A stretch of 64,000 bases of DNA from Blastocatellia bacterium (GTDB lineage: Bacteria; Acidobacteriota; Blastocatellia; UBA7656): NCBI GenBank assembly GCA_963765495.1, contig CAVXWP010000001.1, positions 1,056,001 to 1,120,000 of the forward strand, in the 5' to 3' direction. This document shows, piece after piece, positions 1 through 64,000 of this stretch. Both the position numbers and the translations under genes were made by a program. The notes beneath the pieces were generated by a model. That model saw only the letters and a program-made list of their open reading frames with translations. It had not been told where the DNA came from and did not search any database. Each line of letters opens with the position of its first letter. Position 1 is the first letter of the stretch.

Positions 1-8
1 GCGAGATT

Positions 9-608
9 ATGAATCTGAGCTATGACTACGAGGCGGCAGCCGGTGAGATGGGAGCAGGCTCGACATCGGGCAACGCGGGGCAGTTGATGTCAGTGACCGG
101 GACTATCGATTCACAGCCCGAGAGCGCAGTCTATACCTACGACAATCTCGGCAGGCTTGTGACAAGCTCACAGACCACAAACACAGTGAGCGCCGAGCGG
201 CGATATGAGTATGACAGGTGGGGCAACCGCACAGGGATGTGGGATCAGACCACAGGCGGCTCTCAGATACAAAGCCTCAGCTTGGAGCAATCAGCCGGAG
301 CGCCGACAAACCGCATCACAAACCTGAGCAATCCGTCCGGCACATCGGCCTACAGCTATGACGAGGCAGGCAATGTGACAGGGGACGGTTTGCACAGCTA
401 CACATACGACGCGGAGAACCGGCTCGTCAGCGTGGATTTTGGGGCAACGGCTCTCTACAGCTACGATCAGGCAAACAGGCGGCCAGAAATATTGCAGCCT
501 GAGTACTGCCATCACTTCTCCTTCGAAGCCAGAATATCCATTCGATTCCTTATATGGGCTGATTGCAACATATTCCGGGGGCAATTACGTATAGCTTGGC
601 ATCTTTGA
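9..608 (+). pseudogene. RHS/YD-repeat protein fragment, truncated
   Basis: YD-type repeats (YTYDNLGRL, YEYDRWGNR, YSYDEAGNV, YTYDAENRL). Similarity stops at about nt 480 after YDQANRR, with no RHS core end motif. Probably starts before the window. Confidence 0.75.
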
Positions 609-663
609 TTTTGCATAAAACCGTTTTTGCTTGCGACTGTACAAGAGTAAAGGAGGAGTGTTT

Positions 664-1788
664 ATGAAAAGACTGATGAATATGTCTGCCCTGATTCTTT
701 TGGCAATCTCGATGACGCTGATAAATTCTGCCGCCGGCCCGGCACAGGAGTTAAGGCAACCACCCGATCTCAAGGTTGACGCGGGCGCGCGCGCAGAGGT
801 TATCGAAGGCGTTTTGAAACAACTCAACGAAGGTTATGTCTTTCCCGAAGTCGCCGCAAAGATGGAAAAATCCATCCGCGAGCGGGAGGGAAAAAAAGAG
901 TACGACGGGATCACAAGCGCAATCGAACTGGCTCGAAAACTGACCTCGGATTTGCAGGAGGTCAGCCACGATAAACACCTGCGCGTGGGCTACAGCTATG
1001 AAGTGCTGCCTCTTGAGAAGGAAGATGGAGAGCCGACCCCCGAAGAGCGCGAGCGATTTCTCACTCGTCTGAGGTTGATCAATTTCGGTTTTGAAAAGGC
1101 AGAGCGGCTGCCCGGAAACATTGGCTATCTGGAATTGCGCGGGTTTGTCCCGGCCCAGTTTGGCAGCGAAACGGCGGTCGCGGCAATGAATTTTTTGGCA
1201 AATACAGACGCCTTGATCATAGACCTCAGACGCAACGGCGGCGGAGACCCCGCAATGGTAGCCTTGATTTCCAGCTATCTGTTTGACTCCGAACCCGTTC
1301 ACCTCAACAGCCTCTACTGGCGTCCGGGCAACACAACTCACCAGTGGTGGACGCTGCCTTATGTGCCGGGCCAGAGATTCGGCAGGCAAAAGGATGTTTA
1401 CGTACTGACGAGCAACCGCACGTTTTCAGCGGCCGAAGAATTTACCTATAACCTGCAAAACCTCAAGCGCGCCACCATCGTGGGAGAGACCACAGGCGGC
1501 GGCGCGCATCCGGGCGGCTCTCGCCGCGTAAACGACCATTTTCAGGTGTGGGTCCCAAGCGGGCGAGCCATCAATCCCATCAGCGGGACCAACTGGGAAG
1601 GCACAGGCGTGAAACCGGATGTTGAGGTGCCCGCAGATCAGGCATTCAAAACTGCCCAGCTTATGGCGCTCAAGAAGGCGATGGATAAGACATCCGACGA
1701 GGATTTGAAAGACCAGCTTAAGAGCATTACTGAAAACGTTCAAAAGGAACTTGACGAATTGAAGAAGAATCAATCAAACAAACCCTGA
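664..1788 (+). CDS. S41 family peptidase (IRBP-like), secreted
   Basis: Signal peptide; IIDLRRNGGG, TFSAAEEF, VGETTGGG and GVKPDV motifs; AGGAGG before ATG 664. Confidence 0.9.
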   Translation: MKRLMNMSALILLAISMTLINSAAGPAQELRQPPDLKVDAGARAEVIEGVLKQLNEGYVFPEVAAKMEKSIREREGKKEYDGITSAIELARKLTSDLQEVSHDKHLRVGYSYEVLPLEKEDGEPTPEERERFLTRLRLINFGFEKAERLPGNIGYLELRGFVPAQFGSETAVAAMNFLANTDALIIDLRRNGGGDPAMVALISSYLFDSEPVHLNSLYWRPGNTTHQWWTLPYVPGQRFGRQKDVYVLTSNRTFSAAEEFTYNLQNLKRATIVGETTGGGAHPGGSRRVNDHFQVWVPSGRAINPISGTNWEGTGVKPDVEVPADQAFKTAQLMALKKAMDKTSDEDLKDQLKSITENVQKELDELKKNQSNKP

Positions 1789-1816
1789 ACAACTCCGTCG
1801 AGTGAAAAACACTTAG

Positions 1817-1867
1817 ACAGGATTAACAAGATTCACCAGGATTAAAAGAGAATCCTGTTAATCCTGT
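1817..1867. repeat. Inverted 9-mer repeat hairpin (GACAGGATTAACA family)
   Basis: GACAGGATTAACAAGATT ... AATCCTGTTAATCCTGTC; related half-sites near 4438 and 57474. Confidence 0.7.
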
Positions 1868-1908
1868 CAAAAAAATCCGGTTTTCCGGTCACACATCCGG
1901 GCTTTGTC

Positions 1909-2394
1909 ATGTCTGAAGGGTTCATTAATAAACAACCGCCAAAAGGTTTGCTCCGTTTGCTTGCGCGATTTCCCATCCTGCTTTATCGCGCACATCTGGG
2001 CTGGCTTCTCGGAAAGCGGTTTCTGATGCTTACGCACACGGGGCGCAAAAGCGGGGAACCGCGCAAGGTCGTGCTCGAAGTAGTCAGCCGCGACCCGTCT
2101 ACCGAAACCTGGGTTGTCGCTTCGGGATGGGGCGAAAAATCGAACTGGTTTCAAAATATTTTAAAGACACCTGAAGTGGTTGTGCAGACGGGGAACCGGA
2201 AGTTTCAGGCCGTAGCCGAAAGGCTCTCCGTAGCCGAGGCGACGCGCATATTATGCGATTATGCCCGCCGCCACCCGTCCGCCTTTCGCAAGATCGGAAA
2301 ACTTATGCTCGGCCGGCAGATGGACGCGACCGAAGAAGATTGCCGCCGCGTGGCCGAGTTAATCCCTCTGGTTGCCCTGCGAGCTAGACCGTGA
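1909..2394 (+). CDS. Nitroreductase-family deazaflavin-dependent oxidoreductase (DUF385-like)
   Basis: LTHTGRKSGEPR and SNWFQNI motifs. Confidence 0.85.
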   Translation: MSEGFINKQPPKGLLRLLARFPILLYRAHLGWLLGKRFLMLTHTGRKSGEPRKVVLEVVSRDPSTETWVVASGWGEKSNWFQNILKTPEVVVQTGNRKFQAVAERLSVAEATRILCDYARRHPSAFRKIGKLMLGRQMDATEEDCRRVAELIPLVALRARP

Positions 2395-2723
2395 GCATCG
2401 AATCCACAAACGAATGCCTGCTCAAATTTGGCCCCGCTCCATCAGCAGTGTGAGCAAAATCATTTTTGCTGTTGCGTCAACCGCTCAAATGCTATATGGT
2501 CTCTGACCATTGGGGATATACGCCCTTTCGCTCGGCTTTTAGGTCATAAGGTCGTAGCCGAGATTGAAGGACAATCGAATTACGATTGCAATCATCTTCG
2601 CATAATGAATTGAAAGAACGGGTTCAGGTCTTGTCTGCAATTTTAGAGTTGCACGCTCGCAGTTTGAACATGTGAAGTTTCTGTCAGGAACTGTTTGATT
2701 CTTTCACTTGAAAAGGAGAGATT

Positions 2724-3110
2724 ATGGCAAAGACTGTTGCAACCGTTATCGGTGTAGTGTTTGTTCTGGTGGGATTGATCGGTTTCGCTGCTCACGATCT
2801 TATGGGCACGCATCTGGGCACCGTGCATAATCTGGTGCATATTGTTTCAGGAATTGTCGCGCTTTACTTCGGCCTGAAAGGGACGCTCGGGCAGGCGCGG
2901 TTGTTCTGCATCGTGTTTGGAATAGTGTACGGCCTGCTCGGGGTGCTTGGCTTTGTCGCTGGAACGGGCGCTGACCGTATGCTTGAACTGCCTGCCGGGC
3001 TGATGCTGGGAACAAACGATCATGCGCTTCACATCGTGCTTGGGATCGTTTTTCTTGCCGCAGGGTTCCTTACTAAGGCTGAAACAAAACACACGGCAGC
3101 CGCTTCCTGA
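2724..3110 (+). CDS. DUF4383-like 4-TM membrane protein
   Basis: Four hydrophobic helices with HNLVH and NDHALH; AAGGAG RBS. Confidence 0.75.
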   Translation: MAKTVATVIGVVFVLVGLIGFAAHDLMGTHLGTVHNLVHIVSGIVALYFGLKGTLGQARLFCIVFGIVYGLLGVLGFVAGTGADRMLELPAGLMLGTNDHALHIVLGIVFLAAGFLTKAETKHTAAAS

Positions 3111-3259
3111 GCTTTTCAGCTATAAATGGCCCTGAAGATGAACACAGATAAGCGCGGATTTGAGCATAGAGTATCTGCCTTTACCCGTATTTATCCGTGC
3201 TCATCTGTGATCGATGTTTGCTGTTCTCGTATCAGCGGCTCAAACTCGTAAAATGCGAT

Positions 3260-4336
3260 TCAACACTTGCCGTTTGAGGCGGCGCGGAAAAGCTTCAGCA
3301 GCGCGTACTCTTCCGGCTCGTATTCGGGTTGGATGCGGCGAATAACGCGCCGGGATTTCGGGCGAAACTCTTCGAGCGTGACGCCTTCCACATAACGATC
3401 AAATATGACCGGGTGGATATAGCAACTCCGGCACACGGCCGGGGTGTTTCCCAGGCGGTCGGCCACGCGCTCGACCGCCTCCACTATATTTTTTTTGGCC
3501 TGCTTTTCATCGGGCGGCTCTCCCAGATCGGCCAGATTGATCGCCGCCAGAAGCGTTCCTCCCCACGTCCGAAAATCCTTGGCCGAGAACTCGGTCGAGG
3601 TCGCCGTCTTTATATATTCATTCACATCCTTTGGCTTGACCGGATGAATGCGCCCGTCCTCTCCCACGTACTCAAACAGTTTCGGGCCTCCCAGTCTTTT
3701 CAACTCGCGAAGTATCGCCGCCAACTCCTTATCAACCAGAATGCGGCGCTGACGCACGTGATGCTTTCCCCTGAATTTGAATATAAGCCTGCCGTTCGAC
3801 TTGATTTCCAGATGGCGATTGCGAAGCGTAGTCACTCCATAAGTGCGATAGCGTTTTACGCTCGCTTCCGAACCGATTCGAAAATAGAGATCATTGATGA
3901 GCCTTATTACTACGGCAAGCACGCGCTCGCGTGACAGCCCTTTCATGCTCAGGTGCTCGTTTGTCGCCCGTCGCAGCGAAGGCAGATTATGACCAAATCG
4001 CTCGATCTTTTCATACTTCTTTTTTTGCTGCCGCGCGGCGTAGGCAGGATGATATTTGTATTGAATGCGCCCGAGAGTGTCTACGCCTACGGCTTGAAGT
4101 CGTCCCCGCATTGAAGGCGATATGCGCACCTCCTGCCAGGCCGGTGGGATGACAAGCGCCTGTATGCGCTCGATATGAGACGCGTCTTTTACGGGGCGGT
4201 CGTCGGCCGTCACATAGCGAAACCCCTCCTCTTTCGAGCCGAGCCTTCGCCACCATCGCGAGCGCCTGCCTCGCTCGACCAGCGCCCTCGCCCGCTCCTG
4301 AAACTCCTTTTCCTGATCCGCTTTACTGCTTGCCAT
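3260..4336 (-). CDS. Bacterial DNA topoisomerase IB
   Basis: IPPAW, GRIQYKYH, FRIGS, FRGKH, KDFRTWGGT and LGNTPAVCRSCYIHP motifs; start placed at MASSKAD. Confidence 0.9.
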   Translation of the reverse strand: MASSKADQEKEFQERARALVERGRRSRWWRRLGSKEEGFRYVTADDRPVKDASHIERIQALVIPPAWQEVRISPSMRGRLQAVGVDTLGRIQYKYHPAYAARQQKKKYEKIERFGHNLPSLRRATNEHLSMKGLSRERVLAVVIRLINDLYFRIGSEASVKRYRTYGVTTLRNRHLEIKSNGRLIFKFRGKHHVRQRRILVDKELAAILRELKRLGGPKLFEYVGEDGRIHPVKPKDVNEYIKTATSTEFSAKDFRTWGGTLLAAINLADLGEPPDEKQAKKNIVEAVERVADRLGNTPAVCRSCYIHPVIFDRYVEGVTLEEFRPKSRRVIRRIQPEYEPEEYALLKLFRAASNGKC

Positions 4337-4483
4337 CGTTTGCCCGCCGTTCGACTGTAGGAAACTGCTCCGGTCCGCACTCGGAATCTTCCCGAGTGCA
4401 ATGATTGTGCCAGCAGTCTGAAGCGCGGGCAGGCTTTTGACAGGATTAACAGAATTCAAATGGATTCTCTTCAACTACCTGCG

Positions 4484-5398
4484 TTAACTTCTGAGCAGGT
4501 TGTCGAAATCATCGAGGTCGGGGACCAGCGACCAGCTAAGCCGCTCGATGGTGTCGCTGTATTCATCTACCTGACTGCCGCCGACCCATACCCGCGTCCC
4601 GAGAGGGAGGCGTTCCGCCAGGGTCTCCATCTGCGATCGGACTTTTATATCTTCGGAATTTATCAGGCTAAGGGCAAGAAAACGCGACTTGCTCAACTCT
4701 ACGGCAAAGGCAATCTCGACCGAAGGCAAATCCGCGCCCAGATATATGACCCGCCAGCCGCGCGTGGCCGCAAGCAAGGCGGCCAGCAGCAACCCGAATT
4801 CGTGCCGCTCACCCGAAAGCGTCGCAAGCACTAAGGTTTCAGCCGCTTCCGTGGGCGGATAAAGCTTGAAAAGCGAACTCAACAGATTTCTGAGCAGACC
4901 CGTTGCCACGTGCTCTTGCGCAACTCCGAATTCCTTGTGCGCCCATCGACTGCCTATTTCATCCAGTACCGGAACGATCACGTTTTTTATCAGCGGACGG
5001 GCCGGAAACAGTGTTGCCGCCCGGCTCAATTCCATGTCGGCCGCCACTACGTCCAATACCTCAATCGCGCTCAAAAAACGGGCGCGCACAATCGAGTAGG
5101 GATCACCCGCCTCTGTCGTTGGAAAAGGGTCGTTGCTTAACAAGCGATCCAATTCTTCTTCTGATAGCCTCGCCACCTGGCCTATGCTGTGGCCCTTCTC
5201 GATTGCCTGCCGCAACCGCCTGAGCCGCGAAATCTCCGCGTCGGAGTAGAGGCGTGACCCGCCCCCGCTTCGCACAGGCTGAATGGCCCCGTAACGCCGC
5301 TCCCACACCCTTACCACGTCGGCCGAAAGCCCCGTCAGCTTTGTGACCGTCCCAATCCGATACTTTGCCGTCGCTTCGACTGTACTATCGCTTGCCAT
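4484..5398 (-). CDS. MerR-family B12-binding photoreceptor/repressor (CarH/LitR-like)
   Basis: MerR HTH (VRVWERRYG), W-x9-EH and ERHEFG cobalamin motifs; divergent from carotenoid genes. Confidence 0.9.
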   Translation of the reverse strand: MASDSTVEATAKYRIGTVTKLTGLSADVVRVWERRYGAIQPVRSGGGSRLYSDAEISRLRRLRQAIEKGHSIGQVARLSEEELDRLLSNDPFPTTEAGDPYSIVRARFLSAIEVLDVVAADMELSRAATLFPARPLIKNVIVPVLDEIGSRWAHKEFGVAQEHVATGLLRNLLSSLFKLYPPTEAAETLVLATLSGERHEFGLLLAALLAATRGWRVIYLGADLPSVEIAFAVELSKSRFLALSLINSEDIKVRSQMETLAERLPLGTRVWVGGSQVDEYSDTIERLSWSLVPDLDDFDNLLRS

Positions 5399-5425
5399 AA
5401 CCCCATGTTGCTGTCGTGTCCTAAT

Positions 5426-5450
5426 TCTGTCAAGATAAAATCTTGACAGA
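5426..5450. promoter_or_regulatory. Palindrome with TTGACA on both strands between divergent genes; candidate promoter/operator
   Basis: TCTGTCAAGAT-AAA-ATCTTGACAGA; on + strand TTGACA-17 nt-TAGCCT. Confidence 0.6.
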
Positions 5451-5528
5451 CGATGTAAAGCCGTCTAGCCTTTTAAGTGTCAAACGGGGTAGAATGGAGC
5501 CGAACGCAAACTGTTTAGGAGGGGCGCG

Positions 5529-6476
5529 ATGAAGATACTGATGACGGGGGTTACGGGGCTGATAGGCAGGGAGTTAAGCCGGTCATTGACAGGAGAAGGG
5601 CACGCGGTGACGGGTTTGTCGCGGTCGCCTGAACGTGCGAGCGGGGTGGCTGTGGCAGAGATGCTAAAGTGGGAGCCGCAATCCGGCCCGCCGCCCGCCG
5701 AAGGGCTGGAAGGCGCAGATGTGGTCGTGCATCTTGCCGGAGAGCCTATCGCCGCGCGTCGCTGGACCGATGAACAGAAGAGACGGATACGGGATTCGCG
5801 GGTCTTAAGCACCCGAAACCTCGTGGAAGGTATGGCCTCGGCAACAGAGAGGCCGAAGGTCTTTATCTGCGGCTCTGCGGTAGGGTATTACGGCAATCGC
5901 GGGGACGAGCGAGTAGATGAGGCCTCAGCGCCGGGAAATGACTTTATGAGCCAGGTTTGTCAGGAATGGGAAGGTGAAGCCGCGCGCGCGCGCGCGCTTT
6001 CGATAAGAGTTGTCGAGGTTCGGACGGGCGTGGTTTTGAGCGATGAAGACGGGGCGCTCAAAAAGATGTTGCCGGCTTTCAAGCTTGGCGTAGCAGGCCC
6101 GCTTGGCGGCGGCAATCAATGGTTTCCCTGGATTCATCTGGCCGACATCGTCGGCATCTTTCGTCACGCGATCAATTTAAACTCGCTCGACGGCCCCATC
6201 AACGGCACAGCGCCAAACCCGGTCACCAATGCCGAGTTCACCAAAGAGCTTGGTAGGGTGCTGCACCGGCCTACGATTCTGCCCGTCCCCGAATTTGGCT
6301 TGCGGCTCCTGATGGGGGAGATGGCCGACGTAGTCCTGACATCGGAGCGCGTGCTGCCAAGGGTAGCCGAAGCGACCGGGTATGAATTTCATTTCCCGGA
6401 CCTCGCATCGGCGCTGGAAGATTTACTGAGTGAAAAACGATCTTCCGGTCGCGCGGCGACCGGCACCCCCCGATAG
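5529..6476 (+). CDS. TIGR01777-family NAD-dependent epimerase/oxidoreductase
   Basis: TGVTGLIG, VHLAGEPI, SAVGYYG and WFPWIHL motifs. Confidence 0.92.
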   Translation: MKILMTGVTGLIGRELSRSLTGEGHAVTGLSRSPERASGVAVAEMLKWEPQSGPPPAEGLEGADVVVHLAGEPIAARRWTDEQKRRIRDSRVLSTRNLVEGMASATERPKVFICGSAVGYYGNRGDERVDEASAPGNDFMSQVCQEWEGEAARARALSIRVVEVRTGVVLSDEDGALKKMLPAFKLGVAGPLGGGNQWFPWIHLADIVGIFRHAINLNSLDGPINGTAPNPVTNAEFTKELGRVLHRPTILPVPEFGLRLLMGEMADVVLTSERVLPRVAEATGYEFHFPDLASALEDLLSEKRSSGRAATGTPR

Positions 6477-6511
6477 CTGAGAGCCAGACCCATACTCTAC
6501 AGGAAACGAAA

Positions 6512-7033
6512 ATGCAGACCTATTTATTGGAGCGCGAGCAGGAAATTCCGCGATCTCGAACCGAGACATTCGCATTCTTTGGCGACGCCGTCAATCTGGA
6601 GCGCATAACGCCCGGGTTCTTGCGGTTTCGCATTCTGACCCCCGCACCCGTATTGATGAAAAAGGGCACACTGCTCGAATACCGGCTGGCTCTTTTTGGA
6701 ATCAGCTTTAACTGGCTCACACTGATCGAATCTTGGACGCCGGAAGAATCGTTTGTTGATACACAACTCAAGGGGCCGTATTTGTTGTGGAGGCATACGC
6801 ACAAGTTTGAGCCGCTCGGACCTGATCGCACGCTCATGCGGGACCGGGTAGAGTACGGTTTGCCGTTTGGCCTCATCGGGCGTATAGCGCACGCTCTGTT
6901 TGTAAAAGGATTGCTGGACGGAATCTTTGATTATCGGGCAGAGATGACGGCGCGCCTGCTTGCGCCGGAGGCTCAATCAAACCCGGCATCAATTGAGCAG
7001 TCGAAATCACAGGAGCGAAGAAAGGCATCCTGA
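6512..7033 (+). CDS. SRPBCC family protein
   Basis: NLERITP, FVDTQLKGPY..WRHTH and IFDYR motifs. Confidence 0.88.
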   Translation: MQTYLLEREQEIPRSRTETFAFFGDAVNLERITPGFLRFRILTPAPVLMKKGTLLEYRLALFGISFNWLTLIESWTPEESFVDTQLKGPYLLWRHTHKFEPLGPDRTLMRDRVEYGLPFGLIGRIAHALFVKGLLDGIFDYRAEMTARLLAPEAQSNPASIEQSKSQERRKAS

Positions 7034-7091
7034 GCTTGCCTGTTCTAATTTTTATCACCCGATTGATAAGGCGAGAAAGTTATATATTCAA

Positions 7092-7586
7092 ATGGAAAAC
7101 ATTGCGACGGGCAAAAACGAATGGGTGGTCCTGATAATATTTCTTGTGGCCTGTTTTGCAGTTGCGGGGCTCGGGTCGTTTGCCACGACCCCTGAGATAC
7201 GCGGCTGGTATCGAGGATTGCAAAAGCCCGCCTGGACTCCGCCCAACTGGCTTTTCGGGCCTGTCTGGACCCTGCTTTACGCGGCTATGGCCGTCGCCGC
7301 GTGGCTTATCTGGAAACGCGCGGGATGGTCGGAGGCAGGCACGGCATTGACTCTGTTTTTCATTCAGCTAGGATTAAACCTGGCCTGGTCATTCATTTTC
7401 TTTAAGTTTCACCAAACGGGCGCGGCACTGGCGGACATCGTTTTTCTGTGGATAGCCATCGCCGCGACTATTATAAAATTTGCCGAAATCTCGAACCCGG
7501 CGGCAATACTCTTAGTACCCTATTTGATCTGGGTAACTTATGCATCGGCGCTCAATCTGGCCATCTGGCGAATGAACGGCACGTGA
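7092..7586 (+). CDS. tspO: TspO/MBR tryptophan-rich sensory protein
   Basis: WYRGLQKPAWTPPNWLFGPVWTLLY, LNLAWSFIFF and PYLIWVTYA motifs. Confidence 0.93.
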   Translation: MENIATGKNEWVVLIIFLVACFAVAGLGSFATTPEIRGWYRGLQKPAWTPPNWLFGPVWTLLYAAMAVAAWLIWKRAGWSEAGTALTLFFIQLGLNLAWSFIFFKFHQTGAALADIVFLWIAIAATIIKFAEISNPAAILLVPYLIWVTYASALNLAIWRMNGT

Positions 7587-7686
7587 TGCGTGATTCGTGA
7601 CCTTAAATGAGTCTGTCTGTTAACTGTAACTTGCAAATTAGATAAATCACGCATCACGCATCACGCATCATTGAACGCATCACGCA
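7583..7686. repeat. Inverted heptamer-array element (GTGATNC / TCACGCA family)
   Basis: GTGATGC-GTGATTC-GTGA ... (TCACGCA)3; related copies at about 12172, 41563 and 58360. Confidence 0.8.
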
Positions 7687-7694
7687 TTATCCTT

Positions 7695-8711
7695 ATGTCT
7701 GAGTCCATCAAAATCAGCAGGGCCACAGAAGTTTGGAGCGAACAGCAATGGGAGCGCCTCGAGCGCGACACTCGCCGCCAGGCTGTAGCAGCCGAAAACG
7801 AAGAGGCAGCCCGGGCAATCATCGCCGGGCAGGCCCGAAAAGTTATGCGCGCCTATACTACGAGCTTCTTCATAGTCACGCGCTTTTTGCCAGCGGTCAA
7901 ACGCGCAAAGGTCGAAGCCATCTATGCAGCCGTCCGCTACCCGGACGAGATAGTAGATACTTTTCCCCTGTCTCCAGCCGAGCAGATAAGTCTGCTTGAT
8001 AGGTGGGCTGCCGGGTATGAAGAGGGGCTTGCCGCCACATCCATAAAGGACGCGCTTACAAAAGGGGTGCCCTGTTTTCTTGCCGGATTTACTCAGGTTG
8101 TGCGCGAGGCCGGGATACCGCCCGAGTATTATCGCTCGTTTATCGAAGCAATGCGCCGCGATGTGTGGCCAAGACCTTTCACTACGCTCGAAGACTTGAT
8201 CGAGTCTTACATCTACGGCAGCGCAATCGTTGTCGGTTATTTTCTGACCTATGTGTATGGCGCGCAGTCTGAACGGGATTTCCCGCGTGCGCTGGAGAGC
8301 GCGCGCTTTCTGGCTATAGCTCTTCAACTGACAAATTTCCTCCGCGATGTGGGCGAAGATCATCGGCGCGGCAGGCTCTATCTTCCGCTCGACATACTGC
8401 GCGCCGAAGGCATCATTCGGGTAGATATTGCCGACCTCTCTCAACACGAGGCGCTCAAAGGCGCGCTAAGGCGGATGGTCGGTATCGCGGAAAATTATTA
8501 TGCGGCATCGGCGGCGGGTCTCGATGCTTTCGCCCCCGATTGCCGCGTGGCCATCAACGCCTGCATAGAAGTTTATCGCAAACTCAACAACCGAATAGGC
8601 CAAAGCCCGGAAGGCATCTTCCACCGCGAGAGCGTGCCTATGACTGAGAAGTTCAAGGTATTGCCCCCGAGCAAATACTGGCGCTTGCCTATCGCCTATT
8701 TGGGCAAGTAA
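7695..8711 (+). CDS. crtB: Phytoene/squalene synthase family protein
   Basis: TSFFIVTRFLP, RYPDEIVD and LQLTNFLRDVGED..RGRLYLP motifs; carotenoid context. Confidence 0.85.
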   Translation: MSESIKISRATEVWSEQQWERLERDTRRQAVAAENEEAARAIIAGQARKVMRAYTTSFFIVTRFLPAVKRAKVEAIYAAVRYPDEIVDTFPLSPAEQISLLDRWAAGYEEGLAATSIKDALTKGVPCFLAGFTQVVREAGIPPEYYRSFIEAMRRDVWPRPFTTLEDLIESYIYGSAIVVGYFLTYVYGAQSERDFPRALESARFLAIALQLTNFLRDVGEDHRRGRLYLPLDILRAEGIIRVDIADLSQHEALKGALRRMVGIAENYYAASAAGLDAFAPDCRVAINACIEVYRKLNNRIGQSPEGIFHRESVPMTEKFKVLPPSKYWRLPIAYLGK

Positions 8712-8760
8712 GCAGTTGGCGGTAGGCAGTTGCCGAATGATGATGGGGAAGAGATTGAAA

Positions 8761-10395
8761 ATGGCAGGAGAAAATCACAAGGCGAGAGCAAGCTATCAAT
8801 CAAAGGCGGACTCACAGCCTATAGCCTACAGCCTACAGCCTACTGTGATAGGCGGCGGGCTGGGAGGGTTGAGCGCGGCCATACACCTGCGGCTGGCCGG
8901 GTATGATGTAGCTATTTATGAGGCGAACGAGCGTGTTGGCGGGCGTGCAAATCTGATAGAACGCGACGGATTTCGCTTCGATACGGGGCCGTCGCTGCTC
9001 AATTATCCGTGGGTCTTCGAGCAGCTTTTTGAAGCGGCAGGCCGCCGCTTCGAGGATTACGTCACGCTCTTGCCCGTCGATCCTTCGGTGAGTTTTCAAT
9101 GGCCGGATGGTACTCGATTTACCCTGTCGAGCGATCTGCATCATTTGCTGGATGAATGCGAGCGGTTGGATTCGGGCTCTCGCCCTCGCGTGCTCGCTTT
9201 CCTGCGCGATGCCGAGGTAAAGTACCGGACCTCTTTCGATAAGCTTGTGACGCGCAACGAAGATAATTTTGTTAAATGGCTCGGCGCGCTCTCGCCCCTG
9301 GAACTCTTGCGGACATCGGTCTGGCGCTCGCTTGCAAGCGAACTGGGCCGCTTCTTTCGCAGTCGTTACATTTGCGAGGCGCTCGGGTCGTATGGGATGT
9401 ATCTGGGAGGGTCACCTTACGATCTGCCCGGGCTGTTTTCGATACTGCCTTATGGTGAACTGGCTTACGGTTTATGGCTGCCTAAGGGCGGCGTTTACGG
9501 ACTTGTCTCGGCGATTGAAAAGCTGGCCGGTGAACTGGGCGTTTCTATTTACACGAATAAGCGCGTGCGGCGAATCCGTACGCGGCAGAATCGAGTGGAG
9601 GCGATAGAGTTTGAGGACGGAAGCAGATGCGAAACTCGTCTGGTCGTTTCGAATGTAGATGTGCCGACTACGGATACGGAGTTGCTGAGCGGGGCGGGCC
9701 TTTCAGGGCGCGCGCGCAGGCGAGCCGGTCGAACGCGAATGACGCCCGGGGTCCTGACCTTTTACTGGGGCATACGCGGAGCGGTCGAAAATCTGGGCCA
9801 TCATACGATTTTTCTGCCGGAGGATTATCGCGCCGCCTTCGATGAGTTGCTAAAGCTCAAGCGCATACCGGAGCAGATGCCTTTTTATGTCAGCCTACCT
9901 TCGGCCACTGACCCTGATCTAGCGCCCGCAGGCTGCACATCTATGTTCGTGCTTGTTCCCACGCCCTTACTTAGCGAGATGTCTGAAGCCGATTGGCTGG
10001 TGATTACCCGAGATGTGAAAGCGCGAGTGATTACCCGGCTCCGGTTTCACGGAATCAAATTCGACCCGGCGCAAATAGTTGTCGAAGAGGTTTACACACC
10101 ATTTGAATGGCGGCGGCGTTTCGGGTTATATGACGGCTCGGCATTCGGAGCGGCGCACACTCTCTTTCAAATGGGACCGTTGCGCGCCCGCAATTACTCG
10201 CGAGAAATCGAAGGGTTGTTTTACACGGGCGCGTCTACCACGCCGGGAACAGGACTCCCCATGGTAGTGCTGGGGGGCAAGATGGTAGCCGAAAGGATTC
10301 AACGCATGTGGCCCCTGGCCGAGCGTGGTGAAGAGGCCGCCTTTGAGATGTCAAAGCTGAGGTCCGACATCTCGAATCTCAAATCACAAATCTGA
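8761..10395 (+). CDS. crtI: Phytoene desaturase family protein
   Basis: IGGGLGGL FAD motif, FRFDTGPS and GASTTPGTGLPMV; exact start and substrate uncertain. Confidence 0.85.
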   Translation: MAGENHKARASYQSKADSQPIAYSLQPTVIGGGLGGLSAAIHLRLAGYDVAIYEANERVGGRANLIERDGFRFDTGPSLLNYPWVFEQLFEAAGRRFEDYVTLLPVDPSVSFQWPDGTRFTLSSDLHHLLDECERLDSGSRPRVLAFLRDAEVKYRTSFDKLVTRNEDNFVKWLGALSPLELLRTSVWRSLASELGRFFRSRYICEALGSYGMYLGGSPYDLPGLFSILPYGELAYGLWLPKGGVYGLVSAIEKLAGELGVSIYTNKRVRRIRTRQNRVEAIEFEDGSRCETRLVVSNVDVPTTDTELLSGAGLSGRARRRAGRTRMTPGVLTFYWGIRGAVENLGHHTIFLPEDYRAAFDELLKLKRIPEQMPFYVSLPSATDPDLAPAGCTSMFVLVPTPLLSEMSEADWLVITRDVKARVITRLRFHGIKFDPAQIVVEEVYTPFEWRRRFGLYDGSAFGAAHTLFQMGPLRARNYSREIEGLFYTGASTTPGTGLPMVVLGGKMVAERIQRMWPLAERGEEAAFEMSKLRSDISNLKSQI

Positions 10396-10408
10396 TATCC
10401 GCAAGATT

Positions 10409-11218
10409 ATGTACGTCGAAAGATACGGAACGGGAACGAATGGCTATTTAGGGCTGCACGGATGGGGCGGCAGTCACCGGACGTTTGCGCCTCTGGTTCC
10501 TTATCTGCCCGAAGAGGCTGTTTTATATAGCGCGGACCTGCCCGGCTCGGGCAACTCGCCTGAGCCGCGCGAGTGGAGCTTGAAGGGAATCAGCGCGGAT
10601 ATTGCCGATACGATCCGAACAGTGGCCGACCGGAAAGTTACGATCATAGGCAATTGCAGCGGAGCTATACTCGGGCTTCTGGCCGCAAGACAGGCGAGTG
10701 ATTCGATAGAGCGGTTTGTCTTGATCGATCCGTTCGCCTACACGCCGTGGTACTTCAAAATTTTCGTGCAAACAAGCTGGGGCAAGTATGCCTATTATTC
10801 CACGTTTGCCAATCCTTTTGGCCGGTGGCTCACAAACCTTTCGCTCAAGCGCAAGCGAACAAAATCGTCAGACCTCACGCGGACTTTCAGCGCCGCAAAT
10901 CACGAGGCGACCTATCGCTATCTCAGGCTCTTATCGGAGATGAAAGAGGTTGGTCAGTTTGCTGATTTGCAGATGCCGATTGATATAGTTTACGGCGAAC
11001 GCACATTCGGCGCGGTCAGGCGCTCAATCGATTTATGGAGAGAGGTCTGGCCCGACCTCAGATGTTTTGAGCTTAAAGGAGCCGGGCACCTGCCTATCGA
11101 AGAGGCTCCAGAACAACTCAGCCGTATACTTTTTTCCCGCGCGGCGGATGAAATAAAAGTGGATGAAATAAAAGAGGACGCGGTTCCCCGGCTTGTGGCC
11201 GCCTCTGTCAAAGAGTGA
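10409..11218 (+). CDS. Alpha/beta hydrolase, apparent Cys at nucleophile elbow
   Basis: LHGWGG, DLPGSG, IGNCSG and GAGHLPIEE motifs. Confidence 0.85.
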   Translation: MYVERYGTGTNGYLGLHGWGGSHRTFAPLVPYLPEEAVLYSADLPGSGNSPEPREWSLKGISADIADTIRTVADRKVTIIGNCSGAILGLLAARQASDSIERFVLIDPFAYTPWYFKIFVQTSWGKYAYYSTFANPFGRWLTNLSLKRKRTKSSDLTRTFSAANHEATYRYLRLLSEMKEVGQFADLQMPIDIVYGERTFGAVRRSIDLWREVWPDLRCFELKGAGHLPIEEAPEQLSRILFSRAADEIKVDEIKEDAVPRLVAASVKE

Positions 11219-12168
11219 ATAAAAATAGAGAGGGATTTGTGCCAGAGGAGATATTCGATTTCATAGCTCGCCACAGACAGGCGTTGGAAAACTCGCTTGC
11301 GGCTCATTTGCCGGTAAGCGCTAGCCCTGGGACCCGGCGACTAAACGAGGCGCTTGATTATTCGATATTTCCCGGAGGCAAGCGCATGCGCCCTGTGCTT
11401 ACATTGCTTGGCGCTGTGATCGTAGGCGGGACTACAGCGCAGGCGCTCCCCGCCGCATGCGCGATAGAGTTTCTTCACACAAGCTCGCTCATACTCGATG
11501 ACCTGCCCGCGATGGATGATGCCGACCTGCGGCGGGGCCGCGCCGCAACGCACCTGATCTTTGGCGAAGCCATTGCAATCCTTGCAGCCCTGGCCCTGCT
11601 CAACAAATCTTATGCGCTGCTTGTTCAGGCTGCCCGCCAGACGGGAGCGGACTCGATTGCCGGGGCTCTCGTTTCGGAAGCGACGCGCTTGATAGGAGCA
11701 GACGGAATGATAGGCGGGCAGGCAGCCGATCTGGAATTGCATGTGGTATCGGTCGGAGCCGATGCGCTTGCGAGCCGCAGCTTGAAGACCACAGCCCTTA
11801 TGCGGCTCACGATGAGCGCAGGCGCATTGGTATGCGGCGCAAGCGAATTGGATGCAAACGCGCTCGCACAATTTGGCGAGTCACTGGGCACAGCCTATCA
11901 GATCGGCGACGATCTGCTTGATGAACTGGATGACAGCCGACTGACGGGCAAGAACAGTCGGCAGGATCGTCGCCATTTGCGCCCAAGCTACGTTGCCGAA
12001 CTGGGCGTGGAAGGAGCGCAGCGCATGGCCTTGAGTCTCGTAGATCAAGGCAAATCGGCTATCAGAGAACAATTCGGAAATCGCCCGGAAGCGCGCCTGC
12101 TCATCGAAGCCGCCGACCTGATTATGGGAAGACTCGGCCGCATGGAAAACGTGGGACGCGGGGCGTGA
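11215..12168 (+). CDS. crtE: Polyprenyl (GGPP/FPP) synthase
   Basis: GGKRMRP, SLILDDLPAMDDADLRRG and YQIGDDLLD motifs. Confidence 0.88.
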   Translation: MNKNREGFVPEEIFDFIARHRQALENSLAAHLPVSASPGTRRLNEALDYSIFPGGKRMRPVLTLLGAVIVGGTTAQALPAACAIEFLHTSSLILDDLPAMDDADLRRGRAATHLIFGEAIAILAALALLNKSYALLVQAARQTGADSIAGALVSEATRLIGADGMIGGQAADLELHVVSVGADALASRSLKTTALMRLTMSAGALVCGASELDANALAQFGESLGTAYQIGDDLLDELDDSRLTGKNSRQDRRHLRPSYVAELGVEGAQRMALSLVDQGKSAIREQFGNRPEARLLIEAADLIMGRLGRMENVGRGA

Positions 12169-12171
12169 AAG

Positions 12172-12273
12172 GTGATTCGTGATCCGTAATGCGTGATCCG
12201 TGATTCGTGGGATTTGCAATTGCCCGTGAAAAGCCATTCGCCTGAAAATCACGCATCACCTTTCACGCATCAC
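12172..12273. repeat. Inverted heptamer-array element (GTGATNC / TCACGCA family)
   Basis: Five GTGATYC-like heptamers, a spacer, then TCACGCA-TCACCTT-TCACGCA-TCAC. Confidence 0.8.
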
Positions 12274-12281
12274 TATCAAAT

Positions 12282-13370
12282 ATGTCGCTAGTTCTGCTGA
12301 TCCTCGCCCTGACAATTCTTCTGGTGGTCGTGTGGAATGTTCTGGCCTGGCCCGGCTTCAAGGCCGCAGAGCCGGTTCACAATCGATTGGTTTCGGTGCT
12401 CATACCGGCCCGCAATGAAGAGGCTAACCTCGCGCGATGTATTGAGACCGTCCTTGAGCAGGGAGATATTGTTTTGGAGGTCCTGATCTATGACGACCAT
12501 TCGTCGGATGCGACCCCCGAAATAATACGCGAGTATGAAAGGCGTGACGGACGCGTTTGCCTCGTGGCAGCCGAAGAGCTTCCTGGCGGGTGGTGCGGAA
12601 AGAATTTTGCCTGCGCGCAACTGGCGCGGGCTGCCAAGGGCCAATGGCTGCTCTTTCTGGATGCCGATGCGCGGCTTGCAGACGGGGGCGTTCAAAAGAT
12701 GGTTGAGGAGGCCCGCCGCCGCCGGGTCACTTTGATTTCAGCCTGGCCCGCTTTGATTCTTGAAAGCTTCTGGGAAAAAGCGTTGATGCCTCTGCTCAAC
12801 TTTGTCGTCTTCACGATCTATCCCGCCCCGCTTTCGCTTGCGCGTACGGATGCGTCACTGGGAATAGCGCATGGGGCCTGCATAATGGTTGATCGCCTGG
12901 TGTACGGGCGGGTAGGCGGGCACAGCAGTGTGCGGGATCAGATTTTTGAGGATGTGAGGCTTGCGCAATTGTGGCGCGCGGAAGGCAATCGCGGGCTTTG
13001 CCTGGACGGGCAGCATATCGTGTGTGTTCGAATGTACACCTCGCTCAGAGAAATCTGGTTCGGATTTCAAAAGAATTTCTTTCCCGCCTTTCGCCAGGAA
13101 TTGAGCTTCTGGGCATTTCTCGCGCTTCACTTCGTCGTGTTCCTCTTGCCTTTTCTGCTGGCGGGCTGGACAGGCGGATGGTCAATGCGGCTCGCAGTCG
13201 CAAGCATTCTTGCAATGCGTTTGCTACTTGCGCTCCGCTTCCATCACCCGCTATGGTCCGCGCTGCTTCATCCCGTGGCCGAGATTATCCTGATTGCGCT
13301 CGGGCTCTCTTCGTGGTGGAGATCAAAGAGCGGCAAGGGCGTTGAGTGGAAAGGAAGACGGTATCAGTAA
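12282..13370 (+). CDS. GT2 glycosyltransferase, carotenoid-glycosylating type (CruC/CrtQ-like)
   Basis: IPARNEE, DDHSSD, GWCGKNFAC, FLDADA, FEDV and C-terminal WKGRRY. Confidence 0.85.
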   Translation: MSLVLLILALTILLVVVWNVLAWPGFKAAEPVHNRLVSVLIPARNEEANLARCIETVLEQGDIVLEVLIYDDHSSDATPEIIREYERRDGRVCLVAAEELPGGWCGKNFACAQLARAAKGQWLLFLDADARLADGGVQKMVEEARRRRVTLISAWPALILESFWEKALMPLLNFVVFTIYPAPLSLARTDASLGIAHGACIMVDRLVYGRVGGHSSVRDQIFEDVRLAQLWRAEGNRGLCLDGQHIVCVRMYTSLREIWFGFQKNFFPAFRQELSFWAFLALHFVVFLLPFLLAGWTGGWSMRLAVASILAMRLLLALRFHHPLWSALLHPVAEIILIALGLSSWWRSKSGKGVEWKGRRYQ

Positions 13371-13445
13371 TCAGGGGCCGGTGGCCGGTGACACTTGGAG
13401 GGTATAAGTCTGATCCGTGAAATTCCGTTCAGATTTGTTTGAATT

Positions 13446-14912
13446 ATGCGAGAGAGAAGGGCGGTAATAATCGGGGGTGGGCTGGGCGGGCTTGCCGCCG
13501 GATTGCGGCTGGCGGTTCGCGGCTGGAAGGTGACTATCTGCGAGCAATCGAGCAGACCTGGTGGGAAGATGAACACGTGGGGCGAGCGCGGGTTTCGCTT
13601 CGATACCGGGCCGTCGTTGATCACAATGCCATGGGTCTTTGAAGAACTGTTTGAAGTTGCGGGCGTACGCCTGCGAGATCACATAGAGCTTTGTCAGGTG
13701 CACCCGCTTGCGGATTACATCTACGAGGATGGGACGCGATTCACTTATACGACATCATTGCCTGACTGGCTCGACACGGTGCGCGGGCTTGAGGCGCGTG
13801 ACGTAAATGGATTTCTGAAATTCATGGAGCTGGGCGCAAAGCTCTACGAAGTGTCCAAAGAGACTTTCCTGCGCCGCCGCCCTTTAGACCCGCCTGATGC
13901 GCGCTCGATGTCGGCGCTCAGACACATGCCTTTGCGTTACGGCTGGGGCAATTATCATCGCACGGTCGCGGCGCATTTCAAGAGCCCGCACCTCAGACAG
14001 CTTTATGATCGCTATCCGACATATGTCGGCTCGTCGCCTTATCAGTCGCCTGCGACATTGATAGTGATTCCCTATATCGAATATGCGTTTGGCGGCTGGT
14101 ATGTGAAAGGGGGGCTTTATCGGATTATCGAGAGCCTTATTGAATTGATCGGGCAGGCGGGCGCGGAATTGCTCACAGACGCGCGTGTTGAGCGCATTGA
14201 ACACGAAGGGAAAAAGGTGCGAGGCGTGAAGTTGAGCGACGGCACACGGCTGCCTGCCGATGTGGTCGTGATGAACGGAGACGCCTCGTTTGCGCCCCGG
14301 TTGTTAGGCGAAGACCCGGCGGCAGAATTGCCGCTATGTGAGCGGTCGCTTTCGGGGCTGGTATTTCTATTTGGCATCAAGCGCACTCTGCCGGATCAGC
14401 CGCATCACTCTATCTATTTTTCTTCCGATTATGAAAGCGAGTTTTCTCAACTTTTCGATCAGCGCCGCTTCCCCGACGATCCTACGATCTATGTCAACAT
14501 TCCGAGCCGAAGCGACCGGAGCGTGGTGCCCGGCGAGGGCGAAACGTTGTTTGTGATGGCCAACGCTGCTGCGGGCGGCGAAGACTGGACAGATGAAAAG
14601 ATATTTGAAGCGCGCAAGCTGATTTTTGAGCGGCTGAGTCGAGGCGGATTTCCCGACATCGAACCCTTCGTAGTCGTCTCTGATGTCTGGACACCGCAGC
14701 GAATTGCCCAAAGCTATTTAATGCCGGGCGGAGCCATTTACGGCACGCACTCGCACGGCTGGAGACGAGCCTTCCTGCGCCCGCCGAACAAAGATAAACG
14801 CCACGAAGGGCTCTATTACGTAGGCGGCAGCACTCATCCCGGCGGCGGAACACCTACTGTTTTGATGTCGGCCCGCATCACTACGGATTTAATTTTGAGT
14901 TTTGAGTTTTGA
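13446..14912 (+). CDS. Second CrtI-family carotenoid desaturase/oxidase (CrtD/CrtP-like)
   Basis: IIGGGLGGL, FRFDTGPSLITMP and GGSTHPGGGTPTV motifs. Confidence 0.85.
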   Translation: MRERRAVIIGGGLGGLAAGLRLAVRGWKVTICEQSSRPGGKMNTWGERGFRFDTGPSLITMPWVFEELFEVAGVRLRDHIELCQVHPLADYIYEDGTRFTYTTSLPDWLDTVRGLEARDVNGFLKFMELGAKLYEVSKETFLRRRPLDPPDARSMSALRHMPLRYGWGNYHRTVAAHFKSPHLRQLYDRYPTYVGSSPYQSPATLIVIPYIEYAFGGWYVKGGLYRIIESLIELIGQAGAELLTDARVERIEHEGKKVRGVKLSDGTRLPADVVVMNGDASFAPRLLGEDPAAELPLCERSLSGLVFLFGIKRTLPDQPHHSIYFSSDYESEFSQLFDQRRFPDDPTIYVNIPSRSDRSVVPGEGETLFVMANAAAGGEDWTDEKIFEARKLIFERLSRGGFPDIEPFVVVSDVWTPQRIAQSYLMPGGAIYGTHSHGWRRAFLRPPNKDKRHEGLYYVGGSTHPGGGTPTVLMSARITTDLILSFEF

Positions 14913-14920
14913 GTTTTGAA
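14893..14920 (+). repeat. Left heptamer arm (TTTTGAG)n
   Basis: Four tandem TTTTGAG/A units; reverse complement of 15297-15324. Confidence 0.9.
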
Positions 14921-14944
14921 TTATGACTGATTCAGGAGGCAAAA

Positions 14945-15292
14945 ATGCCGGAAAGCGTTATTCAGAAAAAGAGTTTTGAATTTGCTCTCCAGATTATACG
15001 ATTATACCGAGAACTTCAGGTAGAGCATGAGTATGTGCTATCCAGGCAGTTACTGCGAAGCGGAACCAGTATAGGAGCCAATGTTGAAGAAGCCAGTGCC
15101 GGTCAAAGTCGTAAAGATTTTCTCTCCAAGATGGCTATTGCTTCAAAAGAAGCCAGGGAGACGAGATACTGGTTACGGCTATTGCAAGCATCCAGACTTG
15201 TGAAAATTGATGTGAAAAATGAGATTACTTTGGTTGATGAAATAATCCGAATTCTAACTTCTATAGTGAAAACAACCGGCGAAAGACCTTGA
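14945..15292 (+). CDS. Four-helix-bundle protein (23S rRNA IVP / TIGR02436-like)
   Basis: KSFEFA, QLLRSGTSIGANVEEA and KEARETRYWLRLL motifs; AGGAGG RBS. Confidence 0.92.
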   Translation: MPESVIQKKSFEFALQIIRLYRELQVEHEYVLSRQLLRSGTSIGANVEEASAGQSRKDFLSKMAIASKEARETRYWLRLLQASRLVKIDVKNEITLVDEIIRILTSIVKTTGERP

Positions 15293-16029
15293 TCAACTCA
15301 AAACTCAAAACTCAAAACTCAAAACTATTTATACTCCTCCTTTTATCAGTAGCATATGTCGTGATGTGGATTGGCGGCGTGGGCGTTCATGTCTTTGGCA
15401 ACGGATTGGTTGATGATACGCCGTGGGCGGCTCCGGTCTTTCTGCTGCTTGCCGGGCTCATAGTTGTTGTAACAACGAGCCGGTATGATCTGCCGGGTCT
15501 TCTTGCGGTGACGTTGTTGGGTTTTGCTGCGGAGGTTGTCGGGGTGCGCTATGGGTTTTTATTCGGAGCCTATGATTATACGCCCACACTTAACCCTCAA
15601 CTTTTCGGCGTGCCACTTGTGATGGCGAGCGCATGGCTTGTGCTTGTGGCCTATATCAAACAGGCGCTGGTGGGGTTTGATTTGCCCGCGTGGCTTGAGG
15701 TGTTGCTGTCGAGTCTCTGGATAACAGCTATAGATTTGATTATCGACCCGCTCGCCTCGGGCAAACTAGGGTACTGGCGCTGGGTGGAAGAGGGAAGTTA
15801 TTACGGCGTCCCGGCGCATAATTTTATCGGATGGTTCGCGGTGAGCCTGTTGATATTCGGCTTGATAAGGTTATGGAGCGGGCACAATTGGAAGAAAAAC
15901 ATCTGGGCCGGTTATGTCGGATTGAGCATAATTCTTTTCTTCACCCTGATAGCCCTCTCCCACGGGCTGCTTCTTGCCGGTGGAATCGGCATATTACTTT
16001 GCGCCGTTCAATTAATCAGTAGGCGGTAG
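15289..16029 (+). CDS. Carotenoid biosynthesis protein, CruF-like hydratase (DUF422)
   Basis: EVVGV..G..FGAYDY, GVPLV, DLIIDP and YYGVPAHNFIGW motifs; start uncertain because the N-terminus is repeat-encoded. Confidence 0.85.
   Translation: MINSKLKTQNSKLFILLLLSVAYVVMWIGGVGVHVFGNGLVDDTPWAAPVFLLLAGLIVVVTTSRYDLPGLLAVTLLGFAAEVVGVRYGFLFGAYDYTPTLNPQLFGVPLVMASAWLVLVAYIKQALVGFDLPAWLEVLLSSLWITAIDLIIDPLASGKLGYWRWVEEGSYYGVPAHNFIGWFAVSLLIFGLIRLWSGHNWKKNIWAGYVGLSIILFFTLIALSHGLLLAGGIGILLCAVQLISRR
15297..15324 (+). repeat. Right heptamer arm (CTCAAAA)4
   Basis: Four tandem CTCAAAA units. Confidence 0.9.
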
Positions 16030-16140
16030 GCAAGTAGGCAGTTCTCGGAGTCGGGAACCACCTTTCCTTATGCATACGCCATGCTCTTTTTAGGAAGCCG
16101 TCAGTTCATTATCAATTGCCTACTGCCTACTGCCTACTGC
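16019..16140. repeat. Inverted heptamer arrays (GTAGGCR / TGCCTAC) between convergent genes
   Basis: GTAGGCG-GTAGGCA-A-GTAGGCA ... (TGCCTAC)3. Confidence 0.75.
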
Positions 16141-16862
16141 GAAAGGCGGAAGTCGGCATAAAGCGGCAGATGATCGGAGGCGATCATCGCCGTGCGGCTC
16201 TTGTGCAGTTTCAGCCCTTCCAGTTTCAGCCCTTCATCAAAGTAGATATGGTCCAGGTGCAGGAAGGGAAGCACGCCGGGATAGGTCTTTGAGCGTTCCA
16301 GATGCTCGCGCACATCGGCGCTCTTGAGGTGCGCGCCAAGCAGTTGCGTAGTCAATCCGCGAGTCCACTCGTTGAAGTCTCCAAGCATTATCCGCTCGCC
16401 CTTTAACTCTTCATTCTTAAGTATGGCGGAATCTATGAGTTTGCGGGCCTGATGGCGGCGTTCCAAATAAGCCGTGCCTAGATGCACGTTGAAGACGTGG
16501 AGCAGCCGCTTTTCGCCTATCTCCAGGTCTGTGCGTAGGCAGCCGCGCTGCTCACGCCCGCGCACGCTTATGTCGTAATTGCGCGTCTCGCGTACGGGGA
16601 AACGGCTCAACACCACGTTGCCGTATGCTCCGCCTCTGTAACGGCGATTCTCTCCGAGCGCATAATCGAATCCCAGTTCTTTGGCCATAAACTGCGCCTG
16701 ATTCTGTTCGGGAGAAGTGTCTTCGATGCTCACGACTTCCTGAAGCGCGATTATATCCGCGTCTATTTCGCGCAGCACTTCCAGGATGCGAGTGGGACGG
16801 ACCCTGCGGTCCAATCCCCGACAACGATGGACGTTGTAAGTGACTATGCGTAACCTGTCCAT
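16134..16862 (-). CDS. Endonuclease/exonuclease/phosphatase family (YbhP-like)
   Basis: TYNVH, ALQEV, GDFNEW, LDHIY and ASDHLP motifs; adjacent to cls. Confidence 0.9.
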
Positions 16863-16870
16863 CTGTTCTT

Positions 16871-18151
16871 TTATTGCTGACGTTCCAGTAACCATCCTAT
16901 TATTTCCTGAGCCTTCTCAAATATCGAGCGACCCTGCCATTCATGATAAGAGATAGCGCGGCTGTTGGCCAGATCGCTTGCGAAGTCTTTTTGTAAGCGG
17001 GAGGCGAAGGCCGAATCATAGGCGGCGAGATTGACCTCATCATTCAAGCCGAATGAGCGGGTGTCGAAATTGGTCGTGCCCACGACGCTCCACCTCGAAT
17101 CAACGATCATGATCTTGGCGTGTATCATCGAAGGCTCGTACTCGTAAATTTTCGCGCCCGCCCTGAGCAGATCGCCGTAGAGGCGGCGGCTCGATCTTCT
17201 GGTCAGTATATGATCGCTGTGGCGACCGGGAGTAATGATCTTGATTTCTACGCCGCGCTCTTTGATGGCGCGGACCATCTCATCACGGGCGCTTTTGTCG
17301 GGCAGGAAATAAGGCGTTGTGATCTGGATGCTCTGGCGCGCGGAAGCCAGCAGCGTTTGAAAGAGAATCCTGGCGCGAGTCGATGCGCCCGTCGTGGGCG
17401 AGCTGTCAATGACAAGCGCCCGGGTCGGTCCTTCGACTTCGCAAAGTGGAAAATATTCCGCCCCGGCAAGTATCTCGCCCGATGATTCGAGCCAGTTTTC
17501 CACAAAGGTGGACTGCAATCCGGTCACAGCCGTGCCCTCTAGGCGAAACATAGTATCGCGCCACCGCCGCTTTCCGCTCCTGCCCTTCAGCCAGTGATCG
17601 GCTATGCCTGCGCCGCCGATGAACCCGATTTCACCGTCAATGATTATAATCTCGCGGTGCGTGCGGTTATTGATGCGGGGGAGCGTGTACCATCGGATGG
17701 GGTGATACCAGCTGACGCGCCCGCCCGCATCCGTAAGCTCTTTGAAGTAGCTGTTCCAGGTAGCAAAGCTCCCGACCGCATCGAGCACGATATTGATTTT
17801 GACGCCCGCGCGCGCGCGTTCCGTGAGCGCCCGGACGAAGCGGTCCGCGACCTCGCCTTTTTGAAATATGTAGGCTTCGATATTGATGTTGCGACGCGCC
17901 TTGCTTATCGCCTCAAGCTCGGCTTCGTAAAACACCTCGCCGTTTGAGAGCACTTCGACGCGTCCCCGGCCCCGAACCTGGGAATCGGTTATGGCTTCGA
18001 GGATGCGCAGAAAATCCTCGGAGTCGAGCGAATCGGCGGGCGGTCCGGCTATTTTGTAAGGCAGCCCCGGCTCAAACAGCGCCAGAAAGAGCATCAGCGC
18101 AAGGAAGGCAATCGAGATGATTGCGATGACATTGAAGGCCGAGATGTCCAT
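16871..18151 (-). CDS. cls: Cardiolipin synthase (PLD family)
   Basis: Two HKD-type motifs (THREIIIID variant and HAKIMIVD), WRDT and TPYFLP. Confidence 0.85.
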
Positions 18152-18234
18152 TGAATAAGAGAGAAGTTGGAACGGTTAAGACGCGAGTAATGTAATACGC
18201 CCGGCAGGACTCGAACCTGCGACCTACGGATTAG

Positions 18235-18831
18235 CTTCCAGCATCACGTTTCCGTGACCTCCCTCATCGGGGTTGCTGGCTGGACCATTTCTTCGCCATT
18301 TCAGGCGGCGGGCGTATGGCCTCTACGCATCCCTTCATCCAAGGTTTGCTCGGAGTTGTCGTAGGAGGTGTACTCCCTTACGAGATTCTCCGAAATAGCC
18401 CGCTCCAGTTCTGCGGTTTTACCGAGGATTTGCAGTCTTTGAGAGAATTTGCCTCTGCACCGGGCAGAACAACAGGTAAAGGCAGTGCCTTTTTGCAAAA
18501 AGGTTTGACCTTTTCTTCTCTCGAAGATCAGACCACATTCCGGGCATTTCAAAACAACCATTTTTCGTCCGTGTTCGAAGTGATGTTTGCGAACGTGTTC
18601 GCCGTTGTTCATCACCTCAAGGTTTTCAATCCGGTTGTCTTTCTTATCCCGGTTTTTATGGTGCACAACTTCATCGGGATTGAGAAGCCTGCCAAGGTGA
18701 TTCTCGACTACGACTCTATGTTCCAGCACATAGCCATTAGCAGAAGCCTGCGGATGTCCAGAAACAAGAGCGTAGTTGTAATCTCCCTTGTGGATGATCT
18801 TCTCAATCTTCCACACAGAACGCTCCTATTG
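18235..18831 (-). ncRNA. Group I self-splicing intron (597 nt) in the tRNA-Arg anticodon
   Basis: 5' exon ends in U and the intron ends in G. P1 U.G pair, P3 GCGGGC/GCCCGC, P4 UCGGAG/CUCCGA, P7 GGCCAU/AUGGUC, P8 CGCC/GGCG, P9 CCAGCA/UGCUGG with UCACG-GAAA-CGUGA. Confidence 0.88.
18301..18816 (-). CDS. Intron-encoded HNH homing endonuclease with C-terminal Zn-finger
   Basis: [13 protein letters not shown]...[18 protein letters not shown]; CPEC and CCSARC; AGGAG 6 nt before GTG. Confidence 0.88.
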
Positions 18832-18875
18832 AAGTCCGTTGCTCTATCCATCTGAGCTACGGGCGCAAAATAAAA

Positions 18876-18965
<90 letters not shown>

Positions 18966-18978
<13 letters not shown>

Positions 18979-18994
18979 TACGGGTGTGGGTCAA
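18966..18994 (-). promoter_or_regulatory. Sigma70-type promoter of the tRNA-Pro/tRNA-Arg operon; -35 supplied by the island
   Basis: TTGACC (18994-18989) - 17 nt - TAGAAT (18971-18966). Confidence 0.75.
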
Positions 18995-19032
18995 AGCCAA
19001 TTTGATGCAAGATGCCTGGTTGTGCGGATCGA

Positions 19033-19064
19033 AACGGGAAAATAACGGGAAAATAACGGGAAGT
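19033..19064 (+). repeat. Putative integrase arm-type sites (AACGGGAA x3)
   Basis: AACGGGAAAAT-AACGGGAAAAT-AACGGGAAGT; two more copies at 32451-32472. Confidence 0.75.
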
Positions 19065-19125
19065 GGTTTTCTTGAATTCATTCCTTCTCGCAGTGACCTA
19101 ATCCAACATTGAAAGGTCACTAATT

Positions 19126-20253
19126 ATGAGTAGATCACGAGAAGGCTCCACTAGAACGATCAATGGCATTCTCTATGCTCGGGTTCGTTGGACTGACGCT
19201 GAGGGTAAGGCAAAGGAGAGGTTGAAACGAGCCAAGAATAAGACTCACGCCAAACAACTCATAAAAGAGATGCAGCGAGAGATTGATGATTACGGCACCA
19301 AGTCGCTTGAGTACGATTCTATCACTTTCGATGATCTTGCTGACTTCTATGTACAGTATCATCTCAAACCTGCCGAATACGTAGGGGGCAAAAAAGTCTC
19401 TGGCCTGCGGTCTCTTCATACTGCCAATTATGCCCTGCCCGTCTTTCGAGAATACTTTGGTACGAAGCGGTTGCGGTCAATCACTTATGGCCACCTTGCT
19501 CGCTTCCGAGATCACCGGCTCAAGACTCCAACAATGCATAACAAACCGCGCTCGGTGACGACTGTAACTCGAGAGCTTGAAGTTCTCCGCAATATGCTTA
19601 ATGTTGCCCATAGGGAAGGATGGCTACTCCGAAACCCCTTCACATCTGGCCTCCCTCTGATCTTGAAATCTCACGAGAAGATGAGAGAGCGAATTCTAAC
19701 CCCCGAAGAAGAAGAACGCCTGCTGTCAGTATGCACCGGCAAGAGAGTACACCTCCGAGCACTCATCATCTGTGCTCTTGATACTGGGATGCGACGGGGG
19801 GAGATTCTAACGCTGACCTGGGAGGATATAGATTTCAACAACAGGCTTATTAATGTGAAAGCCTTCAATACGAATACGCAACGTGAGAGATGTCTCGCAT
19901 TGACCCCCAGGCTGGAGAGCGAATTCTTGGCCCTCTATGAGAAGTCCTCAAAGCAACCGGATGAGCGTGTCTTTGGTATCAAGGATAATGTCAAGCGGTC
20001 TTTCAACACGGCTCGGAGACACGCAGGCATTCCAGAGGTGCGATTTCACGATCTCCGACATACGGCAGCAACAAGGTTGGTTCAGAAAGACATTCCTCTG
20101 CCGTTGGTAGGGCGCATACTTGGGCACACGCAGGCGAATACTACGATGCGCTATGTGAATGCCAACATCGAAACGGCACGCAGAGCGGCGGAGGCGTTAG
20201 CTGGATTCAGAGATGATAGAGAAAAAGAGAACGAAGCAACGCTAATCAATTGA
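19126..20253 (+). CDS. Tyrosine recombinase/integrase
   Basis: TGMRRGE, FHDLRHT, ILGH and TMRY catalytic motifs; N-terminal arm-binding-like region. Confidence 0.95.
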   Translation: MSRSREGSTRTINGILYARVRWTDAEGKAKERLKRAKNKTHAKQLIKEMQREIDDYGTKSLEYDSITFDDLADFYVQYHLKPAEYVGGKKVSGLRSLHTANYALPVFREYFGTKRLRSITYGHLARFRDHRLKTPTMHNKPRSVTTVTRELEVLRNMLNVAHREGWLLRNPFTSGLPLILKSHEKMRERILTPEEEERLLSVCTGKRVHLRALIICALDTGMRRGEILTLTWEDIDFNNRLINVKAFNTNTQRERCLALTPRLESEFLALYEKSSKQPDERVFGIKDNVKRSFNTARRHAGIPEVRFHDLRHTAATRLVQKDIPLPLVGRILGHTQANTTMRYVNANIETARRAAEALAGFRDDREKENEATLIN

Positions 20254-20645
20254 GGTTTTTTGTGGGGCTGGAGTGAATCTCTGGCCCCCAAGACAAGCCC
20301 CTTTTCTTGATTCCTAATGAAGGCTCTCACTCTTTTTCTTTTGGGGGCTTTTTTTCAACTACCGCTTTGAATTTGAGGCAATACCCCCTGCGCGATGCAT
20401 TATCCAAAGAGTGCTTTTTGAAATGCCCCCAGTCCGACCTGATTATCGCTCTATAGCGAAGTAAAATATTGTTGACTGCGAGACAAGAGATACGTATAGT
20501 GTCCCCGCTTACCTAAAGCACAACAAGCGGGGATGTCCTACTGGTCACATTAGTATTTGGCACCTGTGCTAATGATTAGCCAGATCGTTCAACAACTCAC
20601 ATCGGCTTTCAGTTCTTGGGGGATTTTTTTGAGGAGGAGTTATTT

Positions 20646-22583
20646 ATGTCAGACAAAGTATATCTGCTCAGTATTCGGATTCTCATCTCATTAGTATTCG
20701 CAGCTTTGGCTAACTCGTCTGTATCGGCGCAAACCGATGTTTTTACATATCAGGGATCGCTTACAAACGGAGGCGCTGCTGCCAACGGTCTATTCGATAT
20801 GCAGTTCAAACTTTTTAACACCCCGAATGTCGGCACAGGGACTCAGCAAGGCGGTGTTGTGATACACCCGTCGGTTCAGGTGACAAATGGAGCATTCAGT
20901 GTGCAACTGGAGTTCAGCGCATTGGTCTTCAACGGCTCTGATTTGTATCTTGAAATAGGAGTACGGTCAGCGGGAGACTCGAACCCCTACACATTACTAA
21001 ATCCAAGGCAACAGATCACGTCAGCGCCTTACGCAATCAGGAGCCAAACGGCAGATGTAGCCAATAAACTGTCATTTTCGTGCCTTGGCTGTGTGGCAGA
21101 TACTCAGATAGAGAATGTCTCAGGCAATAAAGTCATTGGAGTAATTCCTATCGGCGCCCTCCCGGGAGGGAGCGCTAACTACATACAGAACCGGACATTA
21201 CAACAACCGGGCAGCAGTTTCAACATCAGTGGAGATGGCGCAGCGGGGGGTACGCTATCAGGCTCAGTTGTGAACTCTGCGACGCAGTATAATATAAATG
21301 GCAGCCGGGTATTGACCGCAGGAAACCTAACAGCCAACCTGATCGCGGGTATCGGCGCAGGTTCCTCGATCAGCAGCGGTACGTCAAACTCTTTTTTCGG
21401 ATTTAATGCTGGACAAAGCACAACAACAGGTGCGGGTAATTCCTTCTTCGGGTTTTACGCAGGTGCAAATAATACGTCAGCTGCCGGTAATGCCTTTTTC
21501 GGTAGTAGTGCTGGCCGAAATAATACGACAGGGATTGCGAATGCTATATTCGGAGACAGCGCAGGCGTCTTCAACACAACCTCCTGCTGCAATTCATTTT
21601 TCGGAACTAATTCCGGTTTTCAGACTACGGAGGGTTACAACGCGTTCTTCGGCTACAGTGCCGGTTTTGCAAATACCACAGGGGGCTGGAACTCATTTGT
21701 CGGGTACCTTGCTGGTTCATCCAACACCATAGCTAACAACAACTCTTTCTTCGGAGCTTTTTCCGGCAAGTCAAATACTACGGGCGAGGGGAACTCATTC
21801 TTCGGGGAGGGTTCTGGCACATCTAACACGACTGGTTATAATAATTCATTCTTCGGAGCGTCTGCCGGCTTTGGCAATACTGTAGGCCAAGGCAATACTT
21901 TCTTCGGAGTAGCCACAGGCCAATCCAACACGACAGGAATAAATAACACGTTTGTTGGTTCCGGCGCCGGCATTACAAACACCACTGGGAATAGTAATAT
22001 CGCAATCGGCGCTTTAGCTGACGTAGGCGCAGGCAACCTCACCAATGCCACGGCGATTGGGACGGGCGTAGTCGTCTCGACGAGCAACACGATGGTGCTC
22101 GGCACGAATACTATAGCCGTTCAGGTTCCGGGCACGCTCAAGGTTAGCACGCTCGGATCGGCAGGCACGACGACCCTTTGCCGCAATGCTTCACAGTTGA
22201 TCGCTACCTGTTCGTCCAGCCTTCGATATAAAGAACAAATCAAGCCTTTTAGCGCCGGACTTGAACTCATCAACCGGCTGCGCCCGATCACTTTTAGCTG
22301 GAAGGAAAGCCACGACCGAGACCTCGGACTTGGGGCGGAAGATGTCGCTTCCATAGAGCCTTTGCTTGTGACCTACAACGACAAGGGGGAGGTCGAAGGG
22401 GTCAAGTATGATCGCATCGCTGTTGTGATGGTAAATGCTATTAAGGAACAGCAAACCCAACTCGAACAGCAGCAGGATAAAGTAAAACAGCAACAAGACC
22501 AGATCGCGCAACAACAGATTCTGATAGAGGGGCTAAAGAAGCTGGTCTGCCAGGATCACCCAGACGCTGAGGTGTGCAAGTAA
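20646..22583 (+). CDS. Secreted Gly/Asn-rich beta-repeat fibre-like protein with C-terminal S74 chaperone domain
   Basis: Signal peptide, FTYQGSL, 14-aa repeats (NSFFG..AG..NTTG), SSLRYKEQI..GLGAEDV..VKYDR and a terminal coiled coil. Confidence 0.85.
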   Translation: MSDKVYLLSIRILISLVFAALANSSVSAQTDVFTYQGSLTNGGAAANGLFDMQFKLFNTPNVGTGTQQGGVVIHPSVQVTNGAFSVQLEFSALVFNGSDLYLEIGVRSAGDSNPYTLLNPRQQITSAPYAIRSQTADVANKLSFSCLGCVADTQIENVSGNKVIGVIPIGALPGGSANYIQNRTLQQPGSSFNISGDGAAGGTLSGSVVNSATQYNINGSRVLTAGNLTANLIAGIGAGSSISSGTSNSFFGFNAGQSTTTGAGNSFFGFYAGANNTSAAGNAFFGSSAGRNNTTGIANAIFGDSAGVFNTTSCCNSFFGTNSGFQTTEGYNAFFGYSAGFANTTGGWNSFVGYLAGSSNTIANNNSFFGAFSGKSNTTGEGNSFFGEGSGTSNTTGYNNSFFGASAGFGNTVGQGNTFFGVATGQSNTTGINNTFVGSGAGITNTTGNSNIAIGALADVGAGNLTNATAIGTGVVVSTSNTMVLGTNTIAVQVPGTLKVSTLGSAGTTTLCRNASQLIATCSSSLRYKEQIKPFSAGLELINRLRPITFSWKESHDRDLGLGAEDVASIEPLLVTYNDKGEVEGVKYDRIAVVMVNAIKEQQTQLEQQQDKVKQQQDQIAQQQILIEGLKKLVCQDHPDAEVCK

Positions 22584-22826
22584 AGGGCTTGATTAGAAGG
22601 GTGTTGCAAGAATTTATTTCCCCCAGGTGGAGAAGGTGTTCAATAATTTTTGTGGGCAACCTAATGGCTTGGCTGTGTGCGTTAGCGCAATAACCTCAAC
22701 CATATAAGGTTTCTTGCAAGACAGACTTCTATTTTTTCTCTGGGGGATTTTTTAGTTACGCATTCACTGTTAAGAATTTAGGCCACACTGGAGCAATTTT
22801 TGAGACACACCATCAATATTGGATTC

Positions 22827-23475
22827 CTAACGATTGAACTTGAAGCGTAGCCTCCCAATAACCCGTACAGGCTCACCGCCGAGTTTGGTTGGCTCAAACT
22901 TCCACTGACGCACTGCTGCTATGGCTGCCGCAATCAAAGTGCTGTCACCCGATACCCCTTCTGCTGACGCAACATTGCCCTCTTCATCGAGACTTACTTC
23001 TATCAACACCTCCCCTGAAATATTTGTAGCAGCCGCTTCCGGGGGTTAGACGGGGGCAACTTTCTTGACCGCTCTTTTTTCAAGCACTCCGCCTGAAAGG
23101 CGAATGACCCTTGGTCTATTGGCTCCGGTCTGAGCGGCACTCGCCATAGCCTTGGATGCTGCATCATCGAAGTAGCTAATGGTGCGAGACTCGATCTTGT
23201 AAGGCTTGAAATCTGACTTGCCGCCTTCGCTCCGCAACACCTTTCTTTTTATCCAGTTGCCTCTCAGGTCAATTGTGTAATCCGTGTATATGTGTACACT
23301 GCTGATGTTGCCCTCGCTGTTGTAGTAGGTTGTCTCGACCTCATTGCCTCTGTCATCAAATACCGATGAGTAACTGTAATTGAGCTTGCCGTCACGAGTG
23401 TAGAGTTCTAATCTCGTGAGATTCCCCTTCCCATCGTAAATTGAAACAGTCTTTGTGCCCCGATTGCCGTTATTA
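22827..23475 (-). pseudogene. TonB C-terminal domain protein with YD-like N-terminal repeats, disrupted
   Basis: AVKKVAPV*PPEAAATNISGEVLIEVSLDEEG..AVRQWKFEP; in-frame TAA at 23046-23048 where Tyr is expected; 5' end missing and approximate. Confidence 0.75.
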
Positions 23476-23622
23476 TAATAGAGAGTACGCTCGATTTTGT
23501 TCCCCTCGGACTAACACTATGGCTGAATTCCAGAGACAAAAAAACTGGCTATGATTGACAGTCATTCGCAGGGAGAATACAGTGATTGAACAATTTCTCA
23601 ATCTCAAAACAGGAGGGATAGA

Positions 23623-23799
23623 ATGGCAAAAGTAATCAACTGTAGAGATGTTGGCGTAGACTGCGACTTCCAGGCTCGCGGTGAAACCGAAGAGGAAGTG
23701 ATGCAAAAGTGCGCTGAACACGCAAAATCAGAACACGGAATGAATGAAATTTCCGAAGAACTGGGAGCTAAAGTGAAATCTGCTATGCGCGATGAGTAG
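23623..23799 (+). CDS. DUF1059-like small metal-binding protein (58 aa, absent from ORF track)
   Basis: MAKVINCRDVGVDCDFQARGETEEEVMQKCAEHAKSEHG...; AGGAGG RBS. Confidence 0.88.
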   Translation: MAKVINCRDVGVDCDFQARGETEEEVMQKCAEHAKSEHGMNEISEELGAKVKSAMRDE

Positions 23800-23999
23800 A
23801 TATTAAGTCCCCATAGGGTTCGACAGCCAAAAAAACATCTCTCGGTCCAGAAGTCAACTACTAAACCTGCTCTCAATAGTCGTAGCTTCTCAACTTGGCA
23901 AATTTTCCGCCAAAAAACCCTTGTGAATGAGATCACTATATTGTATTGTCTGCCGTATCACAGTGTTAAGTATAAATAATCACTTGCAGGAGAAGACGA

Positions 24000-24404
24000 A
24001 TGGAAGATAAAAAAAGGAATGTACTGATCGTGGAGGATGAAAGCGTTATACTGCAACTTCTCTCGACAGTCCTTGAGATGAAATACGACTGCTCTACAGC
24101 AGAGAATGCGATGCAAGCCCTTTCGCTGATAAAGAATAATAAATTCGACCTCATACTGGCTGATGTAGGGTTGCCAGGCTTGTCCGGCTTGGAGCTTTGT
24201 CACATTGCCCAAAGAACCAGCCCACAAACTCTCGTTGTTCTAATGTCGGGGATGAATGATGAGGACTCCGCAAAGGATGCAACCAAGGCTGGCGCATTCG
24301 ATTTCCTTAAGAAACCCTTCAATCTCTCAGAGGCTATGGAATGTGTCGAGCGCGCACTGAACTCTCAGAATGAAAGCGCAATGAGACAGCAAATGGTCTC
24401 TTAG
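24000..24404 (+). CDS. Single-domain response regulator
   Basis: LIVEDE, LILADVGLPGLSG, LMSG and FLKKPF motifs. Confidence 0.9.
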   Translation: MEDKKRNVLIVEDESVILQLLSTVLEMKYDCSTAENAMQALSLIKNNKFDLILADVGLPGLSGLELCHIAQRTSPQTLVVLMSGMNDEDSAKDATKAGAFDFLKKPFNLSEAMECVERALNSQNESAMRQQMVS

Positions 24405-24591
24405 TTTGAATTTGCCCCCTCCCCCATTGCCTGCCTAACCTTTCGACCGATCCGGTCAATTTCGTAAGGTAAGAAATACCTCCATCTAAAGTAGCAATTA
24501 TAATCTAAGCCTTTTTAATACTGAATTTACTGGCGCTATTGAATAAAAAAGCAGCAATTCTCGGTTTAGAAATTCTGTCTTAACAAAAAGT

Positions 24592-24657
24592 GAACCACGA
24601 AATACACGAAGCACACGAAATAGAAGAATTATTCGTGTATTTAGTCTGTTTCGTGGT
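24592..24657. repeat. Inverted 9-mer repeat hairpin (CACGAA family)
   Basis: ACCACGAAATACACGAAGCACACGAAA ... TTCGTGTATTTAGTCTGTTTCGTGGT. Confidence 0.7.
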
Positions 24658-24665
24658 ATATCCCG

Positions 24666-25046
24666 GTGCGATTTCCTCTAAACCGAGAATTGCTGATACG
24701 TAAGCTACTTTCAACGTATCTCGGCCACACTTATACTTGCACGACGGCCTCAAGCGTCGAGGAGGCAACAAGAGCACTCGAAGACTGCTACTTCGACCTT
24801 GTAATCACAGACCTGAGTAGGCCGACCAGATCAAGGCTAGAGTTTTGCCAGTTTGTACGTAAACACTATCCTGAGACCGTAGTGCTCATTATATCGGGGA
24901 TTGCGGAAAATATCGGTGCGGTGCAAGAGTGTGCGTTTGAGTTCATACAGAAACCCTTTAGCCTTTCAAGAGTCGCAGAGGTTGTTGATCGTGCATTGCA
25001 GTATCAGGCGCTTCTGTCTCAAGAATCACAAAAGAGAAGTGATTAG
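24666..25046 (+). pseudogene. Receiver-domain protein lacking the N-terminal acidic strand
   Basis: FDLVITDL, IISG and FIQKPF present; LIVDD strand missing, directly after the 9-mer repeat. Confidence 0.6.
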
Positions 25047-25168
25047 AAGTTTTTGAGGTATGCAGTAGATTTCACGAACGCGAAAACAAAGATGTTTTGT
25101 AATGCTGCCTTCGTGTTGTATCATTGTGCCGGTTTAGTTGAGTTGGTCCCTTATCTTGGCAACTGATT

Positions 25169-28027
25169 ATGGATTTAACACCGGAGCAAAGAGCGCGGCT
25201 CGATATTGACCTGGCATTAAATGATGCTGGCTGGAAGGTACAGAACAGAGATTCAGTAAACCTCTACGCGGGCAGAGGCGTTGCTGTTCGGGAGTTCTCT
25301 CTACAAAAAGGCTACGGTGTCGCTGATTATCTGCTCTATGTTGACGCAAAAGCAGTCGGGGTTGTCGAGGCAAAGAAGCAAGGCGACACCCTCACCGGCG
25401 TAGAGATTCAAGCCGAACGCTACAGCGAAGGCGTGCCTGATTTGATTCCCGCTTTTGTTCGTCCGTTACCTTTTCTATATCAAAGCACAGGGGTTGAAAC
25501 TCGCTTTACCAATCGGCTCGATCCCGCTCCTCGCAGCAGAAATGTCTTTCACTTTCATCGCCCGGAGACTCTCGCTCAGTGGGTTACTACATCTCCCAGT
25601 TCGACGCTCCGCAGCCGCATTCAAACCATTCCTTCTCTCGACGGGGGAAATTTATGGCCCGCTCAAAAGAAGGCTGTGGCAAATCTTGAATGCTCACTGC
25701 GCGAAGATCGCCCGCGAGCCTTGATCCAGATGGCCACCGGAAGCGGCAAGACCTTTACTGCGGTGACTGCTGCATACCGTCAGATCAAGTTTGCAGATGC
25801 TTCACGGGCTCTCTTCCTTGTTGATCGGGCAAATCTGGGCAGACAGGCTCTCAAGGAATTCCAGCAGTACACTACTCCCGATGACGGTCGCAAATTTACC
25901 GAGCTTTATAATGTGCAGTTGCTTACCTCAAACCGAGTTGACCCTGTTTCTCGCGTAGTCATCACGACTATCCAGAGACTCTACTCGATGCTGCAAGGCA
26001 AAGAACTCGACCCCGACGCCGAGGAAGGCTCTCAGTACGATACCGCATCTGTGCCTATCTCTGAGCCGGTCCCCGTAGCGTACAACCACGCAATCCCGAT
26101 TGAGTTCTTCGACGTGATCTTTATTGATGAGTGCCATCGCTCCATCTATAGCCTCTGGCGGCAGGTGCTTGAGTATTTCGATGCTTACCTGATCGGGCTG
26201 ACCGCTACTCCATCGAAGCAGACATTCGGGTTCTTCAACAAGAATCTTGTGATGGAATACAACCACTCTCAGGCAGTGGCCGATGGTGTCAACGTAGACT
26301 TCGATGTTTACAAGATACGCACTCGCATCACAGAGCAAGGCTCGACGGTTGAGGCTGGACCATTTGAAGTGATCGGTAGGCGTGATAGAGAGACACGCGC
26401 CGTTCGCTGGGAAAAACTCGATGAAGATTTGAGCTACGATGCAAGCTCGCTCGACCGCACCGTAGTGGCTCAAGATCAAATCCGCACCATTGTCAGGACA
26501 TTCAAAGAGAAGCTCTTTACAGAGATATTCCCCGGTCGCGCAGATGTGCCCAAGACATTGATCTACGCTAAAGACGACAGCCACGCCGATGACATCGTTC
26601 AAATTGTTCGCGAGGAGTTTGGACGTGGAAATGATTTCTGCGAGAAGATAACCTATAAGACCGGCACTGCTCGCATCGTTGAGAAACAGACCGGGCCGGA
26701 TGGGGAAGAGGTAGAGAAGATCAGCTATACGGCCAGTGGAGTAAAGGCCGAAGACCTGCTTTCGTCATTTCGCAACAGGTACAACCCTCGGATAGTCGTT
26801 ACGGTGGATATGATCGCCACCGGCACCGACATAAAGCCGCTTGAGATCGTGATGTTTATGCGAGCGGTCAAGAGCCGCAACTTCTTCGAGCAGATGAAGG
26901 GGCGCGGTGTAAGGATCATAAACGACACAGACTTTCAGACTGTAACTACGGACGCAAAGAGCAAGACGCATTTTGTGATAGTGGACTGCGTAGGAGTGTG
27001 CGAGCAGGAGTTGAGCGAGACTTATCCGCTTGAGCGTCAGCGCAGCGTATCGTTTGACAGGCTCTTGAATGCGGTTGGGTTCGGCAATACTTCCCCCGAA
27101 GTGCTCTCATCGGTGGCGAGTCGTCTTGTTCGATTGGAGCAGAAAATAGGCGAGGCAGATCGAAAGGCGATCCGAGAGCTTGCCGGTGGGAAGACTCTCA
27201 AAGATATAGCATCGGGGATAATCAAGGCGCTCGACGCCGACCGGCAGGCAGAAGAGGCGCGGCGTGAAAATAATCTCTCCCAGGAAATAGAGCCTAGCTC
27301 TGAACAGATCAACAGGGCTGCGGGATGGATGCTTTCGGAAGCGGCGCAGCCTTTGGCCGCAAACCCTGCGCTCAGGAATCGGCTGCTTGAGACAAAGAAG
27401 CGATTCGAGCAGACGCTTGATACAACGAGCCAGGATGAGGTAACGGTGGCCGAGTTTTCAGAAGAGGCGAAATACCGGGCGAGCGCGATGGTTGAATCTT
27501 TCGAGAAATTCATTAAAGAGAACAGGGACGAGATAACGGCGCTCGAAGTGCTCTACAGCAAGCCTTATCGAAACCGGCTGCGATTAAAGGACATCAAGGC
27601 GCTGGCAGAGGCGATACAATCTCCGCCAAGATCGTGGACGACCGAGGTATTGTGGAAGGCATACGAGACACTGGATGAAAGCAAGGTGAAGGGGGCTGGC
27701 GGTAGCCGTCTGCTGACTGATATTGTTTCGCTCGTCCGGTTTGCGCTGCACGAAGAGGCAGAGCTTGTGCCTTACGTTGAAAGGGTCAAAGAGAGGTTTG
27801 AGAACTGGATAGCGCAGCAAGAGAATGCGGGGAAAAAATTCTCCCCCGAACAGAGACAATGGTTAGAGCTAATCCGGGATCACATAGCAGGGAATCTAAA
27901 GATCGAGATGGAAGATTTCGACTATGTACCCTTCGCGCAAAGAGGAGGAACGGGGAAGGCATATCAAGTATTTGGCGCTGAGTTGGAGAAAGTAATGAAC
28001 GAACTGAATGAGGTGCTGGCAGCGTGA
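25169..28027 (+). CDS. hsdR: Type I restriction subunit R (EcoEI-like C-terminus)
   Basis: ADYLL..VVEAKK nuclease motif, MATGSGKT, IDECHRS, LTATP and FEQMKGRG. Confidence 0.95.
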   Translation: MDLTPEQRARLDIDLALNDAGWKVQNRDSVNLYAGRGVAVREFSLQKGYGVADYLLYVDAKAVGVVEAKKQGDTLTGVEIQAERYSEGVPDLIPAFVRPLPFLYQSTGVETRFTNRLDPAPRSRNVFHFHRPETLAQWVTTSPSSTLRSRIQTIPSLDGGNLWPAQKKAVANLECSLREDRPRALIQMATGSGKTFTAVTAAYRQIKFADASRALFLVDRANLGRQALKEFQQYTTPDDGRKFTELYNVQLLTSNRVDPVSRVVITTIQRLYSMLQGKELDPDAEEGSQYDTASVPISEPVPVAYNHAIPIEFFDVIFIDECHRSIYSLWRQVLEYFDAYLIGLTATPSKQTFGFFNKNLVMEYNHSQAVADGVNVDFDVYKIRTRITEQGSTVEAGPFEVIGRRDRETRAVRWEKLDEDLSYDASSLDRTVVAQDQIRTIVRTFKEKLFTEIFPGRADVPKTLIYAKDDSHADDIVQIVREEFGRGNDFCEKITYKTGTARIVEKQTGPDGEEVEKISYTASGVKAEDLLSSFRNRYNPRIVVTVDMIATGTDIKPLEIVMFMRAVKSRNFFEQMKGRGVRIINDTDFQTVTTDAKSKTHFVIVDCVGVCEQELSETYPLERQRSVSFDRLLNAVGFGNTSPEVLSSVASRLVRLEQKIGEADRKAIRELAGGKTLKDIASGIIKALDADRQAEEARRENNLSQEIEPSSEQINRAAGWMLSEAAQPLAANPALRNRLLETKKRFEQTLDTTSQDEVTVAEFSEEAKYRASAMVESFEKFIKENRDEITALEVLYSKPYRNRLRLKDIKALAEAIQSPPRSWTTEVLWKAYETLDESKVKGAGGSRLLTDIVSLVRFALHEEAELVPYVERVKERFENWIAQQENAGKKFSPEQRQWLELIRDHIAGNLKIEMEDFDYVPFAQRGGTGKAYQVFGAELEKVMNELNEVLAA

Positions 28028-29650
28028 GCAAGGAGAATAATTTTCGTTTGCCAAATGGGTGGATAGAAATCGAATTGGGCAGATGTGCAATCGTCACTGA
28101 AAGACTAAGGGTAGCACTCCCACTACCTACGGCTATCAGTACCAATCAGATGGTATTGCCTTTGTACGGGTTGAAAATCTCTCGAACGGCTACATTGATA
28201 AGAATTCCATAACTACTTTCATTGATGAGGAGGCAGATGAGGCACTTAGGCGGTCACAGTTGAAAGCGGGGGATTTGTTATTCTCTATAGCTGAGCACGA
28301 TTGGTCGAACTCGACTCTTGTTCGGGAGCAAGATTTACCCGCCAGACACGAATCTGACGCTGAGTTATTGCATTCAATACGTGATACTGATCTCTAATAT
28401 TCATCCCCTCATTTCTTCGATTTGTCTTAAGCTCCCTAGCGCACACAGCATCAGGCTCAATCAGAAGCTCGTGGTGGGGCAATGAACAATATATCTCTTG
28501 CCAATGTTAAAGCTTTACTCCTTCCAGTTCCCCCTTTTGCCGAACAACACCGCATCGTTGCAGAGATTGAAAAACAATTTACCCGACTCGACGCAGCAGT
28601 ATCAGCACTCAAGAGAGTACAGGCTCAATTGAAGCGTTATCGCGCCTCCGTGCTCAAGACTGCTTGTGAAGGCAAACTCGTTCCGACAGAGGCAGAACTC
28701 GCTCGATCTGAGGGAAGAGACTACGAACCGGCAGATCAGTTGCTTGCGCGCATACTCAAAGAACGGCGGGCCAAGTGGGAGGCAGATCAGCTTGCGAAGA
28801 TGAAGGCTAAGGGGAAACCCCCAGGAGATGATAAGTGGAAAGAGAAGTATAAAGAACCCGACCCGCGCACTGATTTAAGCGAATTATCTTCCTTGCCGAA
28901 AGGGTGGATTTGGGTCAATTTAGAACAACTTTCTGATGAAACGCTAGCAAACACATCCGGAGATAATCAAACTAGGTGATCCTGTTCCTAAAGGTGTGCC
29001 AAACTTACGTACTGCGATTTCGGCACTTGTATTTTGATCTAAGCAGAGTTAAACAAATTGCTCCTGAATCGCTGCAAACTACAAGTGAATTTTTGCGAGG
29101 AGGCGAAATATTCGTTACGGTTCGCGGCACTTGGGCGGAGTTTCGGTAGTTCCGGACTCCTGCGCTGAATTTAAGTGTCACGTGAAGTCGCAATGTTGCT
29201 CTGTTCAAATGACATATGTCCGTGCTATAACGAAATTCTTGGCTCCTCATCTGTGCAAATGGTTATTGCGCTCACTCAAAAGGAACTGCTGGTCAATTCA
29301 ACCTGACGCTAGAAATCTGCCGTGATTTGCCGCTACCACTCCCACCTCTTGCAGAACAGCACCGTATCGTAGCCGAAGTTGAGCGCCGACTCTCCGTTAT
29401 TGAAGAAGTCGAAAATACTGTTGAGGCAAATCTAAAAAGAGCCGAGCGACTGAGGCAGTCAATTCTTAAACGCGCATTTGAAGGAAAGCTAGTCCCTCAA
29501 GACCCGAATGATGAGCCTGCAAGCGTGCTGCTCGAAAGGATCAGGGCAGAGCGCGAGGCTAAATCAGCAGAAACTCAAAAGAAAAAATCCCCCAGAAGGG
29601 CAAAAGGGAAATCCAAATCTAAATCAGCCGAACCGAGGCTTTTCAACTAA
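28024..29650 (+). pseudogene. hsdS: Type I specificity subunit, multiply frameshifted
   Basis: LPNGW, VPPFAEQHRIVAEIEKQFTRLD, LPKGW and LPPLAEQHRIVAEVERRLS conserved regions intact; both TRDs broken by stops and frameshifts. Confidence 0.88.
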
Positions 29651-29662
29651 CACAAAACGATT

Positions 29663-31177
29663 ATGACCAATCATTCACAACAGATCGTTCAGAAACTCTG
29701 GAACTATTGCAACCTTCTTCGGGATGACGGGCTTTCTTACGGCGATTACGTCGAACAACTCACCTGCCTCTTATTCCTCAAGATGGCTCACGAACAGTCT
29801 CAGCCTCCGTGGAACAGACCTTCTCCTATTCCAGAGGGCTACGACTGGCCCAGCCTTCTATCAAAGGACGGGGACGCGCTCGAAACCCACTACCGCCATC
29901 TTCTCGAAGAACTTGGGAAGCAAAAGGGGATGCTTGGAATCGTCTACCGCAAGGCCCAGAACAAGATTCAAGACCCCGCAAAGTTGAGGCGTCTGATCGC
30001 TGACCTCATTGACCGGGAACAGTGGATGACGCTTGAGGCCGATGTGAAGGGGGATGCCTACGAAGGGCTGCTCGAAAAGAACGCTCAGGACACAAAGAGC
30101 GGCGCGGGGCAATACTTCACACCAAGACCTCTGATTGAGGCTCTCGTTGACGTGATTCGCCCTGCCCCCGGCGAGACTATCTGCGATCCGGCCTGCGGAA
30201 CGGGGGGCTTTCTACTGGCAGCGCACCGATATATCGCTGACCATAACCCAAATCTTGATAGGGATGAAAAGCGCCACCTCAAGCTCGATGCTCTCAGAGG
30301 CGTGGAGCTTGTGGATAGCGTTACCCGGCTCTGCGCGATGAACCTTCTCTTACACGGCATAGGCCCCACCGCAGAAGAAGCGCCTCCACCCATTCAGACC
30401 GATGACAGCCTGCGGGCAGACCCCGGCAGCAGGTTTGAAGTAGTGATGACAAATCCCCCTTTCGGCAAGAAGTCGAGCGTTATGGTTGTCAACGAAGAGG
30501 GCGATCAGGAGCGACAGGCATTAACCGTAGTGCGCGATGATTTCTGGACTTCGACAAGCAACAAACAACTCAACTTTGTGCAGCACGTAAAGACCATCTT
30601 GAAGATCAACGGACGGGCGGCAGTGGTCGTGCCCGATAACGTCCTGTTTGAAGGTGGAGCCGGGGAAACGATAAGGCGCAACCTGCTGAAAGACTGTGAT
30701 GTGCATACACTGCTGCGGCTGCCTACGGGGATATTCTACGCTCAGGGAGTGAAGGCAAATGTGCTGTTTTTTGACAAGAAACCGGCGAGCGGTACGGCCT
30801 GGACAAAGGAGCTTTGGATATACGACCTCCGCACGAATATGCACTTTACCTTGAAGACAAACCCGTTGAAGCGGTCTGATCTGGATGAGTTTGTAGAGTG
30901 TTACAAGGCGGAGAACAGGCACAGGCGAGAGGCTACCTGGACGGAGGAGAACCCGGAGGGACGCTGGAGGGCATACGGCTACGAAGAGTTGATCGAGCGA
31001 GACAAAGTGAGTCTGGACATCTTCTGGTTGAAGGATGAGAGCCTTGAGGATTCCGATAATCTTCCCTCGCCCGATTTGATTGCGGCAGAGATAGTCGAAG
31101 ACCTGCGGGCTGCATTGGAACAATTTGAAGAGATTGAAGCCGATCTTGGCGCGAGCGATGAAGTGGCAGTCTTATAG
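29663..31177 (+). CDS. hsdM: Type I methyltransferase subunit M
   Basis: GQYFTPR, DPACGTGGFL and TNPPFG motifs. Confidence 0.96.
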   Translation: MTNHSQQIVQKLWNYCNLLRDDGLSYGDYVEQLTCLLFLKMAHEQSQPPWNRPSPIPEGYDWPSLLSKDGDALETHYRHLLEELGKQKGMLGIVYRKAQNKIQDPAKLRRLIADLIDREQWMTLEADVKGDAYEGLLEKNAQDTKSGAGQYFTPRPLIEALVDVIRPAPGETICDPACGTGGFLLAAHRYIADHNPNLDRDEKRHLKLDALRGVELVDSVTRLCAMNLLLHGIGPTAEEAPPPIQTDDSLRADPGSRFEVVMTNPPFGKKSSVMVVNEEGDQERQALTVVRDDFWTSTSNKQLNFVQHVKTILKINGRAAVVVPDNVLFEGGAGETIRRNLLKDCDVHTLLRLPTGIFYAQGVKANVLFFDKKPASGTAWTKELWIYDLRTNMHFTLKTNPLKRSDLDEFVECYKAENRHRREATWTEENPEGRWRAYGYEELIERDKVSLDIFWLKDESLEDSDNLPSPDLIAAEIVEDLRAALEQFEEIEADLGASDEVAVL

Positions 31178-31291
31178 AGCAAGGCGTCTCAAGAAATTCC
31201 CCCGAGAAGAAGAGATAGTAGGGGACCAGGAGTTCGATGCAGAGTGTTCTGCCCAATTCCTTTTTGGCCCCCCGGTAGACGCATCCGACTG

Positions 31292-31966
31292 CTACTTTTT
31301 CAACTCAACCAGTATTACCTCTGCGGGCTTGTTGCCCGGGTTCTCAACCATATGTTTCTCGCCTGCTGCCCAGACTGCTTCTCCTGCCTTTCTGCTGGCC
31401 TCTCTCGTCTTACCGTCTGCGAGGGTAAACTTTGATGGTCCACTTGTCAGGAAGATCGCAACCGCGTCCGGGTGTTCGTGTTCCCTGGTCTTATCGTGTG
31501 GTTTGAACTTAATCCTCAGCACCCGCACACGGTCATTCTCTATTTCTACTTTATGGTGCTCAGGATCAACCTCCACAGGGTCTAAATCTACTTTTGTTGA
31601 AGTCGTTGCTGGCTCGCCCTTTAGTTCGACCAGTATCGCATTTACTGGTGTACTGCCCACATTTTCAGGCAGGTGCTTTTCTGCTTCGCTATACCCAACC
31701 TGCCCAGCTTTTCCGGCATTATCTGTCGTAGTTCCATCAGCGAGAGTAAACCTGTTCTTACTGTTGCTCAAGAAGACTACTACGCTGGCGGGATGTTCGT
31801 GCATCACAGACTTTTCTTTTGGATTGTAGTGAATCTTCAGAACTCTAACTTGATCATTTTCAAATAGAATCTTGTAGTGTTTGGAATCCACTTGAACCGG
31901 GTCCTGTGCAATAGCGGTTGAAGCGGTTATACCTAACAGAAAGGTGAGGAGCAAAATCTTACACAT
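31292..31966 (-). CDS. Secreted tandem cupin-like protein
   Basis: Signal peptide; two internal copies of DPV.VD..H..ENDxVRVL..HEHP..H..EN.G..ILVELK. Confidence 0.8.
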   Translation of the reverse strand: MCKILLLTFLLGITASTAIAQDPVQVDSKHYKILFENDQVRVLKIHYNPKEKSVMHEHPASVVVFLSNSKNRFTLADGTTTDNAGKAGQVGYSEAEKHLPENVGSTPVNAILVELKGEPATTSTKVDLDPVEVDPEHHKVEIENDRVRVLRIKFKPHDKTREHEHPDAVAIFLTSGPSKFTLADGKTREASRKAGEAVWAAGEKHMVENPGNKPAEVILVELKK

Positions 31967-32450
31967 ATCCGTTGCCTCCTTACAGGCTAACCTTCAGATT
32001 GTCAAATTTGGTGGCCGAAGCCTACTCCTGTTGGGTAAGCAAGTCAATTGCAATAGACAAACTCATCTTTAGCCTCCAAACATTGAGCAGTAAGCCTTAA
32101 AAACCGACGGTAAACCTCCTCACATAAAGGAGATGAGGATAATTGGGGCGCAAGAGACGACGAGGCGGATCCTAAGCACTAGCTGGCTCAAAAAAATTCC
32201 CCCAGAGAAAAAAGTAGAGCACTCAACATCGCAAACTTTGCCATTGAATCCGGCTCCAGTTTGCCTACAGGAGTGTCTATTAGCTCAATAAATGAGGCGT
32301 GGCTCAGCCTAGGAGTGAATCAAGGGCGTTGGTTGGCAGGCAAGTGTAAGTAGGCCAAAAACACGAAAACAAAAGCGTCCATTTTGTCTCTAAATAGCCA
32401 TTGAAAGATAGCTCTGAAAAGCCATAATAGAGTTGGTCACTAGCGAGGCA

Positions 32451-32472
32451 AACGGGAATGAAAACGGGAAGT
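32451..32472 (+). repeat. Putative integrase arm-type sites (AACGGGAA x2)
   Basis: AACGGGAATG-AA-AACGGGAAGT, about 80 bp inside the right att. Confidence 0.7.
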
Positions 32473-32550
32473 AAACAACTGGTTGAAACCCAAGATTCCG
32501 CTATCTCTTTGATAAGAAAAGGTTGAAGCCCGTCGAACCAACAAAAATTT

Positions 32551-32608
<58 letters not shown>

Positions 32609-32621
<13 letters not shown>

Positions 32622-32638
32622 CCGCAAGGATTGGTCAA
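32609..32638 (-). promoter_or_regulatory. Original tRNA-Pro promoter, now pointing into the island
   Basis: TTGACC (32638-32633) - 18 nt - TAGAAT (32614-32609). Confidence 0.7.
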
Positions 32639-32777
32639 AGGGAATCTAAATCAGCCACACAAGCTCGGCGCTAACGAACAGGGCTATTCAATTCTCAGAT
32701 TTCCCTTGCCGAGATGACAGGAACCCATTGATTCCCTTATGAAAATGCTTTGCAGGCTTTTGCTCGGTCAATCTCCA

Positions 32778-34556
32778 TCACGATGCCGCTTGCGTGACCG
32801 AGAGCTTGAGCGCTGCTGCGTTCTTCAGCGTTTCGTCAGACTTTACTTCCATTCGGTCGTAGGCGACGCCCCATTTTGAGGCCAGATATTCCGCGATTGT
32901 TTTCGCGCGTTCTCCGGCAATGGTTTCTCGCTCGCCTCGCCCGTCGCCCATATTTATCTCAAGCCGCAATCCCGTCCGACGTTGCAATATCTGTCCGGCG
33001 AGGTCGAGCGCGGCTGAACTGGTCGCGGTCAATTCGGATTTATTTCTTTTGAACTCTATCTGTCCGACCAAAGCCGGGATACGCTCGAGGCTTACGGCGG
33101 CAGCCGGATAATTCAAACTCGCCTTGATCTGGTCTGCGATTAGCGATTCGGCGTCGGGTTCTATGTCGCGCTCGCTCAGATAGCTCACCGTTATCTGCAA
33201 AGGGTTGAGAGTACCTGTCTCGACTCTGTAATCGAGCATTTGAGCGGGCGGGGGAAGTCTCAACTCGCCCAGGGCCGATTCTATGCCCTGCAAGAAACCA
33301 GCTTGCAATTGAGCAACAGTGGGAGGGGCGGGCGGGCGGGATTCTTCTCCGACTTTGGCCGCAAGCTCGCTTGATGTAGTGGGTATCTCGACTATCTGCA
33401 AGTCTATGGAATCGGCGGGACGGTTGAGGCGGGCAGCTACAACCCGCGTGAATTCGTTTCTTTCGCTCGGAGAGTACGGCTTTTTGGTGAATACTCGCAT
33501 GAAGAGCGCGAGCTTGTCGGGCAGCATCGAAACTGAAAGCTGATCGAGATAAGATCTCGGTTCGCCCGACGGCAGTCGTTCGAAATCCTGCTGCCAAAGC
33601 TGGGTTGCCGCCAAGCGAATGCGATTGCTCTCCTGCTTCCGGGAAAAGTCGCGTCTGAGCTGGTTAAAGGATTCGGTGAGCGGGATCAGGATCACGAGTA
33701 TAGGGATGCCTATGAGTATGAATCGGCCCGGCAGACTGCCTATGCTTTTGATCTTGTCCGATACGCGAAACCGCCTTAAAACATCCTGACAGACTGCGCT
33801 CTCTTTATCTTCTTTGCACCATTCGTGGACTCGATTGCGGACCTCTTTCGTATCAATGTGGAGGGCCAGGAAGACCAGCATTGCGCTGAAGGTGATGGCT
33901 ACGAGGTTGGTCAGAAAGAGCAATCCGCCGCCGCGAGCCACCGTCATTCCCTGAGATACATTCAGGCTGAAAGCGACGCCCAGACCGTAGCCGACAACAC
34001 ACAGCGGCGGCATAAGGGCTACCGCAATCGCTACGCCTGGAATGCTTGTGACCACTCCTTTCACTTCCTTACAGGTGGCTATCGAGCCTATCGCGCCTGA
34101 AAAGAGCGCCACTACGAGATCGAGCGTGTTTGGTTGAGTGCGCGCCGCTATTTCAGGAGTCATCTCTTTGAAAGGAAGCAAGCCGACCAGCAGGACCGAA
34201 AATGCTACGGCCACTATGCTGCTTATCATAAGGCTTGTAATGGACCGCAATCCGAGCACGACGTCGCCCGCGGCAAGGGCGAGCCCGCCCGACAGTATCG
34301 GACCCATCAGCGGGGAGATAAGCATGGCTCCTATGATGACGGCGGGGCTGCCAAGCACAAGTCCTATAGTGGCTATGCCGCTTGCAAATAGAATTTGCAG
34401 CCAGTAACTCGCGTCTATGAGCGAGGCCGATTTGGAAAGCTCTATATAAATCTCTTCTTTGCGTTCGGGCCGGACCCCCAGACTCCTGGCAAACCAATTT
34501 CTGCGGCGACCTCGAAGCCCGGTCTCGGATTTTTTCGCCTGCTCAAAACTGCTCAT
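32778..34556 (-). CDS. DUF389 membrane protein with long C-terminal extension
   Basis: SPAVIIGAMLISPLMGPI, EIAARTQPN and IPGVAIAVALMPPL motifs. Confidence 0.88.
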   Translation of the reverse strand: MSSFEQAKKSETGLRGRRRNWFARSLGVRPERKEEIYIELSKSASLIDASYWLQILFASGIATIGLVLGSPAVIIGAMLISPLMGPILSGGLALAAGDVVLGLRSITSLMISSIVAVAFSVLLVGLLPFKEMTPEIAARTQPNTLDLVVALFSGAIGSIATCKEVKGVVTSIPGVAIAVALMPPLCVVGYGLGVAFSLNVSQGMTVARGGGLLFLTNLVAITFSAMLVFLALHIDTKEVRNRVHEWCKEDKESAVCQDVLRRFRVSDKIKSIGSLPGRFILIGIPILVILIPLTESFNQLRRDFSRKQESNRIRLAATQLWQQDFERLPSGEPRSYLDQLSVSMLPDKLALFMRVFTKKPYSPSERNEFTRVVAARLNRPADSIDLQIVEIPTTSSELAAKVGEESRPPAPPTVAQLQAGFLQGIESALGELRLPPPAQMLDYRVETGTLNPLQITVSYLSERDIEPDAESLIADQIKASLNYPAAAVSLERIPALVGQIEFKRNKSELTATSSAALDLAGQILQRRTGLRLEINMGDGRGERETIAGERAKTIAEYLASKWGVAYDRMEVKSDETLKNAAALKLSVTQAAS

Positions 34557-34921
34557 GCGACTCTCCTCAACTTTGGAAGGAATTTCGGCAAAGAGTGTAG
34601 TTGAAAGCTGCCGGACTGTCTAACTTCGGAGCCGAAAAGGCCGTTTAATCAGAGCGCAAGAGCCGGGCCATACGGTCTTCCAAAATGTAGGAGGGGGAAA
34701 TTGAAACAGGCCACGGATGAACGCGGCCCGTTCCGATCTGCCTTTCAATCAAATTCATTTGCAACGATAGACCGGGAACAGGCGCGGGTTGGATGAAAAC
34801 AATCGGGCCAGGGTAAACTGGCAAAAACCGGCCTGTCGTCGCGCTTTATCTTTGGACGATTATGAGTGTCTTTATATTTTGTGGTTCTGCGTATGGGCCG
34901 ATGATTCGATCCCGAACCGGG

Positions 34922-35566
34922 TCAATGCCTTGCGACAGCCTTCTTGATCATATCGGCAATCTCTTTATGCTTCTGGCTCGAGGCGAAGTCTGCGGCCACG
35001 TACCCGGATTTGTCTTTCTCGTCAACTCTGGCCCCGTTTTCAAGCAGCGTCTTTACTGCCTCTGTATGGCCCCAATAGGCCGCAAGCATCAGGGCGGTGC
35101 GTCCCTCTTCATTCTTGGCATTGATGTCGGCCTTGTGTTCGAGCAGAGCTTTAAGAGGCTCGACGCGGCCACGCGCGGCGGCCTCGATCAGGGCGGTACG
35201 CCCCTCTTTGTTTTTTAGCTTCACATCTGCGCCTCTGGTCAGCAGTTCCTGAACAATCTCAGTATGACCATTCTGCGCCGCATCCATAAGGGCAGTGTGT
35301 CCGCTCGAATCCTGGCCGTTTATGTCAGCGCCTTTCTCGAGCAACATCTTCACGGCATCCAACCGGCCCCAGTAAGCCGCCTCCGTAAGCGGGGTCCGTC
35401 CGGTCGTGGATTTCGCATTGACGTCAACGCCGTCCTTTATCAGCGATTCTATCTGCTTGATATCTCCTTTTTTGGCTGCCTCAGCCAGATCGGAGTTCCG
35501 ATCCGCCCCGTAGACGGTCAGCGAAATCAGGAGCGCCATTAACAATCCTGCCACGCGTTTGCACAT
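34922..35566 (-). CDS. Secreted ankyrin-repeat protein
   Basis: Signal peptide; repeated GRTAL..AA..G..E.VK.LL..GAD.N. Confidence 0.92.
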   Translation of the reverse strand: MCKRVAGLLMALLISLTVYGADRNSDLAEAAKKGDIKQIESLIKDGVDVNAKSTTGRTPLTEAAYWGRLDAVKMLLEKGADINGQDSSGHTALMDAAQNGHTEIVQELLTRGADVKLKNKEGRTALIEAAARGRVEPLKALLEHKADINAKNEEGRTALMLAAYWGHTEAVKTLLENGARVDEKDKSGYVAADFASSQKHKEIADMIKKAVARH

Positions 35567-35920
35567 GATAAGGTTTCCTCCTTAAATGAGATTAAGAGTT
35601 ATTACTATTAAATTGGCTGTGGCCGTTTGCGCTGCTGTAGGAGTGCCGCCGCTCCCGGCCGTTTCTCTTAACAGTATATTCGTCTGTTTAGAGCATCATC
35701 TCTTTTGAGATGAAACAGGTCGAAACCATTGCCCTTTTCGGCCTTTCTGAGGCCGGGGCAATTGAGCTGGTCTCGACTTTTGTATTGAACTCTGAAATAA
35801 AGATAGTTCTTTGCGCACCGATCTGCAACGCCAAAATTGCCTTCTTGCAAACTCTCCGGCCCCGCTAATGGTTTGCGCGCCCTTGAAACGGTGTGCTAGC
35901 ATCGCCTCTTAGGTGAAACG

Positions 35921-37195
35921 ATGAGCGAGCAAGAACGTCCCATAAGAAAAACGATACTGGAGAATGGACTCACCATTATCACTGAGCGGATGAGCCACGT
36001 AAGATCAGCCTCCGTAGGCATCTGGGTGCGCTCCGGGTCGCGCCACGAATCGGCCCCGCTCAACGGCATTTCCCACTTTATCGAGCACACGCTTTTTAAG
36101 GGCACGCGCAATCGCACGTCGCGCGAAATAGCCGTCGAAAGCGACGCCATCGGCGGTCACGTGGACGCATTTACGAGCCGCGAAGTGGCCAGCTATTACG
36201 TAAAAGTGCTTGACGAACATCTGCCGCGCGCATTCGATCTGCTCGGCGATCTTGTGACCGCGCCGCTTTTCGACAGCACCGAGCTTGACCGCGAGCGAAA
36301 CGTCGTGCTTGAAGAGATCAAGATGGTCGAAGACGCGCCCGACGATCTGGTCCACGAAACCTTCGTCTCAAATTTCTGGCCCGATCACCCGCTTGGCCGT
36401 TCGATACTCGGCACATCCGATACCCTGGCCACGTTTGACCACGAACGCGTAGCCAAATATTTTGACGATATTTACACGCCGCGCAATCTCGTGGTTGCGG
36501 GCGCGGGAAATCTCGATCACGACAGTTTCGTCGAAATGGTGAGCAGACATCTGGGCGGTATGCTTGATCGTCCGTGCGAATTGAGCGTATCCGTGCCTTC
36601 CTCCGACCCGTGCCGCATAATACTGCCCAAAGACCTGGAGCAGGCGCACCTCGTTCTTGGGGCGCGTTGCCCTTCGATGGTTTCCGAAGACCGTTACACG
36701 GTACATGTTCTGAACGTAATCTTAGGCGGCGGAATGAGCTCGCGGCTGTTTCAAACGATAAGGGAAGAGCACGGACTCGCCTACTCGGTTTATTCGGGCG
36801 TGAACGCTTACACGGACGCCGGATATCTGGCCGTCTATGCCGCAACCTCGCCCGATCAGATCACCGAGGTCATCCGTTTGAGCATGGAAGAGTTCAACAA
36901 ACTGGAGACCGAGCACGTGCCTGAATCCGAATTGCAACGGGCCAAAGATCAACTCAAGGTCTCGATAATGCTCAGCCTCGAATCAACCTCTGCGCGAATG
37001 AGCAATCTGGCCCGGCAAGAGATATTCTTCGGTCGGCAGTTTACGCTTGACGAGATACTCGACCGCATCGAGCGCGTCTCGGTTGAGGACGTGCAGCGGA
37101 TAGCGCGCGACATATTCGGCGGCAGCGAACTTGCTATCACTGCTCTCGGGCAGCTTGAAAACCTCGATCTGGAAAGCCTGCAACTTGCTTATTAA
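35921..37195 (+). CDS. M16 family (pitrilysin-like) Zn peptidase
   Basis: HFIEH inverted zinc motif and GGGMSSRLFQ.IRE. Confidence 0.93.
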   Translation: MSEQERPIRKTILENGLTIITERMSHVRSASVGIWVRSGSRHESAPLNGISHFIEHTLFKGTRNRTSREIAVESDAIGGHVDAFTSREVASYYVKVLDEHLPRAFDLLGDLVTAPLFDSTELDRERNVVLEEIKMVEDAPDDLVHETFVSNFWPDHPLGRSILGTSDTLATFDHERVAKYFDDIYTPRNLVVAGAGNLDHDSFVEMVSRHLGGMLDRPCELSVSVPSSDPCRIILPKDLEQAHLVLGARCPSMVSEDRYTVHVLNVILGGGMSSRLFQTIREEHGLAYSVYSGVNAYTDAGYLAVYAATSPDQITEVIRLSMEEFNKLETEHVPESELQRAKDQLKVSIMLSLESTSARMSNLARQEIFFGRQFTLDEILDRIERVSVEDVQRIARDIFGGSELAITALGQLENLDLESLQLAY

Positions 37196-37198
37196 GGC

Positions 37199-37283
37199 GG
37201 TGATCGGTGGTCAGTTGTGGATTTAGCTTTCAACAGCATTTTTCTTTTCTATAAACTACCGACCACCGGCCACCAACCACTGA
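37199..37283. repeat. Inverted heptamer arrays (GTGGTCR / CCACCRR)
   Basis: GGTGATCGGTGGTCAGTTG ... CTACCGACCACCGGCCACCAACCACTGA. Confidence 0.6.
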
Positions 37284-37290
37284 TTGCTAA

Positions 37291-38085
37291 ATGAGATTGA
37301 TCGTTTTAGGCAGCGGAAGCTCCGGCAACGCCGTTTATATCGAGACGGGTGAGACCCGCGTGCTTGTTGACGTAGGGCTTTCGGCCAAACAGACCGCCTT
37401 GCGAATGACCGAAGCGGGGCTCGATCCGGCAAAACTCACCGCCATCGTCGTCACTCACGAACACGCCGATCACGTCAAAGGCGTTCGCGTCATGTCAAAG
37501 ACAGCCGAAGTCCCGGTCTTTATTTCCGAGCCTACGCGGGCCGAATGCCGCTTCCCCGGTAACGGCGATGGTATACGCTGGGGTGAGACCATCTCTTCAA
37601 GCGAATCGTTTCAAATCGGGGAGATGAATTTTCATCCCTTCACAATCCCTCACGACGGAGTTGATACCTTCGCATTCACAGTCGAGTCACGCGGCGTCAA
37701 GGTCGCCATCGTCACAGACCTCGGCTACATAACGCAACTCGTGGCCGAACGGATGAAAGGCTCGAACCTCATAGTCATAGAATCGAATCACGACCGCGAC
37801 ATGCTTAAGGTAGGCCCCTATCCGTGGCCGCTCAAGCAACGCATAGCGAGCAACCTCGGCCACCTGTCGAATGACGAGACGGCGCGCTGGCTGAGGGAAG
37901 ATTTTGACGGGCGTGCCGAGTATCTGGTGCTTGCGCATCTTTCCCGGCAATGCAACCACCCGGAGCTTGCGCGGCTTTCAGCCCGTCAGGCGCTCGAATC
38001 GCGCGGGCCTTCGTTTTTTCCTGACGCCGACCGCCGTGTCGAGGTTGCCTTTCACGACCGCCCGACCCGGTGGTTTGAGCTTTGA
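37291..38085 (+). CDS. MBL-fold metallo-hydrolase (YycJ/WalJ-like)
   Basis: LGSGSSGN, THEHADH, ESNHD, GHLSN and LAHLS motifs. Confidence 0.9.
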   Translation: MRLIVLGSGSSGNAVYIETGETRVLVDVGLSAKQTALRMTEAGLDPAKLTAIVVTHEHADHVKGVRVMSKTAEVPVFISEPTRAECRFPGNGDGIRWGETISSSESFQIGEMNFHPFTIPHDGVDTFAFTVESRGVKVAIVTDLGYITQLVAERMKGSNLIVIESNHDRDMLKVGPYPWPLKQRIASNLGHLSNDETARWLREDFDGRAEYLVLAHLSRQCNHPELARLSARQALESRGPSFFPDADRRVEVAFHDRPTRWFEL

Positions 38086-38108
38086 GATTTTAACCCTGGG
38101 ATTTTAAG

Positions 38109-39404
38109 ATGATTTCGCGTTATACATTGCCCGAAATGGGCGCGGTCTGGACCGAAGAGAATAGATTTCAAAAATGGCTCGACGTAGAGATAGCCGTGTG
38201 CGAAGTCCACGCCGAGATGGGAACTATCCCTCGCGAGGCGGTCGATGTCATTCGCAAAAAAGCGAGCTTTACAGTCGAGCGCATAAAAGAGATAGAGCGC
38301 ACCACCCGCCACGATGTTATAGCCTTCACCACGGCTCTTGCGGAAAATATCGGGCCTGAATCGCGCTTCGTGCATTACGGGCTTACCTCTTCCGACGTGG
38401 TCGATACCGCCAACGCCCTGCTTATGCGGGATGCGGCTGCGCTTATCATCAGCGACCTTGAGCGGCTGGCCCCCGTGTTTCGCCGCCGCGCGATGGAGCA
38501 CAAACAGACTCGCATGATAGGGCGCACGCACGGTGTTCACGCCGAGCCTACTACGTTCGGCATGGTGATGGCGCTTTATTACGCCGACAACGAGCGCAAC
38601 CTTGAACGGATGCATAGAGCGAAGGAGCTTATCAGCTACGGCAAGATTTCGGGCGCGGTCGGCACATTCGCTCACCTCGACCCGGAGGTCGAAGAGCGCG
38701 TGTGTCAAAAGCTCGGACTGCGGCCCGCTCCCATCTCGACTCAGGTCATTCAACGCGACCGCTATGCGGAATTTCTTTCTGCGCTCGCGATCATCGCGGC
38801 TTCGATGGAGAAGATCGCCTTAGAGGTGCGCCACCTTCAGCGCACCGAAGTGCGCGAGGCGCAAGAGCCGTTTTCAGCCGGGCAGAAGGGGTCGTCGGCC
38901 ATGCCTCACAAGCGAAACCCCGTCACGAGCGAGCAGATATGCGGGCTTGCGCGGGTGGCGCGAGCGAATGCTCACGCGGGATTTGAAAACATAGCCCTGT
39001 GGCACGAGCGCGACATTTCGCATTCTTCGGTCGAGCGCGTCATCCTTCCCGATACCTGTATACTAACCGATTATCTGCTTCACAAAACCGAATGGCTGAT
39101 AGGCGGTCTGATAGTAAACGCCGACCGCATGCGGGCAAATCTTGAAGGGCTTGGCGGAGTGGCCGCAAGCGGGCAGTTATTATTAAAGCTGACCGAACGA
39201 GGGGTGACTCGCGAAGACGCCTACGCGCTTGTGCAGCCGCTCGCCATGCGCGTGTGGGATGAGGGAGCCAACTTTCAGGAACTCGTTTTTGAGGACAATC
39301 AGATCACGGAAAAGCTCACCCGGTCGGAACTCGAAGAGCTGTTTGACATAGATCGACAGCTACGCAATGTTGATAAAGTGTTTGATAGAGTCTTTAAGGA
39401 ATAG
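38109..39404 (+). CDS. purB: Adenylosuccinate lyase
   Basis: MISRY, HYGLTSSD, GRTHGVHAEP and GSSAMPHKRNP motifs. Confidence 0.97.
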   Translation: MISRYTLPEMGAVWTEENRFQKWLDVEIAVCEVHAEMGTIPREAVDVIRKKASFTVERIKEIERTTRHDVIAFTTALAENIGPESRFVHYGLTSSDVVDTANALLMRDAAALIISDLERLAPVFRRRAMEHKQTRMIGRTHGVHAEPTTFGMVMALYYADNERNLERMHRAKELISYGKISGAVGTFAHLDPEVEERVCQKLGLRPAPISTQVIQRDRYAEFLSALAIIAASMEKIALEVRHLQRTEVREAQEPFSAGQKGSSAMPHKRNPVTSEQICGLARVARANAHAGFENIALWHERDISHSSVERVILPDTCILTDYLLHKTEWLIGGLIVNADRMRANLEGLGGVAASGQLLLKLTERGVTREDAYALVQPLAMRVWDEGANFQELVFEDNQITEKLTRSELEELFDIDRQLRNVDKVFDRVFKE

Positions 39405-39481
39405 GGGGCGGGGGCCGGGGGCCAGGAGCCGGTGCGTTTGAGCGCCGACCCCGCCCCCCGCCCCCTGACCCCCGACCCCCG
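39404..39481. repeat. Inverted G/C-rich heptamer arrays
   Basis: GGGGGCGGGGGCCGGGGGCCAGG ... CCCCCGCCCCCTGACCCCCGACCCCCG. Confidence 0.65.
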
Positions 39482-39484
39482 ATT

Positions 39485-39742
39485 ATGAAAGCCAGAATCT
39501 ACGTCACGCTAAAACCTTCCGTGCTCGATCCGCAGGGCAAGGCCATTCATCACGCTGTAGAGACGCTCGGTTACAAGAGCATCACAGATGTTCGACAGGG
39601 AAAGTATTTCGAGATCACGCTCCGGGGTGATATGTCGAAAGAGGATGCCCGCGCCGAGGTCGAACGCATGGCCAGGGACGTTCTCGCAAATCCTGTGATG
39701 GAAAACTTCTCCATCGAGATGGATGCCGAAGAGCAATCTTAA
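39485..39742 (+). CDS. purS: Phosphoribosylformylglycinamidine synthase subunit PurS
   Basis: VTLKPSVLDPQG, VRQGKYFE and LANPVME motifs. Confidence 0.96.
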   Translation: MKARIYVTLKPSVLDPQGKAIHHAVETLGYKSITDVRQGKYFEITLRGDMSKEDARAEVERMARDVLANPVMENFSIEMDAEEQS

Positions 39743-39802
39743 ATTTACCGCTGCGCGATTAGGCGGGTCGTCGGGCTATTACAGTGTAGTTTGACATGTA
39801 TA

Positions 39803-39887
39803 GTAGGGGCAGGGCTTGTCCCTGCCCGGATCGCCCAAAGGGCGATGACTAACGCGCGATTCGGGCAGCCACAAGGGCTGCCCCTAC
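39803..39887. repeat. GTAG-type REP doublet (REPIN-like)
   Basis: GTAGGGGCAGGGCTTGTCCCTGCCC ... GGGCAGCCACAAGGGCTGCCCCTAC. Confidence 0.8.
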
Positions 39888-40001
39888 ATTTTTGCTTGCC
39901 TAGCTTCCTTTCCGGTCCGGCTTTACAACGCGGGAAGAGTTTTATATCCTGCCAGGACGCAAAAAAACGGGGATTCGACGCACCCCTCAGGGAGACCGAG
40001 T

Positions 40002-41561
40002 GTGAGTATAGTCAGCAGCCTCAAGCAAACCATCGCCTCGAAACCTGAAAGCCCGTCCGTAATATGCGGCGACACGCGGCTGAACTTTAAACAGCTTGAC
40101 GCGCGAATAAACAGGCTATCGAGCGCGCTTGAGCATCTGGGCCTTCGACAGGGTGATCGCGTGGCGATCCTTGCTTTCAACTGTCACCGCTACATCGAAC
40201 TCTATTACGCTCTCGCGCAAATGGGCGCAGTCGTGGTGCCTATAAATTTTCGACTCCCCGCACAGGAAATCTCCTACATCGTAAACCATTCAGGCTCGCG
40301 AGCCATCGCCGTAGACGATCAACTCGCGCCGCTTCTCGAATCCGTTCGCCCGCAGCTTGAGACCATAGAGCACTTCATTTCGCTCAGCCCCGAGGCGCGC
40401 GCGGGTTATTTCGCCTATGAAGATTTGCTCGACATCGGCTCCGAAAAATTCGACGCGCCTCGCATAGGCAAAGACGATTTGCTCGGATTGTTCTACACGT
40501 CAGGCACGACGGGCGAGCCCAAAGGAGTGATGCTCACGCACGAAAACATTCTGGCAAACGTGCGGAATTCAGAGCCGTTTTGGGAGCATAAACCGGAGGA
40601 TGTATATCTGCACGCCGCGCCCATGTTTCATCTGGCCGACGGCGCGGCGATATTTTCAAACATCGCAAGAGGGACCGCGCAGGCTTCGATCCCGCGTTTC
40701 GATCCGAAAGAGGTTCTTGAAATGATAGCGCGCGAGCGAGTAACTACGATAGTGCTCGTGCCGACGATGATCAATTTTCTGTTACAACAGCCCGCTCTTG
40801 CCTCATACGATCTGTCATCGCTGCGCCAGATCACTTACGGCGCAGCCCCCATCGCGCCCGACCTTTTGCGTCGAGCTATGGATGCGTTTGGCTGCCGTTT
40901 CGGGCAGGGGTATGGGTTGACAGAGGCCTCGCCGCTTCTGACCGTGCTGACATCCGAAGACCATATCATCACGGATGAGAAAAGCCTGCGCCGCTTGAGT
41001 TCGTGCGGAAAGCCCGTGGCGGGCCTTGAGGTGCGGGTCGTAAAAGAGGGCGGCGCTGATGTCGCTCCCGGCGAAGTGGGAGAGATAATCGCTCGCGGGC
41101 CTAACATCATGCTCGGCTACTGGAAGCGGCCCGAAGATACCGAGCTTGCGATTCGCGATGGGTGGCTACACACGGGCGACCTCGCTACGGTTGACGAAGA
41201 CGGCTATCTCTATCTGGTTGATCGCAAGAAAGACATGATCGTCACGGGCGGCGAAAACGTCTACTCGACCGAAGTCGAGGCCGCGCTTTACGCTCACCCT
41301 TCGGTGAAAGAGGCCGCCGTAATAGCGGTGCCCGACGAAACGTGGGGCGAGGCGGTTCATGCCTGTGTGGTCTTAGGCGACCGGGAGCGGCTGACGGCCG
41401 AAGAGTTGATAGAATTTTGTCGCGGCAGACTTGCCGGTTACAAGCTGCCGCGCGAAGTGGAATTTATCGAAGGCGAATTGCCCAAAGGTGGCTCGGGAAA
41501 GATACTCAAGAAAGAACTCCGCGAGCGCCACTGGCAAGGCCGTTCGCGCAGGATCAGCTAA
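40002..41561 (+). CDS. Long-chain fatty-acid--CoA ligase
   Basis: YTSGTTGEPKG, GYGLTE, HTGD and DRKKDMIVTGGENV motifs. Confidence 0.92.
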   Translation: MSIVSSLKQTIASKPESPSVICGDTRLNFKQLDARINRLSSALEHLGLRQGDRVAILAFNCHRYIELYYALAQMGAVVVPINFRLPAQEISYIVNHSGSRAIAVDDQLAPLLESVRPQLETIEHFISLSPEARAGYFAYEDLLDIGSEKFDAPRIGKDDLLGLFYTSGTTGEPKGVMLTHENILANVRNSEPFWEHKPEDVYLHAAPMFHLADGAAIFSNIARGTAQASIPRFDPKEVLEMIARERVTTIVLVPTMINFLLQQPALASYDLSSLRQITYGAAPIAPDLLRRAMDAFGCRFGQGYGLTEASPLLTVLTSEDHIITDEKSLRRLSSCGKPVAGLEVRVVKEGGADVAPGEVGEIIARGPNIMLGYWKRPEDTELAIRDGWLHTGDLATVDEDGYLYLVDRKKDMIVTGGENVYSTEVEAALYAHPSVKEAAVIAVPDETWGEAVHACVVLGDRERLTAEELIEFCRGRLAGYKLPREVEFIEGELPKGGSGKILKKELRERHWQGRSRRIS

Positions 41562-41562
41562 A

Positions 41563-41658
41563 GTGATTCGTGATCTGGCAGACTTGCAAATAGTCTTGGA
41601 CAGGTGGCCTATCTGAAAATCACGGATCACGGATCACGTGGGCGCATCACGAATCACG
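41563..41658. repeat. Inverted heptamer-array element (GTGATNC / TCACGRA family)
   Basis: GTGATTCGTGATC ... CTGAAAATCACGGATCACGGATCACG..ATCACGAATCACG. Confidence 0.75.
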
Positions 41659-41670
41659 TAAAGGAGAGCT

Positions 41671-43257
41671 ATGGACCTGACCCTTACCCCGCTCAGATTC
41701 AAAGAGCGCGCCGTCACTCATTACGGCAATAAAGTAGGAATAATAGATGGCGATGTGCGGCTGACCTACCGCGAATTTGGCGAGCGCGCCGACCGTCTGT
41801 CGAACGCGCTTGCGGAGCTTGGCACCAATCGAAGGGACCGTGTCGCGTGGCTCGGTTATAACAGCCACGCGCTGCTCGAAGCCTACTACGGCGTAGTGCA
41901 GATGGGTGCGGTCCTGTTACCGCTAAACATCAGGCTTACGCCGCAAGAGATTGAATTCATACTCAATGATTCGGAAGCTACGACCCTCGTCTATAACAGA
42001 GATTTTTTGCCAATCGTCGAAGCGGTGCGCGCCGGGGCTAAAACTATAAGGCATTATATCCCGATTGAATCCGGCTCAGTGGCGGGCGACGAGATGGATT
42101 ATGAGACCCTGCTTTCAGCCGCAGGAGCCGATTTCACGCCTCCCTCAGACATCAAAGACGATGACCTGGCGGAACTCTTCTACACATCGGGCACGACGGC
42201 AAATCCCAAGGGCGTGATGATGACGCATCGCAATCTCTATCTCCACGCCTTGCAGGTGCTGGCGGGGATGGGCGTAAAAGACTCGAACGTACAGCTTCAC
42301 ACCATACCGCTTTTTCACGTCAACGGCTGGGGCACTCCGCACACCATCACGGGCGCGGGCGCTCGCCACGTAGTCGTAAAAAAATTCGACCCCGCGGAGG
42401 TTTTACAACTCGTCGAGCGAGAGCGGGTCACTCATTTTTCGATGGTCCCGACGATGGCCACGGCGCTCGTCAACTGCCCCTTGCTTGGCCAGTATGATCT
42501 GTCGAGCCTGGAATATGTAGGCATAGGAGGGGCGGCTGCGCCCACGGACCTGATCCGCGAGATAGAAGAAAAGCTTGGGTGTCGCGCCTACGGCGGTTAT
42601 GGCCTTACCGAAACCACCCCGGTGCTGACGTTCTCTTTTATAAAGGATCATTTGAAGGACTTGCCCGATGAAGAGCGATGGAGACGACAGGCGATGACCG
42701 GCTACCCCATGCCGGGCGTCGAGATGAGCATAGTCGATGCGGATGACAACCACCTGCCGCGAGACGGCGCAAGCGCAGGCGAGATAGTCGTCCGCGCAGA
42801 CAACGTGATGGCCGGTTATTGGAAACAGCCCGAAGATACGGCGCATGTTATGCGCGGCGGCTGGTTCCACACGGGCGATATGGCCACGATTGATGAGGAA
42901 GGCTACTTTCTGATAGTAGACCGCAAGAAAGACATAATCATATCGGGAGGCGAAAACATCTCTTCCATAGAAGTGGAAAAAGCGATCTTCTCGCACCCTT
43001 CGGTCTTTGAATGCGCGGTCATTCCCGTACCCGATGAAAAATGGGGTGAGGTTCCGAAGGCGCTCGTTGTCGTAAAGCCGGGCGAAACGCTCGACGAGAA
43101 GGAACTTATTGATCACTGCCGGACGAGGCTGCCCGGTTTCAAGATTCCAAAGTCAGTGATCTTTATGGATTCACTTCCAAAGGGAGGGACCGGAAAGATA
43201 CTCAAGAAAGAACTGCGCGAGAAATACTGGGAAGGTTACGAAAAGCGCGTCCACTAG
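41671..43257 (+). CDS. Long-chain fatty-acid--CoA ligase (second paralog)
   Basis: YTSGTTANPKG, GYGLTET, FHTGD and GGENISS motifs; AAGGAG RBS. Confidence 0.92.
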   Translation: MDLTLTPLRFKERAVTHYGNKVGIIDGDVRLTYREFGERADRLSNALAELGTNRRDRVAWLGYNSHALLEAYYGVVQMGAVLLPLNIRLTPQEIEFILNDSEATTLVYNRDFLPIVEAVRAGAKTIRHYIPIESGSVAGDEMDYETLLSAAGADFTPPSDIKDDDLAELFYTSGTTANPKGVMMTHRNLYLHALQVLAGMGVKDSNVQLHTIPLFHVNGWGTPHTITGAGARHVVVKKFDPAEVLQLVERERVTHFSMVPTMATALVNCPLLGQYDLSSLEYVGIGGAAAPTDLIREIEEKLGCRAYGGYGLTETTPVLTFSFIKDHLKDLPDEERWRRQAMTGYPMPGVEMSIVDADDNHLPRDGASAGEIVVRADNVMAGYWKQPEDTAHVMRGGWFHTGDMATIDEEGYFLIVDRKKDIIISGGENISSIEVEKAIFSHPSVFECAVIPVPDEKWGEVPKALVVVKPGETLDEKELIDHCRTRLPGFKIPKSVIFMDSLPKGGTGKILKKELREKYWEGYEKRVH

Positions 43258-43260
43258 GGA

Positions 43261-43365
43261 AAGGATGAAGGATGAAAACATGCCAGGGATACATTCTGAT
43301 TATTGCGGTTGATCATTTATCAGGATTTCTTCCTTGCAGCTTTTTATCCTTCATCCTTCATCCTT
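43261..43365. repeat. Inverted heptamer arrays (AAGGATG / CATCCTT) between convergent genes
   Basis: AAGGATGAAGGATGAA ... TTATCCTTCATCCTTCATCCTT. Confidence 0.7.
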
Positions 43366-43808
43366 AGCTTTTTTTTGAGCCGCCAGAGGGCGCGGGGCAT
43401 CGTGATCCACGCCGAACGGGGCAGACGCGACAAAGCCCGGGTGAGCATCTGTCGTTCGGGCTGGTCGAGTTTGATTTCACAACTCCAATCCCTTAGCCGT
43501 TCGTTTGCCTGCTCGAATCTTGCCTGCTCTTCACTCGAACTAGCTTGCTGTCCGTTCTGCTGGGCGTTTGCCATCAATTCAAAAATGCCGCTTTCGATCA
43601 ATCCTTCACGCAGGTGATTGTTCAGATGCCGAACGAGTTGCTTTTCGGGCGCGAGCGCGTTTATGCCCGTCAGATGCTCGAAGTCCTCGACTATGGGACA
43701 CGCCTCTTCACACGATGGAGATTCTGCCGACGTGGCTTCGGCAGGCGGGCCGCCTTCCAGTAAAAAGAGCAGCAGGCTTAGCTCTTGATGCGAAAACTCA
43801 ACTGTCAC
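43344..43808 (-). CDS. Hypothetical protein
   Basis: 154-aa ORF co-oriented with and directly after tatD; no recognisable motif. Confidence 0.55.
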   Translation of the reverse strand: MTVEFSHQELSLLLFLLEGGPPAEATSAESPSCEEACPIVEDFEHLTGINALAPEKQLVRHLNNHLREGLIESGIFELMANAQQNGQQASSSEEQARFEQANERLRDWSCEIKLDQPERQMLTRALSRLPRSAWITMPRALWRLKKKLRMKDEG

Positions 43809-43828
43809 TTTAAGGTTCGCCTTTCAGA

Positions 43829-44617
43829 TCAGGGCTCCTGATCAAGCCGGAACAAACGCTTGAAGTTTGCGCTCGTCACGCGGCCTATCTCTTCGACCGC
43901 GAGGTTGCGAAGCCCTGCAATGCAACGCGCGGTCTCTACGACATAAGCGGGTTCGTTTCGGCGTCCGCGAAAAGGGACGGGCGCAAGAAACGGGCTGTCG
44001 GTTTCAATCAACAGTCTTTCAAGGGGAATGCTTGCGGCCGTCTGGCGTAAATCGTCCGCTTTTTTGAAGGTCACGACACCGGAAAACGATATAAAAAAGC
44101 CGAGCTTGATCGCCTCTTCGGCAAACCACCCGGTGCCGGTGAAACAATGAATTACTCCCGGCAATTCAGCGCCCGCCCATTCTTCGTGGAGCAGGGCAAG
44201 CGTATCCTCTTCCGCCTCGCGAGTGTGAATGCTCACGGGTAAGCGCAGCTTGCGCGCAAGCTGTAATTGTTTGCGAAAAGCCACGGCCTGAGCGTCACGC
44301 GGCGAGTTGTCGTAATGATAATCAAGCCCGATCTCGCCAATGGCGATCACCTTCGGATGCCGGGCGAGGTCCGCGAGTCTGTTGTAGAGATCGTCATCGA
44401 GCAGGCGAGCCTCGTGCGGATGGAGGCCAACGGTCGTGTATATAAACGGATGTTTTTCGGCTACGCGAAAGGCGGCCGAGTGAGAATCGCGAGCAACATC
44501 TCCGTTGCCTACGTTGACGATTATCTCGACTCCGGCATCCCTTGCGCGTTTTATCATCTGCTCGCGGTCGCCGTCGAAGTCTTCCATTTCAATGTGCGCG
44601 TGTGAATCTATATACAT
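43829..44617 (-). CDS. tatD: TatD family nuclease
   Basis: IDSHAH, GLHPH, IGEIGLDY, HTREA, HCFTG and ETDSPFLAP motifs. Confidence 0.95.
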   Translation of the reverse strand: MYIDSHAHIEMEDFDGDREQMIKRARDAGVEIIVNVGNGDVARDSHSAAFRVAEKHPFIYTTVGLHPHEARLLDDDLYNRLADLARHPKVIAIGEIGLDYHYDNSPRDAQAVAFRKQLQLARKLRLPVSIHTREAEEDTLALLHEEWAGAELPGVIHCFTGTGWFAEEAIKLGFFISFSGVVTFKKADDLRQTAASIPLERLLIETDSPFLAPVPFRGRRNEPAYVVETARCIAGLRNLAVEEIGRVTSANFKRLFRLDQEP

Positions 44618-44635
44618 ATCGGTCCATCAGAAAAC

Positions 44636-45577
44636 TTAAGAGCCAAAGCTGAATCCGCCGCCGCCGCCGCTCGATTGCGAAGGAAAGAACGGCTTGAGCA
44701 GCCCGGCGAGCGCCGCAAGGTTTCGGGTCTGGATCAAAAGCTCGCCCGGCCCCTGAAATTCTGCGACTATGCCTTCCCCGCTCACAAGGCTGCGGAAGAA
44801 CCCCGCTGCCGCTTTGCGTAGCTGGTACTGCGTAGAGCCTTCCCATGCCACGAGATGTCCCGTATCGACTACATATCGCTCGCCCGGTCCCAATCGCTTG
44901 CGATGAATCGCGCCGAATGATGAGAGCAACAACAGCCCTGTGCCGTAAACCTGCAATACGAAAAGCCCCTCGCCCCCGAAGAAAGATTTCGCGCCGCCCC
45001 ATTTCGTATCAACCGTGAGCCCCGCGTCTCCGGCGAGGTATGAACTTGATTGCACGAAAAACATCTGATTGTTCATCTCTATCGCGGCGATGTCGCCGGG
45101 CGCGCCGGGCGCGAGCGTCACTTCGCCGGGGCCGCCCCTCGCCGTAAACGTAGAGACGAAGGCCGATTCGCCTCCCACGGCCCGCTTTAACGCGCCCATC
45201 AACCCGCCTTTCATCTGCGATTGCAACTCTACGTTTGCCGACATAGAAACCATAGCGCCCGCTTCGGCAAGAATCGATTGCTCTGCCTGCAAGTGAACCA
45301 CCGCAAGCGAAAACGCCGGTTGATGAAGTATCTCGTAGCTGTACCCGCGTCCCGTCCCTTGCGCATCATCGTCAATATGTATGCCGTGCCCGCCCCCCGA
45401 AGGATTTGGCTGCGGAGCGTTTGAGCCGTAGCCGGGCGGTGGGTTTTCATAGCCGGGCGGCGGATTGTTAGCGCCGTAGCCGGGTTGCGGATTGCCTGCT
45501 GCTTCAACGCGATTGCCGCAGAGTGTGCAAAACTGCGCGCCCGGAGCCAGTGCTCCACCGCATCTGGAACAGTTCAT
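44636..45577 (-). CDS. TIGR00266/AIM24 family protein with N-terminal Zn ribbon
   Basis: CSRC..CTLC, Pro/Gly linker, AEAGAMVSM, GGEGLF and VDTGHLVAW motifs. Confidence 0.9.
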   Translation of the reverse strand: MNCSRCGGALAPGAQFCTLCGNRVEAAGNPQPGYGANNPPPGYENPPPGYGSNAPQPNPSGGGHGIHIDDDAQGTGRGYSYEILHQPAFSLAVVHLQAEQSILAEAGAMVSMSANVELQSQMKGGLMGALKRAVGGESAFVSTFTARGGPGEVTLAPGAPGDIAAIEMNNQMFFVQSSSYLAGDAGLTVDTKWGGAKSFFGGEGLFVLQVYGTGLLLLSSFGAIHRKRLGPGERYVVDTGHLVAWEGSTQYQLRKAAAGFFRSLVSGEGIVAEFQGPGELLIQTRNLAALAGLLKPFFPSQSSGGGGGFSFGS

Positions 45578-45814
45578 GTCTTCCCTCCTTTATCAAGAAT
45601 CGACTGTCTCAAGCCCTAGTTGATACTCTACCATTCCAGGCGCGAAATCGACAGACCATCGGTTTGGCGATTCAAATCCGTATGAGTTGCTTTGCTCTCC
45701 GGGGCAATTAATGTATGATCGCCCTTCCCGATAATTTCGCGCTGCGATTCCTGCGCCAGAAACTCGATACTGTCGTCAAGCAGTAGGACTCTAATTCAAC
45801 GAAGGAGAATACTC

Positions 45815-46282
45815 ATGGGAAAAATCAACGTGGGTCGTGTGCTGCTCGGAGGTTTGCTTGCCGGTCTGGTGTTGAATATAGGTGAATATCTGGCTAACGC
45901 AGTATTGTTTGCCAGACAGATCGAAGATTCTATGCGCGCTTTGAATTTGCCGACTGCAAGCGGCAGCTTCATCGCGCTGGCCGTAACGGTCACTTTTGTG
46001 TTGGGCATTGCCATGGTGTTTTTGTACGCGGCGATACGGCCACGGTTTGGCCCCGGCATCAAGACCGCCGTCATCGCCGGGTTGATGGTATGGTTGCTTG
46101 CCTATGCCTATAACTCGGTATTGAATGTCGGTCTTGGAATATTTCCTCTGAATCTGACGTTGATCGGGCTCGTCTGGGGATTGGTGGAAGCGCCCCTTGC
46201 GGCTGTGGTCGGAGCCTGGGCTTACAAAGAAGAGGAGAGCGAAGCGCGCGTGTCGGACGCTTATCAGCAACGAGGGGCTTGA
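45815..46282 (+). CDS. Hypothetical 4-TM membrane protein
   Basis: AAGGAG RBS, hydrophobic helices, YAAIRPRFGPG. Confidence 0.75.
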   Translation: MGKINVGRVLLGGLLAGLVLNIGEYLANAVLFARQIEDSMRALNLPTASGSFIALAVTVTFVLGIAMVFLYAAIRPRFGPGIKTAVIAGLMVWLLAYAYNSVLNVGLGIFPLNLTLIGLVWGLVEAPLAAVVGAWAYKEEESEARVSDAYQQRGA

Positions 46283-46315
46283 AGACGAGGGGCTTGAAGA
46301 CGAGGGACTTGAAGA
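46271..46315 (+). repeat. 15-bp tandem repeat between convergent genes
   Basis: (CGAGGGRCTTGAAGA)3. Confidence 0.8.
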
Positions 46316-46327
46316 GGCGCTTGACGC

Positions 46328-48790
46328 TCACATCAAGCTTACGGGATCGACTTCGATAGAGATTGATCGCGGATTGTGGCCGAGCGCCGTAGCTTTGTCC
46401 ATCGCTATATCGAGAATCTCGCGGGCGCGGCGGCGACTACGCGCCTTTATCAATATCTGAAATCGGTGCTCGCCTTTGAGCCGGGCAAGCGGAGCGGGCG
46501 CAGGCCCAAGCACTCGAAGAGAGGAGTCGCGGGCCGCCTCTCTGAGTTCGCGCGCCAGATCGGTGGCCGCAAGATTTGCGCGATCAAACTCCTTATCACG
46601 CACGCAAATGTTTATGAGCGCGCTAAAGGGCGGATAGTGCATCGCCCGGCGAAAGCTTATCTCTCGCTGATAAAACGCGTCGTAATCCTGCGCCCGGGCA
46701 CAGACCAGAGAGTAATGCTCCGGGTGATAGGTCTGAATTATCACGCGGCCCGGCAACTCGCCGCGACCGGCTCTTCCGGCCACCTGCGTGAGCAGTTGAA
46801 ACGTCCGCTCGGCGGCTCGAAAATCGGGCAGCGACAGCCCCACGTCAACCGAGATCACGCCTACGAGTGTGACGTTATGAAAATCGTGACCCTTCGCAAG
46901 CATCTGCGTGCCGACGAGCATATCAATGGTCCCGGCTGCAAACTCCATCAGGATATGTTCAAGGCTGCCGCGCCGCCTGGTGGTGTCGCGGTCTACGCGG
47001 GCGATGCTCAATTCGGGAAATAATTCCTGCAACTTCGATTCAAGTTGCTCGGTCCCTTCGCCTACATACTGGATGTAAGGCCCGTCACAGGCAGGACAGG
47101 CGCGCGGCACGGGGCGAATGTAGTTGCAGTAGTGGCAGAGCAGGCTCGAATTATAACGATGATAGGTGAGCGTCACATCGCAGTTCGGGCAGCGCATAGC
47201 CGTGCCGCACGACCGGCACAGCGCGAACGAAGAATAGCCGCGCCGGTTCAAGAGGATCATGCTCTGCTCGCCGCGCTCGTGCGTTTCGGTGATGGCTGTC
47301 TTTAGCTCGTCGGAAAAGGTCTGAGACTTGCCGTATTTCTTGAAGACCTCGCGCATATCGACCGTCTGCACTTCGGCCAGCGCCCGGTTGCCGTAGCGGG
47401 TATCGAGCCTTATATAAGTAGACTTGTTTGTGCGCGCGTTGTGAAAGGATTCGAGCGAGGGCGTGGCCGAACCTATGACAACGACCGCGTGGGCCTGAAC
47501 GGCGCGCACTATAGCGGTGTCGCGTCCGTGGTAGCGCGGCGTCTCGTCCTGTTTGTAAGAAGTCTCGTGTTCTTCGTCTACGATGATGATGCCGAGGTTT
47601 TCAAGCGGAGCAAACACAGCCGAGCGAGTCCCGATTACCACACGCGCATCGCCGTCCTTGATGCGCCGCCACTCGTCGGTGCGTTCGCCTTCCGACAGGC
47701 TCGAATGAAGTATGGCAACCGCTTCGCCGAAATGCGCTCGCAGCCTGCGCGAAAAGACCGGCGTAAGCGCAATCTCGGGCACAAGCATCAAGGCGCTCAA
47801 CCCGCGATTCGTGGCCTCACGCATTGCCCGAATGTAAATCTCCGTCTTGCCGCTTCCCGTGACTCCGTGGAGCAGAAACGTAGCGTACTGGTGCTCATTG
47901 AGTTTTGCGACTATCTGATCGAGCGCGTGTTGCTGGTCTTCGTTGAGCGAAACAAGGTCAAGCTGATCCTGCCGAATGTGAGCGAGCGGGTCGCGTCGAA
48001 CCTCGCGGGGAAAGACTTCGATCAGGCCGCGCTTTTCAAGCGTCCGAACGACCGAAGCCGATACGTCAGCCTCTTCGAGCAATTCGCTGAGCGAAACATC
48101 GGTCTCGGCCATTTCCAGAAAGTCGATCACGCGCTGTTGCTGCTCTGTGAGCGGGCGGGGGCTTTTCTGGGGGCCAGGGGCCGGGGGCCCCCCCCTGAGC
48201 CGGACAGCATTCTGGAGCTTTGGCTTGAGACCGCTTTCGCCTACGCGATGGGCTACGTGGACGAGGCCCGCGCGTTCGAGTTGCCGGATGAGCGCCGCGG
48301 CGTGAGATTTCGAGAGTTGTCGTTCAAGCTCGCGGGAACTGATCGAGCCGGTATCGGCGAGCAGTTCGAGCGCCTGATGTTTTGAAGAGGACCACGCAAA
48401 CCCGGCCTGCGATTGAGCAACCATCGAGCGCCCCGCTTCCGTGATCGTCAGCACCTGTTCGGTGGCTACGGTAGCGCCAGCGGGCAGAGCCGTCCTCAGA
48501 CATTCGCCCCAGGGCGCGTGGTAATAATCGGCCATCCATTTTGTCAGTTCCAGAATATCGGGCGTGATGATGGGAGATTCGTCTACGAGTTCTTCGACAT
48601 CTTTTATATCGGAAGAAGCGATTTCTCCATCGAGTTGTTTATGCAGAGAGACGATAAAACCGGTCAGGAGCTTTTTGCCGAAGGGAACGATTACGCGGCA
48701 GCCGGGGAGGGCACGAAGCGCCATATCGCCCGGCAGGTGATAAGTAAACGTCTGTCTGACATGGACGGGAACCGCAACCTCCGCAAACAT
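46328..48790 (-). CDS. priA: Primosomal protein N' (replication restart helicase)
   Basis: [18 protein letters not shown], Cys-rich region and QVAGRAGR; start placed at MFAEVAVP. Confidence 0.96.
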
Positions 48791-48848
48791 CAGCCGTATT
48801 GTACACGATGCGGGCGACAGCCGAAAACCTGAACGGCGAACAAGGAAA

Positions 48849-51651
48849 TTACATGTATAGAGACTGTTGATTTGATGTGAGAAGGAACAGATCAACTTCC
48901 TGACGGTAAACCCATTCGTCGTCGTGTTGTGGACCCTCTCTGGAAATATACCGATGATTGAACTCGCCCATAATCTCTTCTGAAGAAGGCGGAGGATTTG
49001 TTGTCAGGTCATTATAAACCGCGATAGCGCGATCACGTTCCCCTAGTTCACCAAAAGAATGGAGGCGCAAGATATTAGCCTGCGGTTGAAGCATCGGAAA
49101 TGTGATTTGCTCAAGTACTTCACTGGCTTTCCTGAATTCATTCTGTCGAAGCCATGCAGCGCCCAAAGCTGTAAGAAAGTATTGCCTGCTGGAGGGCCAA
49201 GGACAACCTATCGCGCCATGCTCAAACACTTGTAATGCCTCATCTGTTTGGCCCATTCGTAACAGAATCATCCCGCGTATGTGGTAGCCAATCCAGTCTT
49301 CGTGGCTAGTTGGAACTTTATCCGGCAGATATGAAATAGCCTCCTCGTAACGTCGCAAAGCGGCAAGAACGCAACTCCGTCCATTTCTAGCTATAGAATC
49401 TTGCGGATGCGCAGTAACAATGTCGTTGTAAGCGGCAAGAGCATTTTCAAAACGGCCAAGTGCCTTCAATACCTCTGCTCTTCCAGTCTTGGCGATGACA
49501 TCCTCAGGATGCTCGACAATGACCTCATCATAGGCAGCAAGAGCATTTTCAAAACGGCCAAGTGCCTTCAATACCTCCGCTCTTCCAGATCTTGGCGATG
49601 ACATCCCCAGGATGCTCGACAATGACCTCATCATAAGCGGCAAGAGCATTTTCAAAACGGCCAAGTGCCTTCAATACCTCTGCTCTTCCGTCTTTGGCGA
49701 TGACATTTTCAGGATGCTCGACAATGACCTCATCATAGGCAGCAAGAGCATTTTCAAAACGGCCAAGTGCCTTCAATACCTCCGCTCTTCCAGTCTTGGC
49801 GATGACATCCTCAGGATGCTCGACAATGACCTCATCATAGGCAGCAAGAGCATTTTCAAAACGGCCAAGTGCCTTCAATACCTCTGCTCTTCCGTTTTTG
49901 GCGATGACATCCTCAGGATGCTCGACAATGACCTCATCATAGGCAGCAAGAGCATTTTCAAAACGGCCAAGTGCCTTCAATACCTCTGCTCTTCCGTTTT
50001 GGCGATGACATCCTCAGGATGCTCGACAATGACCTCATCATAGGCAGCAAGAGCATTTTCAAAACGGCCAAGTGCCTTCAATACCTCTGCTCTTCCGTTT
50101 TTGGCGATGACATCCTCAGGATGCTCGACAATGACCTCATCATAGGCAGCAAGAGCATTTTCAAAACGGCCAAGTGCCTTCAATACCTCTGCTCTTCCGT
50201 TTTTGGCGATGACATTTTCAGGATGCTCGACAATGACCTCATCATAGGCAGCAAGAGCATTTTCAAAACGGCCAAGTGCCTTCAATACCTCTGCTCTTCC
50301 GCTTGGCGATGACATTTTCAGGATGCTCGACAATGACCTCATCATAGGCAGCAAGAGCATTTTCAAAACGGCCAAGTGCCTTCAATACCTCCGCTCTTCC
50401 AGACTTGGCGATGACATCCCCAGGATGCTCAGCGATGACCTCATCATAAGCAGCAAGCGCCTTATCAAGGTGACCGAGTGCTTTCAGTACCTCTGCTCTT
50501 CCCCTCTTAGCTACGGCCCCAGCCCCAAATGAATATGCTTGTTCATATGCCCTTAATGCTTCATTTGGTTCTTGCATGTTTAAAAGCGCATCTCCGTATT
50601 GCGTCCAGGACCAGGCATCGTCAGGCTCCAGATTGATACTTCGCTCTGTCAGTTCTAGCTGCAAAGAGTACATGCCTAGAGCTTTTGCTTCGACTGCCAG
50701 ATCACATAATGACTTAACCAAAAACTTAGAACCGCCGTACCGTAGCTGATACTCAATGAGTTGATCTATAATTTCGCGAGCGCGTCCAATTTCTCGCCGT
50801 TGCATGGAATCAATTATTAATCTCTTCTGGCTTTCGACGTTTGCGAGTACAACTTCACGATTGATACCTGCTCGACGCCCTTTGCTTTTCCTTGATGAAC
50901 GGTTGCTTTCGGTTTCTTCTTCTATTTCGGGCCTTATGACTTGCGGCTCTTCTGTGATGCGAAAGGGTTTTACCCATTGCTGCAATATCGTTCGATGGTT
51001 TTTCAGCGCCTTTATTGAAGGTTTCCACAAAGAGTTAATGAGAAATTGGTTTACCTCTTCATTGCCGCGCCTGATGGCGAGGTCGCGGAAAAGCCCTTCC
51101 TGAATTGCAGTGTGGTGGAATTTTGTCTGTTCCTCAACTCCTCCGAACATCGTCACGGGGATACCGTCCCAGGATGAGCAGGCGAGACGTATAGACGGCT
51201 GATTCTCTCTGAGTCGTTCCAGCAGAGTGTATGCTCTGTTTGCCTGACTCTTATCGCGTAAACTCAAAGCTCCGTCAATATCGGCTGCATCGGGCAGGGG
51301 CCGCCCATAAAGTACGCTTTCCAGTTTCAACTCAATATCCGCGTCAATAAGCAATTCTTCGAGCGCATCTATGGCTTCGGCTCTGGTTTCATCCGAAAGC
51401 TCGGAGTCAAGCGCGATCAACGTCAGGTCAAGCGCAGCAGATGAGTTATAAGCTCGTTCCAATTCCTGCGCGACCTGAGCGCGGTCTACGTCTTCGAGAA
51501 ATTGAAGGTCGCTCGCATCGCCGAAGAGGAAGGGAAGGTCCGCCTGACGTCTGGGCACACAGGTATTCGGGTCGTCCACGTCGAACGACATCAGTGTGTT
51601 GCCTTCTATCAGTAGCGCCATTCCTGCGCGCCCGGAAATCGCTGCGTTCAT
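48849..51651 (-). CDS. Large TPR protein (~930 aa when three frameshifts in the repeat array are corrected)
   Basis: ORFs 50263-51651, 49977-50375, 49549-49980 and 48849-49664 are consecutive pieces carrying the same 34-aa repeat. Confidence 0.8.
49430..50500 (-). repeat. 102-bp tandem TPR-coding repeats (10 near-identical plus 1 diverged)
   Basis: Unit [34 protein letters not shown]; spacings 102,103,102,102,102,101,102,102,100. Confidence 0.95.
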
Positions 51652-52511
51652 CGCTTTACCTTCAGTGTGGCTCCCGTCTTTTCGAGCCTCTGCCTCAGAG
51701 CTTTAATTCTAACATTTTGGATTGTATTCTTGCGCGGGGTAAAGGTGACTCGCTCTATAGTCCGAGCGGTCATTGGCCCCCAAATATGTACCTCTACAAA
51801 TTCATCTTCTTCGGAGGTCGCGCCCTGGCGCAACAGCAGTCCAGAGTATTCATCTGCTCGTGTCGTGCTGTCAATACTCCCGGCGAGCTTGGCGACGCAG
51901 AGTTTATGCCGATTTTCCCACGTCGCACGGTAGCCTTTAGGAAGGGTTGGTGTATCGTACACCTCGACATTCCGGTGTTTCATGAACATCACCGAGTTCT
52001 CTTCAAATACAGAGGCGCGATGCGCGATCATATCGGTGCGAAAGACTAGCCAGCACTCGCCGTAGTTAGACAAACCAACCCCATCGAGTGAAAGCGCGGC
52101 GAACCGGATATGCTTTTTATAGCCGGGAAAAAGCGCGCTATCAGTTACGGCGCGCAAGATGTCCCATTTGTTGCCTTCGGGCAATCTGATTTCTGCTTCT
52201 GTTAGCTGGTAGTATGTTGCGTAAAGCTCGTTATCGCTTGTAGCGAGCCTCTCGACTTCGGCTAAGGAGCGCGAGATGACAACCACTGTGTTTGCCAAAG
52301 CAGCCTCAAAGTTATTAACGGCTTCATCTGCTCCGCGAGTTGCGGCCTCTGTTCTGGCTGTCTGGTAGCGATCTTCTAATGCTGAGTACTCGTCCGGGTC
52401 TTCGGCGGCGCGAACATTCGGAGGAGGACACCATCTTCCGCAATGCGGGCATCGATCAACCGAGGATGGGATATGATTATTACAATTAAGGCATAAATAC
52501 AATCTGCTCAT
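51648..52511 (-). CDS. Zn-ribbon plus DUF3626-like protein
   Basis: CLNC..CPHC; IRFAALS..G.SNYGECWLVF..RASVFEENS ... EFVEVHIWGP resembles DUF3626 motifs (from memory); 4-bp overlap with the TPR gene. Confidence 0.65.
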   Translation of the reverse strand: MSRLYLCLNCNNHIPSSVDRCPHCGRWCPPPNVRAAEDPDEYSALEDRYQTARTEAATRGADEAVNNFEAALANTVVVISRSLAEVERLATSDNELYATYYQLTEAEIRLPEGNKWDILRAVTDSALFPGYKKHIRFAALSLDGVGLSNYGECWLVFRTDMIAHRASVFEENSVMFMKHRNVEVYDTPTLPKGYRATWENRHKLCVAKLAGSIDSTTRADEYSGLLLRQGATSEEDEFVEVHIWGPMTARTIERVTFTPRKNTIQNVRIKALRQRLEKTGATLKVKR

Positions 52512-52735
52512 GAGCGTTTACACCACGTTTTGCTGTCGTTCTGTCATGGACGGGAACCGCAATCTCCGCAAACATCAGCCGTATTGTACACAATGTAGGC
52601 GGGTGGCGAAAGATATTGAAACGATGACTCAAGCCCTGTGATTGCCCTCGCGGTTTTATCTCTCTATAATCTGGTTCTGGAGCAGAGGGTGCAACCCCAG
52701 CCCGCTTCTCTTCTTCTCAAAAACAGGTAACTTTA

Positions 52736-53731
52736 ATGGCAACTGTCGCGCTCTTAAATCCTGATACTCGCATATTGCCGCTCGCACAGGCGGACCTCAC
52801 GGGTCTTGAAGCTCTCTTCGATCAACAATGTGCTGAATGGCTCTCTCTGCTCAGATGGGATTACAGCGGGCCGAGCCGCTTGATACGCGAAGTGGCGCGT
52901 CAGCGCGATCTGTCCGGCTTTGTAGCGATGGCTGGAAACACAACTGTGGGCTTTGCCTTTTACGTGCTTGAGAGCAATCGCTGCTCGATAGGCGACGTGT
53001 ATGTTGCTAAATCGTGGCGCAACATGGGTGTGGACCGGCAGATGATCGAAGCCATTCTTGAAAAGCTCAATCACACCCCCCGACTCCGCCGCATCGAAAG
53101 CCAGTGCGTAAGCATAGACAACGATGAGGCGAATCGGCTGCTTGAATCCATAGGCTTTGAGCGCTTTGAACGTCTTTACATGCTGGCTGACCTTGCGCCG
53201 CTCGACAAATTCAAGCCTCGGCCCGAAGTCTCGGAGTATAAAGGCGCGAGCCAGATTGACATAAATATCAGAGGATGGAAAGAGGAAGATTTCGCGCAGG
53301 CGGCCCGGATCATACACGGTTCGTATCGTGGCAAACACGACAGCCGCATCAACAGCCAGTACCGCACGGAAGAAGGTTGCGCCGAACTTCTCTCAATACT
53401 GACCGATCATATCTGGTGCGGCGATTTTCTGCCCCAGGTAACGCGAGTGGCGGTCTCTCGCGCAAGCGGCAACAGGTTGGGCGTGTTGCTGGCCTCGCGC
53501 ATCGCATCGGGCATCGGGCATATCGGGCAGATTTCGATCCTGCCCGCTTATCAGGGGCTTGGCCTCGGATGCCGCCTCGTCACCGAAGCCCTGACAGAAT
53601 TCAAGCAACGCGGTTTCCGCTCTGTGACGCTTGCCGTCACTGCCGCAAACGAACGGGCGTTTCGCCTATATCAATCCACAGGCTTTCGCACGATCCATCA
53701 ATTCCCGGTCTTTTACCGCGAATTAAGATGA
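52736..53731 (+). CDS. Tandem GNAT acetyltransferase
   Basis: Two GNAT motif-A segments (VAKSWRNMGV, ILPAYQGLGLG) and AFRLYQSTGF. Confidence 0.88.
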   Translation: MATVALLNPDTRILPLAQADLTGLEALFDQQCAEWLSLLRWDYSGPSRLIREVARQRDLSGFVAMAGNTTVGFAFYVLESNRCSIGDVYVAKSWRNMGVDRQMIEAILEKLNHTPRLRRIESQCVSIDNDEANRLLESIGFERFERLYMLADLAPLDKFKPRPEVSEYKGASQIDINIRGWKEEDFAQAARIIHGSYRGKHDSRINSQYRTEEGCAELLSILTDHIWCGDFLPQVTRVAVSRASGNRLGVLLASRIASGIGHIGQISILPAYQGLGLGCRLVTEALTEFKQRGFRSVTLAVTAANERAFRLYQSTGFRTIHQFPVFYRELR

Positions 53732-53760
53732 ACCCGACTATTCATAAAGAGAGATAATTT

Positions 53761-53829
53761 GCCACAGAGGCACCGCAGACACAGAGATTTCTTACAATCT
53801 TTTCTCTGTGTCTGCGGTGCCTCTGTGGC
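53761..53829. repeat. Long perfect inverted repeat between convergent genes
   Basis: GCCACAGAGGCACCGCAGACACAGAGA / TCTCTGTGTCTGCGGTGCCTCTGTGGC. Confidence 0.9.
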
Positions 53830-53857
53830 TATTCTGCGTTTTTACGGATGAACTTGT

Positions 53858-55714
53858 TTACTGGCCCGCGATCACCATGAGCGTTACGGTATTCGATGAT
53901 TTCCCGTCCGCGTTGCGAACCTGAATTGTGTGGTCGCCCGCCTCCCTGAGCATCTTCTTTTCAAATTTGCCTATCAATTCCGTGGTCGTGGCGCTTTCGA
54001 TTTCGAGCGCCACGCCGTCGAAGAGCAACTGGGCGCCCGCGTCAAAATCTGTCCCTTCGACTACGAGCCGGAATTTGTGGGCCTTCTTCAGCGTAGTCAC
54101 AGGATTGAAGATGCGGTTTCTGGTCTTCTTGAAAACCTCGAACGACGAGATGTGCGGAAGGGAATCGCCCGGCGGATTGCCGGACTTCGTTACGGCGAGC
54201 GTCTGCTGATTTGAATGCGTGCCGTCGGGATTCTTTACCTCGATAGAGATTAACCGCTCCGTGGAAGTCGTTCCCGCAGGCAGTATGCCTGAAAGCTCAA
54301 AACGGTCAGCGCCCGGAGTCGTGGGTATCTGGACGCCGTCGGCGAGGATAACGGCTCCCGGTTTCAGGTGTCTCCCTATCAAATCGATGGCGACGGCCCC
54401 GGGTCCGCTCTTTACGCTTGCGGGATGCAGCGGGCCTATGAAAGGCATCGCGTCGCTTCCCGTGCGATGTATCCGATAGATGATGTGGTGATGCTCCGTA
54501 TCAATCCTGTGATGTACCGGATCGTAGCGGACTACGTAGATGTCGCCACTGATTGGATTAATAGCCGTCTCGACCGGGCCGTCGAACGGGTCTATCGGAT
54601 TGAGCCGCGCGATAAATTCATCCTCAATTACCTGGAATCCGTTTGCGGAATCGCCTTCCAGCTTGAGCCTGCGCAGGTCGCCGCCCAGATTTTGTGCGTT
54701 GGGCAGGTTTTTGTAGAGCGTGAGCAATAACTGATTTTCGAACTCGCCCGCCTGCGGCCCGGTGTAAAAGGCGAGCGATGTCGGCGTGAGGTGTCGCGGA
54801 AATTGAGTTATGGGAGCGGTGACCCCGGCGCAGTCGGCTCTTTCAGGCGAAGGCGTTCCTTCGCAAAGCGGGAAACCGTAATTGCCGTTTTGGACTACGT
54901 GATTGACCTCTTCGGGCGGGGCGTTATCGGGCGGGCAGTTGTTGCCCTGGCATATCTCTCCCGATCCGCCGTCGGTAGAAAAGAGTTCTCCGTTAACTGG
55001 ATGAAAGGCCATGCCGAAAGGGTTTCGAAGCCCGGCGGCGAAGACCTCGGGCGCGGGGTTTTCCGCGTCAACATCAACGCGCAGCATCTTGGCGTTTAGC
55101 GGGCCTTCCTGCGGGCGTCCGGGCTTGGCCTCACCGGCGTCGGTGGCCGATCCCTGTCCGAAATAAAGCAGCCCCTCGGGACCGAACTTCAGCCGGTCGG
55201 TCTGATGATCGCCGCCGCTCGGCAGCCCGTCTAGGATTACCTTTATGTCATCGGCAACATCATCCCCGTCAGTGTCTCGCAGGCGGATTATGCTCCCCCG
55301 CCCGTCGTAGGAATTGCTTGTGATAAACAGATCACCGTTGTCTCTGAATTCGAGGCCCAGAAATGCGGAGGGCAGAGGATTTCCCGGATGAATCTCCTTA
55401 TCGGTGATAAATGTCTTTACCTCATCAACGACCCCGTTGTCGTCATTGTCGAGGAGTATGAGAATCTTTCCCGCCGTGGTCCCGACAAACATCCTTCCTC
55501 GCGCATCGAATGCCATGCCGACCGCCCCTGTTACCAGCCCTCTTCCAAACTCTTCTACGTTATGCTGGTCGGCGAATACATTGAACTCAAAACCCTCGGC
55601 TATATTTACCGGGTTTAATTGCGCGTTTGTATGAGCGGGAAAAATTATTGGTGCGAGCGCAAGCGCCAGTATCAAAAACGCGCTCGCCGTCTGTGCAGTT
55701 CTTATCTTGAGCAA
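53858..55714 (-). CDS. Secreted glucose/sorbosone dehydrogenase-like beta-propeller protein with Ig-like tails
   Basis: LKFGPEGLLYFGQGS, GLRNPFGMAF and GNYGFP motifs. Confidence 0.85.
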   Translation of the reverse strand: MLKIRTAQTASAFLILALALAPIIFPAHTNAQLNPVNIAEGFEFNVFADQHNVEEFGRGLVTGAVGMAFDARGRMFVGTTAGKILILLDNDDNGVVDEVKTFITDKEIHPGNPLPSAFLGLEFRDNGDLFITSNSYDGRGSIIRLRDTDGDDVADDIKVILDGLPSGGDHQTDRLKFGPEGLLYFGQGSATDAGEAKPGRPQEGPLNAKMLRVDVDAENPAPEVFAAGLRNPFGMAFHPVNGELFSTDGGSGEICQGNNCPPDNAPPEEVNHVVQNGNYGFPLCEGTPSPERADCAGVTAPITQFPRHLTPTSLAFYTGPQAGEFENQLLLTLYKNLPNAQNLGGDLRRLKLEGDSANGFQVIEDEFIARLNPIDPFDGPVETAINPISGDIYVVRYDPVHHRIDTEHHHIIYRIHRTGSDAMPFIGPLHPASVKSGPGAVAIDLIGRHLKPGAVILADGVQIPTTPGADRFELSGILPAGTTSTERLISIEVKNPDGTHSNQQTLAVTKSGNPPGDSLPHISSFEVFKKTRNRIFNPVTTLKKAHKFRLVVEGTDFDAGAQLLFDGVALEIESATTTELIGKFEKKMLREAGDHTIQVRNADGKSSNTVTLMVIAGQ

Positions 55715-55808
55715 AACGGTGATCTCCCTGATGATGTTTGACCTCTGGTTGCCGGTAGAAAACCATGACTATAGCCTGCCGGATTTCGAAAGCACAATAT
55801 CCTGTCGA

Positions 55809-57281
55809 TCAATCCGGCGCTATTTCGATGGAGAGTTGATTCGAACGCACGCCGTTGGGATTGACTACCTCGACTATGAGCAGCCCCGGCGCGGAGAGAG
55901 TGTCGCCGCGCAGCCGGGCTACGAGTATCGAATCTCCGTTGTCGGATGTCTTGAGCTTGGTCTTCACCTCCCGGTCGTTTATCACCACAACCGATGCGTC
56001 AACAAACCCCTCGCCGGAAACCACCAGTTGATACTTCTTTCCCTTCTTTTTGACCGTCACCGGCTGTAGCAATGCGTGATCGGATTTCTTGCGAACGAGG
56101 GCCGAGGTGATCTCTATCGAAGAGGGCAGCGGGCCGTTCGGATTGGCTATGCGAGCTACGCTTCCTCCAAGCCCGACGACATAAATCTCTCCGTCCCGAT
56201 CCTCGCCGAATGAAGAGATGTTGAGATCGGTATCCAGAAGCACGCTCTCGACGCCGCCGTCGAGCAGGAATATCTCGCCCGTGCAATAATCACCGAAAAC
56301 ATATGACCCGACCGGCAAAGCCCCTTTTGTGCCGCGATAGACATATCCTCCCGTAAGCGAGCATCTCCCTTGCGTGTGCCCGTATTCGGCTATGGGGGTG
56401 GTGAACCCGGCCGTAGAGCACTGGCCGTTATTAAAGCTCGGGTTGCAATGATTTCCTTCCATCACGCGCCAGCCGTAATTTCCGCCGCGCGTGACCTTGT
56501 CAATCTCTTCAAAACTGCCCTGCCCAACGTCGCCCACGTAAAGCTCGCCGGTTGCGCGGTCGAAAGAGAAACGAAACGGATTGCGCAAACCGACTGCGAA
56601 AATCTCATCGCGCCCCGCCGTTCCGTTAAACGGATTATCGGGCGGCGAAGAGTATGCTTGAGCGCCGTTTGGATGATCTACATCAATTCGCAGCATCTTT
56701 CCTAAAAGCTCCTTTATGTTCTGCGCGCGATTGCCGGGATCGTTGGCCGAACCGCCGTCTCCCATGCCGATGTAGAGATAGCCTTCGGGGCCGAAGGCTA
56801 TCATTCCGCCGTTGTGATTGGCAAAGGGCTGCGGAATCGTGAGCAGCACGGTTTCGGCGGGTTCGGCTACATTTGGGTCTTGCGCCGAAACGTGATATTC
56901 GGCGATCACGGTTGCTCCGTCAGGTTCGCGAGTATAGTTGACAAAGAAGCGGCGGTTCTGTTGAAACTGGGGATGAAAGGCGAGCCCGAGCAATCCGCGC
57001 TCTCCGCCGAAATTCACCTTCGAGGTTATATTGAGAAATACGGTCGGGACGGTTGCATCCGCTTGAAGCACTTTTATGCGTCCGGGCTGTTCGACTACGA
57101 ACAGGCGGTTGCTTGCATCGGTCGCGTGCGTAACAAATACGGGATTGTCCAGCCCGCCAAGCACGGGCACGAGCGTTATATCTACGGCAGCGGCAACCGA
57201 GGCTTTTCCATCACGGAAGAGTGTGGAGCCATAAGCGGCGACAATCGCCATAGAGATCAGAATCATTCTCGCCCTTTTCAT
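55809..57281 (-). CDS. PQQ-dependent sugar dehydrogenase (GSDH family)
   Basis: [46 protein letters not shown] and GGNYGW motifs. Confidence 0.92.
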
Positions 57282-57482
57282 AAGGCACCTCTTTTTACTG
57301 CACTCAGCGTCCGGCACAGGACCATGTTTTTTGGGGAGAGATAGAGCGCAACAGCCGATGATTATTTCTCGATTTACAGCCTTTGCGATTCGCCCGGGAC
57401 AGTCGAAAGGCTTGAGTAATACTAGCCGCCGTCTTTGGAATTGTCCACTGAATGAATTGGAGAACGGGGCTTTTTGACAGGA

Positions 57483-58358
57483 TTAACAGGATTTCATGTC
57501 ACGGGTTCGCTCGATGGACAGTATGCGCGGGATGCCTTGCAGGTCGGCTGTGACTTCGGCTTCACTCCACAGGGCAGGATCAATCATAGCGCGAATCCGG
57601 TCGAGCTGCTTGTAGCCGATTTCGCAAACCATGTAGCCTCCCGGCATCAGGTATCGGGGGGCTTCGGCAAACAGGCGATGATAAAAATCGAGCCCCTCCG
57701 CGCCGCCGTATAAGGCAAGACCCGGCTCCCAGTCCCGCACCTCGCGTTGAAGCAAGGCCAAATCCTCTGCGCTGACGTAAGGCGGGTTTGACACAAGAAA
57801 ATCAACTCTGTTTTCAAGCCCACGATCTACAAGTCCGTCAAGCAAATCGCCTTCGATAAACTCGATCCGATCAGCTACCCGGTGATTGTGAGCATTCGCG
57901 CTCGCAACCTTGAGCGCCGCCCCTGATATGTCGATTGCCATTACACGAGCGGTTTTGAGCTTTACGGCGAGCGTCACGGCTATCGAGCCCGATCCCGTGC
58001 CGATGTCAACTATCAATGGATCGTCCTGCCGCGAGAGCGCGAGCACGCGTTCGACTAGAAACTCGGTTTCGGGGCGTGGGATCAAAACATCCGGGTTGAC
58101 GATGAAATCGAGCCCGTAAAATTCCTGATGACCTGTAATGTACTGTAGCGGCTCGCCCGAAGCGCGCCTGTCAATAAGGCTCAAATACTCTCCGAGCCGC
58201 GCTTGATCAACTTCCATATTCGACTCAATGAGCAGGCGGGCGCGGTCCATCCCCAACACATGCCCGAGCAATACGCCTGCGGTGCGGCGATCTTCGTCTA
58301 CGCCGCAGGCGCGCAGCCGACTGGCTCCCGTGTCAATGGCTTGAGTTATAGTAGGCAA
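57483..58358 (-). CDS. prmC: Release factor glutamine methyltransferase
   Basis: LIPRPETE, DIGTGSG and SNPPY; follows prfA. Confidence 0.96.
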   Translation of the reverse strand: MPTITQAIDTGASRLRACGVDEDRRTAGVLLGHVLGMDRARLLIESNMEVDQARLGEYLSLIDRRASGEPLQYITGHQEFYGLDFIVNPDVLIPRPETEFLVERVLALSRQDDPLIVDIGTGSGSIAVTLAVKLKTARVMAIDISGAALKVASANAHNHRVADRIEFIEGDLLDGLVDRGLENRVDFLVSNPPYVSAEDLALLQREVRDWEPGLALYGGAEGLDFYHRLFAEAPRYLMPGGYMVCEIGYKQLDRIRAMIDPALWSEAEVTADLQGIPRILSIERTRDMKSC

Positions 58359-58359
58359 G

Positions 58360-58454
58360 GTGATTTGTGAAGAGTGATACGTGAAGAGTGATGCGTGAGA
58401 TTTGCAATCAGCCTGTAAATGCCATCTGTAAATGCAATTTCCTGAAAGTCACGA
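58360..58454. repeat. Inverted heptamer-array element (GTGA / TCACGAA family)
   Basis: GTGATTTGTGAAGAGTGATACGTGAAGAGTGATGCGTGA ... CTGAAAGTCACGAATCACGAATCACTCTTCACG. Confidence 0.78.
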
Positions 58455-58477
58455 ATCACGAATCACTCTTCACGTGG

Positions 58478-59557
58478 TTACGCAGCGGCTTCCGTATCGG
58501 CCTTGAGCTTTTCGGCCTGAAAGTGGGCGACGAGCGCGTCTATCAGATCGCTGATGTCGCCTTCCATAAACGTATCCAACTGGTGAACCGTGTAACCTAT
58601 GCGATGATCGCTCACGCGATTCTCTTTGAAATTGTATGTGCGAATCTTTTCTGAGCGGTCGCCTGATCCGACCATAGACCGGCGTTCGCTGGCTATGGCT
58701 TCGTGCTGCTTGCTCTGCTCCATTTCGAGAAGCCGCGACCTCAACACCCGCATGGCCTTTTCGCGGTTTTTGATCTGAGATTTCTCGTCCTGCATCGAGA
58801 CGACCGTATTCGTAGGCAGGTGCGTCAGCCGCACTGCCGAATAAGTGGTATTGACCGACTGGCCGCCCGGACCCGACGAGCAGAAGGTATCTATGCGAAG
58901 GTCTTTCGGGTCTATCTGAATGTCTACCTCTTCGGCTTCGGGAAGTATGGCGACCGTCACGGCCGATGTATGTATGCGGCCCGAGCTTTCCGTCTGAGGA
59001 ACGCGCTGCACGCGATGAACGCCGGATTCGTGCTTGAGTTTGGAAAATACGCGGTCGCCTTCGATCAGCAATATGGCTTCCTTGACTCCGCCTATGCCGG
59101 ATTCGGAGGCGTCGAGCACCTGGACCCGCCATCCTTGCCGTTCGCTGTAACGCGAATACATTCGCATGATCTCGGCGGCAAAAAGCGTAGCCTCGTCGCC
59201 GCCGGTGCCCGCTCTTATTTCGAGTATGACGTTCTTTTCATCATTCGGGTCTTTGGGCACAAGCAGGACTTTAAGCTCCTCTTCGACCTCCGAGAGCCGC
59301 TTTTCAAGATCTTCGAGTTCTGTGCGCGCAAGTTCGAGCATCTCAGAATCTTCTTCCGCTTCCAGAAGCTCTCTGGTTTCAGAGATGCCGCGATCAAGCG
59401 CCTTGTACTCGCGATACTTCGCCACGACTTCTTCCAGTTCGCGGTGCTGCTTTGCGATCTTGGCATACTTCTGCTGGTCGGCCAGCACTTCAGGGTCGCC
59501 AAGTTGCTTTGCGATGTCTTCGTATCTCTCTTCTATTGAATCCAGTTTTTCTAACAT
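58478..59557 (-). CDS. prfA: Peptide chain release factor 1
   Basis: GGQ motif, RVP-QT-E (PxT) and EKIRTYNF. Confidence 0.97.
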
Positions 59558-59581
59558 AAATCCTCTGCTGATCGGCTCGGG

Positions 59582-60676
59582 TCAGGCCAGGGGCGCGGGC
59601 TCGTGTTCGCGTGAAGGCTCAAGTTTGAGCGATTCATTTAAGGCGAAGATGGCCACTTCCAACTGCTCGTCGTCCGGCTCTTTCGTCGTGATATTCTGGA
59701 GCCAGATTCCCGGCCTCGTAATCACCGAGAAAAACCATTGGGCGCGGCTGCGCGCCGAAGCCCGGATGATCTCGTAGGACGCGCCCGCAATCACCGGCAT
59801 AAGCCCCAGGCGCACGAGGAAATTTAAGAAGAGCGAATCGAATTTCACTGCCGAAAACGCTATGATCGAAACCAGCATCACGATCATCAGAAAGCTTGTG
59901 CCGCAGCGCGGATGCTGGCGCTGCTTTGTGCGCGCGTTCTCTACGGTCAAGGCTTCGCCCGCTTCCCAGGTGTAGACTACTTTATGCTCCGCCCCGTGAT
60001 ATTCAAAGACGCGGCGAATGTCGCGAAGAAATGAGAAGCTTGTGATCATGATGAGAAAGAACGACATGCGAATGAGGCCGTCAACAAGATTGAAGGCTAC
60101 CGACGGGCGAATCGGGTGCAGCGCCGCCTGAATCCAGGCCCACGCGTCCCCGTACCATGTGCCGCTTGCGGAAGCCGCTCCGATAGTTCCTCCGCTGAAA
60201 TAGACAAAGAGCATGTTTGTGATGACAAGCGGCAGGACTATGAACAAAAACACGTTGAATATGACGGCGAAGACCATCGAGCCGAGCGCAGCCGAAGTAG
60301 AGGTTTTCTTCTCCGCGACGGGCTTCGTTTTGGTAGCGACCGCGACCGGCGCTGCCGCGATTATGCCTGACGTAGCGGCTGCCGCCTGTAGCTCGGCCTC
60401 TTCCAGGGCTTCGCTTTCTGCTTCGTGAAATACTACGTTGGCCGAATAGTTGAGCGCCTTTATGCCCAAAATCATGGATTGAATCAACACGGCAGCCCCG
60501 CGAAGCACAGGCAGTTTCAGGATAGGATACTGATCGGAGAGCACGGGTAATCGCTCGCCTTTTGAAACTATTTTGCCGTCGGGACGGCGCACGGCGACCG
60601 CATACGAATGCGGGGCGCGCATCATAACGCCTTCGATGACGGCCTGCCCGCCGACTATGATCTCTTCTTCCCTCAT
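59582..60676 (-). CDS. DUF1385 membrane protein
   Basis: [20 protein letters not shown] and HPRCGTSF motifs; usual rpmE-prfA context. Confidence 0.93.
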
Positions 60677-60789
60677 AATTTATAGCCTCCGGCAATCAAA
60701 CGCCTGCAAAAAAATATTGGTTGCCGGATGCCGCTTTATACATGTTGATACTTGCGGCATTCGGCAACCAATATTCGGTTGTTAATTGC

Positions 60790-61002
60790 TTAAGCTTCGG
60801 CGGACTTGCGCCCGTATTTCCGGTTGAATCGTTCAACGCGCCCGGCTGTGTCAACGAGCTTTTGCTTGCCCGTGAAGAAGGGGTGGCAATTCGAACAGAT
60901 TTCAAGCCTGATTTCTGGCCTGGTCGAGCGCGTCTCCCAGGACTCGCCACAAGCGCAATGCACGGTCGTCTTCTGGTATTTCGGATGTATATCTGGCTTC
61001 AC
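60790..61002 (-). CDS. rpmE: 50S ribosomal protein L31 (Zn-binding type)
   Basis: [37 protein letters not shown]; GTG start after GAGG. Confidence 0.96.
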
Positions 61003-61051
61003 CTTGTTACCCTCGCTCCTGTTACAAGTTTGTCTTCGGTCGAAACACTTA

Positions 61052-61081
61052 AGACTAACCAATCCCCCGCTTATCTGTCAA
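61052..61081 (-). promoter_or_regulatory. Sigma70-type promoter for the rpmE operon
   Basis: TTGACA - 18 nt - TAGTCT. Confidence 0.65.
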
Positions 61082-61119
61082 GGAGGGTTCTCGCTTCTGA
61101 AGATTTCGATGATTTGGAG

Positions 61120-61159
61120 AAAAAAATAGGCGACGCAGCGTGGGAAGACTGCGTCGCCT
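61120..61159 (-). terminator. Intrinsic terminator
   Basis: AGGCGACGCAG-N10-CTGCGTCGCCT followed by ATTTTTTT. Confidence 0.85.
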
Positions 61160-61243
61160 TGTGTCCGGTTACCGTCCTCACCCCGGTAACCGAAGAATCG
61201 AGAACAGGAAGTGATGTTGTCATCACCCGTATCTCTTGCCCCA
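61120..61243 (-). ncRNA. Candidate three-hairpin small RNA
   Basis: Three stem-loops between a -24/-12 promoter and a U-tract. Confidence 0.62.
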
Positions 61244-61253
61244 CCCACCCTTG

Positions 61254-61270
61254 TGCAATCAGGATGCCAA
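61254..61270 (-). promoter_or_regulatory. Sigma54 (-24/-12) promoter
   Basis: TTGGCATCCTGATTGCA, with GG-N10-GC spacing. Confidence 0.72.
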
Positions 61271-61550
61271 AAAACCGGATTACTCGTATCGGGTATAAAG
61301 GACCGGTTTTTCGCAAACTTTCCCGCTTTTTCAATAGCCTTTCCTTCCCTGTAGAGAATGGTTGCGTGTAAAAAATACATATTTTGGATGAAATTTTTAC
61401 TTGCATCCTGTGTAATTTCTCTAACTATTCTACGCGAAGGCCTTCGATTGTAGCGGAGCTGCGCTGAAATTTAAGACGCAAAAACGAGCGCCCGGCTTGT
61501 TCTGGTATTGGACGGGATCAACATCGCTTCCGCGTGTTATACTGAAATCA

Positions 61551-62165
61551 ATGCGCATTTTGCTTGCAACGACAAACAGGGGAAAGATCAGAGAGCTTAA
61601 ACAAATACTCGGTCAAGAGGGGCTTGAAGTGATTGGTCTGGACAAACATGTCACTACGGAAGAGCTTGAGGTCGGCTCGACATTTGCCGAAAACGCCCTT
61701 CTAAAAGCCCGTCACTATCACCTGGCGACAGGGTTCGTAACGATCAGCGATGATTCCGGTCTCGAAGTTGACGCGCTCGGCGGCGCGCCCGGCATCGCTT
61801 CGGCCCGCTACGCCGGACCCGAAGCATCGGACCACGACCGTATAAACAAATTGCTCGGCGCGCTCGAAAACGCAGGGGAGGGCGAGCGGGGTGCGCGTTT
61901 TGTATGTGCGGCTGCGATCAGATGGAGCAGTGGCGAGCGCGTATTTGAAGACGAGGCTCGCGGGCGCATACTGAGGGAGCCTCGCGGTGACGGCGGGTTC
62001 GGTTACGATCCCGTATTTTACTATCCGCCGCTTGATCGGACTTTCGCGCAATTGAGCGAGGAAGTGAAGGCGAAAGTCAGCCATAGAGGGCTCGCTTTTC
62101 GCCGTCTTGCCGACTGGTTAAAGCAGTCTGCCTTGCTTGACACCTTAAAGCGGTCTGAGAAATAA
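61551..62165 (+). CDS. rdgB: Non-canonical purine NTP pyrophosphatase (HAM1)
   Basis: LATTNRGK, SDDSGLEVDAL, GFGYDP and SHRG motifs. Confidence 0.95.
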   Translation: MRILLATTNRGKIRELKQILGQEGLEVIGLDKHVTTEELEVGSTFAENALLKARHYHLATGFVTISDDSGLEVDALGGAPGIASARYAGPEASDHDRINKLLGALENAGEGERGARFVCAAAIRWSSGERVFEDEARGRILREPRGDGGFGYDPVFYYPPLDRTFAQLSEEVKAKVSHRGLAFRRLADWLKQSALLDTLKRSEK

Positions 62166-62218
62166 TAGTCATTCCCACAATAGGATGAAGCCTCTGCTTC
62201 CTCGTTTAGAGGTGATGT

Positions 62219-63919
62219 ATGAAACAAGCGATTAAATTATGGGCGCTGATCGCAATTGGGGCGATAGCCTGTATACACATGCCTGATGCTCAGGCAGCGG
62301 CCAGAGGATCAATTCGCGGCCTCATCAAAGACGGGCTCGGGAATCCGCTTGCGGGCGCGGCGGTCCTTGTGCTGACTGCCGGTGAAGAGGCGAAGTCCGA
62401 AAAGCTGATAAAACGGGCCAGCACCGACAGTGAAGGCAAATTTATCGCTTCGGGCATACTGCCCGGCCAGTATCGCCTGAAGGCCGAAGCCGATGGCTTC
62501 AAACCCGTCGTTTTTGACGCGAGCGTCCAGCCTAATAAAGTCACGGTATTCGATTCAATCAAAATGCGCCGCGAGGGCACGCTTGCCGAAGAGACAAATC
62601 TCAACCTCGGCACAAAATACGCGACTCGAAAAGCCCGAGGCTCGATATTCCACTTTGAAGAACCCGGCACTACGCCCGCCGAAGCCGATGAAGAATCGGT
62701 CGTGGCGCTTACCGACCGCGCATCCGACATGCACGGCTATGTTCACACTTTCGCTCAAACCACAGTCGCTACAAAAGGCGACGCCAGTTCCTTTGTTGGA
62801 GCAAACTTTGCGGTCGCCGAACAGTTGGGACGCTCAGCCAACCTTGTCGTCAGCGGGCAGGGTGGTCTGGGCGACGGGGCTATGCAGAGCCTCAAGGTTG
62901 TGACCACGGCGCACGCGGGCGACCGACACCGTTTTGCCGTCGCGCTCGGTTACGGGCGTTTCACCTTCTCTCGCCGAGGCTCTATTCCCAACCTCGGACA
63001 GTTTTCGCTTTCGGCCACCGATACCTGGCAGGTGTCGGGCCCGGTCCTTATTGTTTACGGGCTTGAAGTGGCTCGCTTCACCGAAGGGGCTACGGGTACG
63101 AGCGTTCTTCCGAGATTTGGAATCGCCGTAGATGCAACCCCGCGCACCAGATTATTTGCAGGACTGGCGCCCGGCTCATCGGTTGATGCTCAGGAAAAAG
63201 TCAATCTCGAAAGCGGCGAGATCGTATTTGCCGAGCCCAAGACGGTTGCTCTCAGAGAGAATGGCGAGAATGCCGAGCCGGTAATGGACCGCAGCTATCG
63301 CCTGCAATTTGGCGGCGAGCAGATTTTGTCCGACAAATCATCGGTCGAGATGATGGCCTTCTTCGATACGGTTTCCGGCCACGGAGTAGGGCTGCTGGCT
63401 GTTCCGCTTGATCGCCCTGAGAGCCGCGAGATAATGCGCAACGAGGCTCAATCGGGCCGTTCGCGCGGAGTTCGTGTGGTCTATCACAGACGCCTGACCG
63501 ATGTGGTTGATGGCTCAATCGGGTATGCCTTTGGTGAAGGGCAGCGTCTTGATCCGCGCGGCATAACCGACCCTGGCGACCTTTTTGAAAACAGCCTGTT
63601 TCACATCTTCTCTGCAAAGATCGACGCAAACTTTGTCCGCACCGGCACAAAGGTTTCGACCGTTCTGCGGATCGCGCCCGAACAGGCCGTCTTTGCGATT
63701 GATCCGTTCGAAGGCCAGATAGCAACCAATGATCCCAACCTGAGCGTTTCGCTGATACAGGATTTGCCCAGATTCGGGTTTATGCCCGGACAGTTGCAGG
63801 CAATCGTTGATCTGCGCAATCTGCTCGATCAGCAGGCCTCGGTTGCAGACGACCAGCAGGAGTTGCTGACGAGCCGGTTTCACAGACTCGTTCGCGTGGG
63901 CGTATCGCTTCGGTTTTAG
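62219..63919 (+). CDS. Outer-membrane beta-barrel protein with N-terminal carboxypeptidase-regulatory-like domain
   Basis: Signal peptide, G.I.D..G.PL.GA.V..TD.EG.F..PG.Y domain, C-terminal VGVSLRF. Confidence 0.75.
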   Translation: MKQAIKLWALIAIGAIACIHMPDAQAAARGSIRGLIKDGLGNPLAGAAVLVLTAGEEAKSEKLIKRASTDSEGKFIASGILPGQYRLKAEADGFKPVVFDASVQPNKVTVFDSIKMRREGTLAEETNLNLGTKYATRKARGSIFHFEEPGTTPAEADEESVVALTDRASDMHGYVHTFAQTTVATKGDASSFVGANFAVAEQLGRSANLVVSGQGGLGDGAMQSLKVVTTAHAGDRHRFAVALGYGRFTFSRRGSIPNLGQFSLSATDTWQVSGPVLIVYGLEVARFTEGATGTSVLPRFGIAVDATPRTRLFAGLAPGSSVDAQEKVNLESGEIVFAEPKTVALRENGENAEPVMDRSYRLQFGGEQILSDKSSVEMMAFFDTVSGHGVGLLAVPLDRPESREIMRNEAQSGRSRGVRVVYHRRLTDVVDGSIGYAFGEGQRLDPRGITDPGDLFENSLFHIFSAKIDANFVRTGTKVSTVLRIAPEQAVFAIDPFEGQIATNDPNLSVSLIQDLPRFGFMPGQLQAIVDLRNLLDQQASVADDQQELLTSRFHRLVRVGVSLRF

Positions 63920-64000
63920 CAGGCCGCTGTACTTCAGTGGAACGGGCTAAGGCGCGGGTAGGTGCCTTTAGATTGCTGCTTTTTAGTGGGAAAGCCCTCG

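Follow-up and report, generated by a model that had tools for sequence, protein, structure and literature searches.

Results

A split tRNA-Arg(UCU) gene carries an intron with an embedded endonuclease ORF

The window that we analysed is a stretch of 64,000 nucleotides from a Blastocatellia bacterium (contig CAVXWP010000001.1, positions 1,056,001 to 1,120,000), and its minus strand carries a tRNA-Arg(UCU) gene (18867-18195) that is interrupted by an intron placed between positions 34 and 35 of the anticodon loop; inside the intron sits a putative homing endonuclease gene (Table 1). The tRNA gene was recovered by ARAGORN with introns allowed, as tRNA-Arg(tct) c[1074195,1074867] i(37,597), which corresponds to window positions 18195-18867. 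The neighbouring tRNA-Pro(UGG) gene, also found upstream of the split tRNA-Arg gene in several relatives, is probably part of the same transcript. ARAGORN detected 49 uninterrupted tRNAs in this 7.3-Mb genome (97.9% complete), none of them Arg(UCU), and the split locus is the sole tRNA-Arg(UCU) gene detected. Since AGA codons are used genome-wide, at 7.5 per 1000 codons, and a single tRNA-Arg(UCU) gene is present, the split gene must give a functional tRNA. Intron-less alleles of this gene, with the loop CUUCUAA, occur in three relatives (L017, L019 and L020); six further loci (L007, L009, L012, L013, L014 and L016) were left out because they were unparsed in the exon search of related loci. 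As ordinary tRNA and Rfam scans overlook the split gene, annotation would record this genome as being without tRNA-Arg(UCU). Four sequencing runs were found, each with only 0.04 of the sampled words.

Table 1. Features of the split tRNA-Arg(UCU) locus, in window positions.
Feature	Position	Strand	Remarks
tRNA-Pro(UGG)	18876..18952	-	8 nt upstream of split tRNA-Arg(UCU)
5' exon, tRNA-Arg(UCU)	18832..18867	-	ends ...ACGGACUU (U34); ARAGORN
Group I-type intron, 597 nt	18235..18831	-	C18831 to terminal G18235; helices P3-P9 with covariation
UAG	18828-18826	-	P10 candidate; in-frame stop closing the upstream frame
AGGAG, internal guide and Shine-Dalgarno-like site	18823..18827	-	P1 strand GGAG 18826-18823
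P2 5' strand, GUUCUGUG	18814..18821	-	holds GUG start 18816-18814; 8 contiguous pairs with 18415-18408
HNH_3 homing-endonuclease ORF (putative), 171 codons and stop	18301..18816	-	in P2 loop, reaching into core
P2 3' strand (P2'), CGCAGAAC	18408..18415	-	inside codons 134-137 (T-A-E-L)
P3 5' strand	18398..18403	-	pairs with 18313-18308; both-side changes at 5/6 pairs; 99.3% of cells paired
P4-P5-P5a-P4' domain	18350..18393	-	encodes I141...E156
P4	18393-18388 / 18355-18350	-	covariation
P5	18383-18381 / 18361-18359	-	covariation
P5a	18377-18375 / 18365-18363	-	covariation
P6 hairpin	18327..18349 (18349-18343 / 18333-18327)	-	covariation
P7 5' strand	18316..18321	-	inside 'R'-like element GCGUAGAGGCCAUACGC; 97.9% of cells pair, forming a pseudoknot with 18288-18283
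P8 hairpin	18294..18307 (18307-18304 / 18297-18294)	-	loop UGAAAU; 100% of cells paired
P7 3' strand	18283..18288	-	inside 'S'-like element AAGAAAUGGUCC; beyond ORF
P9, P9a, P9b (GAAA loop)	18238..18279	-	covariation; then terminal G18235
3' exon, tRNA-Arg(UCU)	18195..18234	-	begins CUAAUCCGU; ARAGORN and alignment

The intron has a group I-type core

The core alignment (A2) comprises 24 sequences, namely the window, five ORF-less introns and 18 HNH-bearing introns, and yielded 46 consensus pairs in 10 helices, which form the P3-P9 set with the P3/P7 pseudoknot that marks a group I intron. Pairing was found in 95.3% of 1101 cells, versus 35.2-43.8% when the partners were slid, both-side (compensatory) changes occurred at 30 of the 46 pairs, and none of 500 shuffles gave a covariation score as high as that observed. 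In P8 both-side changes affect three of the four pairs, while in P7 one pair is switched from U-A to C-G, a switch common to L111 and L115. The window intron itself makes 45 of the 46 pairs. A terminal G, the position of the omega-G, stands before the 3' exon in each of the 23 introns with a CUAA exon, as well as in L018 and L021. Three blocks of the alignment are invariant (GUAGAG, UCCAG and CCGAG) and a fourth, AUAUCGG, has a single variable position, the window reading AUUUCGG; these blocks resemble the classical P, Q, R and S elements. A compact core that includes P2 but apparently no P5abc extension suggests that the intron may belong to subgroup IC3 (tRNA-type).

Gathering and E-value searches with RF00028 gave no match in the 751-nt region at E<=10, none in 14 relatives at E<=1, and none at the tRNA-Arg(UCU) intron in the window or genome-wide. 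We do not count this against group I identity, because on the same genome the tRNA-Leu(UAA) intron was also missed and the tRNA-Asn intron scored 35.2 bits, under the 50-bit cut-off. The lack of a match could also be read as a sign that the interrupted tRNA gene no longer works or matures by a different route, yet the same insensitivity to the other tRNA introns of the genome, the covariation of P3-P9 and of the pseudoknot, the window's near-complete set of pairs, the U.G pair that the 5' splice site could form, the terminal G of all aligned introns and the lack of a second tRNA-Arg(UCU) gene in this genome make such a reading very improbable.

The intron ORF encodes an HNH_3 protein

The product of the ORF scores 44.1 bits with Pfam PF13392 (HNH_3) over residues 33-76, well over the gathering threshold of 24.8. 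It also matches 16 PHROG families at E<=0.01, of which 15 carry the annotation HNH endonuclease. We found 912 homologues of the 171-aa protein, and among 32 sequences ten residues are invariant (H52, H53, N61, N65, H74, H78, C91, C94, C116 and C120); T134 is also invariant in the protein alignment. The invariant set includes the conserved His/Asn/His, presumably with the catalytic residues among them, and the Cys expected to bind metal. A profile search of PDB sequences retrieved no related nuclease, its sole match being a zinc-finger protein (E = 3.7e-4). The AlphaFold model has a mean pLDDT of 86, with residues 1-154 ordered, including a helix (135-142) and a strand (145-150), although the input alignment includes the RNA-constrained tail, which may inflate the confidence at residues 135-150. 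Residues 155-171 fall below 50 and are predicted to be disordered.

Five of 301 genomes of the class, G000 included, match the protein at E<=1e-10; the four others do so in part, chiefly in the HNH domain (residues 2-87, 2-74, 13-113 and 18-79). No full-length relative was found in the 301 class genomes searched, which is consistent with a horizontal arrival of the gene. Its arginine codons are skewed towards AGA (6 of 15, versus 10% genome-wide), with one tandem AGA pair.

Several relatives carry broken copies, the reading frame being cut short or shifted upstream of the core in L023, L114 and L126 and interrupted also in L120 and L123, as would be expected if the endonuclease gene were a decaying passenger that has lost its translation and whose overlap with the ribozyme has no present function. 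For the window we consider this unlikely, since the ORF is intact and of a length typical of the family, the protein keeps all invariant columns (as it does by definition), His/Asn and Cys included, the AlphaFold model is confident and the start context is optimal for the genome.

The guide sequence lies at the Shine-Dalgarno position and the start codon lies in P2

The original prediction held that AGGAG precedes a GTG start by 6 nt and is the same sequence that pairs with the 5' exon in P1. Both parts were corroborated. AGGAG (18827-18823), a 6-nt spacer (18822-18817) and the GTG (18816-18814) follow one another as proposed, and because an in-frame TAG lies just upstream, this GTG is the earliest possible start; W2, the codon that comes after it, is unchanged in all 32 aligned homologues, in keeping with the start originally put forward. 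In the predicted fold, GGAG (18826-18823) pairs as P1 with C18831 and the exon bases U18832, U18833 and C18834 (CUUC), which brings U18832 opposite G18825 as the U.G wobble characteristic of the 5' splice site. The guide moreover changes with the exon: where the intron is inserted 2 bases further, with exon UCU (L018 and L021), it is GGA instead of GAG.

The 16S tail of this genome is GGAUCACCUCCUUUCU, and over 4054 ORFs the Shine-Dalgarno tetramers peak at -12/-11, with 449-453 counts against a background of about 37. In the window AGGA starts at -11 and GGAG at -10, so that AGGAG spans -11 to -7, the preferred distance in the genome. The endonuclease gene appears to be without a ribosome-binding site of its own, with the AGGAG guide serving instead. 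A full-text literature search, covering sources available in part, returned no description of an internal guide sequence doubling as a Shine-Dalgarno site.

The GUG start codon contributes three of the eight pairs of P2, whose duplex energy is -12.0 kcal/mol over 8 bp. Across 19 introns, the mean length of P2 is 7.9 bp when the strands are cognate and 1.4 bp when non-cognate strands are combined, and the start-codon pairs co-vary as AUG/CAU and as GUG/CAC or CGC. The original prediction did not include the pairing of the start codon itself. A local hairpin over the start codon (UGUGGA/UCCACA, from a predicted fold) was also considered and rejected; its 3' arm lies in codons that differ among homologues, reading I-I-H-K here and I-V-S-K in most of them.

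The ORF runs through the catalytic core

At its 3' end the ORF passes through P2', P3, P4, P5, P4', P6, J6/7, P7 and P3' into P8, of which it takes in the 5' strand. Its last 115 nt encode P2', P3, P4, P5, P6, P7 and P3' together with half of P8. The UGA stop codon (18303-18301) coincides with bases 1 to 3 of the P8 loop, and the ORF has no private stop codon. A shorter overlap had been proposed at first, of the last ~34 codons (ERAISENL...HTPAA) with P3 to P7, ending in the P8 loop. That segment is exactly 34 codons long, with P3 starting at 18403 in the GAG of ERAIS, and the alignment supports the placing of the stop, but the extent of ~102 nt has to be revised to 115 nt, since P2' (codons 134-137) also belongs to the ORF.

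Identity at third codon positions is higher in the overlap than in the ORF body (0.64 versus 0.46), whereas amino-acid identity is alike (0.51-0.57 versus 0.55), a contrast that, at the level of these alignments, is one of dual constraint on the overlap. The overlap has been retained in a family whose members have diverged, to about 55-79% amino-acid identity.

Overlaps of this kind have been ascribed to 'core creep' (Edgell, Chalamcharla and Belfort 2011), a hypothesis in which ORF ends vary and fall at the next in-frame stop in the core. The structural model suggests that residues 155-171 would be such a product, a passively translated disordered tail, while residues 134-154 would form a genuine folded part of the enzyme and not a mere read-through tail. 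Core-less free-standing homologues carry the motif AIS.N(L/I) in three of four cases (L109, L117 and L122; not L118), and those with the motif stop about 10-13 codons beyond it. When ORF ends were compared over homologous introns, as the original prediction had suggested, the 16 intact ORFs showed four stop positions in the core, with 4 ending in P6, 6 at the R-element UAG, 2 at the L8 UGA and 4 at the S-element UAG. The L6 loop of related introns holds LAGLIDADG or PD-(D/E)XK ORFs, and in sister introns these likewise stop at the R-element UAG. Variable ORF ends are what the published 'core creep' hypothesis predicts (PMC3073962), and the four stop positions seen in these sequences fit it.

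From all these comparisons we are highly confident that the locus has the anatomy of a group I-type tRNA-Arg(UCU) intron with an HNH_3 gene fused to the ribozyme at both ends.

The arrangement recurs among related introns

The catalytic core is present at 18 of the 160 HNH loci that we fetched, and the exon CUAA follows in 18 of 18. Among 19 related HNH-bearing introns, the AGGAG-spacer-start layout is clear in nine, the window included, each having (A/U)GGAG, then 5-6 nt, then a start codon in P2; this recurrence argues that the layout is not due to chance. Two more are ambiguous (L106 and L112, with two possible starts each) and were excluded from the clear cases, as were L103 and L107, which have the core but in which the guide and 5' exon were not found. 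The relatives bearing the layout are metagenomic.

Other members of the family are arranged differently. Six sister introns (type B) start their ORF upstream, in the P1 loop, and translate the guide itself, so sequestration of the Shine-Dalgarno site in P1 is not required in the family. Of eight related introns that lack this HNH gene, seven have AGGAGCC and one has GGGAGCC. Four ORF-less relatives of the same family or class (L003, L010, L011 and L015) share with the window the host gene, the insertion site, the AGGAGCC guide and a homologous core; unlike in the window, their P2 holds no ORF and forms a local hairpin about 27 nt long, or 67 nt long in L015.

Discussion

A proposed conflict between translation and splicing

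Taken as a whole, the anatomy described here, together with the conflict between translation and splicing that we infer from it, is probably the best explanation of the locus. With the HNH_3 gene inserted in the P2 loop and joined to the ribozyme at both ends, the folded precursor would hold the Shine-Dalgarno site paired in P1 and the start codon paired in P2, and a correctly folding pre-tRNA would for this reason be a poor mRNA. An initiating ribosome would have to melt P2 and then the entire 5' half of the core, and the same molecule could therefore not splice while being translated. It is plausible that translation and splicing are mutually exclusive in this way, as the original prediction had it; the further steps put forward there, in which the ribosome-binding site would come free only after exon release and endonuclease expression would be coupled to tRNA maturation, are proposals of the same kind. 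Translation would most likely take place on the nascent transcript, before P2' is made, or on the excised intron, with the guide free.

Whether this exclusion amounts to a regulatory switch is, in our judgement, evenly poised. The pairing of the whole start codon in P2 speaks for a switch, as does the genome's use of Shine-Dalgarno sites at just this distance, and so does the T4 td intron, in which ribosome occupancy of core sequence is reported to impair splicing (PMC3073962). Against it speak the energy of P1 alone, which with 4 bp reaches -2.0 kcal/mol compared with -8.4 for the SD:anti-SD duplex, and the order of transcription, as P2' is made about 400 nt later than the start codon and so leaves a co-transcriptional window for initiation.

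These two observations bear on a further possibility, that the overlap is passive and there is no switch: the ORF would have crept into the core, with AGGAG usable as a Shine-Dalgarno site by accident, ribosomes would load co-transcriptionally and the ribozyme would fold after the last one leaves, leaving endonuclease synthesis uncoupled from splicing. We regard this as a real possibility, though a somewhat doubtful one. It would account for the weak P1, for AGGAG in seven of the eight introns that lack the HNH gene, for the translated guide of the type B relatives and for the predicted disorder of residues 155-171, and the four stop positions of the 16 intact ORFs are as 'core creep' predicts (PMC3073962). 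It is less easily reconciled with a start codon that lies in P2 in nine clear cases and is kept paired by compensatory changes, or with the ordered residues 134-154 and the AIS.N motif in three of four core-less free-standing homologues; and, whatever the origin of the overlap, ribosomes moving across these 115 nt must keep the core of that molecule from folding.

Comparison with known introns

Overlap of a gene with the ribozyme around it is of a known kind, of which the endonuclease overlap is an extreme example, though still a recognisable one. Both ORF/core overlap and hidden ribosome-binding sites have already been described in group I introns (PMC3073962 and PMC3984707). I-Ssp6803I, in the tRNA-fMet gene of Synechocystis PCC 6803, likewise belongs to a group I intron in the anticodon loop of a bacterial tRNA, its ORF lying at the intron 5' end, where it overlaps P1/P2 by 61 nt, and it is grouped with ORFs having non-AUG starts or weak ribosome-binding sites (PMC3073962, Table 1). 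It is, however, a PD-(D/E)XK enzyme in a tRNA-fMet host, in contrast to HNH_3 in tRNA-Arg(UCU), the overlap in the window is of ~115 nt at the 3' end, through P3-P8, and the available text of PMC3073962 does not mention for it a guide acting as a Shine-Dalgarno site. In I-TevI (T4 td) the ORF 3' end also feeds core helices (P6a, P6.0 and P7), over 20 nt, roughly six times less than in the window, and its ribosome-binding site is likewise hidden in RNA structure, but by a dedicated hairpin and not by P1 (PMC3073962, PMC3984707). The LAGLIDADG ORF of the Synechococcus lividus LSU rDNA intron overlaps P6/P7/P3/P8/P9.0/P9 by 81 nt (PMC3073962); it is inserted in P8, in an rRNA host, and belongs to another enzyme family, whereas in the window the 3' overlap is longer (115 nt) and the start codon, too, lies in a core-adjacent helix. 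The top Foldseek match of the window protein, I-HmuI of Bacillus phage SPO1 (PDB 1U3E), is an HNH enzyme in a group I intron, but the match is weak (E = 0.059, TM 0.27, 17% identity) and is a lead only; its ORF lies in P8, with a 9-nt overlap (PMC3073962, Table 1). ORF-less tRNA-Arg(UCU) introns have also been reported in Beggiatoaceae (PMC4853749, citing MacGregor 2013), where the host gene is alike, a likeness that goes by description only.

Significance

The 115-nt 3' overlap exceeds every entry in the table of PMC3073962 (maximum 81 nt); it extends over both catalytic domains as far as P8, and its host is an essential tRNA gene present in a single copy. Its conservation in a diverged family makes it a natural data set on joint RNA-pairing and protein-folding constraints. 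A guide that serves as a Shine-Dalgarno site would provide a two-helix switch (P1 and P2), simple and mutable, with which to test the conflict between translation and splicing and, unlike in phage T4, the host gene is non-coding and free of upstream ribosomes as a complication.

More tentatively, and in a broader sense that we think unlikely though worth stating, the window may represent a large, mostly metagenomic family of HNH enzymes co-encoded with their ribozyme, in which each transcript would be either mRNA or ribozyme. The exon-binding guide would be the Shine-Dalgarno site, the start codon a base-pair triplet of P2, and the helix 135-142 and strand 145-150 of the enzyme would be encoded by the nucleotides of P2', P3, P4 and P5. 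A second loop may be superimposed on this, as no tRNA other than the one split by this intron would read the AGA codons in which the ORF is rich, and the enzyme could then be made only after earlier transcripts have been spliced. If true, this dependence on AGA would be a self-limiting circuit guarding an essential tRNA.

A split tRNA-Arg(UCU) gene holding the intron

Default ARAGORN and Rfam call one tRNA gene at the locus, that for tRNA-Pro(UGG). With introns allowed, ARAGORN joined two further tRNA halves, the first of them 8 nt downstream of tRNA-Pro(UGG), into a tRNA-Arg(tct) with a 597-nt intron. The same run over the whole genome (17 contigs, 97.9% complete) gave 49 uninterrupted tRNA genes, among them none for Arg(UCU), Asn(GUU) or Leu(UAA), so that the split gene is the only tRNA-Arg(UCU) found. 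AGA makes up 10.3% of the Arg codons in long ORFs of the genome, and since the codon is used genome-wide, the sequence data imply that the split gene must yield a tRNA.

Split Leu(UAA) and Asn(GUU) genes were also proposed outside the window, and the Leu(UAA) candidate intron shows, by eye, a CUU|...UUGAGC guide and R/S-like blocks; the remaining five candidates may be false calls. The tyrosine-recombinase (phage integrase) gene, divergently transcribed and about 170 nt from tRNA-Pro(UGG), may mark an element integrated beside the tRNA pair.

Features of the locus and of related loci (window positions unless a contig or locus is named; G000, source genome)
Feature	Position	Detail
Tyrosine-recombinase gene	19126-20253 (+)	PF00589, E = 6.8e-31
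tRNA-Pro(UGG)	18952-18876 (-)	
tRNA-Arg(UCU), 5' half	ends at 18832	...ACGGACUU
tRNA-Arg(UCU), 3' half	restarts at 18234	CUAAUCCGU...
In-frame TAG	18828-18826	
GGAG of guide	18826-18823	
P2, 5' strand	18821-18814	GUUCUGUG
P2, 3' strand (P2')	18415-18408	CGCAGAAC
HNH ORF	18816-18301 (-)	
Local hairpin	18816-18785 (-)	UGUGGA...UCCACA
ORF/core overlap	18415-18301	115 nt
Split-tRNA candidates, G000	C12:68327-68642 (L182); C6:42435-43402 (L184)	ARAGORN, introns allowed
Further split-tRNA candidates, G000	C1:1269176-1269462; C7:385941-386518; C8:306502-306849; C3:11671-12208; C3:280543-280968	
Homologous tRNA-Arg(UCU) introns	L018:1365-1575(+); L021:1531-1830(-)	guide GGA
LAGLIDADG ORF in L6	L004:564-1007(+)	PF14528/PF00961; L006 alike
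PD-(D/E)XK ORF in L6	L008:1628-2041(-)	PF11645, E = 1.4e-38; L005 alike

Covariation evidence for a group I core

No RF00028 match was found at the intron, in 14 relatives or genome-wide. This model is insensitive on the genome, missing the tRNA-Leu(UAA) intron and scoring the 893-nt intron of the tRNA-Asn candidate on contig C6 at 35.2 bits, below the 50-bit cut-off, and we therefore examined the structure of the intron itself. Among 60 relatives, a DNA search returned 20 loci, of which 10 parsed as split tRNA-Arg genes and six were left out as not parsed; three (L017, L019, L020) carry uninterrupted tRNA-Arg alleles with the loop CUUCUAA. In genome and metagenome collections, protein-guided scans gave 160 loci, 18 with the same core on the ORF strand, followed in all 18 by the exon CUAA.

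The structure has 46 pairs in 10 helices, counting the P3/P7 pseudoknot, and was assessed on an alignment of the window with 18 introns that carry an HNH ORF and five that have no ORF. Pairing held in 95.3% of cells, compared with 35.2-43.8% when partners were slid by 1-3 columns, and 30 of the 46 pairs showed changes on both sides. The observed covariation score was reached by 0 of 500 shuffles, a figure that is not a probability because the sequences are related and RNAalifold, run on this very alignment, supplied part of the structure; the stronger evidence for the predicted core comes from the double changes and the slid-partner control. The window sequence makes 45 of the 46 consensus pairs, and a terminal G is present in every intron examined.

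A guide sequence at the Shine-Dalgarno position

In the predicted local fold, GGAG pairs with exon C-U-U and intron base 1, with U18832 facing G18825. P1 cannot co-vary within the family, because the anticodon loop fixes the exon end. In two class-level relatives (L018, L021) the homologous intron lies two bases further on, after UCU (after U36, not U34), and the guide is GGA, not GAG. AGGAGCC recurs in seven of eight related introns without an HNH gene (GGGAGCC in the eighth), which indicates that the AGGAG motif is part of the ribozyme and older than the endonuclease gene.

The 16S tail is GGAUCACCUCCUUUCU, and Shine-Dalgarno sites are in use in the genome: upstream of 4054 long ORFs, the tetramers peak at -12/-11 (449-453 counts vs a background of ~37). 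AGGA and GGAG of the window sit exactly at this peak. The layout described in the original prediction is confirmed as an observation. The start, too, is at GUG as proposed and not elsewhere, since the in-frame TAG shuts the frame directly upstream.

This GUG provides three of the eight pairs of P2 (-12.0 kcal/mol), whose loop is the ORF body (~390 nt); relatives without an ORF have a local hairpin as P2. Across 19 introns, cognate P2 strands form a mean of 7.9 contiguous pairs vs 1.4 in non-cognate combinations, AUG starts being partnered by CAU and GUG by CAC or CGC. The codons of W2 and T134 lie opposite one another in P2, which explains the invariance of both residues in the protein alignment. 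In nascent RNA, a local hairpin is also predicted over the start codon, and the codons under its 3' arm vary among homologues.

An ORF running through the core

The overlap encodes P2', P3, P4, P5, P5a, P4', P6, J6/7, P7 5', P3' and P8 5', and L8 begins with the three bases of UGA, so the predicted run through P3-P7 to a stop in the P8 loop held. The overlap is longer than the examples tabulated in PMC3073962 (9-81 nt). The conserved protein motifs AIS(E/G)N, DN(S/P/T)E(Q/E)T and RR(G/D)(H/Y)TP are the translated most-conserved RNA blocks. Among 16 ORFs, third-codon-position identity is 0.64 in the overlap vs 0.46 in the body at similar amino-acid identity, which marks an added RNA constraint.

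AlphaFold (32-sequence alignment; mean pLDDT 86, a confidence that may be too high if RNA constraint drives conservation in the alignment) orders residues 1-154, including a helix at 135-142 and a strand at 145-150, and leaves 155-171 below 50. Free-standing homologues lacking a downstream core (L109, L117, L118, L122) stop ~10-13 codons past the AIS.N(L/I) position, the motif being kept in all of these except L118. The comparison of ORF ends proposed earlier gave variable stops among 16 intact intron-borne ORFs: P6 in four, the R-block UAG in six, the L8 UGA in two (window and L102) and the S-block UAG in four. We conclude that codons 134 to ~154 are probably truly dual-purpose and the remainder a read-through tail, which fits 'core creep'.

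Free-standing HNH genes without a ribozyme core lie between tRNA genes at five metagenome loci, these four and L124, which also lacks AIS.N(L/I); in L109, L117 and L122 the motif persists despite diverged nucleotides. L109, with a truncated tRNA 5' half ahead of the ORF, looks like a decayed intron.

Variants and origin of the ORF

Nine introns (window, L023, L105, L108, L111, L114, L115, L116, L119) start the ORF in P2, 5-6 nt past (A/U)GGAG, and six (type B: L022, L102, L104, L110, L113, L126) begin it within the P1 loop, the guide being read as ...G-A..., and two of the six have an AGGAG-like site of their own; the counts leave out L106 and L112 (ambiguous) and L103 and L107 (not assigned). 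L023, L114 and L126 are broken copies. Same-family relatives carry other endonuclease ORFs in L6 (the P6 loop) of the same tRNA-Arg(UCU) intron, those of L004 and L008 finishing on the R-block UAG (conserved GUAGAG block), which makes one intron family, two loops and three enzyme families in all. In metagenome locus L103, the ORF extends to the S-block UAG and encodes a 282-aa fusion (P0091) of N-terminal helix-turn-helix domains (PF13384, PF02796) and an HNH part.

A search of 300 other genomes of the class gave no full-length HNH homologue, and the G+C content of the ORF body is 45.9% vs 53.7% for the genome, which is consistent with horizontal arrival. AGA, decoded by the very tRNA that the intron interrupts, accounts for six of the 15 Arg codons of the ORF, with a tandem pair at codons 100-101; compared with the genome-wide share this is high, and it may be a mere effect of the lower G+C.

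Translation and folding of the same RNA

Overlap of ORF and core, hidden ribosome-binding sites and a conflict of translation with splicing are all known concepts (PMC3073962, PMC3984707), and tRNA-Arg(UCU) introns are noted in Beggiatoaceae (PMC4853749). In the literature searched (main texts outside subscription), we found no description of the HNH-bearing intron family or of a guide sequence as a Shine-Dalgarno site. With this site in P1, the start codon in P2 and coding sequence in the core, all in predicted or covariation-supported helices, folding and translation would be mutually exclusive on any one molecule, and the ORF would be expressed from nascent RNA or the excised intron. The earlier interpretation, that translation and splicing exclude each other, is partly supported. 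We argue that a block of translation by P1/P2 would be leaky, because P1 is weak (-2.0 kcal/mol vs -8.4 kcal/mol for SD:anti-SD), transcription of P2' is delayed by 400 nt, and type B relatives exist.
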